A stretch of DNA of 63,171 nucleotides, the filler included. It is 7 parts of 7 records of this genome, joined end to end, with 100 filler letters (N's around TTAATTAATTAA, not from the genome) between each part and the next. Parts side by side here need not be neighbours in the genome. Positions count along the whole stretch, not along the records: positions 25,994 to 33,323 come from SRR31156797_58430; 6 more parts are not named here. One strand, 5' to 3'. The notes beneath the pieces are model-generated. The model did no database searches. It had not been told where the DNA came from and worked only from the letters and a program-made list of their open reading frames with translations. Positions within the stretch are counted from its first letter, which is position 1, and each line of letters begins with the position of its first letter. The translations under genes were made by a program, and so were the position numbers. Shown piece by piece: positions 1 to 63,171 of this stretch.

Positions 1-1
1 T

Positions 2-607
2 GAAGGTGTTGACCATGTAGTCCCGGGTGAGGTCATAGCCGTTCTGGAGGGTGTCCGGATCGCTGTCACCGAAAATGAACGCGTAAATAAAATCCATGGT
101 ATCCCCAACCAGCCATTCCAGGGAATCCGGCAGCAGACCCAGGATCACGTCGGCAATGGCGCTTCCATGGTGGGGACCGGCAATGCTGGAGTGTGAGGCG
201 ACTTTCTCCTCGGCCCCCAGCCCCAGGTTGGAGATGGCGTAGCGGGTGTAGACGGTGCCGTGGGAATGCCCGATGATATTGGCCTTGTCACTTCCTGAAA
301 CGATCAGGATCTCCTCGAACTGGGCCTTGAAAGATGCGGCCTTATCCGCGGTGCTGCCCATGCCGTCGACCGATGTCACGTAAACATTGGCGCCCTCGTC
401 CTCCAATGTCTCTTCAAGGCCCCACCAATAATCCATGATGCCCAGGATTTCAGCCGAGGCCCCCATGCCGTGGGCGAGGACCACCGGATATTTCGTGGCG
501 CAGGACTCTGAATCCCCCATTCCCCGTGCTGAAAGGGGACAGAGAAAAAGCAGCATCATGCAGACTACCTGTATTCGAATACACCTTGAACTGCTCCTTG
601 AAACCAT
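2..607 (-). CDS. Secreted triacylglycerol lipase, alpha/beta hydrolase (3' end runs off the window)
   Basis: Not in the ORF track; translated by hand from ATG 607 behind a GGAGG RBS. Reads ...CATKYPVVLAHGMG...KANIIGHSHGT...SIAGPHHGS. These are the oxyanion HG motif, the GxSxG nucleophile elbow and the PHxGS motif of bacterial family I lipases. Confidence 0.88.
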   Translation of the reverse strand, partial: MVSRSSSRCIRIQVVCMMLLFLCPLSARGMGDSESCATKYPVVLAHGMGASAEILGIMDYWWGLEETLEDEGANVYVTSVDGMGSTADKAASFKAQFEEILIVSGSDKANIIGHSHGTVYTRYAISNLGLGAEEKVASHSSIAGPHHGSAIADVILGLLPDSLEWLVGDTMDFIYAFIFGDSDPDTLQNGYDLTRDYMVNTF

Positions 608-1242
608 ACACACCTCCTCCGTTTAAATCGGTTAAGATGATAACCCCGGTTCAACAAGCTTACCCGTTCAGCCACAGCCATACCTTGAAAACCCCATAAC
701 GGAGATGGGATGACAAGGCCGGAGCGAAAACGGCTCGCTCCCGTGCAGATATGCAATTATTAAACTGTGTCAAAGGCAGGGTGGAAATCAGCAATCCTGA
801 ATAAGGTTCAAATATTGGATTGCATGTCAATTTTTATATGATTGTTCATTTTTGCTGTCAAGTTCTTTTTTGAGGTGGATTTTCGGATTTTCAGAAATGA
901 AAATCATGTGGTTGATAGCCTTTAACAGGAGGGACGCGGGTTTTATATAAATAAACAGGTAAGTGGGGGGCTGGAGATGTTCATAAAAGAAGAAAAATGT
1001 TCTGAAAAATAACAAAATGCTTGATTTCGCCCTGGGTCATCGGCTATAGCAGGGTCTTTTTGCGAAAAGAAAAGTGGAGCCATGGGAAAAGCGTATCGTT
1101 GGCCTTTTACTTTTCGCACCGTTGCCGGGCACCGGGATGATGCAGGCAGTGTGTATCGTTTCCGGTTATCGGTGTGATAACGTGTGTCCTGCCCGGCAGG
1201 ACGCGATTTTGTACAGTGACGATTAAAAAAAGGATTAGATGT

Positions 1243-2529
1243 ATGAAGAAACTGATGTCCGGATCTCTTGTTGCTTTAACTGCGGCCTGTGTCGCCCTGA
1301 CCGGCTGTGTATCGGCCACCCAGCCACCACCCATGACCGCGGCCCGTCAGCTGGCGGTTGAGGCGGAAATCCCTTATCCCGCCGTGGTCGCCCATCGCGG
1401 CGCGTCTTGCTATGCCCCCGAATCCACGGAAGCGGCCTACCGGCTGGCCCGGAACCTGGGTGCGGATTACCTGGAGTGCGATCTCCAGCGATCCAAGGAC
1501 GGTATTCTCCTGGCCGTGCATGACAACAACCTGAAGCGTACCAGCAACATCTCCGAGGTGTTCCCCGATCGCGCCGGTGATCCCGTGAGCACCTTTACCC
1601 TGGCGGAGCTGAAATCCCTGGATGCCGGAACCTGGTTCAACGCCGAAAAGATCAAGAACGGCACCCCGGAACTTGCCCGTAAGGCCTTTGCCGGCAGCCG
1701 CATCTGCACCCTGGAAGAATTTCTCAACATCGCGGAAGGCAAGATGGCGGACGGCAGCGCGGATCCCATGGACAACGGCAACCGTCCCGGCATTTATATC
1801 GAGACCAAGGTGGCCACCCAGTTCCCCGGCATAGAAAAAGATCTCTACGAAGCCCTGAAAAAACGCGATTGGCTGGGCGCTTCCCACAAGACCGCCCCCA
1901 AGGGATTTGATGCCGAAAAAAACGTGGGGGTTCAGTTTACCCGTGGGCGAACCATCCTCCAGACCTTCGAACCCTCCAGTTTGCCCCTGCTCAACGAGTA
2001 CATGCCTGAAACCGCCAAGATTTTCCTGCTCTGGCTGTACACTGAGAAGGAAGCAGCGTCCTGGGGGGCCGCCAAGGTGGACCAGAACGATCCCAACGCG
2101 GACCTGAGCAAGACATACGGGCCTTTGCGTAAAGATCTTCCCGAGAAGCAGGCGGAAGGGGAAACCTATGCCCAGTTCTGCGCCAAGTGGGAAGTGCTGT
2201 CCAAAGAGAACTTCAAGATGTGGCTGGCCTGGGCCAAGGCCAACGGTGCCATCGGCACCGGCCCCGGAACCAGACTGACCGGTTTCAATGACCCCGTGAA
2301 GGGCGCCCAGAGCTACATGGACACCGTGAAGCCCTGGATGAACCAGATGACCCATGATATGGGCATGTTGATTCACTGCTATACCATCGACGAAGAGGCG
2401 GACATGAAAATGGTTATGGGGAACGACGTGGACGGTTTTTTCACCAACAAGGCCGACCTGGGGCTTTCTTACCTTGGCAGAACGCCCTATGCCGGCGTGG
2501 GCGAAATCCTGGCTTCCATGAACTATTAG
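1243..2529 (+). CDS. glpQ: Glycerophosphodiester phosphodiesterase, lipoprotein
   Basis: Motifs VAHRGAS, PEST, ADYLECDLQRSKDG, HD, IYIETK and DGFFTN. Lipobox LTGC follows a hydrophobic leader. Start moved to ATG 1243. Confidence 0.9.
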   Translation: MKKLMSGSLVALTAACVALTGCVSATQPPPMTAARQLAVEAEIPYPAVVAHRGASCYAPESTEAAYRLARNLGADYLECDLQRSKDGILLAVHDNNLKRTSNISEVFPDRAGDPVSTFTLAELKSLDAGTWFNAEKIKNGTPELARKAFAGSRICTLEEFLNIAEGKMADGSADPMDNGNRPGIYIETKVATQFPGIEKDLYEALKKRDWLGASHKTAPKGFDAEKNVGVQFTRGRTILQTFEPSSLPLLNEYMPETAKIFLLWLYTEKEAASWGAAKVDQNDPNADLSKTYGPLRKDLPEKQAEGETYAQFCAKWEVLSKENFKMWLAWAKANGAIGTGPGTRLTGFNDPVKGAQSYMDTVKPWMNQMTHDMGMLIHCYTIDEEADMKMVMGNDVDGFFTNKADLGLSYLGRTPYAGVGEILASMNY

Positions 2530-2553
2530 TTTTTTTGCAGAAAGTTAGATCGT

Positions 2554-2599
2554 AAAAACCGCTGCAGGTCCCTGAAACCGGGCCTGCGGCGGTTTTTTT
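2554..2599 (+). terminator. Intrinsic terminator after the phosphodiesterase gene
   Basis: AAAAACCGCTGCAGGTCC...GGGCCTGCGGCGGTTTTTTT, a stem with G-U pairs followed by a U tract. Confidence 0.85.
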
Positions 2600-2968
2600 A
2601 TCGGTTGAACGCCATTCCCATTGGGAATCCCCCGATGGGGTATCATATGGGGGTAATGATTTTTCGAAATCGAATACAAAACCGTCCTTATCGTGTTGTT
2701 TATGGAAAAGCAGCAGCAAAAACGAAAAGCATTTTTCACCGGTCGTGTTTCGCAGTGAAATTGTAAGTTGTTGTTTTGATAGAGTTGTTAGGAACTATTA
2801 TGCCGGTTTTGCAGATGAGGTTCGGAATGGTTTGACAATCACTGCATTTTCAACTATGAATATCGTCGAATTGTGATTTCTGAGGATCGGGCCAGAAACA
2901 GGCGTTGTTTTTAATTGATTCCTGTTTTTCATTAACATGAAACGGTTCCGGTCAATCAGGTTGTAGTG

Positions 2969-3113
2969 GGAGATCGCATGCAAACCGGGCGCGGAGTTTG
3001 ACACAAGTGACAGCCCCCTGCCGCATTCAAGGTGAAAACCGCGATATGCATTGGGCGCAACCCGCTGATTGGACACCGGTCCACCTTACATGGGATCTCC
3101 ATGGTGTTTTTTT
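2969..3113 (+). promoter_or_regulatory. Candidate structured 5' leader (riboswitch-like, unclassified)
   Basis: Nested complementarity: 2969-2983 with 3086-3100, 2984-2988 with 3076-3080, 2990-2994 with 3039-3043. A competing hairpin and T7 tract lie just before the RBS. Confidence 0.4.
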
Positions 3114-3135
3114 ATCTTATGGAGAATGCGTTAAT

Positions 3136-4689
3136 ATGTACAAGAAGTTTCGCAGTGTATTGCTGACAAGTGTTTGTCTTTTGGCCATGACTGGGCTGAG
3201 TTTTGCCGCATCCACCCCCAGATATGTCTTTTATTTTATTGGTGACGGCCTTGGGCCCTCCCAGAGACAGGCTGCCGAGTATTATTACAAAATGGAGACG
3301 GGCGACAAATCCGCCAAACTGACCATGGACTCGTTTCCGGTTGCAGCCCTTGTGACCACCCATTCCAACAACACCCTGATTACCGATTCGGCGGCCGGCG
3401 GTACGGCCCTGGCCTCGGGCATCAAAACCATCAACGGCATGCTTGGAAAACTGCCGGACGGCACCAATGTCCCCACCCTTACCGAAGCTGCCATGGAGAA
3501 GGGCTACGCAACCGGTATTGTCACCACGACACGCCTGACCCATGCAACTCCCGCGGCCTTTACCGCCCATAACGTCAGCCGTAACAATGCAAATGACATT
3601 GCCGTGGACCAGCTCAACAGCAATGTGGACTTCTTTGCCGGCGGCGGGTACCGTCACTTTGTTGCAAAAAACAACCCCGAAGGCCTGAAATCAAAAAGAA
3701 AGGATGACAGGGACCTTGTAAAAGAGTTCATGGAAAAAGGGTACACCACCTTTATCGGCGATGATGCCCGTGACGCTTTCCGGACCTACGCCCCCCAAAA
3801 GGGCGATAAGGTGATGGCGGCCCTTGCATACAGCCACATCCCCTATGAAGTTGCGAGAAGAAACAGCGACCTTGAGAAAAACAAAATCCCCTCCCTTGCA
3901 GAGATGACCGAGAAAGCGGTAACCATGCTCGACAAGCAGGAGAATCCTTTCTTTCTCATGGTTGAAGGCGGACGAATTGACCATGCCTGCCATGCCCACG
4001 ACGCCAAAAGCGCCATTATGGATACCATTGCCTTTGACGAAGCTGTCCGTGTGGCTTACGAGTTCTACAAGAAACATCCCGAAGAGACCCTGATCGTGAC
4101 CGCTGCCGACCATGAAACCGGCGGTATCGGCCTTGGTATCTCCATGGACAAGTACGGGTATTTCCTGAAGCTCAAAGAACTCGATGACGTTGTCGTTTCC
4201 GCGGAAGATAACCTGAATAAAAAATATAACAAGATGGTGAAAAAGATTGCCGACGTCAATAAACGGCACGAGGCTTTCATCGCCTATGTTGAAGCCAAAT
4301 GGGGCCTGACGGAGAGAACGGCCGCCGAAGATAAAGAGCTCCGGGAATCCATGGTGATCCAGGACAAAAACCAGGGCCTTGCCAAAGAGGAGAAAACCCT
4401 CTACGGATATTCCTACACGCCGACCATGGTTGCGGTAACCAACATTATCTCCCAGAGAGCACGAATTTCCTGGACCTCCTTTGTTCATACCGGAACGGTT
4501 ATTCCTGCCTCTGCCATCGGTTTCAAATCTGAACTCTTCGGAGGGTTCATCGATAATACGGATATCCCGAAAACCATCGCCAGGATCATGAATGCCAATC
4601 TTGCCGGTACAGGTGTAACCGCCTCCGAAGCGCTGCTCGGAGATACCGTCGGACCTCAGAAAAAAGCGTCGCTTATTCCCTACAAATAG
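3136..4689 (+). CDS. Alkaline phosphatase (PhoA family), secreted
   Basis: Motifs FIGDGLG, TDSAAGGTA (catalytic Ser), THATPAAF, EGGRIDHACH, TAADHETGG. Signal peptide ending AAS. ATG 3136 follows GGAG. Confidence 0.93.
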   Translation: MYKKFRSVLLTSVCLLAMTGLSFAASTPRYVFYFIGDGLGPSQRQAAEYYYKMETGDKSAKLTMDSFPVAALVTTHSNNTLITDSAAGGTALASGIKTINGMLGKLPDGTNVPTLTEAAMEKGYATGIVTTTRLTHATPAAFTAHNVSRNNANDIAVDQLNSNVDFFAGGGYRHFVAKNNPEGLKSKRKDDRDLVKEFMEKGYTTFIGDDARDAFRTYAPQKGDKVMAALAYSHIPYEVARRNSDLEKNKIPSLAEMTEKAVTMLDKQENPFFLMVEGGRIDHACHAHDAKSAIMDTIAFDEAVRVAYEFYKKHPEETLIVTAADHETGGIGLGISMDKYGYFLKLKELDDVVVSAEDNLNKKYNKMVKKIADVNKRHEAFIAYVEAKWGLTERTAAEDKELRESMVIQDKNQGLAKEEKTLYGYSYTPTMVAVTNIISQRARISWTSFVHTGTVIPASAIGFKSELFGGFIDNTDIPKTIARIMNANLAGTGVTASEALLGDTVGPQKKASLIPYK

Positions 4690-4720
4690 CAGCAACGCTT
4701 AAGTGACAGCATCACATGAC

Positions 4721-4761
4721 AAATGGGCAGGATGGCAGAAGACTTATCCTGCCCATTTTTT
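4721..4761 (+). terminator. Strong hairpin with T tract between the phosphatase and YibE/F genes
   Basis: AAATGGGCAGGAT ... ATCCTGCCCATTTTTT, a 13-bp perfect stem. Confidence 0.65.
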
Positions 4762-4775
4762 CGTTTGAGGTAGAA

Positions 4776-5939
4776 ATGAAAAAGACTCTCGCAAGTTTAA
4801 TCGTCATTGCCCTGATCGGGGTTGTTTTCGCTTTTATTTTCCGGGCGAACCTGACAGGCGGTGACAACAAGGGCGTGGCTGAGTTACGCGGTGTTGTCAC
4901 GGGAATCAGTAATGAGGGCATCACGGATATGGGGCTTGTCCGGATAGGATTCCAGAAAGTCAGTGTCATGCTGCTTGAAGGCCCCTTCAAGGGGCGTGTG
5001 GTCCAGGCTGAAAACCAGCTCCTCGGCCAGCCTGATATCGATGAAACCTATACGGTGGGAGACGAACTCCTTGTGGGCGTCGATATGGGGGACGGCTCCC
5101 CCGGCGCGGCAAGAACCCTGAACAACTATCGCCAGCGATGGGAGCTGATTCTTTTCGGGGTCTTTGTGGTCATGCTCCTGCTCTATGCGCGCCTGACCGG
5201 GCTGAAGGCCCTCTTTTCCTTTATTGCGGCGTTTTATATCCTGTGGCAGTTTTTTATCCCTTCCCTGCTGGCAAAAGCCGACCCCATTCCCGTCACCATC
5301 CTCACCCTGACCCTGCTCACGGTGGTCATTATCTACTCGGTTGCCGGCATCAGCAGAATTGCCCTGGCCGCCACGGTCAGCACCCTGACGGGCCTTGCCA
5401 TCACCCTGGCCCTGACCCTCTTTTTCGGTGAGAAGATGAAACTTGCCGGTATGACGGCTCCCTTTGCCTCGGCACTGATATTTTCCGGGAATATCGGGTT
5501 GGATATCCGGGATATCTTTTATGCCTCCGTCATTATCGGAGCATCCGGGGCCGCCATGGATATTGCAATGGATGTGACCGCTTCCATTGCCGAAGTAAAA
5601 AAGAAAAAACCGGACATCACACCCCCTGAACTCATCCAGTCGGGCCTCAATGTCGGCAGAATGGTTACCGGAACAATGACCACCACGCTTCTTTTGGCCT
5701 ATTCCGGCGGATACCTTACCATGCTGATGTATTTTGTCTCAAAAAACGCCTCGTTTTCACGTATGCTGAATTACAAGCTTGTGGGCGCGGAGCTCTTCCG
5801 GACCCTTGTGGGAAGCATCGGCCTTGTGATGGTTGCCCCCATTGCCGCTGTTATCGCGGCCTGGGTCTTCTGTATCGACTCCGATAAAATCCATATCCGG
5901 ACCTTTATGGGGCGCTTGAGAAAAGGAAAGAACCTCTAA
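4776..5939 (+). CDS. YibE/F family membrane protein
   Basis: N-terminal TM segment, soluble beta domain, then multiple TM helices. Motifs GASGAAMDIAMD and GTMTTTLLLAYSG. GAGG RBS before ATG 4776. Confidence 0.85.
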   Translation: MKKTLASLIVIALIGVVFAFIFRANLTGGDNKGVAELRGVVTGISNEGITDMGLVRIGFQKVSVMLLEGPFKGRVVQAENQLLGQPDIDETYTVGDELLVGVDMGDGSPGAARTLNNYRQRWELILFGVFVVMLLLYARLTGLKALFSFIAAFYILWQFFIPSLLAKADPIPVTILTLTLLTVVIIYSVAGISRIALAATVSTLTGLAITLALTLFFGEKMKLAGMTAPFASALIFSGNIGLDIRDIFYASVIIGASGAAMDIAMDVTASIAEVKKKKPDITPPELIQSGLNVGRMVTGTMTTTLLLAYSGGYLTMLMYFVSKNASFSRMLNYKLVGAELFRTLVGSIGLVMVAPIAAVIAAWVFCIDSDKIHIRTFMGRLRKGKNL

Positions 5940-6020
5940 CTGGTTCGACGTGAAGGTCCTGCCCCGGCCGATTAAATTGCCAGGTTCTTTTAAGGAACCG
6001 GCTGCTGTGGCAGGACTCCC

Positions 6021-6810
6021 TTATTCTTTATCTTTTTTGCGGCTTTTTTCTTTTAAGCTTTTATACCATTTTTGATCGCCATAATACTTTTCTGCGCAAT
6101 CCTCGCACATTCCATGGGAAAACTGTGCTTCCGAATATTGCTCAATGTATGCTTCAACTTGATTCCAGTACCCTTTATCATCACGGATTTTTTTGCAGGA
6201 GGCACAGATGGGCAGGATGCCTTGCAATGTTTTAATTTCTTCTTCCGCTTTTTTTTGTCGGGTGAGATCACGAATTGCCCTTTTTCCGTAATCGCAATTC
6301 CCCCAAACGCTGCGTCTGAAAGACTGCGGAATTTTTCTTCGCTATCTCGCAATGCCCTGTTTGACTCTGTTAACGCTGCCGTTTTTTCTTTAACCGCCAG
6401 GGTGAGCATGCCTACCATGGTTGCATGATATCCTTCAGGGATACCGCTTCTCCCGACGGAAAGGGGGGGGGCTCTTCTATTGTTAAAAAATCCCAATAGA
6501 TCCGGTCATAATGAAGCGGTCTTGGTTTTTCTCCGTTGGGAATGGCAAGAACGTCCCGGAATTGTTGTCCGAATTTAGCGTCCCCCGTGACCGCGTATGT
6601 GCGGACCATGCGAGTAAGATCATCCGAGCTTTGACGCAATTGATCCGCCAGTAAATTGGATTGATATCTGATCTCTCCCAAAGCGATCAAGCGTTGTTGG
6701 GCAACATACAACAAAACAAATAAAACCATTGAAAGGGCAACCAATAACAGGAGAGCACATAATCCGGCCAAAAACCGTTTTGCCGATTTTTCTTTTTTTC
6801 TGAAACTCAT
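6021..6810 (-). pseudogene. Fragmented membrane sensor protein (periplasmic sensor, PAS start, C-terminal Cys-rich domain)
   Basis: Three pieces in different frames: TM + LRQSSDDLTRMVRTYAVTGD...IYWD; then SEEKFRSLSDAAFGGIAI (PAS start only); then ILPICASCKKIRDDKGYWNQVEAYI...SHGMCEDC. Large internal parts are missing. Confidence 0.7.
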
Positions 6811-7077
6811 ATTCGTATGTTCCATCAATCCTTTATTCATCTTTTTGATAAAACAAGACCTTTGGGTGTCTGTTTTCGTTTGTCGGCAAACAGCTGTTGT
6901 TGATACCCAATATGACATGATCCGGGAGCCTGTGCAATGGGGCGCGGCTGGAAAGTGTTTGAAGTTTTAAAGGATATCTCGATTGGCGAATGGGATGTCA
7001 TCAATGGGAAACCCCACCTGCAGTTGGTCTACCAACAGATGGGGCAGGTGGGGATGGGGGCGGGGGCGGGGATGCCG

Positions 7078-8007
7078 TCAGTTTGCGACGATGCGCACCT
7101 GGAAGCTGATCAGCTCAAAGACCAGATGCATGCCAAGGTATTCAAAATGGCGGGCAGACCCGTAAATGATGCCCCATTTGGTACGGTCGATGTCGAAATG
7201 GGCTTCAGCCATCAGGTCGTTTTCAGGTGTCTTTGTGATGGTCGCCACAAAATCCTGCCGGGCTTTAACCCCCCTCAGTGTTAAGGTCCCGTTTATTTTG
7301 TAGTTTGGGAGACTCAAATAAGGGTCTGTGACAGGGAGCCCGCTATTGATCTCGAAGGTGGCTTTGGGGAAGAGCCTGGTCAGGAAAAAATCATCGGATT
7401 TGAGGTGGGCGACCAGGACCGGCTGCAGGTCGTCACCTTCAAGGTTTATGTTCGTGATGGATTCCATGTCGATGTCAAACTGGCCGGTGATGGTGCCATC
7501 CCTGACCTCGAGTTCTCCATTGGCGATTCCAACGGTGCCAAAGTGGGTCGTGGTTGGATTCCTTCCCCTCCATTCGATAGTGCTCCGGGCCGTATCAACG
7601 CGATATGACCGGTCCTCAAGTGTCAATAAGGTTTGAGGATCGGATGGTTCGTCAACCGCTTCTCCCTCCAGGGGGAAACCGGCGGAACACCAGCTCTCGA
7701 TACCGCCCTTTAACACATAAATATATCTGTAACCTTTCTTCTCAAGCTTCTCGGCTGCCGTGACCGCATCCAGGGACCTGTCGCTTGCTCCGTAAAGCAC
7801 GATTTCATAATTGTTGTCTTCGGTTATGGCCTTGACCTGGTCAATGAAGGTCACTTCGAAAACACATGCGTTGCTTGCGTTGGGCAAATGTCTTCCGGTG
7901 AAATTCTCAGCTTTCAAGGTGTCAATGAGGTAAAAGGTCTTTTCCTCTTCAATCCAGCGATGCAGTTCTTCCGGGGGCAGTTCTTGGTACGTCATTGAAT
8001 TTGTCAT
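7078..8007 (-). CDS. Rhodanese-like domain fused to YceI domain
   Basis: N half has HLPNA and YVLKGGIESW (rhodanese). C half has VDTARSTIEW, HLKSDDFF, GTLTLRGV and IDRTKWGI (YceI). AAGGAG RBS before ATG 8007. Confidence 0.85.
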   Translation of the reverse strand: MTNSMTYQELPPEELHRWIEEEKTFYLIDTLKAENFTGRHLPNASNACVFEVTFIDQVKAITEDNNYEIVLYGASDRSLDAVTAAEKLEKKGYRYIYVLKGGIESWCSAGFPLEGEAVDEPSDPQTLLTLEDRSYRVDTARSTIEWRGRNPTTTHFGTVGIANGELEVRDGTITGQFDIDMESITNINLEGDDLQPVLVAHLKSDDFFLTRLFPKATFEINSGLPVTDPYLSLPNYKINGTLTLRGVKARQDFVATITKTPENDLMAEAHFDIDRTKWGIIYGSARHFEYLGMHLVFELISFQVRIVAN

Positions 8008-8440
8008 TTTTGTCTCCTTTTTCAATACCTCATTTCCTGGTCGCAGGGAAATTCACAGTTTGCAATTCGATGAATTTTCGTTAGCAAATTGAAAAAAACA
8101 TAGCGTTTTTAAGGAAAAAGAACTGAAATTTTCTGCCGAGCTACATATCTGACAAATTTAAGTGTCAAGAAAATATTCATGGGGTTAAGCCGGATGTCTG
8201 TTTGAGCAAATGTGCGTTTTCCTTTGAATAATCCGTTTTCGAACTGGATCGACGGGGGTCAGGGAACCGGATAACTGTAAATGGAACAGTGGCAACTTAA
8301 TTTCATTGAATGGAGGGTATATTACACCTCTTTTTCAGCTAAAGTCAACGGTAGAATCATCCTGAGGCAAATTCGTTGCCACCGTCCGTTGAAGGGATCT
8401 TATCGCCGGGGAATTGGCCGTCCCTTGTTCCTGCCGCCGT

Positions 8441-8839
8441 TTAACGATACCTGGGGCGGGTTCGGGACTTTTCATGGAATGCTTCAATACCCGTTTCCCT
8501 GATCTTTTCGTTGATCATGACCCAGCCGTTATACAGGGTCGGATCAAAATTGGTTCTGTCACAGGGAAACGCCCCACACTGGTAGCAAAAATCAACCTGT
8601 TTTTCCTGGTGACAGGGGCGCACCCCGCATTCTTTAAACAGTTTGCACGGCTCGTTTCGGCAGCCCTTGCAATTTTCCGAAGCAAAGTAATCGAGCATCT
8701 CCTTGAAATCAGGATATTTCTTAAAAATGGGGTGTCCCAGCAGGGTTTCAAAACGCTTGGCATAGGTGTGGAAATTCCCCAGTTTTTCCTTGAGTTTCAA
8801 GCTGTACCGGCGGATATCTCCATCCACATGGGCAAAGCA
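8441..8839 (-). CDS. Cys-rich DUF3795-like protein (5' truncated)
   Basis: Cys pattern CKGCR...C...C...C...DFCYQCGAFPC. Frame is open up to the linker. Confidence 0.65.
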   Translation of the reverse strand, partial: CFAHVDGDIRRYSLKLKEKLGNFHTYAKRFETLLGHPIFKKYPDFKEMLDYFASENCKGCRNEPCKLFKECGVRPCHQEKQVDFCYQCGAFPCDRTNFDPTLYNGWVMINEKIRETGIEAFHEKSRTRPRYR

Positions 8840-8939
8840 NNNNNNNNNNNNNNNNNNNNNNNNNNNNNNNNNNNNNNNNNNNNTTAATTAATTAANNNNN
8901 NNNNNNNNNNNNNNNNNNNNNNNNNNNNNNNNNNNNNNN
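8840..8939. other. Artificial contig linker
   Basis: N44-TTAATTAATTAA-N44, which puts stops in all frames. Genes are cut on both sides. Confidence 0.98.
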
Positions 8940-9593
8940 CATCAACTCGTCGCGCTGTTCGGCACGCTCTTTTTCGATGAGTTTACGGCGACTGACCAGG
9001 ACATTGTTATCACGACGATCCGCCTCGATCACGACACAACGGATTGCCTGGTTCAGGAACATCGAAATATCGGTTTCGCGAACGACGTCCACCTGTGAAG
9101 CCGGCATGAATCCCCGAATCCCGTTCAGGTCAACCTCAAGTCCACCTTTGTTCATTCCCGTAACGCGTGCTTCTATAATCGTACCTGGTTTCATATTGTC
9201 CCAGGATGCGATCTTCGCGGCGCCTTCGCGGGAATAGACCTGCAGGTTGGATCCCTTGTCGAAGCGATCATAGACTACTTCAACAATGCTCCCGACTTCC
9301 AGTTTGTCCTCTTCCGAGAACTGGGATTTCGGAACAACACCTTCGGCCTTGCCTCCGACGTCGATGAAGACGTCATCGCCATGGATCTGAAGAACCTTTG
9401 CGTGGATGACCTGATCTTCCGAGGTTGGAGCACCAGACGGAACGTCCAGAAGGGACATGTCCGCTATAGCCGCTTCTTCCTCCTTCGTCAGACCGGAACT
9501 CTCAGGCATTGGCTCGGGTGTAGGAATTTCGTTTGGGGTTTGAGACGATTCGACGGGATCTGGCGAACCCGCGGGGTTGGGGGTGTCTGTCAT
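8940..9593 (-). CDS. rpsA: Ribosomal protein S1 or S1-domain protein (3' truncated)
   Basis: S1 repeats VFIDVGGKAEGVVP, NKGGLEVDLNGIRGFMPASQVD and NVLVSRR. Confidence 0.8.
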
Positions 9594-9965
9594 AATCCAA
9601 ATAGTCCGCGACGGGCGGACACTCCGTAAGTAAGAACTTCCAGTGCATTATCAAACGATTCTACCCCTCGGGGCAGGAATCCCAATCAGACCTGTTCGTA
9701 AATTCTGGATTTGTATAATTTCCATAAGATAGACAGGACTGCTAATCGCTTTTCAGGATCGAGCTTCGATCACCAGCTTTAAAACGCATCTACGTGCCCT
9801 GAAGATACCTGAACTGCCCCAACGATTTCAAGTAGATGCGAAACGCAAAGGGCAGAATATCAGTGTTACCAATTTGGCATCGCAATGTCAACCACTTAAG
9901 AAAACTTAATTGTTCAGGCATACACAATTGGACGTCCGGTACGTTTCCGGTCACAATAGACTATC

Positions 9966-11048
9966 ATGAATCTGCAGTCGTGGCACCATTCAATGATGAC
10001 CGGCAAAGGGTGGATCAGCAGGTTTTTCCGAGCGATCACAACCCCTGTTTCACTCGCGTATGGCCTGCTCATCCGCTTCCGGAACGTTCGATATAATCGA
10101 AATCCCAAACGGACACAGCATGTACCGGTCCCCGTGATCAGTATTGGAAATATCACAACTGGAGGCACCGGAAAAACGCCACTGGTAATCTATATCCTCC
10201 ACTGGTTAACGAACTCCGGACGACACCCGGCTGTCGTCTCGCGTGGCTACAAAGCTGAGCCCGGACAGGAAGCCGATGAACTGCGGTTGATCTGGCATCA
10301 TGCGCCAGACACAATCTGTGTTGCGAATCCGAATCGCGTTGCCGGAGCCATAGACGCAATAGAGCACCAGCAGGCCAATGCAGTCGTTCTGGACGACGGA
10401 TTCCAGCATCGAAGAATCGCTCGGGATCTTGACATCGTTGTGATCGACTCCACCTGCCCATTCGGGCATGGCTCGGTGTTGCCGAAAGGACTGCTGAGAG
10501 AACCGCTTGATTCTCTCAGCAGGGCTGATCTGATCATCCTGTCCCGTGTTGACCAGACAAACGATTCAAATGCCATTGAAGCAACAATTGCACGCTATGC
10601 TCCGGAAATCCCCATACTCCGATGCGTCCATAAGTCAACCGGCATGTTCGATGCAACAGGAACAGCCCATCACGCACCCCACGGGAAAGCGTTTGCATTC
10701 GCGGCCATCGGAAACCCCGAATCATTCAGAAAAACCCTGATCAAAGAAGGCGTTGATCTGGTGGGGACACATTGGCTTCCCGACCATCATGCATACTCGA
10801 AAACCGATCTGTTCTCCCTGATCCATACCGCTCGAAATACTGGAGCATCCTTCCTTGTCACAACAGAGAAAGACATCGTAAAATTAACGGACTTTGTCAG
10901 TGAGGCAGAACTGCCTGTGCTGGCACTGCGAATCGAAATCGAATTCAAAGGAGATGGCGCAAGCAGGCTGGGGCAAATCCTGTCGCAGACGTTGCAGAGA
11001 TCCGATTTCTCCGAACCACTGGATACTCCATCCACGCAGAGAGAATAA
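9966..11048 (+). CDS. lpxK: Tetraacyldisaccharide 4'-kinase
   Basis: Motifs VISIGNITTGGTGKTP, SRGY, LDDGFQH, PKGLLREP, PDHH, TTEKD. Confidence 0.95.
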   Translation: MNLQSWHHSMMTGKGWISRFFRAITTPVSLAYGLLIRFRNVRYNRNPKRTQHVPVPVISIGNITTGGTGKTPLVIYILHWLTNSGRHPAVVSRGYKAEPGQEADELRLIWHHAPDTICVANPNRVAGAIDAIEHQQANAVVLDDGFQHRRIARDLDIVVIDSTCPFGHGSVLPKGLLREPLDSLSRADLIILSRVDQTNDSNAIEATIARYAPEIPILRCVHKSTGMFDATGTAHHAPHGKAFAFAAIGNPESFRKTLIKEGVDLVGTHWLPDHHAYSKTDLFSLIHTARNTGASFLVTTEKDIVKLTDFVSEAELPVLALRIEIEFKGDGASRLGQILSQTLQRSDFSEPLDTPSTQRE

Positions 11049-11051
11049 ACC

Positions 11052-12023
11052 ATGGCAAGACGTACCTACCACCCTATCGATGCTTCCGCAATCAAAACCT
11101 ATTCCATTCAGAAGCGGCATCACAAAGCCTCGGCCGATCTGTCGGCAAAGATGACAGATCCGGGAGCGACGGCAATGCAATGGCTGGATTCCCTTCCGGG
11201 TTATCTCGGGGCAAAATCGTTCCGATGTGTCGTGGATGCTGTCGTTTCAGCTGCCCGCGCCGAAAGGCCTGTCGTCCTCGCGATGGGCGCACATGTTGTG
11301 AAAGTAGGATGCTCTCCGATCATCATTGACCTGATCCGTCGCGGAATCGTCAAGGCTGTTTCCATCAATGGCGCATTTGCCATCCACGATGCGGAAATCG
11401 CATTCGGCGGAGCTACAAGTGAAGAGGTAGCGGAAACGATTCGGGACGGCTCTTTCGGAATGGTAACCGAAACACTGGACCTCTTCGGGAGAGTTCTCGA
11501 TGTTGCTGAAACCCGTCAATGCGGACTGGGCGAAGCAGTTGGACGGACCCTGTTGAATGAGAATCCTCCCAATGTTCAGCAGAGCGTACTGGCAGAAGCC
11601 TGCAAGGCAGGAATCCCGGTAGGCGTGCATGTAGCCGTTGGTACGGACACCATCCACATGTCGCACAAGGTCGACGGGAAACGCCTTGGCGAAGCCACCA
11701 TGCATGATTTCCGATTGATCTGTGATGTCGTGAGCGACCTTGGAGCTGCCACTCCCGAAGGCCCCGGTGGTGCATGGCTGAATATCGGCTCGACAGTACT
11801 GCTGCCCGAGGTCTTCCTGAAAGCCGTTTCAGTTGCCAGGAATCTGGGAGCTGATCTCGATGCGATGGTCACGGCCAATTTCGACATGCTGCGTCACTAC
11901 AGGCCCAAAGTGAATGTCGTTACCCGCCCGGTGGCTCCGGGCAATGGGCATGAAGTCATCGGTCATCACGAAATCCTGCTCCCCCTGCTCAGGCAGGCGG
12001 TGATTGACCAACTGGATTCATAA
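11052..12023 (+). CDS. Conserved hypothetical protein with deoxyhypusine-synthase-like motifs
   Basis: Motifs MGAHVVKVG, NGAFAIHDAE, GTDTIHM, GSTVLLPEVFLKA, GHHEILLPLL. Starts 3 nt after lpxK. Confidence 0.7.
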   Translation: MARRTYHPIDASAIKTYSIQKRHHKASADLSAKMTDPGATAMQWLDSLPGYLGAKSFRCVVDAVVSAARAERPVVLAMGAHVVKVGCSPIIIDLIRRGIVKAVSINGAFAIHDAEIAFGGATSEEVAETIRDGSFGMVTETLDLFGRVLDVAETRQCGLGEAVGRTLLNENPPNVQQSVLAEACKAGIPVGVHVAVGTDTIHMSHKVDGKRLGEATMHDFRLICDVVSDLGAATPEGPGGAWLNIGSTVLLPEVFLKAVSVARNLGADLDAMVTANFDMLRHYRPKVNVVTRPVAPGNGHEVIGHHEILLPLLRQAVIDQLDS

Positions 12024-12052
12024 CTCCCGGGAAAAGAAAACGAACAGGCATC

Positions 12053-13207
12053 CTACCTGGCTTTCCGCACCTTGACGCGCCAATCTCGATTCAACTCCTG
12101 AATGGCCGTTGAGAGATTTGTTGCAACCGTCGGGGAAGCGGTCAGTACCGCAGATTTTTTCCCCGTCTGGGAAAGCTCGATCAGGGAAGCTGCACGAGAC
12201 GATTCAACATCCATCTTGCCGTCTTCCCCAATGTCAAACTCACGCAGGGCAGAGTATTTCTTGAACACGATTCGCCTGTCCGTCAGGACGAGGCCTGCTA
12301 CGCCTGCCTCTGAATGGGAGAAATCACGATCGGCAAAGAATCCTTTGAACTCCTCACCATCCATCGGCTTGAACCATTGGGAAATCTTTGCACGAACAGC
12401 GAAAGGCAAAGCTGTCCAGTGATCGTTTCGCTGCCTCTGGCTTGCCTTCTTGATGATTTCGTAGGAACGCGTATTCTTCCCACCGTTGTTCGCATAAAAA
12501 TCCAGGGCAATGGTCAGATTGGATATGGCGATCTGGCAGAATTCCCGATCCTTGTGGCGCAGGATGTGACAGGTAACAGTACCGATGGAACTGCAATCAT
12601 TGCACACGTAGTACGGCAATGGCAAACTGAAAGGCCTCTGGAGCATGTCTACCTCATCGAGGTAGTCAAACCACTTGGAACCGAACTGATCCTGCATGGA
12701 GGATAGCCGGCGGACCATCTTCATCTCCGCTTCACGAGCGCGGAGCGCCTCTTTGCCAGGCAGTTTTTCAGACCAGATCAGCACATGAACATTCAGTCCA
12801 TCTTTCCGAAGGCAGTTTGTGCATCGCATCGGAAATGACATGCGAAGCCCACGATCTTCCAGCTTGAAGGATGGAAATTCAAAGTATGCACCGATTTCAT
12901 CAATCCTGTCAAATCGAATTCGCGGCGTTTCCGGAATATCCGGACGAGCGGGAGAAGCGGTTTTTCGCGCAGCTTTTCGTGTCGGAGAATCAATGATCGC
13001 AGTGGATCCCATGACACTTTCGCCGGCCGGGTCACCATCCATGAGCCAGCCAAAGATCGTATCCTCGTCAATCGGCTGATCCACGCTCAACTTGAACCGC
13101 TGACCGCATTTCCGGCATAATGCATGGTGCCCGAGCCGGGACTGGGGAACTCGGTATTTCTGCTGGCATTTGGGACAGGCAATGACATTCTGCTGGTCAG
13201 CATTCAT
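12053..13207 (-). CDS. Hypothetical protein with N-terminal zinc ribbon and C-terminal PH-like region
   Basis: CPKCQQKY...CRKCGQRF, plus CTNC and CNDC. GLVLTDRRIVF near the C terminus resembles bacterial PH domains. Confidence 0.65.
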   Translation of the reverse strand: MNADQQNVIACPKCQQKYRVPQSRLGHHALCRKCGQRFKLSVDQPIDEDTIFGWLMDGDPAGESVMGSTAIIDSPTRKAARKTASPARPDIPETPRIRFDRIDEIGAYFEFPSFKLEDRGLRMSFPMRCTNCLRKDGLNVHVLIWSEKLPGKEALRAREAEMKMVRRLSSMQDQFGSKWFDYLDEVDMLQRPFSLPLPYYVCNDCSSIGTVTCHILRHKDREFCQIAISNLTIALDFYANNGGKNTRSYEIIKKASQRQRNDHWTALPFAVRAKISQWFKPMDGEEFKGFFADRDFSHSEAGVAGLVLTDRRIVFKKYSALREFDIGEDGKMDVESSRAASLIELSQTGKKSAVLTASPTVATNLSTAIQELNRDWRVKVRKAR

Positions 13208-13427
13208 GATGGGTCGCCTCGCATTTCAACTACCACTGCGTAAAGAATTGATAAATTAATAATAGAGGATCTGAATATTTGCGTCAAGAAAATCCCACAA
13301 TTGTTGTTTCGCTTTTAAATATTTAAAAGGGGTTTCATCGAAAAAAACAACAGCAGCCTACCCTGTTTTTGGCACTTTTTATTGGAATTCTTAACAGGAT
13401 GAGTTGTACATACAGGCTGAAGGAGGC

Positions 13428-14786
13428 TCACGAAGCGCAACGTTTCTGATACTCATCGATCTCCTCAGATAGTTCGACAGCATCGTCAGCGTTCATTTGT
13501 TCTATCAACTCCGGCGTTTTTTCAAGCAACTCGTCTATTTGCCTGACACATATTTCAAAGCTGTTCAGTTCAAACAGCAGCTCCGCGATGTCGGCTCCCG
13601 GCACATCTTTACATGCGACCGCTTCAATCAGGACCAGGTATGCGTCATCCCTCTGTCTGCCATCCCCAAGTGCAAAAACGATCGCGGCGGTTACAGCTCG
13701 CTGAGACCAATCATCGAGTTGCAGGGATTGCTGTATTTCAATCTCGATATCTTCACTTCCGTAAATCGGAATGAAAAACCGCATCCCACTTCGCACATGA
13801 TATGGATATTCCCCTGCATCGCGCTGGATCATGACTAGAAGAAGGGTCTTCTTTAAAGGAATATCGTAATGCTCCAATGCCTGGCATGCCCAGATCGCCA
13901 TCATATCCTTGCGGATCGCTATGTTGAGAACCTCTCCTATCTCAGGCCAGGTCTTCTCGGATGCATGATTCCGTATGATACCCATCAGAATATGCTGCTC
14001 AGTGGGGTGAAGAGAAGCATAATGAGAAGCGATCCAGAGACGTACTTCTTCGTGCTCATCCATCATCTTCAGCAGAGAGATGACAGCATGAGTATGCTCC
14101 AACCTCATCCGGGCGACCCGGGAAAGTCTTTCTGAAAACCGCTTAGCAATCGAAACTTCACTTCGTTCCACCTCTGCGGGGGCTTCGCCTATCCTCGTGT
14201 CAGCAATCGTTCGGTAATACGGAAGAATCGTGTAACCGGCAGCGCCAAGAATAATCGGAATCATGATCAGAGGTGCCATGATATTCCAGGGGATGATATC
14301 CAGCACCATGCTGAAGCTCCCCCTGGGTTTCCTGATCTCAACTGGTAATCTGCATTCCGGACAGATGCCGGAATCCTCATCAGACAATTCATGTTCACAA
14401 TGACGACAGATTCTTTCTTCTGCCTGATTTCCTTTTCGCAACCGTCTTTTCAGCATGAGTCCTGACAGAAGCAATAGAATCCCGCACACCCACGTCGGCA
14501 TCCCGACCTGCAGAGAAGCCGGCTTCTTCCAGATGACACACTCAAACGTTTCCCACTCAGCAGCCCAGAGCCGCTGTCGGACATCTACGTCTGGTGATCC
14601 CAGGAGTATCCGACACCAGAACGTATCCGGCCCCCATCCCCCTTGAAACGGTCCAATCTCAAAGATATCCCACCAGGTTGCAGAAATTCGCCCTCCACCC
14701 AGGGTATCAACGCCCCCAACCAGCAGAAAAACTGCACCGCTGCACAGCAAGAAAAGTACCATCAGGATGAGCAGGAATCGCCTCAT
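13428..14786 (-). CDS. Hypothetical membrane protein with zinc ribbon and helical C terminus
   Basis: Long ORF with about three hydrophobic segments and CRHC...CPEC. Confidence 0.6.
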   Translation of the reverse strand: MRRFLLILMVLFLLCSGAVFLLVGGVDTLGGGRISATWWDIFEIGPFQGGWGPDTFWCRILLGSPDVDVRQRLWAAEWETFECVIWKKPASLQVGMPTWVCGILLLLSGLMLKRRLRKGNQAEERICRHCEHELSDEDSGICPECRLPVEIRKPRGSFSMVLDIIPWNIMAPLIMIPIILGAAGYTILPYYRTIADTRIGEAPAEVERSEVSIAKRFSERLSRVARMRLEHTHAVISLLKMMDEHEEVRLWIASHYASLHPTEQHILMGIIRNHASEKTWPEIGEVLNIAIRKDMMAIWACQALEHYDIPLKKTLLLVMIQRDAGEYPYHVRSGMRFFIPIYGSEDIEIEIQQSLQLDDWSQRAVTAAIVFALGDGRQRDDAYLVLIEAVACKDVPGADIAELLFELNSFEICVRQIDELLEKTPELIEQMNADDAVELSEEIDEYQKRCAS

Positions 14787-15295
14787 ATGTAATAACACTC
14801 AAGATCTCTGATTCTGAGAGCTATATGATGATGCATAAGTCTGGACTTGTCGAATAACTTTCTGTGAGAGCTCATGAGAGAAGGCTTTCATAGTGGTCAG
14901 TCTACTCCTCTTACGATTCTGCATTTACATCATTGGTACTGATCTGCCTCTGGTCCTGTTCCTGACGATCTCACCTCCTGCTCAACGTATGCTGAAAACG
15001 GTATGACTGTATTGATCTTTTCGTGAAAAACTCCCAACAAACTAAGTAGTAACACCTAGAAAAATCTCAAAAAAAGAGAAAAGTCCGAAAAACAGCACTT
15101 TAAAATGGAATCAGTCCCCGGTTTTGTTTATATTGTTATGCGTGACTTATGCATGATTCGCAGTTCGTTTCATGAGAGTACGGGATGAGGCACTGTCAAA
15201 TCCCACGTATCGTTCGCTTCAGGCTATATTCCAGAGAATGCCATCGGGTCGGCATTCATTACCATACTTCATTCTCTATCCAGGGGAGGACGGAA

Positions 15296-18088
15296 ATGAA
15301 AACCAGTCGCAAAATCATCGGTCTGTTCACTGCTCTGTTTACTCTTGTTTGTGTTCCATGTCTGGCGTCTGCCGCAACATGGCATGTAGCCGCCGATACA
15401 GCCCCGGGGGGCGACGGAACCTCGCTGGCAACAGCATTCGATACCATCCAGGCAGGCATCGACGCCGCCCTGGAAGGTGACGAAGTTCTGATCGCCGATG
15501 GAATCTACACGGGCGATGGTAACCGCGACATCTCGTTCGATGGCAAAGCAATCACAGTCCGTAGTGAAAATGGTCCAGAGAATTGCATTGTAGATTGCGA
15601 AAGCATGGCTCCCGAAATCTATCGAGGATTTATCTTCTCAGATGACGAAACGCAATCCTCCGTGCTAGATGGTCTGACCATCCGCAACGGCAGCGCACCG
15701 AGTGTTATTATTCCTCCAGGTATACCTTACAGCTACGGTGGAGGAATCTTCTGCGACGCAGCCAGCCCTACGGTCCAGAACTGCATCCTGGAAAACAATC
15801 AAGCTAGCGACGCTGGTGGTCAGCCATTCGGCGGTGGCCTCTGCGTTAAAAATGGATCCCCGCTTATCGAAAGATGCACATTCCTCTCAAACGAATCGAG
15901 ACATGCCGGTGGAGGTTTTGCAGCAATCAGTTCCTCTGTAACGATCAAGGACTGCAAATTCTACCAGAATGTTGCATGGAACGCCTTCGGAGCCGAAGGA
16001 GGTGGGCTTTACGTTGAAGACTCGACAGCAACGATTACAAATTGTGCTTTCGTCGCGAACCTTGCACGAGGTGTATATTCCGGTGATGGTGGAGGTCTTT
16101 ATTTCGAGACTGACTGCTCAGCGACAATGACAAACTGCACGATCACCCGAAATGAATCGGAATCATGCTGTACTACTTGCGCTGGTGTTTGTGGTTCGGT
16201 AAACATCAATCTGATTAATTGTATCGTGTGGGATAACCGCACACATCGAGTACCCAGCAAAACCGGACGAGGATCAAGTCCATACATAGCAACCTATTCA
16301 TGCAATGATGAAGGGATAGCTGGCGAAGGGAACATCTACACCGCCCCATTGTTTGTCCGAAACCCAGATGATGGCGGTGATGGATGGGATGATCTGTCCT
16401 ACACACCTGAAGATGAGTCCGCCAACAACGACTATGGCGATTTGCGACTCCAGCAAGGATCCCCCTGCCTTGATGCTGGGAACAACTATGCAGTTCCTGC
16501 AGATGCAACAACTGATCTTGACGGCAATCCCCGATTCAAAGACAACATCGCTGAGGATACCGGACTGGGCACTGCACCGATTGTTGACATGGGAGCCTAT
16601 GAAAACCAGACGCGTACTCTCCTCGTCAATGCTGAAGGAACCGGCGACTATGCCACGATCCAGGCAGCCATCAATGCAGCAAACGATGGAGACGTCGTTC
16701 TCTGTGCGGATGGCACCTATACCGGCGATGGCAACCGGGACATCTCGTTTAACGGCAAAGCGATTACCCTCATGAGTGAAAACGGTCCGGAGACCTGCAT
16801 TATTGACTGTCAGACCAGCAACGAGAATCCTCATCGAGGTTTCCGGTTTGCCAGCGGTGAAACGGAAGACTCCATTCTGGATGGTTTCACAATCACCAAC
16901 GGCGGTGCTCCCGAGGAAGACCCGGAAGACATCGGCGTATTCAGTTCCCACGGTGGCGCAGTCTATCTGCATGAAGCCAGCCCCATGATCCGAAACTGCC
17001 GGTTTGTCCGCTGCACAACTTCGCCAACCCAGATCGGTCTTCCCATCGCGGGCGGATACGGTGGAGGTGTCTCCTGCAATTCATCCAATGCAGTGTTTGA
17101 AAACTGCGAATTCTCCAATTGCAACGCAGACAAAGGTGGCGGCCTCTACGTTCATGACGACAATCCTGTTTTCAACAACTGCCAGTTCCTTGCAAACGAA
17201 TGCCGTATCTATACTTTGGGCATGGCATTCTCCCGAGGGGCAGCGATCATGGTCGATTCAGATACTCGTCCTTTGCTGACTTATTGCAAAATCATTGGTA
17301 ACAGTGTCATTGGCATCAATTCGTACGGCAGCAGCATTTACGGGGAAGAATTCTCGACTATCGAAATGGCGAACTCTGTCATTTCTGGCAACGCCGGGCC
17401 GATGAATACCATGGGTAACCTGAAAGCGATGAACACAACGTTCATCGACAATCGAATTGGAGATTTTACAACCACGAAGGAGATTTACGCACAAGGAATT
17501 CTTGCCCTGGCTAATTGCATTGTCTGGGGACATCCCGACAATCCGGACAGTCCAATCGCTCATCATGAAGATGCGCTTCTCGAGATAGCCTATTGTAATA
17601 TCCAGAATGGATGGTTTGGCGAAGGCAACATTGATGCCCAGCCTTTGATGGTCCGCCTTTCAGATCACGGTGGTGACGGCTGGTTCGACATTCCGAGTAC
17701 TACCTGGTTAGACGAATCCGAAAACAACGACTACGGCGATTTTCGACTTCAGCCGGGTTCACCTTGTATCGATTCCGGAAACAGCGACTTTTACAACTAT
17801 TTTGAACCCTTTGGCGAAGTCGACCTCGGCGGTCTTCCACGTTTCATGGATGACCCATACACCATCGATACCGGTGCAGGAACTCCCCCGATCATCGACA
17901 TGGGAGCCTACGAATACGATCCGACAAACGGCGACTTTGATCGCGATGGTGACGTCGATCTGCAGGACATCGCAGGTTTCCTGACCTGCTTCGGCACCGA
18001 CGACCAGGACTGCCTGACCACCTTCGACTTTGATTCCGATCAGGACATCGACCTCGACGACTACATGCTCTTTGAGCAACTGATGTAA
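15296..18088 (+). CDS. Secreted right-handed beta-helix repeat protein, two tandem modules, C-terminal dockerin/EF-hand-like domain
   Basis: Signal peptide; GGG/FxxN repeats. TIQAxIxAA...GDGNRDISFxGKAIT and LQxGSPCxDxG...DMGAYE each occur twice. Tail has DFDRDGDVDLQD and DFDSDQDIDLDD. GGAGG RBS. Confidence 0.88.
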   Translation: MKTSRKIIGLFTALFTLVCVPCLASAATWHVAADTAPGGDGTSLATAFDTIQAGIDAALEGDEVLIADGIYTGDGNRDISFDGKAITVRSENGPENCIVDCESMAPEIYRGFIFSDDETQSSVLDGLTIRNGSAPSVIIPPGIPYSYGGGIFCDAASPTVQNCILENNQASDAGGQPFGGGLCVKNGSPLIERCTFLSNESRHAGGGFAAISSSVTIKDCKFYQNVAWNAFGAEGGGLYVEDSTATITNCAFVANLARGVYSGDGGGLYFETDCSATMTNCTITRNESESCCTTCAGVCGSVNINLINCIVWDNRTHRVPSKTGRGSSPYIATYSCNDEGIAGEGNIYTAPLFVRNPDDGGDGWDDLSYTPEDESANNDYGDLRLQQGSPCLDAGNNYAVPADATTDLDGNPRFKDNIAEDTGLGTAPIVDMGAYENQTRTLLVNAEGTGDYATIQAAINAANDGDVVLCADGTYTGDGNRDISFNGKAITLMSENGPETCIIDCQTSNENPHRGFRFASGETEDSILDGFTITNGGAPEEDPEDIGVFSSHGGAVYLHEASPMIRNCRFVRCTTSPTQIGLPIAGGYGGGVSCNSSNAVFENCEFSNCNADKGGGLYVHDDNPVFNNCQFLANECRIYTLGMAFSRGAAIMVDSDTRPLLTYCKIIGNSVIGINSYGSSIYGEEFSTIEMANSVISGNAGPMNTMGNLKAMNTTFIDNRIGDFTTTKEIYAQGILALANCIVWGHPDNPDSPIAHHEDALLEIAYCNIQNGWFGEGNIDAQPLMVRLSDHGGDGWFDIPSTTWLDESENNDYGDFRLQPGSPCIDSGNSDFYNYFEPFGEVDLGGLPRFMDDPYTIDTGAGTPPIIDMGAYEYDPTNGDFDRDGDVDLQDIAGFLTCFGTDDQDCLTTFDFDSDQDIDLDDYMLFEQLM

Positions 18089-18113
18089 ACGTCCGGTGAA
18101 GTCCATCTTCCAT

Positions 18114-18213
18114 NNNNNNNNNNNNNNNNNNNNNNNNNNNNNNNNNNNNNNNNNNNNTTAATTAATTAANNNNNNNNNNNNNNNNNNNNNNNNNNNNNNN
18201 NNNNNNNNNNNNN
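18114..18213. other. Artificial contig linker
   Basis: N44-TTAATTAATTAA-N44. Confidence 0.98.
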
Positions 18214-18259
18214 AAAAGCAAAGCCAATCAAAGCCAATTTCCACCGGCCGAAATCCCCT

Positions 18260-18328
18260 GTAGGGGTGGACCACCGTGTCCACCCAACTCCTCGAGGAGA
18301 AGGGCAACCACGGGGGGATTGCCCCCAC
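18260..18328. repeat. Inverted pair of GTAG-type REP-like palindromes
   Basis: GTAGGGGTGGACCACCGTGTCCACCC on + and GTGGGGGCAATCCCCCCGTGGTTGCCC on -. Each is GTRG followed by an imperfect palindrome. Confidence 0.65.
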
Positions 18329-18419
18329 TTTGGGGTTGCCTGGAGGGCGTCGAGGCGGGTAGATTCTGGGGACATCCGGCTATTCGATCTTTCTCAGGTG
18401 CTGTGAAGGGGACGAAGCT

Positions 18420-20642
18420 ATGAAGAAGACGCGATTCATTTCGATCTGCACGCTATTGACCGCCCTGCTGCCTGGCACTGCTTGCCAGACCGAAACGGCG
18501 CGGGCCCAAGCCGACCCGACCGCGGGGATGGCGTTTCGCGATCCGAGTTTGTCGATCGATGAGCGGGCGGCGGATCTGGTCGGGCGGATGACGCTGGGCG
18601 AGAAGGTTTCGCAGATGATGTATGACAGCCCGGCCATCGAGCGGCTGGGCGTTCCGGCGTACAACTGGTGGAACGAGTGCCTGCACGGCGTGGCCCGGGC
18701 CGGACGGGCGACGGTGTTCCCGCAGGCGATCGGCATGGCCGCGACCTTCGACGACGAGATGCTGCTACGCGTCTCGACGGCCATCTCGGACGAGGCGCGG
18801 GCCATGTACCACGCGGCCATCGCCAAGGACTACCGGCTGCGCTACGGCGGGCTGACCTTCTGGACCCCGAACGTCAACATCTTCCGCGACCCGCGCTGGG
18901 GCCGGGGCCAGGAGACCTACGGCGAAGATCCGTACCTGATGAGCGTCATGGGCACCGCCATCGTCAAAGGCCTCCAGGGCGACCATCCGCGCTACCTCAA
19001 GGCCGCGGCCTGTGCCAAGCACTACGCCGTGCACAGCGGGCCGGAAGAGCTGCGGCACGTCTTCAACGCCGTCGCCGGCCCCAAGGATATGTACGAGACG
19101 TATCTGCCCGCCTTCAAGGCACTGGTCGATGCGGACGTCGAGGCGGTGATGTGCGCGTACAATCGCACCAACGACGAGCCCTGTTGCGCCAGCAAGACGC
19201 TGCTGGGCGAGATCCTGCGGAGGCAATGGGGCTTCGAAGGACACATCCTCTCGGACTGCTGGGCGCTGGTCGATCTGCACGATGGGCACAAAGTCACGAG
19301 CACCCCGGCCGAGTCGGCGGCGATGGCGATCAATCACGGTGTCAGTCTCAACTGCGGGAGCACGTTTCCCCATCTCGTCGAAGCGGTGGAGAAAGGGCTG
19401 GTGACGGAAGAAACCATCGATAAGGCGCTGAAGCTCCAGTTGCGGACGCGGTTCAAGCTCGGCATGTTCGACCCGCCCGAGATGAATCCGTACGCGAACA
19501 TCTCCCCCGACGTGATCCGCTGCGCCAAGCACCGGCAACTCGCCCGCGAGGCGGCGACCAAGTCCATCGTCCTGCTGAAGAACCGCAACAATGTTTTGCC
19601 TCTGAAGAAGGACATGCAGTATGTGTATGTCACCGGGCCCTGCGCGACGAGCGTCGATGCCCTGATGGCCAACTACTACGGCGTCAGCGACGAGATGGTG
19701 ACGATCCTCGAAGGCATCACGGGCAAGCTGGAGCCGGGCAGCTTCATTCAGTACAAGCAGGGCTTTCTGTTGGATCGCGAGAATATCAACCCGATCGACT
19801 GGACCACGGGCGACGCGAAGGCGGCCGATGCGATCGTGGTCGCGATGGGCATCACGGGCATGCTGGAGGGCGAAGAAGGCGAGTCGATCGCGTCGCCACA
19901 TAAAGGCGACCGGGAGGACATCGCCCTGCCGGCTAACCAGGTCAGCTTCCTGCGCAGGCTGCGCCAGGGCAACAGCAAGCCGATCATCGTCGTCCTAACA
20001 GCGGGCAGCCCGCTGGCGATTCCGGAGGTACACGAACTGGCCGACGCGGTGCTGTACGCGTGGTATCCGGGCGAGCAAGGGGGCCGGGCCGTGGCCGATC
20101 TGATCTTTGGCGACGTCGCACCGTCCGGGCGGCTGCCTCTGACGTTCCCGAAATCCCTCGACCAGTTGCCGCCGTACGCGGACTATTCGATGGAGGGCCG
20201 CACGTATCGCTACATGACCGAAGAACCGCTGTATCCCTTCGGGTTCGGACTCAGCTACACGCAGTTCGAGTATAGCGATCTGAAACTGGACCGCACCAAG
20301 ATTCAGAAAGGCGGCACGGCCCGCGCCACCGTGACGGTCCGGAACATTGGCTCGGTCGCCGGTGACGAGGTCGTGCAATTCTACCTGACCGACGTCGAAG
20401 CGTCGGTGCGGACACCAATCGCGGCGCTGAAGGGATTCCAGCGAATCGCCTTGAAGCCCGGACAACGGCGCAACGTCACGTTCGAGATCACGCCGGAGAT
20501 GATGTCACTCGTCGACGAAAATGGCGACAGCAGGCTCGAGCCTGGCCAGTTCCGAATCACTGTAGGTGGCTGCTCGCCTGGCACGCGAGGCCTCGAACTC
20601 GGCGCCGCCCAATCCGTCCAGGCAACGTTTGCTCTGCAATGA
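18420..20642 (+). CDS. Glycoside hydrolase family 3 (beta-xylosidase/glucosidase) with Fn3-like C terminus
   Basis: Motifs WNECLHGV, WTPNVNIFRDPRWGRGQETYGEDP, KHY, SDCW (nucleophile), EGEEG, YPFGFGLSYT. Confidence 0.95.
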   Translation: MKKTRFISICTLLTALLPGTACQTETARAQADPTAGMAFRDPSLSIDERAADLVGRMTLGEKVSQMMYDSPAIERLGVPAYNWWNECLHGVARAGRATVFPQAIGMAATFDDEMLLRVSTAISDEARAMYHAAIAKDYRLRYGGLTFWTPNVNIFRDPRWGRGQETYGEDPYLMSVMGTAIVKGLQGDHPRYLKAAACAKHYAVHSGPEELRHVFNAVAGPKDMYETYLPAFKALVDADVEAVMCAYNRTNDEPCCASKTLLGEILRRQWGFEGHILSDCWALVDLHDGHKVTSTPAESAAMAINHGVSLNCGSTFPHLVEAVEKGLVTEETIDKALKLQLRTRFKLGMFDPPEMNPYANISPDVIRCAKHRQLAREAATKSIVLLKNRNNVLPLKKDMQYVYVTGPCATSVDALMANYYGVSDEMVTILEGITGKLEPGSFIQYKQGFLLDRENINPIDWTTGDAKAADAIVVAMGITGMLEGEEGESIASPHKGDREDIALPANQVSFLRRLRQGNSKPIIVVLTAGSPLAIPEVHELADAVLYAWYPGEQGGRAVADLIFGDVAPSGRLPLTFPKSLDQLPPYADYSMEGRTYRYMTEEPLYPFGFGLSYTQFEYSDLKLDRTKIQKGGTARATVTVRNIGSVAGDEVVQFYLTDVEASVRTPIAALKGFQRIALKPGQRRNVTFEITPEMMSLVDENGDSRLEPGQFRITVGGCSPGTRGLELGAAQSVQATFALQ

Positions 20643-20684
20643 CGGTCCCGAGGGGAACGAGGTCTCGTGCTCTTTGACAAGACA

Positions 20685-22619
20685 CTAGGGTGCTTTAGCA
20701 AGCGGCTGGTGCCCCGTGGCGTCCACGGCCACAACGCCGACGCGTCCGAACCCGTAGTAGAAGAAGAAGCTACTGCCGAACTCGCGGATCAGGCGATTCA
20801 TGGCTTGCCGCTGGTTGCCGGCTTGCGGCGCGATCTGGCGAAACGATTGGTAGCGCTGGTACGTGGCCGGGCTGATGCCCAGGACCACTGGGTCGATCGG
20901 CTGTTTCTGCACGGTGCGCCAGATCAGCAAAGCCTCTTCAAAGTAGGTCGGCATGCCATCGTAATCGAACTCGCTCAGGCGGTCCAGATTGGCGATGACC
21001 TTGTCCAGCTGACGCGTCAGCAGGTGACAAGCCATCAGGTATTCGAAGGCCATCTTGTTCTGTGGATTGTGCTCCAGCAACCCGGCCAGGATCTGCTCAA
21101 CCGACCCGCCGTAGGTCACCCCGTAAGGATCCGCGGGCATGCAGGAGCGGATGCGATCGATCCAGGCAGCCCGGTCCGGCGCGAATCCATGACGCAGGCC
21201 ATCCAGCATCGCCTGGGCAGTGTCGCGATAGATCGGGTCCTTCTGCAAAACGGCGAGATATACGTGTGCGGTTTCGGTTTGGCCCTTGATGATGTTGATC
21301 CAGGCCAGCTTCTCGAGCACGATCGCGAGATTCCCTTCGGTAGCCAGCAGTTCCCCTGCCATCTTCTCGGCCGTATTGATGTTGCCCACTTCGATGAACA
21401 ACTCGCACAACTGGAGTTGGGTCAATGCCGAGGGAAGCCGCTCGTGGGTCAGCAGCAGCGCGTGCGGATTCTGCGGGAACGAGAACATCTCGTAGGGCAG
21501 CCGCCCGGTATGATACAGGGCGCGATTGATGTCGTGATTGCAGGCGATATTGGCCTTGCCCTTCGGCAGGGCGCGGGCCAGTTCGAGCAGTCGTGACCAT
21601 TGTCGCTGCCGAGCACAGGTGCTGATCTGCAAGGAGTCTTCCCGTGACCCGTCATGAGTCAAGGCCAGCCCCACGGCGAATACCAGAACCGGCAACACCG
21701 TCGCGGCAGCACGCCTTCCGAACACCAGGGCCTGGCTGCGGGGCTTGTCCTTCTTGCCCTTAGTCTTGCCGGGACGGCGTGTCGTTCTGTGGCTCCAGGC
21801 GCTCTTGCCCACCAACATCACGGCGAAAGCGACCGGCACGAAGGCATACAACGTGACCAACAGTGTCCGGGACAGCGGGTTCATGCCCGCGGCGACATCG
21901 GCCGAGAACGGCGTCGCAATGAGCAGCGCCGTGCGCGGCGGCAGCAGGTAGACATATTCGCCCAGCCCTCGAACGAGAACGACGCTGGCCGCAACGACGA
22001 ACAGGCTCGGCCACACCTGGCGACGGATGAAGGCCGAATAGATTGCCGTCATGAGTGCGAATACGAAAACGCCCCCGGTGCCCGCCAGGGCGTACCCGAT
22101 AACCGTCAGCAGACAGTACACGGGCAGGCGAATCGAAATCTGACGCCAGGGTAGCCGCTCGAAAGCCAGCGAAAAAAGCAGGCCCAGCGACACCGTCAGG
22201 GCAGCACCGAGCGGATGCCGATACTGGCTGGCGATCAGCAAAACACAAATGGCCGGCAGGCAGAGAAGGAAAGAAACGCGGGGCAGGTTCGCATAGGAAA
22301 GATGACGTTCAGCCAACACCGTGACCAGCAGCGCCATCAGCACGATGATCAGCGCCCCGGCCCATGCGTAGTAGTACCACTGCGAAAGGTATCCGGACAA
22401 ATAGACCACGAGTCCGGCGGGCATGGCCAGCGACTGCCTGAAAAACAGCCACCCGCTGGAGAACACCGGCGCCTCGGGAAGCACGGCCCCGAAGCTTCGA
22501 TAGAGCAGGTGCGAATCGACGCACAGCCACAGGTAGAGAAAGGCCGGGGCGAAGAGCACCAGCCCGCCAGCCCAGTGCCCGCTGTGTTCTCTCAGGTTGA
22601 TTGGCCGACGAGACTTCAC
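20685..22619 (-). CDS. DUF6057-like membrane protein with TPR-like C terminus
   Basis: Multi-TM N half with YLSGYLSQWY. C half has NPQNKMAFEYLMA and FGSSFFFYY. Directly abuts the TolB-like gene. Confidence 0.7.
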   Translation of the reverse strand: MKSRRPINLREHSGHWAGGLVLFAPAFLYLWLCVDSHLLYRSFGAVLPEAPVFSSGWLFFRQSLAMPAGLVVYLSGYLSQWYYYAWAGALIIVLMALLVTVLAERHLSYANLPRVSFLLCLPAICVLLIASQYRHPLGAALTVSLGLLFSLAFERLPWRQISIRLPVYCLLTVIGYALAGTGGVFVFALMTAIYSAFIRRQVWPSLFVVAASVVLVRGLGEYVYLLPPRTALLIATPFSADVAAGMNPLSRTLLVTLYAFVPVAFAVMLVGKSAWSHRTTRRPGKTKGKKDKPRSQALVFGRRAAATVLPVLVFAVGLALTHDGSREDSLQISTCARQRQWSRLLELARALPKGKANIACNHDINRALYHTGRLPYEMFSFPQNPHALLLTHERLPSALTQLQLCELFIEVGNINTAEKMAGELLATEGNLAIVLEKLAWINIIKGQTETAHVYLAVLQKDPIYRDTAQAMLDGLRHGFAPDRAAWIDRIRSCMPADPYGVTYGGSVEQILAGLLEHNPQNKMAFEYLMACHLLTRQLDKVIANLDRLSEFDYDGMPTYFEEALLIWRTVQKQPIDPVVLGISPATYQRYQSFRQIAPQAGNQRQAMNRLIREFGSSFFFYYGFGRVGVVAVDATGHQPLAKAP

Positions 22620-24194
22620 TTATTCACGCTCCTGCCAGGGCTCGATCGGTTTGGCTTTCGGCGTCGCCCCTGTGATGGGGGCCTCGGCCACAATGGTCGC
22701 GGCCGATCGCGCCCCACGAGCCAGCGCGGTCCTGCTGGCCGTCACTGGGCCTGTGACCAGTTCCGGGGCACTGTACGTCTCCAGCAACGCGTCGTAGTAG
22801 CCCGGGTCCTCCTGCGGCACGACAATCGGCTTGTGGGCCACCCCCTTCTCGTCGACGTAGCTGAGGAACGTCCGCGTGAAGAGCCCGCCCTGGCGTTTGC
22901 TGCTAAAAGCGATCCACCGACTGTTGCTCGACCAACTGTGCCACGATTCGGAAGCGTCGCTGTTGATCGCGAGTTTGCGATGGGTCCCAGTCGCCAGATC
23001 CATGAGGTACAAATCGCTGCTGCGCTGGTAGATGGGGAAGCAGCCGTACTGGCACATGCAGAAGAGCAGGAACCTGCCGTCCGGCGAGATCCGGGGCAGC
23101 AGGATGCTCAGCCCCGTCTTCTCGGCCGACAGCACCGTCTCGACCTCGCCCCAGGCGTCGGTATCGATATCATAGCGGATGCGGCACAGATCGTACTTGA
23201 GCTTCTCATAATTCTCAGGCGGGACGGTGTCACGATCGGCCCAGAGGATCGGCCCGCTACAGAAATACAGATACTTGCCATCGGGTGACCACGCCGGATA
23301 GGTCTCGAGCCGGTCCTTGTCCGATAGCCCGGGTGGACACACCACTTCCTGGCGCTCGACCATGTAGCAGGCCAGAGCCGAATCCAGATCGACGACGTCA
23401 CGTACCTGGGGCCCGCCGCGATGGAAAAACTGCCGCACCTTGCTCAGCGAATAGATGGCGAGCTTTCCGCTCGGATGCCAGGCGGTGTAGCCCCACTTGG
23501 AACCGATCTTCTCGACCGTCCCGTCCTGTGCCAACAGCGTCGAACTTCCATACTCGGCACTGCGCAGGCCGATAGTCAGCGTGTCGGGCTCGTTGCCGAC
23601 GAAGCTGTGGCAATTCAGACAGCCTTCGCCGAACGAACGCCCGTGCAGCACGACGGACGTGCGGTAGTCGGCGAGTTGGCGCTGATAGATGCCGATGCTC
23701 TTCCACCAATTGTAGATGGGTTTCATAAGTCGAAACACCAGCGTCCCGTCGATGTCCTCGGGGGCCACGGTGTTGGTCAAACGCTGGAACTTCTTCCAGT
23801 CCCCGTCGGCATCCTTGACGAAGACATCGACGAAGATGGGTTTGCCTCGGTTGGCAGCGAGCAGGGCTCGCCATGGCCGAAGAGGAATCCGCATCGAACC
23901 GCTCTTGGAGGCGACAACAATCGCTTCGCCTGCGGCCGCGTGGATCTTTGCCTGGTAGGCCTGGCCCGGCTCAAGCACCTGGAAGTTCAGCGGTGCGATG
24001 TTGGCCGGGATGACTGTGCCGAAATAGTCGGGGCTGACGTTCGGGTCGCGGGCCACGTCCGTATACGTCTCGACCGAGGAAGGCGCGCAGGAGACCAGCC
24101 AAAGACTTGAGGCGGCAACAATGCCACACAAGCCGGCTACGACTGCAAATCGGTTTGCCCTGCTGGCGTATGACATACCGGATGGGAGCCTCAA
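22620..24194 (-). CDS. TolB-like (PD40 repeat) probable lipoprotein
   Basis: Motifs PDYFGTVIPANIAPLNF, CLNCH, AWHPSG, PAWSPDG, PRISPDG, HSWSSNSRWIAFSSKR. Start codon uncertain (24194 or 24176). Confidence 0.8.
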   Translation of the reverse strand: MRLPSGMSYASRANRFAVVAGLCGIVAASSLWLVSCAPSSVETYTDVARDPNVSPDYFGTVIPANIAPLNFQVLEPGQAYQAKIHAAAGEAIVVASKSGSMRIPLRPWRALLAANRGKPIFVDVFVKDADGDWKKFQRLTNTVAPEDIDGTLVFRLMKPIYNWWKSIGIYQRQLADYRTSVVLHGRSFGEGCLNCHSFVGNEPDTLTIGLRSAEYGSSTLLAQDGTVEKIGSKWGYTAWHPSGKLAIYSLSKVRQFFHRGGPQVRDVVDLDSALACYMVERQEVVCPPGLSDKDRLETYPAWSPDGKYLYFCSGPILWADRDTVPPENYEKLKYDLCRIRYDIDTDAWGEVETVLSAEKTGLSILLPRISPDGRFLLFCMCQYGCFPIYQRSSDLYLMDLATGTHRKLAINSDASESWHSWSSNSRWIAFSSKRQGGLFTRTFLSYVDEKGVAHKPIVVPQEDPGYYDALLETYSAPELVTGPVTASRTALARGARSAATIVAEAPITGATPKAKPIEPWQERE

Positions 24195-25198
24195 GGCTGA
24201 GATCGCTTCTCCAGCTTGGTGAAGAAATCGCGGAAGATCGGATCGCGACGCACGAAGTTCACCATGCGAATCAGATGGCGAGAATTATCGAAACTGTACG
24301 TATAGTCATTCGTCACGATCGGACTGTGCACCAGATCGGAAGGCAGCCACGTGTCGTTGATCAGCCAGGCAATGGCCGTCATATCCCAGAGGACCTTGGA
24401 CCAGCCGAAATGATCCTTGCGGTAGTCCTTGAAGATCTTCAGCAGGTAGTCGCCGATGGCCCCGCGACCGGCCACGTAGCGCTCCATCTCGGGCACGGTG
24501 GTCGCGAAATGCGTCACGATGGGCGTACAGGGCAACTGGACGAAAGGCACGCCGCAATGAAAAACCGTCCGCGAGGCGTTCAGGTCCTGCATGTAGTTGA
24601 ACTCTCGCTGGTGGGGCCAGTGATGCCCGTTGCCACCGAGCCAGACGACCACGATGTTCTTGATGATAGCCGGCTCGATGAGGATGGCGTTGCTGACGTT
24701 GGTGATGGCGCCGACGGCCACAACGTAGAGTGGATCGTCGGGGCTGCTTTTCTGGGCACGCTCGATCAGGTCCAGGGCCGCGGCACTGCGCTCGGGCTGC
24801 TTCGGATCGGTCAGATAGTGCGTGCTGCCTCGGAAGGCGAAACCGTCGGGCGACCGGTCCAGCTTGTCCAGGACGCGCAGGATTTCCTCGTAGCTTTTCT
24901 CCATACCATCGCCCGGTCCGGTCGAGCGGCTGTTCTTGAAGGGCGCGGCGTAGACCGCCTGGACGTCCAACTCGGGCGAAATCAAAGCGTAGACCAGGGC
25001 GAACTGATCGTCGATTTCGTTGTACGTATCCGTGTCGAACACCATCCGAACGGGCCTGGCCTGCGGAGGCTGGAGCATCGCGATTCGCTGCCCTTCCGGA
25101 ATCGTGGGAAACTCCTGAGCGCCCAGCGGAGCGACCGTTGCCATCAAGAGCCAAACCCAAATTGCGTGCAGCAGGATCCTCATACGTCGTCCTTTCAT
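24191..25198 (-). CDS. Nucleoside hydrolase family protein with signal peptide
   Basis: Motifs FDTDTYNEIDDQFAL, GAITN, WLGG, EFN, LWD. Confidence 0.88.
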   Translation of the reverse strand: MKGRRMRILLHAIWVWLLMATVAPLGAQEFPTIPEGQRIAMLQPPQARPVRMVFDTDTYNEIDDQFALVYALISPELDVQAVYAAPFKNSRSTGPGDGMEKSYEEILRVLDKLDRSPDGFAFRGSTHYLTDPKQPERSAAALDLIERAQKSSPDDPLYVVAVGAITNVSNAILIEPAIIKNIVVVWLGGNGHHWPHQREFNYMQDLNASRTVFHCGVPFVQLPCTPIVTHFATTVPEMERYVAGRGAIGDYLLKIFKDYRKDHFGWSKVLWDMTAIAWLINDTWLPSDLVHSPIVTNDYTYSFDNSRHLIRMVNFVRRDPIFRDFFTKLEKRSQP

Positions 25199-25659
25199 TC
25201 AAAATCGGCGCGGCCGCCGGAGACGGTTTCGTCGCGCGCCATCATGAGCATATCACGTACGGCTTCCGGATCGGCGATGCCATACAGGGTCGCTTCGGGG
25301 ACCGATTGTCCCGTCCCGGCCGTCTGAATGCGCAGCTCCCAGATCCGACATAATTTCATCAAGGGCCCTTGTGCCAGAACCGCATCAGTGATGCGATCCA
25401 GCGGAATGGCTTTGCGCTTCAGAAAGAACACCCCGTGGTCGACGCGCAGCGTGCTGCCCTCGAGCCAATAGTGCAGCGCTTCGGCTTGCTTGCGCGAGAG
25501 CCAGGGCCCCAACGTCACCGCATGCAAAATCGCCAACGCCAGCCCCACGCCGCAGAACCAGATGCCGACCACAATAATCATCAGAATCTGCATCCAGTAG
25601 AAATACCGCGCCACGGGCTTGCGCTGCACGGAAAACTCATTTGTCGTTGGCTCGTCCAT
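25195..25659 (-). CDS. Bacterial PH domain (YdbS-like) membrane protein
   Basis: Two TM segments, then GVFF...IPLDRITD...QGPL...LRIQTAG. Confidence 0.8.
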   Translation of the reverse strand: MDEPTTNEFSVQRKPVARYFYWMQILMIIVVGIWFCGVGLALAILHAVTLGPWLSRKQAEALHYWLEGSTLRVDHGVFFLKRKAIPLDRITDAVLAQGPLMKLCRIWELRIQTAGTGQSVPEATLYGIADPEAVRDMLMMARDETVSGGRADFE

Positions 25660-25811
25660 GCGTCTGTTTCCTTCAAGGCCTGTCCCATGGCTCACCTATG
25701 ACACCCCACCACCATAGCACAGCCAGCGACATCCATCCAGACCCTGCCCGCGATTTCGGTCTTTCGCGCCGGATTGATACCTGGGGCTGAAATGGACCGA
25801 TAGAGGTCGAC

Positions 25812-25892
25812 TCAGGATTCCAGGGTCAGGGGGTAGCGGACGCGGAAGGTGGTGCCTGCTTCTCCACTGGTGGTAAACGAGACCTGACCGCG
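25812..25892 (-). CDS. C-terminal end of a histidine kinase HATPase domain (fragment at contig edge)
   Basis: Hand translation RGQVSFTTSGEAGTTFRVRYPLTLES*. Confidence 0.6.
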   Translation of the reverse strand, partial: RGQVSFTTSGEAGTTFRVRYPLTLES

Positions 25893-25893
25893 C

Positions 25894-25993
25894 NNNNNNN
25901 NNNNNNNNNNNNNNNNNNNNNNNNNNNNNNNNNNNNNTTAATTAATTAANNNNNNNNNNNNNNNNNNNNNNNNNNNNNNNNNNNNNNNNNNNN
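25894..25993. other. Artificial contig linker
   Basis: N44-TTAATTAATTAA-N44. Confidence 0.98.
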
Positions 25994-26941
25994 GCAACTG
26001 ACGCCCATTCCGATGGGGCAGGAAGCCCCGTGGCGGGGCATTCGGATAACCCGAACATCCAGACAGAAATATTTGCCGCCGAACTGAGCGCCGATGCCGG
26101 TCTCCCGGCTCGTTTTCAGAATCTCGTCTTCCAATTCAATGTCCCTGAAAGCGCGGCCGCCCGGCGATCCGGTGGTCGGCAGGTTATCCAGATAACCGGT
26201 ACTGGCCAATTTTACGGTTTTCAGGTTCAACTCCGCCGACGTCCCGCCGATGGCAAAAGCCAGATGATAGGGCGGGCAGGCTGCCGTACCCAAGGTTTTC
26301 ATTTTTTCCAACAGGAATTTTTTGAGCCTGTCCGGATTTAAAACAGCCTTGGTTTCCTGGTAGAGATAGACTTTGTTGGCGCTTCCGCCGCCCTTGGCCA
26401 CAAACAGGAATTTGTAGGCATCGCCCCATGTGGCATACAAATCGATCTGGGCCGGAAGGTTGCAGCCGGTGTTTTTTTCCTCAAACATGCTCAAAGGAGC
26501 GTTCTGGGAATACCGCAGATTGTTTTGGACATAGGCGTTGAACACCCCTTTGCTAATTGCCTCCCTTTCATTGAAATCAGCCCACACCTGCTGGCCTTTT
26601 TTGCCCATGATAAGGGCCGTTCCGGTATCCTGGCACATGGGAAATTCCATCTCCGCCGAAATGACGGCGTTTTTGAGCATCTCCAGGGCAACCAGCCGGT
26701 CATTCTTGGAGGCTTCCGGGTCGTCTAAAATGGCGGCCAGCTTTTCAAGGTGCACCGGCCGCAGCAAATGGGCGACATCCCGGAACGCGGTTTCCGTCAG
26801 AAGCGTCAGGGCCCGGGGTTCAATTTTGAGAATCTCCTTCCCTTCAAAAGAGGTTGTGGAAACATGATCTTGACTTAGAAGACGATACCGGGTGGTATCC
26901 TCTCCCAGGGGAAACATCTCCTGATAACTGAAATCAACCAT
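25994..26941 (-). CDS. fumA: Fumarate hydratase class I (3' truncated)
   Basis: Motifs [60 protein letters not shown] before ATG 26941. Confidence 0.93.
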
Positions 26942-27042
26942 TTTGTTCTCCTTCCAAATTCCCGTATTCTCATATTTTTTTAGCAAAAGGCGTTCATGAA
27001 GATATGTTTTTTGTCTGACGTCTGCGCCATAAAAAAAATGGA

Positions 27043-27071
27043 TTGACATGGCATCCGCAGTTGTTTATTTA
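27043..27071 (+). promoter_or_regulatory. Sigma70-type promoter for the leader/CoA-transferase transcript
   Basis: TTGACA (27043-27048), 17-nt spacer, TATTTA (27066-27071). Confidence 0.65.
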
Positions 27072-27100
27072 AACGGAAAACAAACGGGAGTGCAACAGGA

Positions 27101-27178
27101 ATGAAATTTTTTGGGCAGATATCTTTTTTTGGCTTTTTCTTTTGCTTTAGCCAGAGGTCTGCCCGGCTCCGCCAGTAA
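27101..27178 (+). CDS. Phe-rich attenuator leader peptide MKFFGQISFFGFFFCFSQRSARLRQ
   Basis: 8 Phe in the first 16 codons. GGGAG/AGGA upstream. Overlaps the alternative hairpins. Too short for the ORF track. Confidence 0.8.
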   Translation: MKFFGQISFFGFFFCFSQRSARLRQ

Positions 27179-27237
27179 CAACAAAACGGAGACCATGGGC
27201 AGGCCTCATTAGCCACCCATGGTTGAAAATGACTTTG

Positions 27238-27270
27238 AAGGCCATGGGATTTACCCCATGGCCTTTTTTT
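27238..27270 (+). terminator. Attenuator terminator upstream of the CoA-transferase gene
   Basis: AAGGCCATGGG-ATTTAC-CCCATGGCC followed by T7. Lies about 95 nt before the start codon on the same strand. Confidence 0.88.
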
Positions 27271-27363
27271 GTGGTTAAAAAGGCCCAGCACGGGTTTTGA
27301 ACAACAGGTTGATAGAACGGGGAGCTTCGACGAAAACCATGGGTTAAAAGGAGGTAAAGAGAG

Positions 27364-28572
27364 ATGGGCGGACCTTTGGAAGGGGTTAAAGTAGTTGAAA
27401 TTACGATGTTTCAACAGGGACCGGTGGCGGGGATGCGACTGGGGGATCTGGGTGCGGATGTGATCAAGATAGAAGCGAAAACCGGTGACCCGGCGAGGGG
27501 ATTCATGAAAATCATCGGCGCCATGGCCGGCCTCAAGGGGCATAACTACTATTTTGAACATACCAACCGGAATAAAAGAAGCCTGGTTCTGGATCTCAAG
27601 ACCGAAAAAGGGATGGCGGTATTTCTGGACCTGATCGATGGCGCCGATGTCTTTCTTAACAATATGAGCATCGGCGCACCCATCAAAATGGGGATCGGCC
27701 CGGATGATCTGATGAAAAGAAATCCCCGGCTGATCTATGCCCAGGCATCCGGGTGGGGCCGGAGGGGGGCGGACGCCAAGACCCTCTCCTTTGATTACAC
27801 CGGCATTGCCCGATCGGGACTGATGATGTCCTGTGGCGAAAAAGGATCGCCGCCGACGCAGATTCTGCCGGGCATGGGAGATGAAATCGGTGGACTCATC
27901 TGCGCCTGGGGTATCACCGCGGCCCTTTACGCACGGGAAAAGACCGGCAGGGGGCAGGTGGTGGATACTTCCCTCATGGGGAGTATGATCGGCGCTTTGG
28001 GGTTTATCATGGCCGCACCCGCCATGCTGGGGCAGGAATTCCCCAGGGAGGTGAGGGCCCGGGCCGGCAATCCTCTCTACAATCATTACCGGTGCAAAGA
28101 TGACCGGTGGGTCGCCATTGCCCATCTGGATCCGGACAGATACTGGCCGAAATTGTGCCGGGCTCTGGGGCTTGAGGATCTGGAACAGGATGAAAGGTTC
28201 GGCAGCATTGAAGCCCGCGGGGAAAACGCTGAACCCCTGGTGGCGATTTTCGATGAGAAATTCGCCGCGAAAACAAGAGATGAGTGGTTTGAGATCCTGG
28301 GCGAAGAAGGATGCATTTTCACGCCGATTCAGACCCCCACAGAGGTTACCAACGACCCCCAGGCACTTGCCAACCACTACTTTATTCCCGTGGAGCATCC
28401 CGACTGGGGCGCCACCAAAATGACCGGATTCCCATGGGATTTCAGCGAAACACCGGCATCATGGCGGCGAAAGGCACCGGGATTTGGAGAACACAGTGAA
28501 GAAATCCTAAAAGAGCTGGGTTACACTAAAGAAAAGATAGCATCCCTTAAAGGAGATGGTATTGTTTCATGA
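27364..28572 (+). CDS. Family III CoA-transferase (CaiB/BaiF)
   Basis: Motifs PLEGVKVVE, LGDLGADVIKIE, NRNKRSLVLDLK, NPRLIYA, TGRGQVVDTSL, PGFGEHSEEIL. AGGAGG RBS. Confidence 0.93.
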   Translation: MGGPLEGVKVVEITMFQQGPVAGMRLGDLGADVIKIEAKTGDPARGFMKIIGAMAGLKGHNYYFEHTNRNKRSLVLDLKTEKGMAVFLDLIDGADVFLNNMSIGAPIKMGIGPDDLMKRNPRLIYAQASGWGRRGADAKTLSFDYTGIARSGLMMSCGEKGSPPTQILPGMGDEIGGLICAWGITAALYAREKTGRGQVVDTSLMGSMIGALGFIMAAPAMLGQEFPREVRARAGNPLYNHYRCKDDRWVAIAHLDPDRYWPKLCRALGLEDLEQDERFGSIEARGENAEPLVAIFDEKFAAKTRDEWFEILGEEGCIFTPIQTPTEVTNDPQALANHYFIPVEHPDWGATKMTGFPWDFSETPASWRRKAPGFGEHSEEILKELGYTKEKIASLKGDGIVS

Positions 28573-28679
28573 AGTGCCGCTATGGAAAATGCAAACATGT
28601 TTCTTTCTTTTGTGGTCTCCGGATCGCCCATCAAGGGCACCCATGGGTATTTGGATCAATAACGGACGGGGTATCTTTT

Positions 28680-30419
28680 CTATGGTTGACGCTGCCCGGT
28701 AATGATCCGCTTCTGTGCCTCTTTCCCCTTCAGATTCTTTTCAACAAAAAGCTTTTGCCCCGTAAAAGGATCCCGGCCGGTATAATACATAAGGGTTGAA
28801 TATGTGGCGGGTGTGGGCGTAAAAATCTGCACCTGCTCGGGCAAGAGGTGTAACGTTTTCGTGGCGAACTTTCGAAGGGCCTGCATGTGGCCCATGGTGC
28901 ATCCGGGATGAGCGGCCATGAAATAGTAGGTCAGAAACATTCTGCTACCGATTTTTCGTTTCAACCCGTTGAAGAGACCTACAAATTTCTCAAGGCCATA
29001 TCCCCCCGGTTTTCCCATGAGATTCAAAACCGCATCGGAAACATGCTCCGGTGCAATTTTAAGCTGCCCTGACACATGATGCCGCAAAATCTCTTCCAGA
29101 TAGTTTCTGCCCATCTTACGGTCATGGAGAATCAAATCGTACCGGATACCCGACCCCACGAAAACCTTTCGAACGCCGTCCAATTGAGACAGGGCTTTTA
29201 AGAGATGCATCTGTGGACCGTGATGGACCGGCAGATGCTTGCACGGTTCGGGGAAAAGGCATCCCTTGTCTTTGCAGGCCCCTTGTTTCTGTTTCAATTT
29301 GCACTCAATGCCGTACATATTGGCCGTTGCCCCGCCCACATTGGAAATAATCCCCTTAAAACGGGGATGCTTCAAAAATCCGCGCGCTTCACGCAGAAGG
29401 GACGCCTCGCTGCGGGACGAAACATGCCGCCCCTGGTGAACCGTAATGGCGCAGAACCGGCATTCCCCATAACACCCCCGGTGGGTGGTCAGGGAAAACC
29501 GAATGGTATCCAGGGCCGGAACCTTCCCCTTTTTCCCGTAAAAGGGGTGGATATCCCTGGCGTAGGGGAGTTCGTAAACCCGGTCGAGGGCATTTGGAGG
29601 AAGGGGTAAAGCGGGGGGATTCTGCACCAGGTAGCGTGTATCCTGTTTCTGATAAAGCCGTCTGCCGGTCATGGGATCCGCATTTTCATAGAAAGCCTTG
29701 AACATGCGGGTGAATCGATTCCGGTCTTTCGACACTTCATTGTGTGGGGGAAGCAGCAGATCCGGAGACGGGAATTGAGAATCGGGTACCGGAACATCCC
29801 GGCTGATGTAGCAGATGCCGCGAATTCCCGTTATGGGCAAACCCTCACGACGTTTTTGAGCCAGCGCCACCACGCTGCTCTCACCCATGCCGTACACCAG
29901 CACATCGGCTTTGGCGTCAAACAGGATAGACCGTCTCACCGAGTTCGACCAGGCATCATAATGGGATATGCGCCTCAGACTGGCCTCAATCCCACCTAAG
30001 ACAATAAAGGCATGGTTCTTGAAATACCGACGAATGAGGTTGCTGTAGATAATAACGGCCCGGTCGGGACGTTGGGAGTTTACACCCCCCGGCGTCAGGT
30101 CGTCCCGTTTGCGACGTTTCCCCGAAGCCGTGTAATTGGCAACAAGGGAATCCACGGCTCCGGCGGTCACTCCCCAGAACAGTTTCGGAGAACCCAATCT
30201 TGAGATATCCCCACCACCCTGCACATCCGGCTGGGCGATGATACCGACCCGGAAGCCTTCATCCATGAGTACCCGACCCATAACCGCCACACCCATGTGA
30301 GGAGAATCCACGTAAGCATCCCCGGTCACCAGAATCACGTCCGGAGCGTCCCAACCGAGATCCGAAATCTCTTTTCGGGTTGTGGGAATAAAGGGCGGGG
30401 TTTGGGAAATGGAGATCAA
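28680..30419 (-). CDS. ygiQ: YgiQ family radical SAM protein
   Basis: Motifs VTGDAYVDSP, GGIEASLRR, CYGECRFC (CxxxCxxC), SGIRYDL, LKIAPEH, YFMAAHPG, EQVQIFTPTP. Confidence 0.92.
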   Translation of the reverse strand: MISISQTPPFIPTTRKEISDLGWDAPDVILVTGDAYVDSPHMGVAVMGRVLMDEGFRVGIIAQPDVQGGGDISRLGSPKLFWGVTAGAVDSLVANYTASGKRRKRDDLTPGGVNSQRPDRAVIIYSNLIRRYFKNHAFIVLGGIEASLRRISHYDAWSNSVRRSILFDAKADVLVYGMGESSVVALAQKRREGLPITGIRGICYISRDVPVPDSQFPSPDLLLPPHNEVSKDRNRFTRMFKAFYENADPMTGRRLYQKQDTRYLVQNPPALPLPPNALDRVYELPYARDIHPFYGKKGKVPALDTIRFSLTTHRGCYGECRFCAITVHQGRHVSSRSEASLLREARGFLKHPRFKGIISNVGGATANMYGIECKLKQKQGACKDKGCLFPEPCKHLPVHHGPQMHLLKALSQLDGVRKVFVGSGIRYDLILHDRKMGRNYLEEILRHHVSGQLKIAPEHVSDAVLNLMGKPGGYGLEKFVGLFNGLKRKIGSRMFLTYYFMAAHPGCTMGHMQALRKFATKTLHLLPEQVQIFTPTPATYSTLMYYTGRDPFTGQKLFVEKNLKGKEAQKRIITGQRQP

Positions 30420-32797
30420 AGCGTTTTAACACCCTGCCTGACGGATTCCGCGGCCACAAAAGGTCGCTTCCTGGCCGCACCCATATTGACCGTTACCCGC
30501 AAAGCACGCAGCCCGTGCACCCCCTGAAGATCCTGCAATTCAAGTTTTTCGATTTCCTTCTCCAGGTAGTTTTCTTCCTGCAGATAATCAATATACTTCA
30601 GGTATTCGCGCATTTCCCGTCCATGTGAATAGACAATGGCGATTTTTCCGGGCTGGGTTAAGCGTTCACTGCTCCCCTTGATCATGGCCTTGTCGATGCG
30701 TTTCTTGATGATTTCATGACGAATGTCATAGGCCCCGTCCACATCGAAGCGTCTCTCGTCGGGACGGAAGCGGATGGATAAGGGGGTATCCTGGACCAAG
30801 ATCAAATGGGCGGCTTCGAGGGGCATTTTGGAAGTGGTCTTCAGGTCTTCCGTCCGCCATGCCACCCCGCACATGACCATTAGCTGCCACAACCGCAGAT
30901 TTTTGAGATAAAGCATATCAAACTTCAGATCCTCCACCATGGAGGCACCCATGTAGATGGTATAATCCACGCCATCGGTTTTCATTTTTTCAAAATAATG
31001 GGGGAAAAAAGACTGGGCGGTCTCTTCCTCCTCATCCAGGTATGCGCTGATGACTTCATTGATCCGAAAGATGCTTTCCTCGAAATCCTTCCGCTTTCGA
31101 TAAAGGGCGCCAAGGGACGGCTCCAGCGCGGCGCGATAGGTCTCAATCGGTTCGCGAAGGGTCGGATCGGCATCCATGAGATGGTCCAATACCGGTTCGA
31201 TTTCTTTGCGAAGAAAATCCGCCTTGGCCACCTCGTCCCCTGAATTGAGGTTATCTTTGACCTCCTCAATATTCCCTTGTATCCGGTAGTTTAAGGCATC
31301 CAGAATGGGGAGGGGTTTCTTCTCCCGGGCCAGCAAAATGATCTCCTGAACCATTGTGAACTGTTCCACCAGGTCCGATTGAAGGGCCGTATTGCGATAA
31401 TCGCTGGAATCCCTGATGTCGGAAACCCCATAGAGGGGGTAAACATTGGGGAACAGTATGGGTTCCAGTTCCGTCACCGTTTCCCGGTCCTGCCCCATGT
31501 AATTGAGCGCCGCCCGGTGAAAACGCCATTCCACCGAAGGATGGATGGCCGTGCATTTCTCCTTGATAATGGCCTGAACCCGGTGGTTGAGTTCCTCCAT
31601 ACCCCGGTTGATGGCCATGGAAAAAAGCGGTATGATTTCCTGAAGCTTCATGGTATCCAGCATGCTGAAAGCGTCCGGGTGCGGTGATTTGACGGAAAAA
31701 GTTCCCAGGAGCCGCTCCTGGTAGTACAGGGGCGCCACAAAAAGACTTCTCACACCCTTTTCGATCATGTGCTGTTCCAACGGGGTTTTGTTTGGATACT
31801 TTTGAAGATCCCGAATAATCTGTTGTTGGCCTTTCTCCACCACTTCCACAAAAAGCGAACCCCCGAAATCTTCTTTCATACGATGTTCCGAATCGGAGAA
31901 GATACAGCCCCTCTCACAGCCATCATCCATTTTATGATCGGGATTTAGAATCAACACTTCCTCACCCTGAAAAGCGGCCAGATCCATGATCAAATCCGGT
32001 TGCCCCAAATAAATGCGAAGTTTTTCATGGAGTTTTAAAAACCCTTCCGATGAAAAAATGGATTCCTTTTCAATGAGGTCCCGTTTAAGGGATGACAATA
32101 CTTCCTGGTCCGTCACATCCACGGCCCGGCAGACACCGAACCCCTGGAAAAGAAACCGATCCGGAGGTAAAATTTCCATCCAGTGAACGGGATCGTCACC
32201 CGCGGATAGAATCCATTCCCGATCCGCATCGGATAAAGGCTTCAGTTTCCCGGTCTTTCGAATTTCCACAAAGCGCGGATCAAAAGAGATGTTCAAAAAC
32301 CGATCCAGCTGGGTTTCAGGGTCCTTCAAGGTTACAATTAAGGGAAAATCATGGGGAAACCGCATATGGTAAAAGGTTTCAAGAATCAGGGAACAGCCCT
32401 TCACAATCCGTCCCATGGCCCAGTGCTCGGCATCCAGATTTGCCAGATTTCCAAAATCCATGCAGTTCTCCGAAGGCCACAGCCGCTTGAAAGTGGGGCT
32501 CACATAAACGGTCTCATTTTGGAAAGGGACGAATGCCGCCGCATAATCCCGGTCACTGAAAGCAGGGGGAAATACAAGGCTCATGAGCATATCAATGAGG
32601 CTTCTGTTTTTTTCCAGCACCCGCGAATCTGTAATGGGCTCAAACATTTCCGGCGCATGGTTCAACTCTTTTTCCACCGCTTTCATGATGGCACCCTCCA
32701 CGCCGTCATCCTTTGACAGAAGTTGCCGCCAGAAATCGATCAGGCCGGAAAAACAGAGAACGCTCTTGAATGGAAAATCACTCACCTTGTCAGACAT
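30416..32797 (-). CDS. Large GAF-domain protein of unknown function
   Basis: GAF-like segment GVRSLFVAPLYYQERLLGTFSV. Conserved-looking blocks TAIHPSVEWRF, YPLYGVSDIRDSS, KTDGVDY, FDVDGAY, KKRIDKA, ERLTQPGKIAIVY. Confidence 0.8.
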   Translation of the reverse strand: MSDKVSDFPFKSVLCFSGLIDFWRQLLSKDDGVEGAIMKAVEKELNHAPEMFEPITDSRVLEKNRSLIDMLMSLVFPPAFSDRDYAAAFVPFQNETVYVSPTFKRLWPSENCMDFGNLANLDAEHWAMGRIVKGCSLILETFYHMRFPHDFPLIVTLKDPETQLDRFLNISFDPRFVEIRKTGKLKPLSDADREWILSAGDDPVHWMEILPPDRFLFQGFGVCRAVDVTDQEVLSSLKRDLIEKESIFSSEGFLKLHEKLRIYLGQPDLIMDLAAFQGEEVLILNPDHKMDDGCERGCIFSDSEHRMKEDFGGSLFVEVVEKGQQQIIRDLQKYPNKTPLEQHMIEKGVRSLFVAPLYYQERLLGTFSVKSPHPDAFSMLDTMKLQEIIPLFSMAINRGMEELNHRVQAIIKEKCTAIHPSVEWRFHRAALNYMGQDRETVTELEPILFPNVYPLYGVSDIRDSSDYRNTALQSDLVEQFTMVQEIILLAREKKPLPILDALNYRIQGNIEEVKDNLNSGDEVAKADFLRKEIEPVLDHLMDADPTLREPIETYRAALEPSLGALYRKRKDFEESIFRINEVISAYLDEEEETAQSFFPHYFEKMKTDGVDYTIYMGASMVEDLKFDMLYLKNLRLWQLMVMCGVAWRTEDLKTTSKMPLEAAHLILVQDTPLSIRFRPDERRFDVDGAYDIRHEIIKKRIDKAMIKGSSERLTQPGKIAIVYSHGREMREYLKYIDYLQEENYLEKEIEKLELQDLQGVHGLRALRVTVNMGAARKRPFVAAESVRQGVKTL

Positions 32798-32978
32798 ATT
32801 GTTTTCCTTTCTTCAGCCAAAAATCCGGAAAAAAGTTTAAAGTAGAAGATATCCACCCACGGCTTTAAGGTCAAGGAAGTTTGGAAGCCGGGGATCCGGT
32901 TTCAACGCTTGTAAATACATTGAAAATGCTTACAATACCGGCTTGTTTAAATTACTTCACTGGAGCCCGAAAAAAACC

Positions 32979-33323
32979 ATGTCGCAAACATTAAAAAATG
33001 AGAATCTTAGAAACGTTGCCATCATCGCCCACGTGGACCACGGAAAAACCACCCTTGTTGACGGCCTGTTTCGCCAGAGCGGCCTCTTCCGAAGCAACCA
33101 GAAGGTGGAAGAACGGCTCATGGACACCATGGAACTGGAAAGGGAGCGTGGCATCACCATCGCCGCCAAAAACTGTTCGGTTAAATGGAAGGGGGTCAGG
33201 ATCAATATCATCGATACACCCGGACACGCGGATTTCGGCGGAGAAGTGGAACGGGCCCTCAGCATGGCCGACGGCGCCATCCTTCTGGTGGATGCCTCCG
33301 AAGGCCCCCTGCCCCAGACCCGG
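32979..33323 (+). CDS. typA: Translational GTPase TypA/BipA (3' truncated)
   Basis: Motifs [48 protein letters not shown]. Confidence 0.95.
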
Positions 33324-33423
33324 NNNNNNNNNNNNNNNNNNNNNNNNNNNNNNNNNNNNNNNNNNNNTTAATTAATTAANNNNNNNNNNNNNNNNNNNNN
33401 NNNNNNNNNNNNNNNNNNNNNNN
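33324..33423. other. Artificial contig linker
   Basis: N44-TTAATTAATTAA-N44. Confidence 0.98.
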
Positions 33424-33882
33424 CTGCTTCAGAAAAAGATGAAACATGATATCCAGGAATGCCTGGACGGACATCAAAGCGGTATCCAACTGGTAAACGT
33501 CAATTTCAAGGATATTCACCCCCCGATTTCCATTGCCGGGTCATTTGAAAATGTTATCGCCGGTTTTCAGGAAAAGCAGGAGTTGATAAACAGAGCGATC
33601 GGATATGCAAATGATGTGATTCCCGATTCGCGGGGAGAAGCCGAAAGGAATATCCAAGCCGCGGCAGGCGACACTGTTTTCCGCATTCGCGTGGCGGAGG
33701 GGAAGGCGGAAAGATTTAACCTGAGGCTGCCGGCAACGGATTCCGAAAAAGAGATTTCAATGGCACGCATCTATCATGAAACCATGAAAGAGACATTAAA
33801 AGGAAAAACCAAAATCATTGTCGATTCAAAAGTCGGCACTCCCGAAATCTGGATGAATTTTGATAATCCGTACTTTGAGTGA
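33424..33882 (+). CDS. hflK: HflK-like SPFH protein (5' truncated)
   Basis: GIQLVNVNFKDIHPP, INRAIGYANDVIPDSRGEA, AEGKAERF, RIYHETM. Confidence 0.8.
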   Translation: MLQKKMKHDIQECLDGHQSGIQLVNVNFKDIHPPISIAGSFENVIAGFQEKQELINRAIGYANDVIPDSRGEAERNIQAAAGDTVFRIRVAEGKAERFNLRLPATDSEKEISMARIYHETMKETLKGKTKIIVDSKVGTPEIWMNFDNPYFE

Positions 33883-33935
33883 TCCGTAAATATCATGTCG
33901 GACAGGTGAATAATGACTGATGATGAGGTCGTAAA

Positions 33936-34820
33936 ATGAGATATGTTATCTCCGGTATGTTGGTAATTGTTGTTCTGGCGTATTTGTGTTCCTATACGGT
34001 GTCTGAAAGAGAGTATGTGGTATTGACGCGATTTGGAAAACCCGTTGAAACGGTCAGTGCGGCAGGGCTTCACCATAAACTGCCCGGTTTTATTGAAACC
34101 GTAAACAGAATTGAAAAACGGACCCATATTTTTGATACCAGACCCATACAGCTTCTGCTTGGAGACAAGAATCCCATCGTCATAACCTCTTATATCTGCT
34201 GGCGTGTAAAAGATCCGCTCCTTTTTTTTCAATCACTTTTAAACAGTGAAATCGCCACACAGAAACTCTCGGATATGGTGAATTCGCAAATGGGAAATGT
34301 GTTGGGCGAATTTAAACTGAATAATATTATCAATACCAATCCTTCGGAAGTGAAATTAGCTGCGCTGGAGCAGCAGATATTGTCCAATACCAACGCCAGT
34401 GCAAGTGAGAAGTACGGGATAGAGGTCGTTCAAATAGGGGTTAGAAAACTGGCCTACCCCTCCGTGGTTGCGGATGCCGTCTATAACAGGATGCGATCCG
34501 AAAGGGAAAAGGAGGCCAGGAAATTTCGTGCTGAGGGAATGGAAGAGGCGACCAAAATCAGGGCGAAGGCGGATCGTGAGGCCAAGGAGATCCTTGCGGA
34601 AGCATTTAAACAATCAGAGATTCTCAAAGGGGAAGGGGATCACCGGGCACTGAAAATATATTCAAAAGCTTATCAAAAGGATAAGGCATTTTTTGAATTT
34701 TTGAAATCCATGGAAGTTTACAAGGATATTCTTAAAGAGAAAAGCACTATCGTACTGTCCACGGATTCGGATATCTTCAAATATTTAAATCAGTCACGGG
34801 GAAACGCTCAGAATGACTGA
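33936..34820 (+). CDS. hflC: HflC-like SPFH protein
   Basis: VLTRFGKP, YGIEVVQIGV, VYNRMRSERE, RAEG, GEGD, FFEFLKSMEVY. Confidence 0.9.
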   Translation: MRYVISGMLVIVVLAYLCSYTVSEREYVVLTRFGKPVETVSAAGLHHKLPGFIETVNRIEKRTHIFDTRPIQLLLGDKNPIVITSYICWRVKDPLLFFQSLLNSEIATQKLSDMVNSQMGNVLGEFKLNNIINTNPSEVKLAALEQQILSNTNASASEKYGIEVVQIGVRKLAYPSVVADAVYNRMRSEREKEARKFRAEGMEEATKIRAKADREAKEILAEAFKQSEILKGEGDHRALKIYSKAYQKDKAFFEFLKSMEVYKDILKEKSTIVLSTDSDIFKYLNQSRGNAQND

Positions 34821-35820
34821 AAAGAAAGAGCATTTTTTTAAAAAAACATTCAATTATGCCTTAAAACATTCAGTACTGTTTTTCCGATTTGTTCTGTTCT
34901 GTTTAGGCATTTTATATCTGCTCTCAGGTATTTATTCCGTTTCATCCAATGAAATCGGTGTACACCAACGGTTTGGGCGTATTATCAATGAAAAGGTTCA
35001 GCCGGGTATCCATTACAAACTGCCATGGCCTGTTGACAGAATCATTAAGGTACCCGTTCGCGAAGTAAAGCGTATGGTTATCGATGATTTTTATTTTGCC
35101 TTTGATCTTAAACCGGGGCAGGAAAGCCGGGCCGTCATCTTTAAATATATGACGGGTCTTGACTCTTATTGCATCACCGGAGATAATAACCTTGCAATCG
35201 TCCGGTGCGTTATCCAGTATACCATTGCCAATCCATATGAATATCTCTTCTGTATCAAAGATCCTGATATTATGCTGAGAAGCCTTGCCTGCAAGACGAT
35301 TATTCACTGCATGGCCAGAATGCCGATAGATGAAATTCTGACAAAGGGGAAGCAGTCCGTGGCGAGCTATATTATGTTCGGACTCCAAAATAAGCTCGAC
35401 AACTTGAAAACGGGAATCAATATTTCTTTTGTGGAGATTAACAATATCAGTCCTCCCGGGCGGGTAGAGCAATATTTTTCAGATGTTGTAAAAGCTTCCA
35501 TTGACCGCGAGAAAAACATCAATGAAGCCGAATCTTACAGAAATGAAATTATCCCTGAAGCCAAAGCGGAAGCCATGGAAAAAATAGAAAAAGCCAAAAG
35601 CTATAAAAAAGAGGTTATCCTGATGGCGGAAGGGAAAACAGAGCGGTTCATTAAACTCCTTGAACGCGCCGGAGAAAAAGGGAGTTCCGCCAGGGAATTG
35701 ATATATATGGAATCCATGAAAGAAATCATGGAAAATATCGGCAGCAAGCATATCATCGGCAACAACCGTGAAGGAAAACCGGCCGTAAACATAAAAATCA
35801 AGGAAAAACAATCACATTAA
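34813..35820 (+). CDS. hflK: Second HflK-like SPFH protein
   Basis: RFGR...PGIHYKLPWPVD, ITGDNN, INEAESYRNEIIPEAKAEA, AEGKTERF. Confidence 0.85.
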   Translation: MTEKKEHFFKKTFNYALKHSVLFFRFVLFCLGILYLLSGIYSVSSNEIGVHQRFGRIINEKVQPGIHYKLPWPVDRIIKVPVREVKRMVIDDFYFAFDLKPGQESRAVIFKYMTGLDSYCITGDNNLAIVRCVIQYTIANPYEYLFCIKDPDIMLRSLACKTIIHCMARMPIDEILTKGKQSVASYIMFGLQNKLDNLKTGINISFVEINNISPPGRVEQYFSDVVKASIDREKNINEAESYRNEIIPEAKAEAMEKIEKAKSYKKEVILMAEGKTERFIKLLERAGEKGSSARELIYMESMKEIMENIGSKHIIGNNREGKPAVNIKIKEKQSH

Positions 35821-35994
35821 TTGCAGCTGAATCCGTGAGCGGAAAATGAACGGAATTCATCTCATTCCACCATCACACCCATGACCGGGACACCGGACCC
35901 TGATGCCTGACCGGAAACTCTCCTACATCAGGCCACTTCGTTCTTCCGGAGAAATCGCGGCCATGTTCGGGGACGGCAAGTTTTCGGCGCTTTT

Positions 35995-37659
35995 TCAACA
36001 CCCCTCTTCCATAATCCTGGGTCTTGCCGGTTTTTTGGTCAGGGGTTTCTTCTCTCCTTTTTGGGCGGACGGCAGCCCCGTCCCGGCTTTGACCGGCTCA
36101 TGGACGGGAAAACCTGCGTCGATCCACGCCTGACTCCCGCCCTCAAGATTCCTGGGGTTTTTGAATCCCTTCCTCTCCAGGATGCCCACGGCCATGCTGG
36201 AACGATAGGCGGAGTTACAGACCGTCACCACGGGTTGATCCGGGTCAAGTTTTTTGGACAATTCAGAGAGGTGATTCAGTGGCAGGTTCAGTACGGTGCC
36301 GATCCTCAAACCCATCCATTCAGAGGGGAGACGGACGTCAACCATCACCGGAGCCTCTCCCTTTTGCATCATGTTATAAAGCGCTCTTGGAGAAACGGGA
36401 TCGCTGATTCTGACAGGCCGCCCGGCATTCTTCCAGGTCTCCATGGTGATGATTTCCGGGCTGTAACCGATTCGGTTCAGCCTGAACAGGGCTTCCTTCA
36501 GCCCTTCCCCGTCCCCTGCCAGCACCAGCCTCGATCCCCACGGAACCATGATGCCCACCCATTTCTCCAGCTTTCCCCTTAAGGCGATATTTACCGAGTT
36601 GGGGATATGGCCCGCGGCATATTCGTCAGCTTCCCGCAGATCCACCACATAGGTTCTGTCCGGATCGATGAGGGTCGTGTCCGGGACCGCTTCACGGGGC
36701 AGTCCGGCATCCCAGTCCACGAGAGGGGGACCTTTTCGGTTCAAGGCGGCGTTATGGCTGAAATACTGGGGGGCCTCGGGAAGGTCCTGGAGCAGTGCGG
36801 CGATGAATTCTCCGCGTTTTTTATATTGCAGATAAGGATTGGACCTCTTTTCTTCCCCAATGGTGCTGAATGGCTTGTGGGAAAGATTGGCACCGCAGAG
36901 GGAGCCCGCTCCGTGGGCCGGGAAGATTTTGACGCTGTTATTCAGTTTGGATATTTTGTTGTTCCAGGAGTCGAAAAAAGCGGATGCCAGAAAAGCTGCC
37001 GAGACGGTACCGCCCATGAGATCCGGCCGTCCCACGCTTCCCACAAAAAGCACATCCCCCGTAAACATCAACTCCGGCACATCCGGGTTATCCGGGCCGT
37101 ATACGAGTCCGCAGGTACTGTCGGGCGTATGTCCCGGGGTTTCAATAAATTTTATGAGGGCCTTGCCCACCCGGAGGGTATTCCCTTCTTTTAAAGGCTC
37201 AAAGGGATATCCGGCGCCACTCATATGGCTCTGGTAAATGGGGCACTTGACCGCGCGAACCAGTTCCATGTGACCGGCCACAAAATCGGCATGGGAATGG
37301 CTCAGATAGACCCCTATGATTTTGGCCCCCTCCTTTTTGGCAATATCCAGGAAAGCAGAAATATCCCGGCAGGGATCGATCACCAGCGCCTCTCCCTCAC
37401 TGATGAGCATGTAGGAGTACACCGAGAGAACCGGTAATTCAAGCTGGATCAGCTTGAAGTGAGGAAACCCGTAGGTGTCCACAATACGGTATCCGGAGGC
37501 CTCCACGCCGTGTGCGGCAGACTCGGAATCTTCAATCTGAACCGCCCATGCGTCGGCGGGCGGTTCAAAATGCTTGTGGAGAACCGATCCGCCGATTCCC
37601 AGGACGGCCCCGCCAATGGCCATTTTCTTTACAAAATCTCTTCTATTCATCTCTTTCAT
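35995..37659 (-). CDS. Tat-exported MBL-fold hydrolase (persulfide dioxygenase-like) fused to two rhodanese domains
   Basis: Tat motif NRRDFVK. MBL motifs SHSHADF, TPGHT, FTGD, GRPDL, PAHGAGSLCG. Rhodanese motifs GHIPNS, CNSAYRS, LEGGSQAW. Confidence 0.9.
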   Translation of the reverse strand: MKEMNRRDFVKKMAIGGAVLGIGGSVLHKHFEPPADAWAVQIEDSESAAHGVEASGYRIVDTYGFPHFKLIQLELPVLSVYSYMLISEGEALVIDPCRDISAFLDIAKKEGAKIIGVYLSHSHADFVAGHMELVRAVKCPIYQSHMSGAGYPFEPLKEGNTLRVGKALIKFIETPGHTPDSTCGLVYGPDNPDVPELMFTGDVLFVGSVGRPDLMGGTVSAAFLASAFFDSWNNKISKLNNSVKIFPAHGAGSLCGANLSHKPFSTIGEEKRSNPYLQYKKRGEFIAALLQDLPEAPQYFSHNAALNRKGPPLVDWDAGLPREAVPDTTLIDPDRTYVVDLREADEYAAGHIPNSVNIALRGKLEKWVGIMVPWGSRLVLAGDGEGLKEALFRLNRIGYSPEIITMETWKNAGRPVRISDPVSPRALYNMMQKGEAPVMVDVRLPSEWMGLRIGTVLNLPLNHLSELSKKLDPDQPVVTVCNSAYRSSMAVGILERKGFKNPRNLEGGSQAWIDAGFPVHEPVKAGTGLPSAQKGEKKPLTKKPARPRIMEEGC

Positions 37660-37833
37660 GATATCCTCCCGTCAGGGGTGAAAGCCGCCCGGGCTTCCAT
37701 CTTCCCCCCTCATGTGGGGTTTGCCCGTTCACACCTTTCGGTGGCCATGCCGAAACCCACGGCTCAGGCGGAAACGGAAAAGAGGTAAATGAATGTGGCT
37801 CTGTTTCCCAGGACTTTTAAAAGCATTGATCAT

Positions 37834-38002
37834 CTATTCCCGAATATGCTCAAGCCCCACCTTGAGCAGGTCGGCCACATGATCATCATCCAGCGCATAA
37901 TAAAGTACCTGTCCCTTCCGCCCCCTTTGAACCAAAGCGAGATCCGTCAGTTTTCGAATCTGATGGCTCACGGCGGAATCAGACAGGCTCAGCAGGGCCG
38001 CC
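37834..38002 (-). pseudogene. C-terminal half of an ArsR/SmtB metalloregulator
   Basis: Hand translation AALLSLSDSAVSHQIRKLTDLALVQRGRKGQVLYYALDDDHVADLLKVGLEHIRE*. Preceded in frame by TAG; the N-terminal half is absent. Confidence 0.85.
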
Positions 38003-38035
38003 TATCGTTCCAGCATAGGCCGTGGGTATCCCTGG
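37998..38035 (+). repeat. Inverted ~38-bp copy of part of the rhodanese gene (36177-36212)
   Basis: CCGCCTATCGTTCCAGCATAGGCCGTGGGTATCCCTGG versus the reverse complement of 36177-36212, CCGCCTATCGTTCCAGCATGGCCGTGGGCATCCTGG. Confidence 0.85.
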
Positions 38036-38047
38036 TAAAGAAAACAG

Positions 38048-38461
38048 CTAAATCCGTTTGAGCACTTTTTCCAGGATTTCCGCGAATACAGCCTGTTCCT
38101 CCTTTGTCAATCCAGCAACAATCTCTTGCGTCATCTTCATATGAAAATTATGATGCTGTTCAAAATATTCATGCCCTGCTTTGGTAAGATCGATGAGATA
38201 GGCCCTTCTGTCCGTATCATGGGGTTTGCGAACCAGCAGCTTTTTTTCTTCCATCCGATCGACCGCAACGGTCAACGTGCCGGTGGTTACACCGATCTTT
38301 TCCGCCAAATCCTTCATCTTGATGGGACCTGCATGGCCGACGATTTCAATTGTATGAGCCTGGGCTGTCGTCAGACCCGAGTCCCTGACAACAGAATCCT
38401 CCCATGATGTGAGTTTTTCATAGAATTCTACAATTATCTTGGAAAGGCGTTTGATCTCCAT
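38048..38461 (-). CDS. MarR family transcriptional regulator
   Basis: GLTTAQAH, MKDLAEKIGVTTGTLTVAVDRME, DRRAYLIDLTKAG. AAGGGG RBS before ATG 38461. Confidence 0.92.
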   Translation of the reverse strand: MEIKRLSKIIVEFYEKLTSWEDSVVRDSGLTTAQAHTIEIVGHAGPIKMKDLAEKIGVTTGTLTVAVDRMEEKKLLVRKPHDTDRRAYLIDLTKAGHEYFEQHHNFHMKMTQEIVAGLTKEEQAVFAEILEKVLKRI

Positions 38462-38544
38462 GGATTCCCCCTTAAGCGGCCGATTATCGATTGTTCCACT
38501 GTCTATCATACATTAGAAATTGCATGGAGTGGCAATTTTTTTTA

Positions 38545-38632
38545 TTTGACACTCAAAATACTTGACAGCCAATAGAGCTTGATATGTTTAGCAGATCTGA
38601 TATGTTGAAAGACAAATTATTAGATATTCAAA
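38545..38632. promoter_or_regulatory. Four TTTGA-N3-TCAAA-like operator boxes upstream of marR
   Basis: TTTGACACTCAAA 38545, CTTGACAGCCAAT 38561, GTTGAAAGACAAA 38604, TTAGATATTCAAA 38620. Two pairs, each with 16-bp spacing. Confidence 0.6.
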
Positions 38633-38832
38633 TAAATAGAGACGGCATGATTGGCAGGCACGGACGACTAAAGGTGTACAAAGAGATTTTCACATCCGGT
38701 GACTTTATCAAGACAGCCACGGGGGGGTCCATCATTTGTTTTAATTCTTGTGTTGTGATGGTCTCCCATTTTTGTTCATCATAATCTCCTCTCAATTTTA
38801 GGTCCACGAAATGTCTCCGCCGTAACCATGTC

Positions 38833-39309
38833 TCAAACGTTCCCCGAAACGCCGTTAAAGCAGGTGAGCAGTTTTTCCGCCAATACCACCGGTGCCATCT
38901 CCCGCTTGGTTTCCGAGCTCATGCCCAGTTCGCCCCTGATTTCAAAGGCAGTGTTCTGAAAAGCGCTTATTAATGTGTTTTCATAGTTGGTCCTGAGCAA
39001 TGAAAATGACTCTTCAACTTCCGGATACTCTGGGTTTTTCCGAAAGGGAAGGGTCAAGACGTTTTTAATACAACCGTCTTTATGGGACGGGGCGGATAAC
39101 TCGTAATAAGTGTCGGGCGACCATTTCCGCCGTTCGTTGCGCCCGGGGTACACATGGCTTTGCCAGGCGTCCGGAGGTTTGGGGATGGTGCTTTTGATGG
39201 TCACCTTGGGCACCGCCAGGGTTATTTCAAAGGGTTCCAACAAAATGGTGTAATGCAGTTTGGGCCGCAGGTGCCCGCGTTTTTTAATAATCCGCCATTG
39301 GATGTTCAT
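38833..39309 (-). CDS. Conserved hypothetical protein, last gene of the AAA+/VWA operon
   Basis: MNIQWRIIKKRGHLRPKLHY... GGGAG RBS. Starts 20 nt after the VWA gene. Confidence 0.75.
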   Translation of the reverse strand: MNIQWRIIKKRGHLRPKLHYTILLEPFEITLAVPKVTIKSTIPKPPDAWQSHVYPGRNERRKWSPDTYYELSAPSHKDGCIKNVLTLPFRKNPEYPEVEESFSLLRTNYENTLISAFQNTAFEIRGELGMSSETKREMAPVVLAEKLLTCFNGVSGNV

Positions 39310-39329
39310 CTTGTTCTCCCGTCTAAGGA

Positions 39330-40643
39330 TCATCTGATTTCGATTACTTCTCCAAAGGGTACCATCGCCTCTTGGGTGCCCGTATGGGCCCACAATACGG
39401 GGAAGTCCGGTTTTGGAGGAAAATGATTGCATGCCAGATCCGTCAGATAAATCATATACCGCGGCTGCAGGCCCCGTTGTTGAACCCATTTGAAGGCCGG
39501 ACGATAATCGGTGCCGCCCCCGCCTTTATAGGTCAGCTTAAGGGGCAGGTCCATCCGATGCACCTCCCGGGACTCGGTGACCCTCATGTCGCAAAACAGA
39601 AGGTGAATGGTCATGGCGCAGTCGTTTATGATGGCGCTGATTTCAGCGGAGAACTGCTCCAGTTCCCAGGTGGAGACACTGCCCGAGGTATCCACCGCCA
39701 CCACGGCATCGGGAAGGTCTTCACTGCGCATGGTCGGCAAATACAGGCCCCGGTGCAGGTAACGCCTGTTGGGCGGCATCAGGGCATAATCGTTCCGGGC
39801 GCCGGCATTGATGAACCGTCCCAGAAGGCTTCGCCAGTCAAGCTTCGGGTTTAACGCCGTATCGATGATTCTTGCCAGTGACGCGGGCAGGTCCCCAAAG
39901 GATTTTGCCTGCATGGCCGCCTGGGCCAGGGCGATCTTCCACTGGTTTTCAAGGTTTTCCGTATCCGCCACATTTCCCGATGTGCCCTCGGGCTCGGGCG
40001 CGTCCCTTATTTCATCCAGGGTTTCATATGCTTCCTCCGATCCGTGACGGCTTTCGTCCTCTTGAAAGGCATTTTCCCCATGGGCGTCAGTGGGTGTCGA
40101 CTTTCCACCCGTTTCATCACCATCTCGGTCTTCCGCCTGATCAGGTGTATCCGCATCGGGGGGATCCGTCGATGTTTCGTCGGTATCATGTTGTTGGGAT
40201 ACGGCCTTTTTTTCCTCCCTTCTTGAATCATCGTTTTGAACGGATAGAAGATCATAAATCTCATCCGCGGTTTTGCCCCGCCATTCCGTCCTGTCCAGGT
40301 AACCCTCCGGCAGCGCCAAACCCGCTTCCAGAAGGATCCAGTTGATGGCGTAATCACAGGCGGCATTCCATTGGTCGGGATCCCGACCCTTCCGGCGGGC
40401 ATGATGCCCGCAAACCTGGTGCATCACCAGGTGGCCCAGTAGCCCTTTCAGCTTATCATGGGACAAAATGCTGACATAAGCGGGATTGTAGGCCAGTGTG
40501 CGTCCGTCTGACCAGGCGGTCCGGCAGGCTGGATCCGCTTTCAGGGGCATGCGTAGGGATAAGGAACCGAAAAACGGATGATCCAGTAACAACAGTGATC
40601 TGGCCTTGACTATTTTGGGATGGGTTTCCATATTCCGGGTCAT
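39330..40643 (-). CDS. DUF2201-type metallopeptidase-like plus VWA domain protein
   Basis: HPFFGSL, TAWSDG, WNAACDYAIN, acidic linker, MIDAS motif VDTSGS, GGGGTD, YLTD. ATGA overlap with the AAA+ gene. Confidence 0.88.
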   Translation of the reverse strand: MTRNMETHPKIVKARSLLLLDHPFFGSLSLRMPLKADPACRTAWSDGRTLAYNPAYVSILSHDKLKGLLGHLVMHQVCGHHARRKGRDPDQWNAACDYAINWILLEAGLALPEGYLDRTEWRGKTADEIYDLLSVQNDDSRREEKKAVSQQHDTDETSTDPPDADTPDQAEDRDGDETGGKSTPTDAHGENAFQEDESRHGSEEAYETLDEIRDAPEPEGTSGNVADTENLENQWKIALAQAAMQAKSFGDLPASLARIIDTALNPKLDWRSLLGRFINAGARNDYALMPPNRRYLHRGLYLPTMRSEDLPDAVVAVDTSGSVSTWELEQFSAEISAIINDCAMTIHLLFCDMRVTESREVHRMDLPLKLTYKGGGGTDYRPAFKWVQQRGLQPRYMIYLTDLACNHFPPKPDFPVLWAHTGTQEAMVPFGEVIEIR

Positions 40644-41623
40644 AATAGGACATCCGAATAAGCGGTGGCCCATTCGTTAAAGGCTTCGGTGTTAACCACT
40701 TCCCTGTCGGTCTTGACGGCATCCCTCACCAGCAGAACGCTGAATTCGGGCGGGAGCCGTTTGGCGTATGCGACCAACCGGTCCATGTTATGGGGGGCGG
40801 CTTTATCCGCCAACACCTGGCATACCGCATACAGGGTGGCGGGATCATCCGGAATTTCCGCGGTTTCCGGCCGGTTCAAAAGATCGTCGGGATCCGGCAG
40901 TTCATGGAACAGGCGTTGAAATCCTGAAAATTCGGCCGCGGCTCCCTGGCCCACGGTTCCGGCCAGCAGTTCATAATCACGTGAAAGCTGTTCATCGACG
41001 GAAACGATGCCGGAAACAAACTCCCATGACCTGGGTGTTGGGAACGCTTTTTCTTCCTTCAGGGGATCGAAAGCATGCAACAGATTGGGGCGGAACCGTA
41101 AAAAGGCGATGACTTCCCGCGCCAATCTGTTTTCCGCGGCCCAGGCGCACCAATCCTCAAGATCCACTTGAAAATCGAGATGCACGAATCGGTTGGCCAG
41201 GGCCGACGGCATGCGATGGATCACAGCCCGGTCGGTCTCCCGGTTGCCCGCGGCAACGATGCGCCATCCATCCGGCAGCCGGTAATTGCCCAGGCGTCTA
41301 TCCAGCACCAACTGGTAGCAAGCCGCCTGTACCAGGGGGGGCGCCGCGTTCAATTCATCCAGGAAGAGGATTCCCCTTCCTTCCGCGGGAAGGAAATCCG
41401 GGGGGCACCAGGCGGCGCGCCCGGTGTTGTCGATATGGGGCAGACCTCTCAAGTCGACCGGGTCCAGGAGGACGGCCCGGATATCCCTCAATTCATACGC
41501 ATGTTCTTCCGCCACCTGGGCCACCACCTGGCTTTTTCCCACGCCCGGAGCGCCCCATATAAACACCGGTTGGTTGATTTCGAGTAGCCGTTCAAGGGTC
41601 TCTTTAATTCTGGAAGGTTTCAT
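40640..41623 (-). CDS. MoxR/AAA_5-type AAA+ ATPase
   Basis: Walker A GAPGVGKS, DLRGLP, Walker B LFLDE, AAGNR, ALANRF, PTPRSW. Confidence 0.92.
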   Translation of the reverse strand: MKPSRIKETLERLLEINQPVFIWGAPGVGKSQVVAQVAEEHAYELRDIRAVLLDPVDLRGLPHIDNTGRAAWCPPDFLPAEGRGILFLDELNAAPPLVQAACYQLVLDRRLGNYRLPDGWRIVAAGNRETDRAVIHRMPSALANRFVHLDFQVDLEDWCAWAAENRLAREVIAFLRFRPNLLHAFDPLKEEKAFPTPRSWEFVSGIVSVDEQLSRDYELLAGTVGQGAAAEFSGFQRLFHELPDPDDLLNRPETAEIPDDPATLYAVCQVLADKAAPHNMDRLVAYAKRLPPEFSVLLVRDAVKTDREVVNTEAFNEWATAYSDVLL

Positions 41624-41709
41624 ATGTCACCAGTATGCGGATCGCCGGGTAAAAGTTTCGGCAAATCCGTCTCTCTTTGATTTTTTCAGTTAAACGGGTT
41701 TGACCCCCG

Positions 41710-42429
41710 TCAACATGATCGACCGTGTTCCATGGGAACCCCGGACCTCATGTTTGTGACGCGGTCATTGACCCGCTTGATCAGGAACCGGTAAAAGAGC
41801 AGGGCCACTAAATTGGGTCGGTTCCTGTATTGATCGCTCCGGTAGTAATCCGAGGGGTCCTTCCAGACACCATGGTCCTCCACAACGGCATCCATCTGAA
41901 CGAATGCCTCATTTTCAATGTTAAAGTCGGCACTCGATTTTCCGCCGGCCCATGAAATGGAATATCCGGTGTCCCAACCTTTTTTCCGAAGGGCCTGCTT
42001 GCCGGATCTGTAGAACGCCATGTCATTGATGAAGGAATCAATCATGCGCCAGCGTCTGTCTATTTTGACCCCAATCCAGCTGTGGGAAATCAACGCCGGC
42101 ATGAGCCGATAGGCGATCCCCGTAAAAAGACCTCTCTGAATCTCCTTCTTGATGAGGGAGAAATGGATGCGTGAAGGGATGCCGGCGGCCTTGCACAAGG
42201 CAAGAAAGAGTGTACCCTTGGTATTGCACTGTCCCATTTTAAGCCGGATGGTCTCGGATGCCTTGACAAGGTCCTCTTTCTTGGGAAAACCGAAAAGGAT
42301 TTCATCGCGCACATGGATGAACAGTTTTTCCAGTTTTCCCGGCAAGGATGCCTCCCCCTTTGTCAACTTTTCCGCGGTTTCGCGAACCATCGGATGGTTA
42401 TAGTCCGCCAATGGCGACATCGAATACAT
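41710..42429 (-). CDS. Transglutaminase-like protein
   Basis: GQCNTKGTLFLALCKAAGIPSRIH, HSW, WRMID (Cys-His-Asp triad). AAGGAG RBS before ATG 42429. Confidence 0.85.
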   Translation of the reverse strand: MYSMSPLADYNHPMVRETAEKLTKGEASLPGKLEKLFIHVRDEILFGFPKKEDLVKASETIRLKMGQCNTKGTLFLALCKAAGIPSRIHFSLIKKEIQRGLFTGIAYRLMPALISHSWIGVKIDRRWRMIDSFINDMAFYRSGKQALRKKGWDTGYSISWAGGKSSADFNIENEAFVQMDAVVEDHGVWKDPSDYYRSDQYRNRPNLVALLFYRFLIKRVNDRVTNMRSGVPMEHGRSC

Positions 42430-42843
42430 GATGCTCCTTTCAAAAACCTTGATTGTGAGAGTAGCATTTATAAGTGTTGATCGCAAAATAATATTAGATT
42501 TATCTAATTCTATTGAAAATGGTAAATCTGTCAAGGTTTTTTTCGTCAACGGATTGATACCGAAACGCCCTGAAAATGTGCAATCCGGCTCTGATAACAA
42601 TTGTTTGGCGGCATTTTTTTTGATTATAAGGGGCTCGGATAATAGACTGTTATAAAAGTTATATTATTCTAACAAAAATATATTGACATAACAATTTATG
42701 GAGGCTAGAATGCGCACGATTTCAGTGGAAGGGGAACGTTTTCATCAATTTGGAATCCTTGCCTTACGGTCTTCGATCTATTTTTTTGGATGCGGAAAAA
42801 GTGAAGGCTTTAACATAAAGATTAGGGAAAGGAGATCGTCAAA

Positions 42844-43293
42844 ATGAACAAAGCATTAATCGTGTATGGTTCAACAACCGGGAATACGGAATCCGTTGCG
42901 GAAAAAATCAACGATATTTTCGAAGAAAAGGATTGGGATACGGTTTTAAAGAATGTGGATGAGACCTCCGTCGAGGAGCTTGCATGGGATTACGATCTGC
43001 TGCTGCTGGGCGCCTCCACATGGGGCGATGAAGACATTGAAATTCAGGAGGATTTTGCCGAGTTTTATGAAAATATGGATACCGTGTCCCTGGGTGGAAA
43101 AAAGGCGGCGGTTTTCGGTTGCGGCGACAGTTCCTACACCCATTATTGCGGGGCCGTGGACGTTATCGGAGAAAAACTTGAAAAAATGGGAGGCGTCCTT
43201 CCCTTTGAATCTTTGAAAATCGACGGCGATCCGGATGATGTGGAGGATGACGTTATCGACTGGGCCGTCACGATCGCTGAAAGTTCCCCATAG
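42844..43293 (+). CDS. fld: Short-chain flavodoxin
   Basis: IVYGSTTGNTE, LGASTWG, AVFGCGDSSYTHYCGAVD, LKIDGDP. Confidence 0.95.
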   Translation: MNKALIVYGSTTGNTESVAEKINDIFEEKDWDTVLKNVDETSVEELAWDYDLLLLGASTWGDEDIEIQEDFAEFYENMDTVSLGGKKAAVFGCGDSSYTHYCGAVDVIGEKLEKMGGVLPFESLKIDGDPDDVEDDVIDWAVTIAESSP

Positions 43294-43308
43294 GTGGTAA
43301 TGAAATAG

Positions 43309-43476
43309 ATGGGCGGAGAATCACACTCAAAACCCGGATTGGCTCGGCTCGAGATTCTGGGTAAGGAAATGATCGAAAAACAGGTCAAAACCAGCGGGAA
43401 CAGTTGCAACAGCGGCAGGATTTATCTTCCATCCGCATGGGTGGGATGCAGGGTGAAAATTGTTCGGATGGACTGA
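43309..43476 (+). CDS. Small DUF2080-like protein (55 aa)
   Basis: Not in the ORF track. Hand translation MGGESHSKPGLARLEILGKEMIEKQVKTSGNSCNSGRIYLPSAWVGCRVKIVRMD*. Confidence 0.7.
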   Translation: MGGESHSKPGLARLEILGKEMIEKQVKTSGNSCNSGRIYLPSAWVGCRVKIVRMD

Positions 43477-43529
43477 GGATTCTGTTTTCTTTCACCTTTG
43501 TCATATTTATTGTTTTCAGGAGGGCTTGC

Positions 43530-43925
43530 ATGAGGCCAGTGTTTAAGATCGGTTTACGTTACAGTGGGGGCAATCTGCATCTGAATCCGGAAGGACCGTT
43601 TAATGGAAAGAGTGCCTGGGTCTTGATCAAGACCATTAAAAGCAGTTACCGGGGCACTGGCCGTATTTTTGTCAACACCACCGGCCTTTGCGAAATCATG
43701 CCGTCCGGGGCACATCTCTTCAAGGAACTGATGACGTCCAAAAATATGCCGCTGAGCCGGCTCTATCTGAAGGGTGAAAAAGGTTTTGAAATCGGACCGA
43801 ACGGATCAAGGGTCCTGGTCTGTAATCCGGAAAAGGTCAAACGGAAAACCTTGCCGCCGTTTCGGCCCGTATTATGCACTAAAAAACGTAATCGGGCCAA
43901 AAGTAAAGGAATCAATAATGAGTAA
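43530..43925 (+). CDS. Small STAS-like hypothetical protein
   Basis: GNLHLNPEGPFNGKSAW...RIFVNT...LKGEKGFEIGPNGSRVL. AGGAGG RBS before ATG 43530. Confidence 0.65.
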   Translation: MRPVFKIGLRYSGGNLHLNPEGPFNGKSAWVLIKTIKSSYRGTGRIFVNTTGLCEIMPSGAHLFKELMTSKNMPLSRLYLKGEKGFEIGPNGSRVLVCNPEKVKRKTLPPFRPVLCTKKRNRAKSKGINNE

Positions 43926-44153
43926 ATTGCCTGTGGCGGATTTTGAAAGGCTCCATCAAATTGCCGACATGGTTTTAAGAAATCCCGCAATTGTTATGAT
44001 ATTCTAATGAATATATATTTACAAAATATGTTTCCGGCGCTAGGGTTCCGAAAAAATCCGAACGGGATACTTTGTGGCGTCGGGATACATTTCACCCCTT
44101 ATATACATACGGCTCTTGTGGCCGTTTTTTATGATCAATATCAGTTTTTTTTG

Positions 44154-44804
44154 AGTGAAAACAAGTACCGGAATCTTTTTGAAAATGCCGCGGAAGGCAT
44201 TTTCCGTTCCGATCCCACGGGAAGCCTGGTGCATGTCAATCCCGCAATGGCGCATATTCTGGGATACCCCTCACCATCGCATATCCTGGAACAACAATCC
44301 GTCAAGTCGGCTCTGGAGACCCAGGAAGGATACCGGCAGGTTTTTTCAATTGTGGTCCAAAAAGGCGAATGCCGGCAATACCAGACTGAATTGATCCGGA
44401 AAGAAGGCAACCGCATATGGGTGGAAGTCAGTGCCCACGCTTCCAGGGATGAGAGGGGAGACATGCGGTTTGTGGATGGTCTTCTTCTGGATGTAACCGA
44501 AAAAAGACATCTGCACGACCGGTTGGCCCACATGGCCCACACGGATGAACTCACCGGTATCTGCAACCGCCGCCGGTTTACGGAAAAGCTGCGGTTGGAA
44601 ATCCGGCGCGTACGGAAGGCTCGGGGCGCCTTATCTTTCATCATGATCGATGTGGATCATTTTAAAGCCATCAACGACCGGTTCGGCCATGGTGTGGGAG
44701 ATGAGGCCCTAAAAAAAAATACGGCGACCTGTCAAAAAGCGCTCAGGGACAGGGACGTTTTGGGACGATTGGGGGGTGAGGAGTTCGGTGTGATTCTGCC
44801 GGAC
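44154..44804 (+). pseudogene. PAS-GGDEF diguanylate cyclase remnant
   Basis: SENKYRNLFENAAEGIF (PAS), DELTGICNRR, IDVDHFKAINDRFGH, GRLGGEEFGVILP. Similarity stops abruptly after that, and there is no credible N terminus. Confidence 0.75.
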
Positions 44805-44900
44805 GGGGAAGATGAGGCCCCAGCTGATATTGGGCGGTTTGAGATAGTAGGCGCGCAGGTCCTTGACAAAAATGTTCCAGAAGGCGATCCACTGTTTCAA
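44805..44900 (-). pseudogene. N-terminal fragment of an ABC-2 type permease
   Basis: KQWIAFWNIFVKDLRAYYLKPPNISWGLIFP, ending where the GGDEF remnant ends. Confidence 0.6.
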
Positions 44901-45038
44901 GGTTGCTGCCATCCGGAACCACACCGATTACTTGTGCCGGTTTACAGACACCTGATTGACATAGTGGGTTAAATCGCTTATGTCAATATAAAACGAATTC
45001 GGACGCATCTTCAGGCAGGGTTGATAAAGAAGTTCAAT

Positions 45039-45410
45039 ATGCTCGAAAAAACCGTGTACAGGGTTTTTTGTTTTATTTCATTTTTTGTTTGTTTTATACC
45101 TGTGGGGTATGCACGTCCCACGCCCATCCCCATGTGTTCATCGACAGCTGGGTCACGGTGGTTTTTGACGAAAAGGGGCTTGCGGGTTTCAATATCCGCT
45201 GGGCCTTTGATGACATGTTCAGCAGTATGCTCATCTTTTGATCAAAAGTATTATACCGATGTTTTACCGGGAAAAGCACATTTGAAATTCAAGAATCAAG
45301 GGGTTTTTGAAGTCCGCCACCGCTTTTCGCAAAACAAGTCGGAAGCCTATTTTTTTGAGCAGATTTATCCCTATGAAGCGACTGTCAGGTTCCGTTTAAA
45401 AATTGGGTAG
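45039..45410 (+). pseudogene. DUF1007-like periplasmic protein, frameshifted and internally deleted
   Basis: Signal peptide is in one frame and AHPHVFIDSWVTVVFDEKGLAGFNIRWAFDDMFS in another. The C-terminal FDQKYYTDV returns to the first frame. Confidence 0.75.
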
Positions 45411-46308
45411 AATAATTCTCATTATGATTTTCTTTTCAGCGCTTCTCTTGGGCGCGGGCACCTGGGCGTATTGTCAAAACCCCTTCATGCCCAAAAAAAA
45501 TGTGACGGAGCAGGTTTCCGAAGTGCCTGGACCCAAGAGTACCTTCCTGTTAAAGATATCCCTGTGGCAACAGCAACTGAAGCGAAAAATGGCGGCTCTT
45601 GTGCGGCAGGCAAAGACCGAGAAAAAATTGGGCCCCCTGGTGATTGTACTTCTGCTGTCTCTGGGGTACGGCGCACTTCATGCGGCAGGGCCCGGTCACG
45701 GCAAAGCGGTCGCAACTTCTTTTATGCTATCTCGCAATCCAACCATTTACAGCGGTCTGGCGTTCGGCGTTTTGACAGCTTTATTCCATGGGATGTCGGG
45801 AATTCTCTGTGTACTGTTGCTTCGTTACATGCTGGAGCAAAGCGTCTCTTCCAGTCTTGAATCCGCATCGAGCATCATGCAAACGGTCAGTTTTGCTTTG
45901 ATTGGACTTCTGGGGATGGGCATTCTGATCAAAAACCTTTATGCCCTTATCAAAGGGAATGGTTACGCTGACAGTGACGCTGTTCCAGCAGAAAGGACGA
46001 CTAAAAAAAGATTTCTGGTCTGGGCCCTGGCGGTGGGACTGGTACCATGCCCCGGTGTGGTAATGGTCCTTCTTTTTTGCATGTCCATGGATGCCTTTAT
46101 GCTGGGATTGCTGCTGGCAATTTGCATCTCTATCGGCATGTCCATGACCATCAGCTTTGTTATTCTGGCGGTGGTTATAGGGAAAGCTTATTCCATGAAG
46201 TTTTTTTCAGATAAATGGACCATTCGAATGGAGCATTTCATGGGTCTTTTTTCCGGATGTGCCATTACCACATTGGCGGTGCTATTCCTATTGTCAGTGC
46301 AGGGCTGA
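45403..46308 (+). CDS. RcnA/NicO-like nickel/cobalt transporter
   Basis: YGALHAAGPGHGKAV, GLVPCPG, GMSMT, multiple TM segments. Downstream of the DUF1007-like gene. Confidence 0.85.
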   Translation: MGRIILIMIFFSALLLGAGTWAYCQNPFMPKKNVTEQVSEVPGPKSTFLLKISLWQQQLKRKMAALVRQAKTEKKLGPLVIVLLLSLGYGALHAAGPGHGKAVATSFMLSRNPTIYSGLAFGVLTALFHGMSGILCVLLLRYMLEQSVSSSLESASSIMQTVSFALIGLLGMGILIKNLYALIKGNGYADSDAVPAERTTKKRFLVWALAVGLVPCPGVVMVLLFCMSMDAFMLGLLLAICISIGMSMTISFVILAVVIGKAYSMKFFSDKWTIRMEHFMGLFSGCAITTLAVLFLLSVQG

Positions 46309-46369
46309 TCCATTTGCTGGCGAAAAGGAATCAAAAAAATTTGGTTTGCACGCCTAAATACGTGGCAAA

Positions 46370-46625
46370 CATGTCGCAACCAAAGATTCAGGAACTGCTT
46401 GAAAATTGCGGTGTATTCATTTCGCAACCGACTATTTCCCGAATCCTCACCAATGATGAAACCGGATTCAACCAGGAGAAAAAAGATATCTTCCGTGCTG
46501 CTCTTGAGCATACGCCTTACCACCAGATCGACGATACCACGGTAAGGGTCAACGGTAAAAACCGGTATTCACAAATTTTGTGTAAGCCATATTATACGGC
46601 CTTTTTCACCGTTCCGCTCCCCTGA
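46370..46625 (+). mobile_element. IS66-family transposase internal fragment
   Basis: MSQPKIQELLENCGVFISQPTISRILT...YHQIDDTTVRVNGKN...CKPYYTAFFT. Truncated at both ends; no terminal repeats seen. Confidence 0.65.
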
Positions 46626-46657
46626 ATGGGAGCATCCGCTGTTTCTGACAAATGCGG

Positions 46658-46757
46658 NNNNNNNNNNNNNNNNNNNNNNNNNNNNNNNNNNNNNNNNNNN
46701 NTTAATTAATTAANNNNNNNNNNNNNNNNNNNNNNNNNNNNNNNNNNNNNNNNNNNN
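46658..46757. other. Artificial contig linker
   Basis: N44-TTAATTAATTAA-N44. Confidence 0.98.
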
Positions 46758-47456
46758 AAATTCTCCGGTACCCAGAAATTGTTTGTGTTGCCAGCCTTCA
46801 ACCTCGTTGTAAACAGCCATACGTGGGTAAAACTGGGCAATGGTATAGATGTAGTTGTCTTCTTCTTTAAAATATTCGTATCCCGAACGCCCCCCATCTT
46901 TTGTGCGGTCGTTAATATTATACCACCACTTTATATGGAATGAAACTGAATCTCCCGGATTAAGTGCCTTGGGAAGATCAACACGCATCATTGTTTTATT
47001 AATTGTTGCCGAAAGATCATTTCCTTCTGTATCTTTTACATAGTCGAGTTTAAAACCTCCATCAAAATCGTACATCAAACGTTTAAGTTGATTAAACGAA
47101 ACTCTTTTATCAAGGCTGGAACTCATTGTTTTGTAGGTGTCGGAATCTTTTGCCCGCATATTTTGGTCGAGTTGCAACCAAAGATATTTTAGAACATCAG
47201 GCGATAGGTTATGATAAGTAATCACCTCTTCTCCATATATACGTTGGTTTTCATCGTCAAGTCTGATGTCAATTTTATAATCAGCTTTTTGTTGCCAGTA
47301 TTTATGACCCGGAGCACCCGACGCTGTGCGGTAAACATTTGGTGTGGCTAACTCTTGTTTTAACTGGCGAAATTTATTTAGATTAACGTTTTCCTGTGCA
47401 TTAGTATTAAAAGAAAAAACGATTAAAAAGATATAAAGAAGTGCAAATGTTCTCAT
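46758..47456 (-). CDS. M1 family aminopeptidase, N-terminal part (3' truncated)
   Basis: Signal peptide; YRTASGAPG..YWQQKADY, LWLQLDQN, IAQFYPRMAVY, QFLGTGEF. The HExxH region lies outside the fragment. Confidence 0.8.
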
Positions 47457-47500
47457 TTTTGAAATTAAATATCTTGTAATTGTATCATAATGTTAGGTGG

Positions 47501-47508
47501 CAAAAGTA
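47501..47508 (-). promoter_or_regulatory. Bacteroidota-type -7 promoter box
   Basis: TACTTTTG on the - strand, matching TAnnTTTG. Confidence 0.55.
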
Positions 47509-47601
47509 ACATTCCATTCCACTTTTTGTTATCCTTACTCAAAAAAAATAAGATTGTTCACAAAAACTTGTCTTTCGTTTAAATACGAACACTTGTAATG
47601 A

Positions 47602-48180
47602 TTAAAAAAGCTCTCTTCCGGTTTCTAATAATAGTATTATCGAAATACCAAATGCTGCTCCGGAAATAAAAATTCGCCAAAAATCGTTTCTTACTTTAAC
47701 CAGGTTAATGCTAATGAATAACACCAGGAAATAGATTAGCAGGATTACAATCTGACCAATTTCCAAGCCGATATTAAAAGCCAGTAATGGAGTAAAAATT
47801 TCCGATTCGCGCCCAAGAAGTTGTTTTAAATAGTTTGAAAATCCGAGGCCATGTATCAAGCCAAAAAACAGGGTAATGATATACACAAAACGATTACTTT
47901 TTGACCTAAAAGGCATTATGTTAGACAAGGCCGTAATGCAAATGGTGGCCGGAATTAAAAACTCAATCAGGTTAGACGATAGATTTACTAAATTAAGGGT
48001 TGCCAGTGCCAGCGTTATTGAATGCCCCAGGGTAAAAGCAGTAATAAGAATCAGCACTTTTTTAAATTGGTTAAGGTTATATCCGGCGCAAAGCACCAAA
48101 ACAAATACGATATGATCATAACCATTCAAATCAATAATATGATTGAATCCCAGTTTGAGGTACATCTCGAACAAACTCAT
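47602..48180 (-). CDS. HupE/UreJ-like membrane protein
   Basis: GFNHI..GYDHIVF, TAFTLGHSITL, FGLIHGLGF, FNIGLEIGQ. Confidence 0.88.
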   Translation of the reverse strand: MSLFEMYLKLGFNHIIDLNGYDHIVFVLVLCAGYNLNQFKKVLILITAFTLGHSITLALATLNLVNLSSNLIEFLIPATICITALSNIMPFRSKSNRFVYIITLFFGLIHGLGFSNYLKQLLGRESEIFTPLLAFNIGLEIGQIVILLIYFLVLFISINLVKVRNDFWRIFISGAAFGISIILLLETGRELF

Positions 48181-48214
48181 AATTTTTTTAATTTAGCCCC
48201 ATAATTTGAAGGGT

Positions 48215-48730
48215 ATGAAAATAAATAAAAAAATAATTTTTTTGCTTTTGTTTGTTGTTTTTTGGGGTGTTTCTGCAAAATCTCACCCTTTTTATGTGAG
48301 TTTATGCCAGGTGGACTATAACCTTAAAAGCAAAAGTCTGGAAATATCGCTTAAGATTTTTGCCGATGATTTAATATTGGCGCTGGAAGAAATGGAAGAC
48401 ATTAAATTGTTCCTTGGTGAAGAAAATGAAAATCCAAGTACCAATACACTACTTGTTAAATACCTGAAAGAAAATCTGCAATTTTATATTGATGATGAAG
48501 TGGTATCGTACAACTTTATCGGAAAGGAGTTAGAGAAGGATGTTGTTTGGACCTATCTTGAAATTGAAAATATTGATAGCCTTAGTTTATTGGCAGTAAA
48601 AAATAGTTTGTTAATTGATGTTCTTCCGGATCAGAAAAATATGGTACAGGTGAATAACAAAGGAAAAATTAAAAACTTACTATTAAACAGTAGTAAAACA
48701 GAAGGCAGGCTCAAATTTGATGAGGAGTGA
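48215..48730 (+). CDS. DUF6702-like secreted protein
   Basis: Signal peptide, then HPFYVS...LEISLKIFADD...DQKNMV. Confidence 0.75.
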   Translation: MKINKKIIFLLLFVVFWGVSAKSHPFYVSLCQVDYNLKSKSLEISLKIFADDLILALEEMEDIKLFLGEENENPSTNTLLVKYLKENLQFYIDDEVVSYNFIGKELEKDVVWTYLEIENIDSLSLLAVKNSLLIDVLPDQKNMVQVNNKGKIKNLLLNSSKTEGRLKFDEE

Positions 48731-48801
48731 TTTGCTTTTTTATGTTCACTCTTATAAATTCACGATTATAAATTTAACTTTGCTGGTAACAACAAAATTG
48801 T

Positions 48802-49182
48802 ATGAGTCCGTTAGCAATAATAGGTGGATTTGTTATTACCCTCTCATTTTTGGTTTATGGAATAGGAAGCATATCATTGGTGCGCTTTCGTATTATTGGA
48901 AGAATGGCACTGGTGTCGTTAACGCTGGGAACACTCTTGGATTTTACCGCAATTCTTCTAATGGTTCTGGGAGCTGGACGTTTTCCTATATCACTTCATG
49001 GAATTTTGGGTAGCGTTGCGTTTTTTGTAATGCTTGTTAATTGTATATGGTGCTGGAATATATATATCAGTAACGGATTTGATTATAAAACAGGGAACAA
49101 ACACATTGTTTATACAAAAACTGCCTATGCTTTTTGGGTGGTTACTTATTTTTCCGGAAGTTTAATTCTAATGTGGAGATAA
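48802..49182 (+). CDS. Small 4-TM membrane protein
   Basis: Four hydrophobic segments including SLHGILG. Abuts yciH. Confidence 0.7.
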
Positions 49183-49183
49183 T

Positions 49184-49528
49184 ATGGCGAATGATTGGAA
49201 AGACAGACTGGGAGTAGTATTTTCTACTAATTCCGACTATCAATTTGAAAAAGAAGGAGGAGAGACTGAAGAAACGCTTCCTCCACAACAACAGAATTTG
49301 CGCGTAATGCTTGATCGAAAAAAAAGAAAAGGTAAGGCGGTTACTTTGGTTACCGGTTTTGTTGGGTCAGAAAGCGACTTAAAAGAATTGGGGAAAAAAC
49401 TCAAATCGAAATGTGGGGTAGGAGGTAGTGTTAAAGATGGTGAAATTTTAATTCAGGGAGATTTTTGCCAGCGTATAATTGAGCTATTAAAAGCTGAGGG
49501 CTATAAGGTGAAACGTTCGGGAGGATAA
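49184..49528 (+). CDS. yciH: SUI1/YciH translation initiation factor
   Basis: [33 protein letters not shown]. Confidence 0.92.
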
Positions 49529-49889
49529 TAACCCATAAAAAACATATATGATTCCAGGGAATCACAGGAATGATAATTCTTAAATCCTTATATTCTTCTT
49601 CAAATAGGAAATTTTCAATAACCCAGTATAGTAGAACCTGGATAATCCTCCTTTTTTTGAAGGAGGCGGTAATTGAAGGGTAAGTTCAAGTTTTATGTAA
49701 GCGGCAGAGCTCAGAAATGCCTTCTTCGTGCCTGTTTTTTTGCTGAAGAAAAATAGTAGGCCGCAGCAAAGCCAGAAAAAAAGATCACCTTGCAGCTTCG
49801 GTAGTTACAGCAAATATTTCTGCAAATCAATATTTACTCCACAAGAAATTTAAACTGATCCTGAATGCACCTTAACATGAAGGACTTTT

Positions 49890-49928
49890 AAAAAAAAAAA
49901 GGTCTCTTAACTGAGACCTTTTCTTTTC
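49890..49928 (-). terminator. Intrinsic terminator after rplS
   Basis: Long A run, AGGTCTC-TTAACT-GAGACCT hairpin, then T run; potentially bidirectional. Confidence 0.85.
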
Positions 49929-49942
49929 TATTGAATTTCTTT

Positions 49943-50290
49943 TTAGAATCTTTTTTCTTTGATACGGGCTTTTTTTCCGGTTAGGCCACGTAAGTAGAAA
50001 ATACGTTTACGACGTACGCTACCATGTTTGTTAACTTCAATACTTTCGATAAACGGAGAGCTAACTGGGAAGATTCTTTCTACACCAATGTTACCAGACA
50101 TTTTTCGGATAGTGAAAGTTTTAGTATTTTCTCTACCACGCACCTGAATAACAACACCACGGAATTTCTGAATCCTTTCTTTATTTCCCTCTTTAATTTT
50201 GTAGCTTACAGTGATTGTATCACCAGCTTTAAACTCTGGATGGTTGTTTTCAACCTTAAATTCCTGTTCTACTAATTTTACTAAATCCAT
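49943..50290 (-). CDS. rplS: 50S ribosomal protein L19
   Basis: [43 protein letters not shown]...GKKARIKE. Confidence 0.97.
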
Positions 50291-50312
50291 CTTCTTTTCT
50301 TTTAATTAGTTG

Positions 50313-50367
50313 GCAATGTATCCTGATGAATATCGGGACAGAGATTGCTAAATCGGCTGCAAAAATA
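50313..50367 (-). promoter_or_regulatory. rplS promoter box and structured leader
   Basis: TATTTTTG (-7 box, 50360-50367), followed by the hairpin GCAAUCUCUGUCCCGAUAUUCAUCAGGAUACAUUGC. Confidence 0.55.
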
Positions 50368-50472
50368 GTAATTAATTCAATACATAAAACTTATTTGCAA
50401 TATATTTTATGATTATTGATTTGATTCTCAGCCATTATTTTTTCTCGAAAATGTTTTACTGCAATTAAATTG

Positions 50473-52161
50473 TTAGTGGCTGCTACCTATAACTTTAAAA
50501 TGATCGCCGGTTGCATGTACTATTGCTTTGTACCACCATTCAGGGTATCCTGCAAAAATTGGTGAGGCTGGCATACCGGTCTCAGTCCGAACAAACTGCC
50601 CGTCCTTTTCTCGCTTAATGTTGCCATCGGTATATTTTACCAATAGGTATTGGCCTAATTCCTTCCAGCGTTTTGTCATTTCGTTTGCTTCATTGACCGA
50701 GAATTCTGTAATAAATTTACGGGCCTGAGCTTCAGAACTGGTATTAAAAAGTGTTTCAGCAGCTTTGTCTACTACCGGAACAAAGGCAACAAATTTGTCT
50801 TCCAGTTCTTTTTGAATCAACTGGATGTCTTTTATCATATCCGTGTACCTTAAATAAGCAAAGTTCGCAACGGTGCTAAATGTCCAGAATGCCGAAGTTT
50901 CGCTGAAAGTCAACATATCGCCATTGCCCACTTCAAAACATTCAGGAATTTCAGTAATACCACAATACATTGGCACATAACAGGTCGAATACGAATCATC
51001 AACCCCAAACCAAAGTATTCCGCCAATAGGATCGGGTAGCCAACTACGGCATTGCGCCACAAACGAAAAACCAGTTTGTTGGGTAGAAATAGCACGCTCG
51101 TTACAATAGGTAACAGAATCAACTTCCCAGGTTAAACCACGCCAACGGTAGGGAAGCGAATAGGGGCCTGCACCAATATCCTGGGTCATATCCAAAGCGG
51201 TTCCTTCAAAGTGGTCGCGCATTAAACTTATCACATCCTGCACATCCAATTGTTTATCGGGTTTAACCCATAAAGGCATCCTGTTTGTTGGGAATTCATT
51301 TTCTCCACCGTGCATAACATGCCCTTTGGCATATTCAGTATATTTTTCCATACCCGTGGTAACCTTGTTAAAACCAGCCCATACACGTGCATCGCAAAAC
51401 CGGGCTCCACCAAAATCAACAGGGGCATATACGTCAGAAAAACTAAAATCTTTGTTGGTTCCGTTGTACCATCCTTTTTCACGGGCAAAAGAGATTACAT
51501 CTTTGGCGTAGAGGCAATTTTTTGAATCGTTCAGTGGGAAAGTTGTAATTCGTGCTTGGTTGGCATGTCCGCTAATAAATCCATCCGGAATACGTTGAGC
51601 GACCCATACGGCACCTTTTTCACCTTCACCTTTGCCAATCATTTCCATAATCCAAACTTCTTCGGGATCAGCAATCGAAAATGATTCTCCTGAACTGTAG
51701 TATCCGAATTCAGCTACCAGATCGGTCATAACTTTTATGGCTTCGCGAGCTGTTTTGGCACGTTGTAGAGTAACATAAATAAGGCTGCCATAATCCATTA
51801 TTGCTCCATCCTGGCTTGCCAGCTCTTTTCTGCCTCCAAAAGTAGTTTCGGCAATGGCCAATTGAAATTCGTTCATGTTACCAATTACACTATACGTATG
51901 TTTTGGTTGTGGAATTTCGCCCAGGTGTTTGCCTGTGTCCCATTCATGAATTTTGCGCATGGCACCTTCGGGATAATCGGCTGCCGGTTGAAAATATAGC
52001 TCGCCATACAAAGTGTGCGAGTCGGCCGCATAGGTGATCATTGTTGAGCCATTAAGCGTTGCTCCTTTAGTAACCAGAAAATTGGTGCACCCATTCGAAA
52101 CCTGCTGGTTTAAAAGTATGAATGCCATAATCAGCATTCCCAACATTGAAATCTTCTTCAT
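50473..52161 (-). CDS. C69 family dipeptidase
   Basis: Signal peptide, then CTNFLV (N-terminal Cys nucleophile), GNMNE.QLAIAETTFGGR, GESFSIAD, HANQARI, NERAIS. TATCTTTG promoter box at 52190-52197. Confidence 0.92.
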   Translation of the reverse strand: MKKISMLGMLIMAFILLNQQVSNGCTNFLVTKGATLNGSTMITYAADSHTLYGELYFQPAADYPEGAMRKIHEWDTGKHLGEIPQPKHTYSVIGNMNEFQLAIAETTFGGRKELASQDGAIMDYGSLIYVTLQRAKTAREAIKVMTDLVAEFGYYSSGESFSIADPEEVWIMEMIGKGEGEKGAVWVAQRIPDGFISGHANQARITTFPLNDSKNCLYAKDVISFAREKGWYNGTNKDFSFSDVYAPVDFGGARFCDARVWAGFNKVTTGMEKYTEYAKGHVMHGGENEFPTNRMPLWVKPDKQLDVQDVISLMRDHFEGTALDMTQDIGAGPYSLPYRWRGLTWEVDSVTYCNERAISTQQTGFSFVAQCRSWLPDPIGGILWFGVDDSYSTCYVPMYCGITEIPECFEVGNGDMLTFSETSAFWTFSTVANFAYLRYTDMIKDIQLIQKELEDKFVAFVPVVDKAAETLFNTSSEAQARKFITEFSVNEANEMTKRWKELGQYLLVKYTDGNIKREKDGQFVRTETGMPASPIFAGYPEWWYKAIVHATGDHFKVIGSSH

Positions 52162-52448
52162 TTGTAAACTTTTTATTTTATGAAAACAACAAAGATAATT
52201 AAATGTGGTTTGTGGATCATGATTTTTGTTTGTTGAGATGGTTTTTAAATTGACGCTCCCGCGCGATTGAACCTAATATCCGCATGTCTAATAACCTAAT
52301 TTCTTTATGGATTGGGAAGCAACAAGTTTATGGTTTATGTTATAGCGTTTTAGTCGTCAATAAAGATTTTGGTTTGTTTGAATCACAGAGCTAAAGCATG
52401 GTGCAAAAGGAAGAACTGCTGAGTAGAATACGTACCGGGTTGATAAAG

Positions 52449-53117
52449 CTACAAGCAACCCTTTATCTTCTCAAAAGTAGCTTCAATGTCGTTATCCAAT
52501 CCCATTGAGAAACGCACTAAACCATCCGACAGGCCCATTTCCTTTTGTACTTCAGCAGGAATTTCGGAAGAAGTACTATGCCCCGAACAGCTAAATAATG
52601 TTCTGAAATAGCCCAATGAAACAGCCAGGTAGCCAACACCAGCCTGTTGCATTTTATTCATCACAGTATTAGCACGTTTTTCGGTCTCAAAATCAATGGA
52701 GAGCATACCGCCGTAGCCATAATCTTTGTTCATTAACCGGGTATGTAAACTGTGTTGTGGATGACTCTTCATGCCTGTGTATTTTACCTGAATACCCATA
52801 CTTTGTAGTTGTTTGGCTACATACATGGCATTTGAACTATGTTGTTTCATGCGTAAGTGCAGGGTGTGCAGGTTTTTTAAGATATTTGATGATCGCAAAG
52901 GATCAAGAACAGGGCCAAGAAGCATGGCAGTTCCATCGTTTACATTCGATAGCTGGCTAATAAATTCATCCGAACCGCAAATGGCACCTGCAACACAATC
53001 GTTTTTTCCGTTAATAAATTTGGTCATGCTATAAACAACAAAGTCGGCACCTAACTCGGCCGGCGAAAAAATCATTGGAGTAAAGGTGTTGTCAACCATT
53101 AGTTTTGCTCCTTTTTT
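52449..53117 (-). CDS. Cys/Met metabolism PLP enzyme, methionine gamma-lyase-like (5' truncated)
   Basis: VDNTF, SMTKFING (PLP Lys), LAVSLG, GLVRFSMG. Confidence 0.88.
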   Translation of the reverse strand, partial: KKGAKLMVDNTFTPMIFSPAELGADFVVYSMTKFINGKNDCVAGAICGSDEFISQLSNVNDGTAMLLGPVLDPLRSSNILKNLHTLHLRMKQHSSNAMYVAKQLQSMGIQVKYTGMKSHPQHSLHTRLMNKDYGYGGMLSIDFETEKRANTVMNKMQQAGVGYLAVSLGYFRTLFSCSGHSTSSEIPAEVQKEMGLSDGLVRFSMGLDNDIEATFEKIKGCL

Positions 53118-53217
53118 NNNNNNNNNNNNNNNNNNNNNNNNNNNNNNNNNNNNNNNNNNNNTTAATTAATTAANNNNNNNNNNNNNNNNNNNNNNNNNNN
53201 NNNNNNNNNNNNNNNNN
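53118..53217. other. Artificial contig linker
   Basis: N44-TTAATTAATTAA-N44. Confidence 0.98.
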
Positions 53218-53282
53218 AGAAATTGGGAAAAAGAACCATTTATGGACGGACACGAGATAACAAAATCCCAGGAGGTATAATT

Positions 53283-55070
53283 ATGAGCGAAAAAGCTTTC
53301 ATTAGAGGCGGAGCCTTTCTGACCGAGAATATTTCCCCGGCGGATGTAACCACACCGGAAGATATGACGGATGAACACCGCATGATCCTCCAGACCACCT
53401 GGGATTTTGTTAATAACGAAATATTTCCCAACGCGGATAAAATAGAGAAAAAAGACGGGGAATTGATAAAAGGCCTCATGGCCCAGGCCGGAGAATTGGG
53501 CCTTGACGGCACGGACGTACCCGAGGCGTACGGCGGATTGGGACTGGACAAGGTTTCAACCGCGCTGGTATGCGAAGCCATCGGCGCCACGGGATCGTTT
53601 GCCACGACTCACGGAGCGCACACGGGCATCGCCACTCTGCCCCTGGTCTTTTTTGGAACTGAAGAACAAAAAGAGAAATATCTCCCCGGACTCGCTTCGG
53701 GCGAAGCCCTGGGAGCATACGCCCTGACCGAACCCGGCGCCGGCTCAGACGCCATGGGCGGCGCCAAAACCAAGGCCGTATTGTCGGAAGACGGCAAGCA
53801 CTACATTCTTAACGGCCAGAAGATTTTCATCACCAATGCTCACTGGGCCAAAACATTTATTACTTATGCCAAGATAGACGGCAAAAAGTTCACGGCTTTT
53901 ATTGTAGAGCGCGACTATCCGGGCGTTTCTGTCGGCCCGGAAGAAGGCAAACTGGGCATCAAGGGCTCGTCGACCGCCACTCTTATACTTGAAGACGCCA
54001 AGGTCCCTGTGGAAAACATCTTGCATGAAATCGGCAAGGGCCATCATGTGGCTTTTAACATCCTCAACGTGGGCCGGTACAAACTGGGCGCTGCCACGGT
54101 GGGCGGTTGCAAGCAGTCTTTAAAAAACTCCATTGAATACGCCAAGGTTCGGGAGCAATTCGGCCAGCCCATTTGTGAATTCGGGGCCATTAAGGAAAAG
54201 ATAGCCAATTGCGTGACCAAGACTTATATGAACGAATCAATAGTTCACAGGTCGGCCGGACTTTTTGAGAGCATTCTGGAAGCAATTCCGACAGACGATC
54301 CCGAATATGGAAGAAAAGCCGCGGAAGCCATTCATGAATATGCAATTGAATGCTCGATTGACAAGGTTTTCGGGTCGGAAGCGTCGGCTTATGCCGTGGA
54401 TGAAGGCGTACAGATCCTGGGCGGTTACGGGTTCATAGACGAATACCCGGCCGAGCGCGCTTACAGGGACGCCAGAATCACCCGAATTTACGAAGGAACC
54501 AATGAAGTCAACCGCATGATAATTCTTGGCGAAATAATGCGCCGGGCCATGAAAGGCGTACTGCCCGTATTTGATGCGGCCGGCAAGATAGCCGAAGAAC
54601 TTATGAATCCCGCCCCGACGCCGGTTAAACCCGGAGAAAAGCCCCTGGCTGTTCAGGCTCAAATGCTTGATATGGCCAAAAAGGCGACCATCATGACCGC
54701 GGCGGCCGCGGCCCAGAAATTCCAGACCGGTTTGACCAAGGAACAGGAAGTCGTCAGCCGCATCAGCGACATGATCAGCGAAATTTTTGTTATGGAAAGC
54801 GGACTGCTTCGCGCCCAGAAAGTAATGGAAGCCAAGGGCGAGGAAGCGGCCAAATATTATATAGCCATTGTGCAGGCTTACATGGACGAAGCCCTGCCCA
54901 AGCTGGAAGCCTGGGCCAAAAGCGCACTGGCGCACGTGGAAACCGGAGAGGCACTAAGTACTCAGCTTTCGGCTCTCAAAAGGTTTACCAGGTGGGAACC
55001 TGTTGACGCCATCTCCATAAAGCGGATGATAGCCGACCGGGCCATCGCCCTGGGAGGATACCCGCTCTAG
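53283..55070 (+). CDS. Acyl-CoA dehydrogenase (long form)
   Basis: YALTEPGAGSDA, NGQKIFITN, KLGIKGSST, REQFGQPI, QILGGYGF, IYEGTNEVNR. AGGAGG RBS. Confidence 0.95.
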   Translation: MSEKAFIRGGAFLTENISPADVTTPEDMTDEHRMILQTTWDFVNNEIFPNADKIEKKDGELIKGLMAQAGELGLDGTDVPEAYGGLGLDKVSTALVCEAIGATGSFATTHGAHTGIATLPLVFFGTEEQKEKYLPGLASGEALGAYALTEPGAGSDAMGGAKTKAVLSEDGKHYILNGQKIFITNAHWAKTFITYAKIDGKKFTAFIVERDYPGVSVGPEEGKLGIKGSSTATLILEDAKVPVENILHEIGKGHHVAFNILNVGRYKLGAATVGGCKQSLKNSIEYAKVREQFGQPICEFGAIKEKIANCVTKTYMNESIVHRSAGLFESILEAIPTDDPEYGRKAAEAIHEYAIECSIDKVFGSEASAYAVDEGVQILGGYGFIDEYPAERAYRDARITRIYEGTNEVNRMIILGEIMRRAMKGVLPVFDAAGKIAEELMNPAPTPVKPGEKPLAVQAQMLDMAKKATIMTAAAAAQKFQTGLTKEQEVVSRISDMISEIFVMESGLLRAQKVMEAKGEEAAKYYIAIVQAYMDEALPKLEAWAKSALAHVETGEALSTQLSALKRFTRWEPVDAISIKRMIADRAIALGGYPL

Positions 55071-55146
55071 TCCTTATATATTCCCTCTGACCTTTCGGTC
55101 ATTCCCTACCGTACCAACCTCACGGGAGTTAAACAGCTCTCTTCAC

Positions 55147-55176
55147 ACGGGGGCCCTTCGGGGCTCCCGTTTCTTT
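55147..55176 (+). terminator. Intrinsic terminator
   Basis: ACGGGGGCCC-TTCG-GGGCTCCCGT followed by TTCTTT. Confidence 0.85.
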
Positions 55177-55214
55177 GTTATGATGCCATACAGGAAACCA
55201 AACAAAAAAAACGA

Positions 55215-55237
55215 CGCCCACAAGAGGGCGGTGCTAC
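55215..55237 (-). repeat. GTAG-type REP-like palindrome, left of the TA module
   Basis: Minus strand GTAGCACCGCCCTCTTGTGGGCG. A related copy lies at 56000-56021. Confidence 0.5.
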
Positions 55238-55283
55238 AATTATGGTCCTCGTGCAAAAGCTACACCTGATAAATTTACAGATC

Positions 55284-55318
55284 TTGACACATGACCCATA
55301 TATGGACTATATTTGGTC
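55284..55318 (+). promoter_or_regulatory. TA operon promoter with overlapping palindromic operator
   Basis: TTGACA at 55284, TATATT at 55308. Palindrome CCATATATGG and imperfect GACTATATTTGGTC overlap the spacer and -10. Confidence 0.65.
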
Positions 55319-55342
55319 TTATAAAGATAAAGAGGAATACAA

Positions 55343-55618
55343 ATGAAGCCGTCAAGTCAGATAAAACCTATTAGCTATTTGAAGGCCCACGCCGCAGAAA
55401 TAGTCCGCAACCTGGGAAAGCAGCGGGAGCCATTGATCATCACTCAAAACGGTGAAGCTAAAGTTGTGATCCAGGACATTGAAAGCTATGAAGAAACCCG
55501 TGAAACCATGGCCATGTTGAAGATTCTGGCGTTGGGCGTTCGCCAGATCGAGGAAGACAAGGTTCATTCGGCGGCCGATGTGCTTAAAGGCATACGCACG
55601 CGCCGTCGGGACGACTGA
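55343..55618 (+). CDS. Phd/YefM family antitoxin
   Basis: IKPISYLKAHAAEIV...PLIITQNGEAKVVIQDIESYE. Confidence 0.92.
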   Translation: MKPSSQIKPISYLKAHAAEIVRNLGKQREPLIITQNGEAKVVIQDIESYEETRETMAMLKILALGVRQIEEDKVHSAADVLKGIRTRRRDD

Positions 55619-55944
55619 TGTCCTTTGAGATATTCCTGACCAATGATGCGGCCCGGGACCTGGAACAGATTTACGACTATATCGCCAAGCACGACGCACC
55701 GGAAAATGCGGATTATGTTTTGGACAGGATCGAAAAGGCTTTTTCCGGACTTAGCGAACAGCCCAAAAGAGGAGTATATCCAAAAGAGTTGTTAGCTCTG
55801 GGAATCCGGGAATACAGGGAGGTATTTTTCAAGCCCTATCGTATTATTTATCGCATTATTGAAAATAGAGTATATGTGCTAATGATAGTGGACGGTCGGC
55901 GGGATATGCAGACATTGCTGGAAAGACGGTTGCTGGAGGGTTAG
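55618..55944 (+). CDS. RelE/ParE family toxin
   Basis: AARDLEQIYDYIA...P.RG...YRIIYRI...DGRRD. TGATG overlap with the antitoxin. Confidence 0.92.
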   Translation: MSFEIFLTNDAARDLEQIYDYIAKHDAPENADYVLDRIEKAFSGLSEQPKRGVYPKELLALGIREYREVFFKPYRIIYRIIENRVYVLMIVDGRRDMQTLLERRLLEG

Positions 55945-55999
55945 CCTGTGGAGCAGCCAATACAGTGCGTTCCCTGGTTGTCCGACTGGGAAATAAGAA

Positions 56000-56021
56000 C
56001 GGCCCCCACAAGGGCCGCTAC
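56000..56021 (-). repeat. GTAG-type REP-like palindrome, right of the TA module
   Basis: Minus strand GTAGCGGCCCTTGTGGGGGCCG. Confidence 0.5.
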
Positions 56022-56050
56022 GAATTACGGAGCAATATGCATAAACAGGG

Positions 56051-57424
56051 TCAGTTCCTACGGCAGACCTTGTTTCTTCCTTCGTGCTTGGCCTGGTAAA
56101 GAGCTGCGTCGGCTAATTTAAGCACGGTTTCCACATCGTAGCCTTCTCTGCCTTCTGCGGCCCCGATGCTCACGGTAAATGATACAGTCCCATTATCGGT
56201 TTTAATTTTAATCCCGGAAATCAGACGCCTTATCCTTTCTGCCGCAACAACTGCCTCATCGATATTATCACCTATTAACAGAATACCGAATTCCTCGCCT
56301 CCAAGGCGGCCGAAAATGTCGGTCTCCCGAATTGCGTTCCGTGTAGTGGAGGCCATTATTTTCAGGGCTTCATCGCCGACAGCATGGCCGTACGCGTCAT
56401 TGATTTGTTTGAAGTGATCTATATCTATCATGAGCATTGACCAATTACGGTTATACCTTTTTTCAAGCTTGATCTGCCGCCTGGCCATTTCCATGAAATG
56501 CCGTCGATTGTATATACCCGTCAGGCTGTCTATTGTAGCGATGCGGCGAAGTTCCTCTTCATATTCTTTTTGTTCCGTTATGTCGGTAATAATATTGGCA
56601 AAGAAAGTGGGATTACCTCTTTCATCGGTGACTACGAAAAAGTTCATAATAGTAGGAAGGCTGGCGCCTTGGCTTGTGATAAGATCAAGTTCCCCGGTCC
56701 ATTGATCTTCCTCAAGAATTCTGGGTATCACATCGCCTCGGATGATCCTGCAACTGTCCTCGGGGTAAAAATCATAAATAGACCTGCCCAGAACCTCCTG
56801 GTCGGTTTCCCGGCCCAACATGCGGCATAGAGCCGGATTAACATAGTTGAACGTGCCGTCCAGGCTTGCCAGTCCGAATCCCTGCCCTGAACTCTCAATA
56901 AATCGATGAAACGTGGCCAGATTGTCTTCAGCCTTTTTTCTGGCTGTAATATCGTTGCCCACGGAAAGAACCAGGGCGTCGCCATTGAATTTGTAATCGA
57001 GAAGTGTATTGGTCCAGGCCACCCAAACCCGGCTTCCGTTGCTGGTCATGTTTTCATTTTCATTGTTTTTATATTTTTCAGGATTACGACCGATATCCTC
57101 GATCATGGCTGTGAGGTCCCGGTTTGAAAAATCACGTTCCCGGATCAAGGTCCCGACAATATTTTTGCCAATAATATTTTCAAATTCGTACCCGAAGAAC
57201 TGCAACCCGAAATCATTGAGAAAAACAATGGTTCCGTCAGGATTCCAAAGCAGGATTATACTGTTGGCACGGTGAACCATTTCCTGACAGAGTTGATCTC
57301 GTTCGACAAGGTCCTCCAAGGATTTATCTCTACAGGCGAGTTCAATTTTCAGGCGCTCGATTTCCGCACAAAGTTTTTTTAATTCGACTTCCTGCTCCCC
57401 TGCTTCATATTCTTTTTCAGACAT
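56051..57424 (-). CDS. PAS-PAS-GGDEF diguanylate cyclase
   Basis: Two PAS/PAC units, DSLTGIYNRR, DIDHFKQINDAYGH, RLGGEEF, ADAALYQAK. Confidence 0.93.
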   Translation of the reverse strand: MSEKEYEAGEQEVELKKLCAEIERLKIELACRDKSLEDLVERDQLCQEMVHRANSIILLWNPDGTIVFLNDFGLQFFGYEFENIIGKNIVGTLIRERDFSNRDLTAMIEDIGRNPEKYKNNENENMTSNGSRVWVAWTNTLLDYKFNGDALVLSVGNDITARKKAEDNLATFHRFIESSGQGFGLASLDGTFNYVNPALCRMLGRETDQEVLGRSIYDFYPEDSCRIIRGDVIPRILEEDQWTGELDLITSQGASLPTIMNFFVVTDERGNPTFFANIITDITEQKEYEEELRRIATIDSLTGIYNRRHFMEMARRQIKLEKRYNRNWSMLMIDIDHFKQINDAYGHAVGDEALKIMASTTRNAIRETDIFGRLGGEEFGILLIGDNIDEAVVAAERIRRLISGIKIKTDNGTVSFTVSIGAAEGREGYDVETVLKLADAALYQAKHEGRNKVCRRN

Positions 57425-57541
57425 AAATGTTCGCTCCCCGGCTGCGGGCGCCTTTTGCGGGCTGCATTCCGATTTATTATGATTCAGACGACGCCGTAAT
57501 ATTCAGGACGTCGAAGATGCCTAATAACCATAAAAGCTATA

Positions 57542-59551
57542 TCATTCCACGGCGTTCACAAAACAACCGCCGCCTCCTCCGCCGCCTCCACCGCCGCTTG
57601 AACCCCAACCGCTGTCCATGCCTGACGGCGGAGCAGGCGGGCGATCGGCCGAGTCCGGCGCAGACTGGTAACCCTTATCATCAGGCGAAGCGCCTTCGGC
57701 CGGGTCAGGATAGGCGACTGTTATATCCTTGACCCAGAGCATCCCCTCTTCGTCGAGCTTCTTAATCCAGCCGCCCTCGCCCACATTCAGTTTTGTAGCG
57801 GCATAATACTCGCCGTTGTTGTAAATCCAAAAGATTCCTTGAGTAAGATTGCCGGTGGTCAGGTCTTCCGGCCCGGGAGTGCCGTCGGTATTGCTGACCA
57901 CCATGTTGCTTATAGCCACGGGGTGGTTGAATGGATTGCCCACCTGGTTCCACCCGACATGCAGGTGGATGGGGGCCGCGCAATGGCTGTCCTTCGGGTC
58001 CGGGCTGGTAGAAGTCTCGGTTCCGCTAAAATTCAGAGTCGCCCCATTTCTGAACAGGAACCAGGCTGCGTCGCCCGGCTCAATGCTTCCCTCTTCGTCC
58101 GGGTATTCCATATAGGCTTGAGTATCCGTGTCCCAATGGCCGATGCGCATTAAAGTTGTATCATATACGCCGATCTGCGAACCGATGGCGCCGGACGGCG
58201 TTGGATCGGCCAAATCCAAGGGAAACGCCCGAATCACATATTGTTGTACGGTTGAACCGGGAGAAAAGGAAAGTGAAGCGCTGGTTGGGGAGCCTCCGCC
58301 GCAGCCGGATGAATATTCAAAGGCTCCCGGGTCGCGGAGAGTACCGGCGGGCCTGGGAACGCCGTCAAAATCGGCTGAAACCGGATCGGCTTCTCCGGCC
58401 GGGATAAGCCCTATGGCTGGAGAACTTGCTTGAAGATGATAATCGGCGCCGCCGACATATCCGGGAGACAAGCTTGCATCCCCTGTTCCGGCGGCAATTC
58501 CCGAATGGTTGGTTCCGTTTCCGAAAAGATTGTTATAGCGTAGAATCGGAGCGGCGCCGGTTACAACCGAAATCCCGGCGCCGGCGCTGATATTGGTTAT
58601 CATGTTGTAATAAACTGTCGGATTGGCGCCGGAATTTTCCACCCGGACGCCGTGAAAGGCTCCGCCGTCTATGGTGTTATGATACACCTGGGGCGTGGAT
58701 GTACCCGCGGAAATCATTTTTACCAATACACCGGTATCAACGGCGCCGGTGGATTTAAAGATGATATTGTTCCAGATCATGGCCGTGGCGCCGACACTGT
58801 CTTCGACGGCGACGCCGACCCTGTTGTCCCGGATTTTATTCAGGCTGATGTTCACCGGAGAATCTGTCACTTTAAAGCCGACGCCGGTTGCGTCGTCGTG
58901 GTCGTAAACCAGGTTGTCGGTGACATTGAGGGCCGAACCGGCGCCGGATATGGTCATCCCGTAGTATTGTCTGTAGTTCGTATCCCCACTCCAGTAAACC
59001 GTGTTGTCCTTGACGTTCGAATTGCTGACGCCTCCGGTAAGCGCTATACCGTAGGCGCCGCCGCCTGAAGTGCCGTTGTCGTATATTTCATTGCCCATTA
59101 TGGTGTGGCCGGAACCGCCGCTGACAAACAATCCGCCGCCCATGAACCTTTTAATCACCAGGTCCTTTATCATCACGCCGCTTGAAGTGACGTTAAAGGC
59201 GTTCACCCAGGTCAAGGCGCCGTTTCCATCAATGATGGCGCCTCCGGGATTTTCGGCCCTAATAGTCACGTTGGCCAGGGTTAGGCTTAAAACCGTGTCT
59301 GTTTCATTGGCAATGGAATATGTTCCGTCTTTCAATATCAGGATGTCGTTGGCTGCGATCTGGCCCATGGCCCAGTGAATCGTCTTCCATGGATCGCCGG
59401 CGCCGCCTGTATTTCCGTCGCTGCCGCCGACCGGGTCAACGTAATATGATATCGGCGCAGGCGAGTATCCCGGGGTGAGCAGGATCGCCAAAACCATAAC
59501 CATGAAGGCTACAAAACTAATTTTAGCTTTCTTCGTAAAAAACATTGTCAT
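57542..59551 (-). CDS. Secreted beta-helix repeat protein with Gly-rich GGGCF C-terminal tail
   Basis: Signal peptide; YYVDPVGGSDGNTG..PWKTI; beta-helix repeats; DYHLQASSPAI...DPGAFEY. Ends GGGGGGGGGGCFVNAVE. Confidence 0.85.
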   Translation of the reverse strand: MTMFFTKKAKISFVAFMVMVLAILLTPGYSPAPISYYVDPVGGSDGNTGGAGDPWKTIHWAMGQIAANDILILKDGTYSIANETDTVLSLTLANVTIRAENPGGAIIDGNGALTWVNAFNVTSSGVMIKDLVIKRFMGGGLFVSGGSGHTIMGNEIYDNGTSGGGAYGIALTGGVSNSNVKDNTVYWSGDTNYRQYYGMTISGAGSALNVTDNLVYDHDDATGVGFKVTDSPVNISLNKIRDNRVGVAVEDSVGATAMIWNNIIFKSTGAVDTGVLVKMISAGTSTPQVYHNTIDGGAFHGVRVENSGANPTVYYNMITNISAGAGISVVTGAAPILRYNNLFGNGTNHSGIAAGTGDASLSPGYVGGADYHLQASSPAIGLIPAGEADPVSADFDGVPRPAGTLRDPGAFEYSSGCGGGSPTSASLSFSPGSTVQQYVIRAFPLDLADPTPSGAIGSQIGVYDTTLMRIGHWDTDTQAYMEYPDEEGSIEPGDAAWFLFRNGATLNFSGTETSTSPDPKDSHCAAPIHLHVGWNQVGNPFNHPVAISNMVVSNTDGTPGPEDLTTGNLTQGIFWIYNNGEYYAATKLNVGEGGWIKKLDEEGMLWVKDITVAYPDPAEGASPDDKGYQSAPDSADRPPAPPSGMDSGWGSSGGGGGGGGGGCFVNAVE

Positions 59552-59919
59552 CCCCAATCCTCCTGGATGGGATTATTTTATCACTTAATTCCTAAATTAA
59601 TCAAATAATATGGAGAGGATGAGTTTATGATAATATAATTGACGGCGTTGAAAAAATATGGAAACCAGGGCAATATTGAAAATCACATCCCAGGATTTAT
59701 GCCGGATTGAGGAAGGAAAAGTCCATCCGGTCCCGATATTTTAAGACGTATGCTCAAGGTCCTTCAGAAAAAATGAAACTCTGTAAAGTTAATGATGAGG
59801 CTCCATAAATTCTATTGGTTTCAAGACGTTGTAAACAAAAACAACGCGATGCCAATATCGGTTAAAAGGATGTTTCCAGATTATTGTAATCATATGGGAA
59901 AAAATGAGGCCGTGCCGGC

Positions 59920-60441
59920 ATGCTGCAAAATGAGAACATAATTCTTGAACCTGCTGACGAATTTAACGTTGATCTGCTGGTGATGTGGACGCTGGACCCA
60001 ACGGCCCAGGGGCCTTATAAAGAAACGCCCCAAATGGAGGTTCAAGAATTACATAATCTTATACTTCATAGCCCAGACCGTTGGTATTTTCTCATAAGGC
60101 GCTCCGCCGACGGGGAACCACTTGGCCGTTTCTACTATCGAGCCTGGCAATTCAGTCATAATCACAATTTGATTGATTGGGAGTTGAACATTTTCATCGC
60201 CCGGCCTGATGAACGTAACAGGGGTTACGGCGCGTCTGTTCAGAAACTGGCTTCGGATTATCTGCTTCAACGTCCTGAAACCTGGAGTGTATTTGCCTAT
60301 ACATATGCTGCAAACAAGGCGGAGAGACGTGCTCTGGAAAAAGCGGGATTCGTGGAAATCGGGCAACTACCGCATTCATACTACAGAACGCCGCTTCCGC
60401 CGGAGAAAGCAGCGCTGTACGTCAGGCATAGCAGCTTATAA
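59920..60441 (+). CDS. GNAT (RimJ/RimL-like) acetyltransferase
   Basis: ERNRGYG (acetyl-CoA loop), N.AERRALEKAGF. Confidence 0.82.
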   Translation: MLQNENIILEPADEFNVDLLVMWTLDPTAQGPYKETPQMEVQELHNLILHSPDRWYFLIRRSADGEPLGRFYYRAWQFSHNHNLIDWELNIFIARPDERNRGYGASVQKLASDYLLQRPETWSVFAYTYAANKAERRALEKAGFVEIGQLPHSYYRTPLPPEKAALYVRHSSL

Positions 60442-60563
60442 TTACAATCAGAATTTACCACTCCTAATTAATGATTTTTGGGCGCCCATGGGGCGCCCGG
60501 ATTATTGGAGATCGTTCTTTAGACTTACTTTAAGCCGGAGTGGAAAAATCCCGACAGCGGGCA

Positions 60564-61763
60564 TCAGGCTGTTTTTATCACCTTGTTTTCGGCCAGGGCG
60601 TTGATTTCTTCATTGGTTAAACCCAATTCGTCCAGGATTTCAGCCGTATCTGCGCCAATATCGGCGGCAGGGTCGGTTCGCAGGCCAAAATCATAGTCGC
60701 TGATACGGATGGGAAGCCGAGGCATTTTTGTTTTCAATCCACCTGGAAAAACCGTATCGAGAAGTCCGTTTTCATCCTGGTTAAGTTGAGGATCGTCGAA
60801 CAGATCTTCCGGGCGGGATACTGGCGAGAAGCATATTCCGGCCTTGTCGCAGATCTCGATCACTTCGGCCTTGGTGTAATTCCTGATCATTTTTTCCACT
60901 TCGGGCAGAAACCAGTCGCGTTGATCGATGCGTCCGTTATTGGAATTAAGCCTGTCGTCTTCCAGCCAGTCATTGCGGTCAAAAGCCTGACAAAAGCTTT
61001 TCCAGTGCTTCTCGCTTATCAGGCCGATGAATACATTTTCCTGGTCCCTGGTTTCAAATAAACGGTATACGGACCAGGCGCTGACCCGGACGGGCATGGG
61101 CGGCACGGGTTCGCCGGACAGAGCGGAACAGGCCATATGCTGCCCCATAACAAAAGCAGTGGTTTCAAAGAGCGAGCTTTTGACTTCCGCGCCTTTCCCT
61201 GTTTTTTCACGGTCGTACAAGGCAGTGATTATCCCAATGGCGCCGAACATGCCGCCGGTGATATCGATGATGGAAGTTCCCGCCCTGAGGGGTTGGCCTG
61301 GAGGTCCGGTCATATAGGCCAGTCCGCCCATCATTTGCACTACTTCATCCATGGCGACCCGTTTTTCGTATGGGCCGGGCATGAATCCTTTAAGGGAGCA
61401 ATAGACCAGTTTCGGATTTTCAGCGGAAAGAGCCTGGTATCCATATCCAAGTCTTTCCATGGTTCCGGGGCCGAAGTTTTCAATGACCACATCCGCTGTG
61501 CGGACCAATTTGTAAACAAGGTCCTTGCCCTCAGGCGCCTTGAGATCCACGGCCAGGCATTTCATATTCCTTGTAAAATATGGATAATAACCTATACCGA
61601 ATCCTTTGAGGCGTCTTGTCGGGTCGCCTTCGGGCGGTTCCAGATGGATAACTTCAGCGCCCATGTCAGCCAGGACCAGGCCGGCTGCCGGACCCATTAC
61701 CGCGTGAGTAAAGGCGAGCACCCGGATGCCTTGTAAGGGAAGTTGTTTACTATTATCGTTCAT
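60564..61763 (-). CDS. Family III CoA-transferase (CaiB/BaiF)
   Basis: PLQGIRVL, LADMGAEVI, DVVIENFGPG, GPYEKR.AMDEVVQMMGGLAYMTG. AAGGAGG RBS before ATG 61763. Confidence 0.92.
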   Translation of the reverse strand: MNDNSKQLPLQGIRVLAFTHAVMGPAAGLVLADMGAEVIHLEPPEGDPTRRLKGFGIGYYPYFTRNMKCLAVDLKAPEGKDLVYKLVRTADVVIENFGPGTMERLGYGYQALSAENPKLVYCSLKGFMPGPYEKRVAMDEVVQMMGGLAYMTGPPGQPLRAGTSIIDITGGMFGAIGIITALYDREKTGKGAEVKSSLFETTAFVMGQHMACSALSGEPVPPMPVRVSAWSVYRLFETRDQENVFIGLISEKHWKSFCQAFDRNDWLEDDRLNSNNGRIDQRDWFLPEVEKMIRNYTKAEVIEICDKAGICFSPVSRPEDLFDDPQLNQDENGLLDTVFPGGLKTKMPRLPIRISDYDFGLRTDPAADIGADTAEILDELGLTNEEINALAENKVIKTA

Positions 61764-61826
61764 TCGATGGTCCTCCTTGCCGACCATATATTCAATTATT
61801 CTTTAATTTCGGCGGATAATTGATTC

Positions 61827-62330
61827 TCACTCGGGAAAATCTCCGTATTTTTTAAGGTATGCGGCCAGACCTCCGGCTTGTAGGATAGCAATCATGCCGG
61901 CCGGCAGCGGAGCGGCCTTATGCGAAACATTTCTGGTAAGGTTTTCCATTCGCCCTTCAGCGGGATTCAGAATCAGCAGGTCTCCCGTTTCGATTCCCAA
62001 CCAGTCCGCTTCGATAACCGGCAAACCTATGTTAACGGCATTACGAAAAAATATCCGGGCGAAAGATCTTGCCGCCACAGCGGCCACGCCCACGGATTTG
62101 AGGGCCAGAGGGGCTTGTTCCCGGGATGAACCGCAGCCGAAATTTTCACCGGCGACAAGAATATCTCCGGGTTTCATTCGGCTTCTGAATTCCGGATCCA
62201 AATCTTCCAGCACGTGATCGGCCAGAATGTTCAAATCCAATGTTTTTGTATACTTGCCGGGTATTATAACGTCAGTATTTACATTATCTCCATAGACGTG
62301 AGCCTGGCCTTGCAATAAAAGAGAATCCAT
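61827..62330 (-). CDS. Isopropylmalate dehydratase/homoaconitase small subunit (LeuD-like)
   Basis: GDNVNTDVIIPGKY, GENFGCGSSREQA, SFARIFFRNAVNIGLP. Confidence 0.92.
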   Translation of the reverse strand: MDSLLLQGQAHVYGDNVNTDVIIPGKYTKTLDLNILADHVLEDLDPEFRSRMKPGDILVAGENFGCGSSREQAPLALKSVGVAAVAARSFARIFFRNAVNIGLPVIEADWLGIETGDLLILNPAEGRMENLTRNVSHKAAPLPAGMIAILQAGGLAAYLKKYGDFPE

Positions 62331-62425
62331 GTTGAATCCCTGTTTTAGGATTAAAAATCAACGGCTGTGGGCCGTGTTGCTTGAAATTGTATTATTATGG
62401 CTACTATCGCCGGTCCGTCCATGAC

Positions 62426-63171
62426 TTATCCGAGGAATTGTCTTGGGTCGGCGATGCATCCGTCCCGGGCCGAGGCCGCGACCGTAGCTGCGGAGGCCAG
62501 ATATATCGAAGCCCTTGGGTTGCCCATCCGGCCCAGAAAATTACGGTTGCCGGAGGAAATTACCACTTCGCCGTCGCCGGGGATTCCGTTGTGCGTTCCA
62601 ACACACGGTCCGCAACCGGGTGGAATAAATGTCGCTCCAGCCTCGGTCAGAGTTTGTACTGTCCCGTCTTTTACTGCCTGGAGAAAAACCAGTCTCGAGG
62701 CGGGCGCCACGACAAGCCGAACACCAGGGTGGACTTTGGCGCCCTTCAATATTCGCGCGGCAATCTGAAGGTCTTCCAGGCGCCCATTGACGCAGGTGCC
62801 GATGAAGGCGTATTGAACCGGCCTTCCGGCTTCTTCATCCACAGTCCGGGTCAGGTCCGGCGAATGGGGAAGACTGACCATGGGTTCTATTTTAGAAGCG
62901 TCAAGTATAACTGTTTCATTATAATGCGCGTCCGGATCAGGTCTATACGGTTCTTCACCGGATAAAGAAAGTCCCTCGGGGTGGACAAAGCCGGTTTTGG
63001 CCCCGGCCTCAATAGCCATATTGGCCATGGTCATCCGGTCGGCCAGACCCAGGTCAGCAACAGCCGCCCCGCTGATTTCCAGGGACCTATAAGTGGCGCC
63101 GGCTATTCCGATCCGCCCGAGTAGGTTCAGAATAATATCTTTTCCCTGAACTCCGGCTTGAACCCGGCCGT
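62426..63171 (-). CDS. Isopropylmalate dehydratase/homoaconitase large subunit (LeuC-like, 5' end outside the window)
   Basis: MANMAIEAGAK, FIGTCVNGR, PGCGPCVG, NRNFLGRMG, YLAS. Confidence 0.92.
   Translation of the reverse strand, partial: GRVQAGVQGKDIILNLLGRIGIAGATYRSLEISGAAVADLGLADRMTMANMAIEAGAKTGFVHPEGLSLSGEEPYRPDPDAHYNETVILDASKIEPMVSLPHSPDLTRTVDEEAGRPVQYAFIGTCVNGRLEDLQIAARILKGAKVHPGVRLVVAPASRLVFLQAVKDGTVQTLTEAGATFIPPGCGPCVGTHNGIPGDGEVVISSGNRNFLGRMGNPRASIYLASAATVAASARDGCIADPRQFLG

Follow-up and report, generated by a model that had tools for sequence, protein, structure and literature searches.

The intergenic region 5′ of a family III CoA-transferase gene, in a stretch of 63,171 nucleotides (filler included) that we call the window, holds at 27043-27270 a promoter-like site, a 25-codon open reading frame (ORF) with a run of Phe codons, six pairing segments and a strong intrinsic terminator. 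This anatomy is conserved in related loci, where the Phe codons are held in phase and two alternative sets of pairings are both maintained, and in related genomes the codons of the leader match the pathway of the gene downstream. We read the element as a ribosome-mediated transcription attenuator that probably senses the charging of tRNA-Phe, and put the probability of this reading, drawn from sequence comparison, at roughly 87%. A first-pass annotation had proposed the same mechanism, which is supported by the conserved frame and Phe codons, by a second leader architecture that is again Phe-rich, by both folds and by matching Trp, Tyr and Leu leaders. Attenuation of the pheL/hisL type is a classical mechanism. 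Rfam 15 offers no match to the RNA family, its host phylum or its target genes, and the literature searched does not describe them.

Anatomy of the leader and its target gene

The features of the element are collected in Table 1. All coordinates that the first-pass annotation had given for 27043-27270 were reproduced, by direct reading and by scripted re-derivation. The TTGACA-17-TATTTA promoter-like site reads as it had been written, translation gives the 25-codon ORF with eight Phe within its first 16 codons (codons 3, 4, 9, 10, 12, 13, 14 and 16), and the six segments with their pairings 1:2, 2:3, 3:4, 4:5 and 5:6 were recovered by script and by an inverted-repeat search that independently picks up these repeats (as I4, I7, I8 and I20). 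The stop codon of the leader, TAA at 27176-27178, lies inside the loop of the inner helix. The terminator (27237-27270), a G+C-rich stem of 12 pairs followed by T7, was also found independently by a consensus terminator scan. The leader region folds at −75 kcal/mol, against −55.0 ± 4.35 kcal/mol for shuffled sequences (z −4.59), and none of 200 shuffles was as good.

Table 1. Features of the leader and of the gene downstream, in window coordinates
Feature	Coordinates	Strand	Remarks
−35 hexamer TTGACA	27043-27048	+	from sequence
−10-like hexamer TATTTA	27066-27071	+	from sequence; 17-nt spacer to −35
Shine-Dalgarno-like GGGAG	27086-27090	+	10 nt 5′ of leader ATG
Leader ORF MKFFGQISFFGFFFCFSQRSARLRQ	27101-27178	+	25 codons + TAA
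Leader Phe codons	27107-27112, 27125-27130, 27134-27142, 27146-27148	+	
Segment 1 GGGCAGA	27113-27119	+	pairs with TCTGCCC (27158-27164) of segment 2
Segment 2 GAGGTCTGCCC	27154-27164	+	within 3′ end of leader ORF; partners segment 1 or 3
Inner helix	27167-27191	+	CTCCG (27167-27171) with CGGAG (27187-27191)
Segment 3	27192-27207	+	3′ part pairs with segment 2, 5′ part with segment 4
Segment 3, 5′ part ACCATGGG	27192-27199	+	pairs with segment 4
Segment 3, partner in 2:3 GGGCAGGCCTC	27197-27207	+	11 bp with segment 2, one G-U
Segment 4 CCCATGGT	27216-27223	+	partners segment 3 or segment 5
Helix 4:5	27216-27222 / 27242-27248	+	CCCATGG with CCATGGG
Segment 5 AAGGCCATGGG	27238-27248	+	terminator 5′ arm; alternative partner of segment 4 through CCATGGG
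Segment 6 CCCATGGCCTT	27255-27265	+	terminator 3′ arm
T7 run	27264-27270	+	end of terminator
CoA-transferase Shine-Dalgarno AAGGAGG	27348-27354	+	
CoA-transferase, family III, 402 aa	27364-28572	+	Pfam PF02515, E 5e-114

The weak points of the leader are its −10 element and its Shine-Dalgarno sequence, the best of which is GGGAG. TATTTA agrees with TATAAT at only three of six positions and lacks the final T, and for this reason the proposed promoter went uncalled in a promoter scan. Close relatives have TATnnA at the identical 17-nt spacing from the −35 hexamer, and 25 out of 26 leaders examined have TTGAC[AT] at −36 to −75 nt from their ATG; in the remaining one, L022, the sole upstream TTGAC adjoins the ATG. 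Three relatives (L003, L004 and L001) carry AGGAG or GGAG at a similar distance, about 10 nt, before the ATG.

The CoA-transferase gene stands alone because the next gene is convergent. Its product reaches the cutoff of no NCBIfam equivalog, its homologues bear names that are merely generic or transferred, and its closest solved structures are succinate-hydroxymethylglutarate and formyl-CoA transferases. In relatives, the leader lies immediately 5′ of the CoA-transferase gene or 5′ of a gene for a 527-aa GNAT-domain protein that precedes it; the genes beyond the CoA-transferase show no conservation between the loci compared. A PDB sequence search with the GNAT-domain protein yields weak GNAT matches only (best E 0.008), and in the protein atlas it falls only into a 'hypothetical protein' cluster of its own and generic GNAT clusters.

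Conservation of the leader and exchange of its codons

Eighty loci were retrieved via the CoA-transferase protein. The same RNA is present in 17 of them, the intergenic DNA of 14 matches that of the window at E<1e-3, and a covariance model gave strong scores to its 16 training rows and to a truncated locus, L058. In these orthologous upstream regions, where the first-pass annotation had suggested looking for conserved in-frame Phe codons and covarying stems, the Phe codons are conserved and the stems covary, except for helix 4:5. The adverse outcome that it had envisaged, T-richness kept and the frame lost, is not what is seen: start and frame are retained in all 16 aligned leaders, each with its stop after segment 2 and before segment 3, and the frame, the Phe codons and this placement of the stop are conserved across 22 related leaders. 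Two other candidates were set aside: the Phe-rich ORF of L055 is accompanied by no T-run and probably arose by chance, and L215 (25 bits) is no leader but a terminator together with the end of a coding region.

The phasing of the Phe codons is evident from their counts. TTY codons in 25 leaders number 155 in frame versus 68 and 67 in the other frames, while composition-preserving shuffles give 44.7 ± 5.3 in frame and none of 2000 reaches 155. The share of C within the Phe blocks is 0.07, 0.07 and 0.33 at codon positions 1, 2 and 3, respectively. A criterion for Phe-rich mini-ORFs selects 24 of the 80 upstream regions, compared with 13 matches over 1.09 Mb of other sequence from these loci. Ten further loci of the 80 have a second architecture (type II), with a different set of hairpins and a different terminator before the same genes and again a Phe-rich ORF, encoding for example MVCTRDTFFFFFSFRRSTCVT; the two architectures have in common the Phe run only, and neither the RNA nor the rest of the peptide.

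A unit of about 190 nt with its own promoter-like site and strong terminator could instead be an independent small gene, specifying a trans-acting stable RNA or a 25-residue Phe-rich peptide, with the CoA-transferase transcribed separately. The 93 nt between terminator and gene in the window would allow this, and excerpts of PMC6614838 and PMC7298713 offer a precedent in Sinorhizobium, where both the RNA left by a terminated attenuator and the leader peptide can have trans-acting functions. We nevertheless consider it very unlikely. The promoter scan finds no promoter-like site from the terminator to the CoA-transferase gene, nor any elsewhere in the intergenic region, and in GNAT-type loci the gene starts about 10-30 nt beyond the T-run, which leaves little space for a second promoter. 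Moreover, the element is always upstream of the same genes on the same strand, and in the leader peptide only the Phe run and the stretches that overlap RNA pairing are conserved. A role in trans may still exist alongside attenuation.

Evidence for the attenuator also comes from other leaders that share its hairpins. Hairpins 3-5 only were used as bait in a pattern scan of metagenomes, and of the 80 loci examined 18 are true copies of the module, a lower bound for the metagenomes, and 62 are unrelated (GGGAATGGGA-type repeats, coding regions and simple repeats). The locus L142 looks like a cut copy of the module. Leaders with Phe codons only precede the GNAT protein, the CoA-transferase or a PaaK-like ligase. 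A Tyr-rich leader is followed by DAHP synthase, a Trp leader by a TrpB-like PALP enzyme, a mixed aromatic leader by an aro operon or by an aldolase with DHQS-II, and a Phe/Tyr leader by an aminotransferase. Four genomes that hold CoA-transferase leaders were searched for further copies, revealing WWW leaders 5′ of anthranilate synthase I (trpE), twice, a VWVW leader 5′ of a Trp/Tyr-class tRNA synthetase (trpS), a leucine-run leader (LLLLLLLL) 5′ of an isopropylmalate-synthase-like (leuA-like) gene, and aromatic leaders 5′ of DAHP synthase, shikimate kinase (aroK) and an aminotransferase. The switch of the leader codons to Trp, Tyr or Leu coincides exactly with a change of the pathway downstream, and swaps that track the pathway in this way are the signature of codon and tRNA sensing. 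This match holds among the relatives of the module, while the target in the window is a CoA-transferase with no known Phe role. In many relatives hairpin 3:4 has a T-run of its own, so that the relay couples two tandem terminators.

These exchanges bear on a further alternative, in which the leader would be a sensor of its nascent peptide or of general translation stress, and ribosomes would stall through the action of a small molecule or any slowing rather than through poor charging of tRNA-Phe. Any stall on the ORF would lead through the relay to read-through, a catabolic CoA-transferase would go well with an inducer-type signal, and there is precedent in the TnaC leader, which stalls in response to tryptophan (in the section consulted of PMC8429421), and in the ermC leader, which responds to slowed translation (in that of PMC2965389). 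The chances of such a sensor appear slimmer still, since leaders differ freely in how many Phe residues they have, how these are spaced and what lies between them, the codon class alone being kept, and since related leaders change to Trp, Tyr and Leu runs with the pathway.

Alternative folds and the proposed switch

In an alignment of 22 sequences, pairing is about 93% for either fold of the leader. The read-through state (2:3, the inner helix and 4:5) is 94.0% paired in 16 sequences, with seven pairs changed on both sides, and 93.8% paired in 22, with eight; its observed pairing was matched by none of 500 shuffles. The terminated state is 92.1% paired with nine both-side changes, or 92.9% with 13 in the 22 sequences, and slid controls are 25-54% paired. 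Compensatory changes are seen in 1:2, 2:3, 3:4 and 5:6. Helix 1:2 is 87-89% paired and has A-U in place of G-C in 5 of the 22 sequences, helix 2:3 is 94-95% paired with covarying outer pairs (CG 8, GC 5, AU 1, UA 1), and the inner helix has both-side changes at four of its five pairs, as in the replacement of C-G by U-A in 9-10 of 22. Helix 3:4 is 89-93% paired, and helix 5:6 is 99% paired in the 22 sequences. Helix 4:5, at 98%, is nearly invariant, four of its seven pairs never varying, and covariation is therefore no test of it. Since six of the 22 aligned sequences were retrieved with a pattern in which parts of segments 3-5 are fixed, the conservation of these segments is partly a product of selection.

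The 2:3 and 4:5 pairings of the putative relay exist and are conserved; 4:5 does not covary, and the case for it comes from conserved complementarity and kinetics. Helix 4:5 forms in all 16 homologues, with energies averaging −14.8 kcal/mol (−9.8 to −19.8). For the window sequence, 4:5 remains the most favourable fold up to a free 3′ end at about 27258, and its conversion to 5:6 by the direct path must cross a barrier of about 9 kcal/mol. Folding with ribosome masks, put forward earlier as a check, did not separate the two states: every full-length equilibrium fold contains the terminator, and the switch must therefore be kinetic. At a length of 27250, with a mask for a ribosome at the stop codon, the window folds 4:5 instead of 3:4; masks at Phe14 and Phe16 indicate that part of segment 2 would be hidden by a ribosome stalled at the last Phe codons.

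In the attenuator that we propose, transcription would start a few bases past the TATTTA box, and the leader would be translated as RNA polymerase advances. When Phe-tRNA is plentiful, the ribosome would reach the stop codon and, given its likely footprint, cover segment 2 and the inner helix; 3:4 would therefore pair, segment 5 would be free for segment 6, and the 5:6 hairpin with U7 would terminate the transcript at about 27270. Were there no translation at all, 1:2, 3:4 and 5:6 would form and would likewise lead to termination. When Phe-tRNA is scarce, the ribosome would stall on the Phe codons (27107-27148), most usefully on the early ones, and would mask segment 1 too. Segment 2, freed by the stall, would pair with segment 3 in a long hairpin that includes the inner helix, releasing segment 4, which would capture the CCATGGG of segment 5 upon its emergence. 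The terminator would then come too late to nucleate and polymerase would continue into the CoA-transferase gene, provided that 4:5 succeeds kinetically and that the response is to Phe, as we infer.

Searched against Rfam 15, the whole window has no family at gathering score. The region 26900-27420 gives eight matches at E<=10, all at chance level (best E 1.7) and none to the Phe-leader family (enterobacterial pheL), and no T-box model matches either this region or the window. A switch worked by the binding of a ligand, a protein or a tRNA (a riboswitch, a T-box-like element or protein-mediated antitermination), with the ORF incidental, would suit a 5′ leader whose structure is conserved and whose expression platform is a terminator, and proteins might in principle bind the CCATGG palindromes, but we regard it as the least credible reading, given that no Rfam family reaches threshold, that the conserved nucleotides are explained by two mutually exclusive pairings, that conservation of the ORF is codon-phased, and that type II leaders retain the Phe ORF with a different RNA.

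Physiological reading and relation to known systems

The leaders form a well-supported family of leader-peptide attenuators; for their phylum-level group neither Rfam 15 nor the literature searched lists any. The reuse of one hairpin module with different codon runs offers a means of reading the amino-acid regulons of uncultured sulfate reducers and syntrophs. The element also appears to link a signal, low charging of tRNA-Phe, to an abundant CoA-transferase and to the GNAT-domain protein, both of them generically named, and makes their biochemistry directly testable on aryl-acid substrates. More loosely, the CoA-transferase and the GNAT-domain protein of many relatives may serve the supply of Phe, possibly through the activation of phenylacetate or another aryl acid. 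Counting against a link to Phe, the nearest characterised relatives of the CoA-transferase use dicarboxylates and formate/oxalate substrates, and were the enzyme catabolic, induction by Phe starvation would be in the wrong direction.

A wider joint reading, speculative and on balance doubtful, combines a large and undescribed modular attenuator system, a Phe-specific acid-activating regulon and an aryl-acid route to Phe. Thermodesulfobacteriota-like anaerobes would share the CCATGG-palindrome relay, often with two terminators and a shared antiterminator, and would combine it with exchangeable leader ORFs (Phe, Tyr, Trp, Leu and mixed aromatic). The Phe regulon would comprise the family III CoA-transferase, the 527-aa GNAT-domain protein and an ADP-forming acyl-CoA synthetase, and would also hold an ACT protein and a binding protein alongside the PaaK-like ligase. 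If true, this would amount to an unrecognised, starvation-induced synthesis of Phe from aryl acids (e.g. phenylacetate) that bypasses the shikimate pathway, by CoA activation followed by reductive carboxylation.

In pheL-pheA and pheM-pheST, the stop codon lies just before or within the switching helices, hairpins compete, and poor charging of tRNA-Phe gives read-through. The window leader is likewise a short ORF with a Phe run, a stop near the switching helices and competing hairpins. It differs in having no sequence or covariance-model similarity to pheL/pheM, six segments rather than four, a Thermodesulfobacteriota-like host where theirs are Gammaproteobacteria, and as its target the CoA-transferase, with or without the GNAT-domain protein, in place of pheA or pheST. 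In hisL of Salmonella and E. coli, a six-segment relay alternates between A:B, C:D and E:F (the terminator) and B:C and D:E, so that the position of the ribosome at the first pair is passed on to the terminator. The window leader, with 1:2, 3:4 and 5:6 versus 2:3 and 4:5, resembles it in design and not through sequence kinship, senses another amino acid, and has relay arms that are copies of one palindrome, CCATGG; since the his attenuator follows the same logic, a six-segment relay is not new in itself. With trpL (of E. coli, and the trpL/rnTrpL of Sinorhizobium) the leader shares its class of mechanism, and related genomes carry the module with WWW before trpE; the RNA is different and the window leader contains no Trp codon.

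For the delta-proteobacteria or Desulfobacterota, no such leaders are described in the non-subscription literature searched, supplements aside, and the parts of PMC2965389, PMC545781 and PMC3766115 covered by a word search contain none. An excerpt of PMC3082878 has pheL controlling pheA via attenuation and describes it as short and as containing Phe codons in runs. The histidine leader peptides that precede hisS/hisZ in Bacillus, as given in a portion of PMC2965389, are like the window leader a comparative find, outside the classical groups and with non-classical targets, and differ from it in phylum, amino acid and RNA.

Anatomy and identity of the leader

The family III CoA-transferase gene looks monocistronic, standing alone because the next gene downstream converges on it. 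Upstream, the first-pass annotation had placed a TTGACA-17-TATTTA promoter, a Phe-rich leader ORF and six pairing segments ending in a terminator with a T7 run, and each was found where it had been put. The terminator was recovered independently by a consensus scan (12 pairs) and the inverted repeats by a separate inverted-repeat search, and the leader folds far better than its shuffles (z = -4.59; 0 of 200 as good). Of the 6 positions in the -10 box, 3 agree with the consensus, and a promoter consensus scan did not call the site; the best Shine-Dalgarno lies 10 nt from the ATG. Antisense to the leader and to the greater part of the CoA-transferase gene runs a 472-codon open frame, regarded as a shadow of the genuine gene opposite it.

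Coordinates of features in the window and in related loci
Feature	Position	Strand	Remarks
Class I fumarate-hydratase alpha-type gene	25946-26941	minus	
Intergenic region	26942-27363		422 nt, between two divergent genes
Antisense open frame	26980-28398	minus	
Promoter-like site	27043-27048, 27066-27071		TTGACA, 17-nt spacer, TATTTA
Leader ORF	27101-27178		MKFFGQISFFGFFFCFSQRSARLRQ; 8 Phe among first 16 codons
Terminator T7 run	27264-27270		
Seventh CCATGG copy	27335-27348		AACCATGGGT; just 5' of CoA-transferase Shine-Dalgarno
Family III CoA-transferase gene	27364-28572	plus	
L113, ADP-forming acyl-CoA synthetase	7679-9760	minus	CoA_binding, Succ_CoA_lig, ATP-grasp_5
L082, aminotransferase gene	3309-3772	minus	after Phe leader
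L116, Trp leader	4088-4285		
L116, Phenol_MetA_deg-family protein	4375-5292		secreted, outer membrane
L207, mixed aromatic leader	G001:C2:161179-161320		
L209, leader before DAHP synthase	G002:C17:35811-36011		

We assign a probability of about 0.87 to the element being a tRNA-Phe-sensing, ribosome-mediated transcription attenuator with a his-like relay of six segments, in which pairings 1:2, 3:4 and 5:6 terminate transcription and 2:3 and 4:5 permit read-through. This interpretation, proposed at first pass, was borne out by conservation of the leader, phasing of its Phe codons and the tracking of pathway by codon identity in relatives. Ribosomes stalled at the early Phe codons would occlude segment 1 and spare segment 2; at the last Phe codons they would overlap part of segment 2. 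An additional role in trans is conceivable for the terminated leader RNA.

The pheL/pheM and his systems work by classical leader-peptide attenuation. The window element shares its working principle with pheL/pheM (for pheL, PMC3082878) and its layout with the his attenuator. Rfam 15 contains no family for the leader region, which is not a member of its Phe-leader or T-box families, and the open-access full texts searched mention no leader-peptide attenuator upstream of a CoA-transferase gene or in the lineages concerned. Although the mechanism is a classical one, the RNA family, host group and targets appear undescribed.

Conservation of the reading frame and Phe codons

Gathering loci through the CoA-transferase protein yielded 320 candidate stretches. 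A relative is encoded in 287 of them, and the top 80 were retained, mostly from MAGs labelled Desulfatiglandales, Desulfobacteraceae, Desulfomonilaceae or Syntrophorhabdaceae, with Dehalococcoidia and Acidobacteriota among the more distant. The window's intergenic DNA matches 14 of the 80 (E<1e-3), always upstream and on the gene strand, either immediately 5' of the CoA-transferase or ~1.7 kb upstream of it, preceding a 527-aa protein in which a GNAT domain is the sole recognisable part (GNAT-527). In-frame Phe codons, which the first-pass annotation proposed looking for in orthologous leaders, are present: in all 16 complete copies the start codon and frame are kept and the stop falls between segments 2 and 3, indels within the ORF are multiples of three, and the peptide follows the pattern ..FFxFxFFxF[RK]x[RK]SAxL. 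A TTGAC[AT] hexamer lies 36-75 nt 5' of the ATG in 25 of 26 leaders examined, the exception being L022, whose only upstream TTGAC abuts the ATG, and close relatives carry a TATnnA box 17 nt beyond the hexamer. In four distant relatives (L010, L011, L012, L020), where no Shine-Dalgarno was found at the leader ORF, a -10-like box ends ~7-10 nt 5' of the ATG, so near that the mRNA of these ORFs may be leaderless.

Over 25 leaders, the ORF frame holds 155 TTY codons and the two alternative frames 68 and 67, and composition-preserving shuffles gave 44.7 +/- 5.3, none of 2000 reaching 155. Within Phe blocks the C fraction is 0.07, 0.07 and 0.33 at codon positions 1, 2 and 3, which fits TTT/TTC wobble and not a U-rich RNA motif. 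Searching for Phe-rich mini-ORFs recovered 24 of the 80 upstream regions, versus 13 matches on both strands of the remaining 1.09 Mb of locus sequence; L019 and L021 (4 Phe each) were missed, and the ORF picked up in L055, which has no T-run, is probably a chance occurrence.

Nine further loci gave weak matches, at the expected place, to a covariance model trained on the 16 aligned copies, and proved to be leaders of a second architecture; the mini-ORF search added a tenth, L056. These leaders (L031, L042, L043, L019, L022, L016, L025, L027, L021, L056) precede the same genes with a TTGACA promoter, a Shine-Dalgarno and a Phe-rich ORF of 21-22 codons (e.g. MVCTRDTFFFFFSFRRSTCVT or MVVISNRDFFFGFFFRRKSRAC), followed by another hairpin set, another terminator (GCGGAGTTCACACTCCGC + T8) and a single antiterminator. 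The two architectures share the Phe run but differ in RNA and in the remaining peptide, and this argues more strongly than any other single point for the Phe codons as the sensor. Three mutually exclusive alternatives, namely a switch that binds a ligand or protein, a sensor of the nascent peptide or of general stress, and an independent gene for a small RNA or peptide, are improbable even taken together.

Pairing states and proposed switching

RNAalifold on the 16-sequence alignment returned the terminated state (1:2, an inner CTCCG/CGGAG helix, 3:4 and 5:6). Both states were counted on this alignment and on one of 22 sequences, six of whose rows come from a metagenome bait that fixes parts of segments 3-5: in the read-through state (2:3, inner helix, 4:5) the paired share of cells is 94.0% and 93.8%, with two-sided changes at 7 and 8 pairs, and in the terminated state 92.1% and 92.9%, with such changes at 9 and 13. 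In each of the four counts 0 of 500 shuffles reached the observed pairing, and sliding the partner by 1-3 columns left only 25-54%. Covarying stems, which the first-pass annotation proposed testing for, are present, with paired changes in 1:2, 2:3, 3:4 and 5:6. Outer 2:3 pairs lying outside 1:2 covary (CG 8, GC 5, AU 1, UA 1); in 5 of 22 sequences segment 2 changes C to U with G to A in segment 1, segment 3 retaining its G in a wobble pair; and helix 3:4 exchanges A-U for G-C in 6 of 22. Helix 4:5 is 98% paired and near-invariant, and therefore covariation neither supports nor contradicts it.

The evidence for helix 4:5 is indirect. It forms in 16/16 homologues (-9.8 to -19.8 kcal/mol), and it is favoured because hairpins 3:4 and 5:6 are built on the same CCATGG palindrome, which two independent hairpins would not need, and because a constitutive strong terminator ahead of a gene must somehow be disabled. 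In many relatives a T-run also follows 3:4 (metagenome loci L086, L134, L115, L082, L148, L116, L081, L153, L151), and their sequences predict two tandem terminators sharing the CCATGG stem and joined by 4:5 pairing; with 3:4 having its own T-run, one 2:3 event can open both only by way of the 4:5 link.

Mean hairpin energies are -18.5 (1:2), -26.9 (2:3), -20.5 (3:4), -14.8 (4:5) and -20.6 kcal/mol (5:6). The ribosome-masked folding suggested at first pass failed to discriminate the states at equilibrium, the full length always carrying the terminator and the window giving 4:5, not 3:4, under the 'ribosome at stop' mask at length 27250, so the decision must be kinetic, as in classical attenuators. 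When segment 3 is fixed in 2:3, no other fold betters 4:5 before the free 3' end has grown to ~27258, and direct refolding to 5:6 has a barrier of ~9 kcal/mol; these modelled values are compatible with escape through the U-run but are no proof of it.

The seventh CCATGG copy, seen in neither L003 nor L004, is fully complementary over 10 nt to 27215-27224 and 92% complementary to 27250-27261, and in transcripts that run past the terminator it could pair with segment 4 or with the freed segment 6.

Leader codons and downstream genes in relatives

Metagenome contigs were scanned with a pattern drawn only from hairpins 3, 4 and 5, giving at least 120 stretches. Of 80 loci examined, the covariance model recognises 18 among the matches listed, and the other 62 are unrelated except for one cut copy. 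The leader ORFs of the 18, unconstrained by the bait, form classes corresponding to the genes that follow them. The model was also run on the four genomes (G001-G004) containing L004, L013, L025 and L002, where it recovered the CoA-transferase leaders and, in addition, the leaders listed below for these genomes.

Leader ORFs and downstream genes
Leader	Downstream gene	Locus or genome
Phe-rich	GNAT-527 family	L100, L084, L113, L157; L132 weakly
Phe-rich	CoA-transferase	L159; L084, after its GNAT gene
Phe-rich	PaaK-like AMP ligase, ACT-pair protein, periplasmic binding protein	L081
Tyr-rich (FYYWNYYF)	DAHP synthase	L086, L134
Mixed aromatic	DAHP synthase, dehydroquinate synthase, chorismate mutase/prephenate dehydratase, dehydroquinase	L115
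Mixed aromatic	DeoC-type aldolase, dehydroquinate synthase II	L108
Phe/Tyr	class I/II aminotransferase	L148, L126
Trp (NNWRWWRKY)	TrpB-like PALP enzyme	L151
Trp (NWWWWA)	Phenol_MetA_deg-family protein, not a trp enzyme	L116
YYYY	protein without Pfam family	L153
Mixed	GNAT-527 relative	L128
..RNWWWRS.., ..NNWWWCW..	anthranilate synthase I	G001, G003
MYLVWVWQ..	class I Trp/Tyr tRNA synthetase	G002
Leucine run, MLFSLLLLLLLLSLW..	HMGL-like/HCS_D2 (isopropylmalate-synthase-like)	L204 (G003:C24)
Tyr-rich or aromatic	DAHP synthase; shikimate kinase; aminotransferase	G001; G004; G002
Mixed aromatic (FTGFFYFRFWG)	494-aa metallo-beta-lactamase (MBL)-fold protein	L207 (G001)

Inside single genomes, leader codon identity, as read from sequence, thus follows the pathway, and a Phe-only leader before the CoA-transferase is accordingly read as probable Phe-specific control. 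The leucine-run leader has the terminator GGCCATGGGG/CCCCATGGCC, so this terminator type is not confined to aromatic amino acids. In L209 the sole ORF with a start codon reads LVLFLLLFLL and the +1 frame, without one, YFYFYFYF; this may reflect an assembly indel or a different leader. The L082 aminotransferase gene is split across two frames by a frameshift or sequencing error.

The CoA-transferase gave no NCBIfam equivalog above its cutoff; its nearest solved structures are succinate-hydroxymethylglutarate and formyl-CoA transferases, and its homologues bear generic names. Its putatively Phe-regulated partners or stand-ins are the GNAT-domain protein, the PaaK-like ligase of L081, a second CoA-transferase in L025 and L027 and, in L113, an ADP-forming acyl-CoA synthetase that replaces it after the GNAT-527 gene; all make or use acyl-CoA thioesters. 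Because phenylacetate and phenylpyruvate can serve rumen organisms as precursors of Phe (PMC7356843), a starvation-induced route of aryl-acid activation is a reasonable hypothesis for the targets, held with low confidence. Two tandem CoA-transferase paralogues lie downstream of the leader in L025 and L027, and the L116 outer-membrane protein may be a channel that takes up an aromatic compound.

Follow-up and report, generated by a model that had tools for sequence, protein, structure and literature searches.

Organization of the CoA-transferase locus

The window, by which we mean the whole stretch of DNA that was analyzed (63,171 nucleotides, filler included), contains a gene for a CoA-transferase, P0001, preceded by a phenylalanine-rich leader ORF, a series of alternative RNA helices and a transcription terminator (Table 1). 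The leader peptide, MKFFGQISFFGFFFCFSQRSARLRQ, has 25 residues, 8 of which are Phe. Within the window the CoA-transferase is the sole gene behind the attenuator; ygiQ lies convergent after it (28680-30419, minus strand; TIGR03904, 771 bits), and the divergent gene upstream of the leader encodes the N-terminal part of a class I fumarase. A sequence-only reading of this DNA had described a Phe leader with a CaiB/BaiF CoA-transferase as the only gene behind it and ygiQ convergent, and this arrangement was borne out, as the ORF, the hairpins, PF02515 and TIGR03904 were each found.

Table 1. Features of the leader region and the CoA-transferase gene, in window coordinates
Feature	Position	Strand	Details
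Candidate sigma-70-type promoter (putative)	27043..27071	+	TTGACA 27043-27048, 17-nt spacer, TATTTA 27066-27071; read by eye
Leader peptide ORF	27101..27178	+	25 codons; stop 27176-27178; AGGA 4 nt 5' of ATG
Phe codons of leader ORF	27107-27112, 27125-27130, 27134-27142, 27146-27148	+	8 codons
Segment S0	27111..27120	+	pairs with S1; lies 5' of the main Phe-codon run, within the predicted footprint of a stalled ribosome
Segment S1	27154..27171	+	alternative partners S0 or S2; S1:S2 also present in the MFE fold
Segment S2	27187..27207	+	5' and 3' parts pair with S1; CCAUGGG core 27192-27199 alternatively with B
Segment B (CCCAUGG core)	27216..27224	+	pairs with S2 (terminator path) or with C (antiterminator)
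Intrinsic terminator	27237..27273	+	arm C 27237-27248, arm D 27255-27266, U-run 27267-27273
CoA-transferase RBS (GGAGG)	27350..27354	+	read from sequence
Family III (CaiB/BaiF) CoA-transferase, P0001, 402 aa	27364..28572	+	PF02515 match and Asp173

The putative promoter was not flagged in a consensus scan because its second hexamer matches at only 3 of 6 positions; TTGACA-like boxes occur at a comparable distance upstream of the leaders at related loci. P0001 matches PF02515 over its full length (residues 5-378 on profile positions 1-366 of 366, E 5.2e-114), and its Asp173 (27880-27882) lines up with the Asp conserved in SUGCT (9br6) and in a formyl-CoA transferase (10uh). In family III CoA-transferases the active-site Asp forms anhydride and thioester intermediates. 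The closest solved structures are these two, the CaiB/BaiF-family protein 4ed9 and the benzylsuccinate CoA-transferase subunit 9fn0_B, all matched at full length and at a distance (E 4e-51 to 5e-40), and no family is notably closer than the others. Similarly, all 7 matches to named NCBIfam family III subfamilies (Frc, YfdE/oxalate, CaiB, succinate-glutarate, mesaconate and Mct isomerase) fell far under their cut-offs, the best being the formyl-CoA transferase subfamily (Frc) at 211 vs 442 bits and the next reaching 207 vs 504. On these comparisons, homology transfers no substrate to P0001. Its orthogroup is tightly conserved, with 64-88% identity spanning phyla, and belongs to a wider, currently unannotated family that includes 7615 database proteins at E ≤ 0.001 among 8000 scored.

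A terminator and a mutually exclusive antiterminator

The window leader combines a short ORF rich in one amino acid with a terminator and an exclusive antiterminator, as leader-peptide attenuators do. The terminator hairpin (27237-27266) has 12 pairs, 7 of them G-C, and runs directly into a T-run. Compared with its shuffles, the leader region has the more stable predicted fold (z = -4.09); 1 of 200 shuffles did as well. When all 1457 small ORFs on both strands of the window were screened for at least 4 Phe in 8 residues together with a downstream hairpin and T-run, 2 were retained: the window leader (a 10-bp stem under the script's rule) and a weak candidate at 55275-55355 on the minus strand with a 6-bp stem. 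A covariance model of the RNA scaffold (R1), which has the window sequence among its building sequences, gave a sole match in the window at 27153-27272, plus the terminator read from the opposite strand. A permissive scan of positions 26900-27450 against Rfam 15 found no family at gathering score; the 7 weak matches were noise (13-16 bits, E 1.8-8.6) and did not include Phe_leader, which we take to be RF01859.

To describe how these elements might be used, we folded the RNA under constraints that mimic ribosome positions, and it is on this modeling that the predicted dependence of fold choice on the ribosome rests. With the Phe codons masked, the nascent RNA was predicted to form S1:S2 together with B:C, the read-through configuration, while masking the stop region gave S2:B, which leads to the terminator path. 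The MFE fold of the nascent RNA in the absence of a ribosome is already the antiterminator, and the modeled basal state would hinge on the order of folding. Equilibrium folds of the complete leader retained the terminator in every ribosome state; therefore antitermination must be kinetic, which we assume here. Under this scheme, scarcity of Phe-tRNA would stall the ribosome at the Phe codons and cover S0, allowing S1:S2 and the B:C antiterminator to form so that RNA polymerase could read through into the gene. With ample Phe, the ribosome would reach the stop codon and disrupt S1:S2, whereupon S2:B and the C:D terminator would form and transcription would end.

Both states are visible in an alignment of 16 type-A leaders. 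The S0:S1 helix is paired in 88.1% of cells with changes on both sides in 5 of 10 pairs, the S1:S2 helix in 87.2% with such changes in 7 of 18 pairs, and S2:B in 89.1%; the terminator helix C:D is paired in 94.8% of cells across the 16 sequences. Taken as whole states, the terminator fold is paired in 90.1% of cells vs 28-52% when slid (12 pairs changed on both sides) and the antiterminator fold in 88.3% vs 25-50% (8 pairs), and the covariation score of each was matched by none of 500 shuffles. Thus, both mutually exclusive folds are kept across type-A leaders with compensatory changes. We conclude with high confidence that a classical leader-peptide transcription attenuator controls a monocistronic family III CoA-transferase, regulated in the manner set out above.

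The five 3' segments considered by themselves had suggested an inverse logic, in which stalling leads to termination. This was rejected on the basis of S0 and of the type B and C designs found at ortholog loci.

Recurrence of the leader before orthologs

Phe-rich leaders homologous to that of the window stand before orthologs of the CoA-transferase. We scanned 60 ortholog loci (465,102 bp, both strands) under strict settings and obtained 28 Phe-leader-plus-terminator matches in 27 loci, located directly 5' of the ortholog in 18 loci and of an operon of the ortholog with c2, a GNAT gene, in 9; no Phe-leader-plus-terminator was found at any other position in the 465,102 bp. A looser reading added 7 loci, so that 34 of 60 related loci carry a Phe-rich leader and terminator before the ortholog or the c2-ortholog operon. 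The other 26 comprise 3 with too little upstream DNA and 23 with no recognizable leader, the latter including all 10 Acidobacteriota rows of the quick tree used here. The same role before orthologs is served by three unrelated RNA architectures (types A, B and C). The wiring of leader to gene is not chance. In Thermodesulfobacteriota and some Dehalococcoidia, the orthogroup belongs regularly to the Phe/Tyr branch of an aromatic amino-acid 'attenuon', a branch that it shares with a class I/II aminotransferase and with c2 (GNAT plus kinase-like). At the loci of the closest relatives (L001-L004), as in the window, the gene stands alone, and the genes 3' of it are mutually unrelated (PAS sensor, M90 peptidase, radical SAM, hydrolase and UbiD).

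The same scaffold before aromatic biosynthesis genes

Relatives' genomes (G001-G010) were also scanned, and R1 results were obtained from five of them. In these five, R1 detected leaders that differ in their codons. Those 5' of trpE and of a PALP/trpB-like gene are Trp-rich, those 5' of DAHP synthase and of aroK mix W, F and Y, and class I/II aminotransferase genes follow F or F/Y leaders. The scaffold is modular, carrying Trp, Tyr, Phe or mixed codons across a whole aromatic regulon. Because it is shared by genes of aromatic biosynthesis, it is predicted to switch biosynthetic genes on under starvation. The proposal that the CoA-transferase is wired as a Phe supply gene therefore gained support from three sides: folds conserved with compensatory changes, constrained folds, and this placement of the scaffold.

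The sequence-only reading had also suggested looking for the same leader elsewhere in the source genome and for pheA. Carried out on relatives' genomes, the leader search succeeded for aromatic biosynthesis genes and failed for the oxidoreductase link, as 0 of 14 IOR-alpha loci in four genomes (G001-G004) have a small ORF rich in aromatic residues in the 700 nt before them; G005 had no IOR-alpha match. An absence of pheA was ruled out, since PF00800 was found in 5 of 5 relatives' genomes searched, and the enzyme therefore supplements the standard route and does not replace it.

Genes adjoining the orthologs

The ortholog neighbors hint, from gene content, at chemistry on CoA esters of aromatic or hydrophobic 2-hydroxy acids or of aryl acids. 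HGD-D/BCR-type subunits, with two HGD-D-family subunits per cluster, adjoin the ortholog in 10 of 60 loci, and the clusters of L048, L049 and L056 include an acyl-CoA dehydratase-type activase. These HGD-type neighbors score under every NCBIfam cut-off, with double-cubane reductase, BzdN and HadC as best matches. Orthologs of the HGD-type subunits occur in 3 of 10 relatives' genomes (G003, G005 and G009) and in none of the three genomes closest to the window. No leader was found upstream of the HGD-type genes in those 3 genomes by the small-ORF scan or by models R1 and R2, and neither model found one in the Dehalococcoidia loci L048, L049, L053 and L039.

Additionally, a LarA-like racemase adjoins the ortholog in 5 loci. 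Its best NCBIfam match is LarAH10 (452 bits vs a cut-off of 540), a family of hydrophobic 2-hydroxy-acid racemases (PMC11770544). An ADP-forming acyl-CoA synthetase is present in 9 of 60 loci, on the same strand beside the ortholog in five and farther away or on the opposite strand in the remainder, and a FAD-linked 2-hydroxy-acid-oxidase-type gene neighbors the ortholog in 1 locus. None of these hint-giving neighbors occurs in the window, and no 2-hydroxyacyl-CoA dehydratase subunit or activator lies near the gene within its 63 kb.

Proposed function of the CoA-transferase

Because an amino-acid attenuator links the gene behind it to the supply of a single amino acid, it ranks among the most reliable clues to gene function. 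In this case the clue is kept in three RNA designs and in two or more phyla of uncultured anaerobes from sediment and soil, and it singles out a CoA-transferase and a GNAT/kinase-like protein, both of which lie outside textbook phenylalanine metabolism. The wiring marks the enzyme as part of an unknown Phe-supply or Phe-stress pathway. It probably aids Phe supply or the response to Phe starvation; that it does so by activating an aromatic acid for salvage is a tentative step further, to which we would give somewhat less than even odds. In such a route an aromatic acid (phenyllactate or cinnamate, or phenylacetate) would be converted to its CoA thioester at no ATP cost and then, by way of phenylpyruvate, to Phe. 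The best explanation overall, to which we assign a probability of roughly 45%, may be an attenuator-controlled CoA-transferase of the Phe/Tyr attenuon that makes an aromatic-acid CoA thioester for Phe salvage. A literature search at the level of listings and abstracts found no Phe attenuator before a CoA-transferase and no salvage of phenyllactate or cinnamate to Phe. The locus provides a testable entry to a possible salvage or alternative aromatic amino-acid route in anoxic habitats, and a functional handle on a large unannotated protein family.

The co-regulated protein c2 and alternative explanations

Plain aryl-acid salvage leaves the GNAT/kinase-like protein c2 and its MBL fusion unexplained. 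In 10 loci, a Phe-rich leader precedes a joint operon of c2 and the ortholog, and in 4 of 5 further, type-B genomes c2 has an F/Y leader of its own. In the genomes closest to the window (G001, G002 and G004) c2 lies within open frames of 853-903 aa; that of G001 starts with an MBL-fold domain and is preceded by an F/Y/W leader, and we infer an MBL fusion in G002 and G004 from frame length. G005 has a separate MBL-fold protein behind a Tyr-rich leader. Foldseek against the PDB recognized only the GNAT part of c2 (model pLDDT 75.6). With VIA-align, residues about 305-527 had kinase-like matches of middling quality (WaaP, Z 8.2, rmsd 4.9, 156 aligned), and aminoglycoside acetyl- and phosphotransferases are among the structures that c2 matches. 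This co-regulated partner was not foreseen by the sequence-only reading.

Each of these shared operons and leaders, including the Tyr-rich leader of the MBL-fold protein, would fit a CoA-transferase that serves, together with c2 and the MBL-fold protein, some chemistry different from aryl-acid salvage, as would the fact that known GNAT, kinase-like and MBL-fold proteins handle acyl-CoA, thioesters or amides. In one conceivable form, the transferase would supply or recycle an acyl-CoA donor for N-acylation and deacylation or for activation of a Phe/Tyr precursor, and the whole would then amount to an accessory or alternative late step in Phe/Tyr synthesis. However, no known Phe/Tyr route needs an N-acylation or kinase step, the kinase-like fold of c2 depends on the middling structural scores given above, and the 63-kb window has no c2 gene, as tblastn returned chance matches alone (E ≥ 4). 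We therefore hold this alternative to be somewhat improbable.

A more far-reaching reading would place the transferase in an anaerobic pathway, so far undescribed, that Phe/Tyr starvation turns on and that converts environmental aromatic acids to aromatic amino acids, bypassing shikimate. It would cooperate there with the GNAT plus kinase-like protein and the MBL-fold protein, and in some lineages also with an ATP-activated HGD/BCR-type radical enzyme. For example, plant-derived cinnamate or p-coumarate could pass through aryl-acryloyl-CoA and aryl-lactyl-CoA to aryl-pyruvate, the Stickland reductive branch reversed. We consider a pathway of this scope improbable, with perhaps a small minority chance.

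The folds of c2 and its fusion partner bear on a further possibility, a defense module triggered by apparent Phe starvation that modifies or destroys a natural Phe/Tyr antimetabolite or a compound that inhibits phenylalanyl-tRNA synthetase. Folds typical of drug modification include those of acetyltransferases, phosphotransferase-like proteins and MBL-fold hydrolases, with aminoglycoside enzymes among the matches of c2, and an attenuator responds to uncharged tRNA of any cause. Such a module would resemble attenuator-controlled genes for resistant tRNA synthetases, for which the attenuator-controlled resistant TrpRS of Streptomyces is a precedent. A CoA-transferase would be unusual as a resistance enzyme, though, 64-88% identity across phyla is what core metabolism would predict, and the same scaffolds otherwise govern biosynthetic genes, so that we judge a defense role quite improbable.

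Finally, an ordinary catabolic family III enzyme (FldA, BbsEF or Bct type) behind a Phe-rich ORF that has no regulatory meaning, or that turns the gene on when Phe is abundant, would suit the mostly catabolic roles described for family III enzymes, hosts that are anaerobes with aromatics-degrading relatives and the HGD/BCR-type neighbor genes of some lineages, but it is very improbable given an element that is gene-specific (28 of 28 strict matches before the ortholog or its operon), kept in three RNA architectures, supported by covariation in both folds, classical in its logic under constrained folding and shared with trpE, DAHP synthase, aroK and aminotransferase genes.

Comparison with known systems

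Rumen bacteria and Methanococcus maripaludis salvage aryl acids into aromatic amino acids via indolepyruvate:ferredoxin oxidoreductase (IOR). That salvage and the Phe salvage proposed here are alike in that an anaerobe would take an external aromatic acid through a CoA thioester to Phe. They differ in the enzymes, a ligase plus IOR in the former and a CoA-transferase as the putative activating enzyme in the latter, and in regulation, as none of the 14 IOR-alpha loci has an aromatic leader.

FldA, the cinnamoyl-CoA:phenyllactate CoA-transferase of Clostridium sporogenes, and HadA of Clostridioides difficile belong like P0001 to family III, and we liken them to it by family and by ortholog neighbors. 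Both are clustered with 2-hydroxyacyl-CoA dehydratases and their activators; the window orthologs have HGD-D-family pairs in 10 loci, while the window gene, unlike FldA and HadA, has no adjoining dehydratase. The Phe-specific signal points to an aromatic substrate. FldA and HadA serve amino-acid fermentation, a catabolic process, and we know of no amino-acid attenuator for either.

The window leader has three things in common with the enterobacterial pheL-pheA, pheM-pheST, trp and his attenuators: a small ORF dense in codons for the regulating amino acid, antiterminator and terminator hairpins that exclude each other, and the position of the ribosome as sensor. Unlike them, it has no Rfam sequence or structure match, occurs in different host phyla and uses a modular scaffold, and the controlled gene encodes a CoA-transferase where enterobacteria have pheA or pheST. 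A modular aromatic 'attenuon' is thereby documented outside Gammaproteobacteria. In layout, the six-segment relay of the window (S0, S1, S2, B, C and D) resembles the his type.

The leader and the CoA-transferase gene

The sequence-only reading had placed a family III CoA-transferase gene behind a phenylalanine (Phe) attenuator, with ygiQ convergent after it. This observation was correct, since the leader (8 of 25 residues are Phe), the hairpin, the CoA-transferase (PF02515) and ygiQ (TIGR03904, 771 bits) were all confirmed in place. An AGGA lies 4 bases 5' of the leader ATG, and the leader region folds more stably than its own shuffles (z = -4.09). The product of the gene, P0001, matches the family III profile PF02515 end to end (E 5e-114), and its Asp173 aligns with an Asp conserved in SUGCT and a formyl-CoA transferase. 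Upstream of the leader lies the divergent N-terminal part of a class I fumarase, and none of the other neighbouring genes (ten checked) is related to aromatic metabolism. The fumarase part covers FumA profile positions 5-319 of 548, with no adjoining C-terminal or beta part. The ygiQ and GAF-domain protein genes probably form one operon.

Features of the CoA-transferase locus and a second Phe-rich ORF
Feature	Position	Strand	Remarks
PH-domain protein gene	25195-25695	-	bacterial type; next to the fumarate hydratase part
Class I fumarate hydratase, N-terminal (alpha-type) part	25946-27049	-	probable start 26943
Leader ORF	27101-27178	+	reads MKFFGQISFFGFFFCFSQRSARLRQ, then stop
Terminator-type hairpin	27237-27266	+	12 pairs, then T-run
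CoA-transferase ORF (P0001)	27364-28572	+	402 aa; GGAGG site before; ninety bases past hairpin and T-run
ygiQ (radical SAM) and GAF-domain protein genes	28680-32797	-	ygiQ overlaps the end of the GAF-domain gene by 4 nt
GAF-domain protein gene	30416-32797	-	793 aa
Second Phe-rich ORF	55275-55355	-	weak; 6-bp hairpin and T-run nearby

Specificity and spread of the leader

A Phe run followed by a hairpin and T-run occurs at 2 of 1457 small ORFs in the window, one being the leader; the other, the second Phe-rich ORF, lacks a scaffold match and is probably due to chance. A scan of species-representative genomes yielded 80 loci, of which 60 (L001-L059 and L063; best tblastn segment 64-88% identical to P0001) were used. 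Under a strict rule (at least 4 Phe within 8 residues of a small ORF, then a G+C-rich hairpin and T-run), both strands of these 60 loci (465,102 bp) gave 28 matches in 27 loci. All were on the strand of the gene, directly 5' of the CoA-transferase ortholog in 18 loci and of a two-gene operon of c2 and this ortholog in 9, and zero matches fell elsewhere. Looser criteria added seven loci (L015; L036, L038, L045, L056; L019, L039), bringing the tally to 34 loci with a leader, 23 without and 3 with insufficient upstream DNA (L006, L035, L058).

A quick 60-row tree joined the window to 54 orthologs and 5 distant outgroups (SH-aLRT support only), omitting L063 and the partial, segmented or duplicate matches L040, L055 and L057-L059. 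Leaders mark 27 of its 34 Thermodesulfobacteriota-side rows, 5 of the 8 in one Dehalococcoidales clade and none of 10 Acidobacteriota rows. Our literature search found no published description of a Phe attenuator before a CoA-transferase.

Two alternative RNA states

The leaders fall into three architectures, types A, B and C. Type A (16 sequences, the window among them) is a six-segment relay in which S0 precedes the main Phe run, S1 follows it, S2 pairs with B in one hairpin, and C pairs with D in the terminator. Hairpins S2:B and C:D have a palindromic CCAUGG core in common, and B can therefore pair with either S2 or C. In the 16-sequence alignment the terminator state (S0:S1, S2:B, C:D) paired 90.1% of cells, versus 28-52% for slid controls, with 12 pairs changed on both sides; the antiterminator state (S1:S2, B:C) paired 88.3%, versus 25-50%, with 8 such pairs. 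The covariation scores of both states were matched by 0 of 500 shuffles, a measure inflated by kinship among the sequences.

When folds of the window's nascent RNA, ended before arm D, were constrained by masking the Phe codons (mimicking a stalled ribosome), they contained S1:S2 and B:C; masking the stop-codon region produced S2:B and left C free for D. Under Phe shortage a ribosome stalled on the Phe codons would favor S1:S2 and B:C, so that the terminator is avoided and transcription reads through; a ribosome at the stop codon would allow S2:B, leaving C to pair with D and terminate. At equilibrium the full leader kept the terminator in every ribosome state, and therefore the switch must be kinetic. 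The minimum free energy fold of nascent RNA without a ribosome already contains the antiterminator. Types B and C have a simpler layout, with S1 ahead of the Phe codons and S2 overlapping the stop codon. S2 complements part of the terminator, and in their pairing a G-C pair becomes A-U between subgroups (alignment read by eye). All three types imply the classical logic of read-through upon Phe shortage, and we are highly confident that the CoA-transferase gene truly has this conserved, classical type of regulatory wiring.

The same scaffold precedes aromatic biosynthesis genes

A covariance model, R1, was made from the 3' portion of the type A leaders and run against the genomes of five relatives (G001-G005, accessed via L004, L002, L013, L003 and L020). 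Apart from the CoA-transferase leaders, it matched the scaffold together with further leader ORFs. Trp-rich ORFs stand ahead of a PALP/trpB-like gene and of trpE. ORFs that mix Trp, Phe and Tyr codons stand ahead of DAHP synthase genes in two genomes and of aroK in two, with an aroC-like ORF next in one of the latter (by eye). Phe-rich or Phe/Tyr-rich ORFs lead to class I/II aminotransferase genes in two genomes, and Tyr-rich or mixed ORFs lead to genes for MBL-fold proteins. The biosynthetic loci are L086, L103, L100, L087, L090, L095, L091 and L092, in G002-G005. Some weaker matches (L088, L093, L097, L099) were terminators alone, lacking a leader, and one lies 5' of a TrpRS gene without a leader ORF.

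In Thermodesulfobacteriota MAGs, this reuse of one scaffold with swapped codons makes up a modular aromatic "attenuon". Its position before aromatic biosynthesis genes shows that in these relatives the element works as a starvation-ON switch of supply genes, supports the proposed Phe-supply-type wiring, and assigns the CoA-transferase to the Phe-specific branch. We put the probability that the gene contributes to supplying Phe, or to coping with its shortage, at roughly 0.8. That it is instead a catabolic enzyme with a meaningless or inverse-logic leader is very improbable.

Function of the CoA-transferase

P0001 reached none of the NCBIfam subfamily cut-offs (top score 211 bits versus 442), its nearest solved structures (SUGCT, Frc, AMACR and BbsF) are about equally far (E 4e-51 to 5e-40), and homology assigns it no substrate. 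Gene context offers hints. Two HGD-D/BCR-family subunits are encoded after the ortholog in nine Dehalococcoidia-type loci and before it in L056, and the L048, L049 and L056 clusters contain an acyl-CoA-dehydratase-type activase. A LarA-like racemase adjoins the ortholog in 5 loci (best family LarAH10, 452 bits, under the 540 cut-off); the part of the LarAH10 report seen here describes racemization of hydrophobic 2-hydroxy acids, including 3-phenyllactate (PMC11770544). An ADP-forming acyl-CoA synthetase occurs in 9 of 60 loci, in 5 beside the ortholog on the same strand and in the rest farther away or on the opposite strand, and 1 locus has a neighboring gene for a FAD-linked, D-2-hydroxy-acid dehydrogenase-type oxidase. 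Combined with the Phe signal, this context agrees with what the sequence-only reading proposed, a CoA-transferase acting on an aryl acid or an aromatic 2-hydroxy acid.

That reading had suggested that the enzyme may activate phenylacetate, or phenyllactate/cinnamate, without ATP to feed Phe salvage. Such a simple scheme is weakened because only 3 of 10 relatives' genomes carry an HGD-type orthologue, with no leader before it; none of 14 IOR-alpha loci of relatives, the suggested link, has an aromatic leader; pheA is present in all 5 relatives' genomes searched; and it accounts for neither c2 nor the MBL domain.

The gene c2, a partner not foreseen in the sequence-only reading, encodes a conserved protein of ~526 aa with GNAT as its sole Pfam match. 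In 10 loci it comes first after the leader, in an operon shared with the CoA-transferase; none was found in the 63-kb window. Its AlphaFold model (pLDDT 75.6) matches GNAT structures (Z 9.7), and residues ~305-527 give middling matches to protein-kinase-like and aminoglycoside-phosphotransferase folds, for example WaaP (Z 8.2, rmsd 4.9, 156 aligned). R2, a covariance model of type B leaders, found additional F/Y-rich leaders 5' of monocistronic c2 homologues in 4 of five further genomes (G006-G010), with 43-46% identity to the c2 protein P0122 over at least 460 residues. A convergent gene (~327-352 aa) follows the monocistronic c2 in all four (L134-L137, from G006, G008, G007 and G010). In the window's closest relatives (G001, G002 and G004), c2 lies within 853-903-aa open frames (903 aa in G002:C10, 855 aa in G004:C109). 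The G001 frame (L117 539-3091, about 850 aa) begins with an MBL-fold domain and has an F/Y/W leader upstream; from frame length alone, we infer an MBL-c2 fusion in G002 and G004. A separate 330-aa MBL-fold protein lies behind a Tyr-rich leader in G005 (L096/L118 3228-4220).

The leading single hypothesis, held tentatively, is that the enzyme would activate an aromatic acid for salvage without ATP. Joint chemistry of the CoA-transferase with c2 and the MBL protein is somewhat less likely, and antimetabolite defence is improbable. Lastly, the CoA-transferase occurs as a tandem paralogous gene pair in L025, L027, L029, L036, L057 and L058, which may, by analogy with benzylsuccinate CoA-transferase, encode a two-subunit enzyme.
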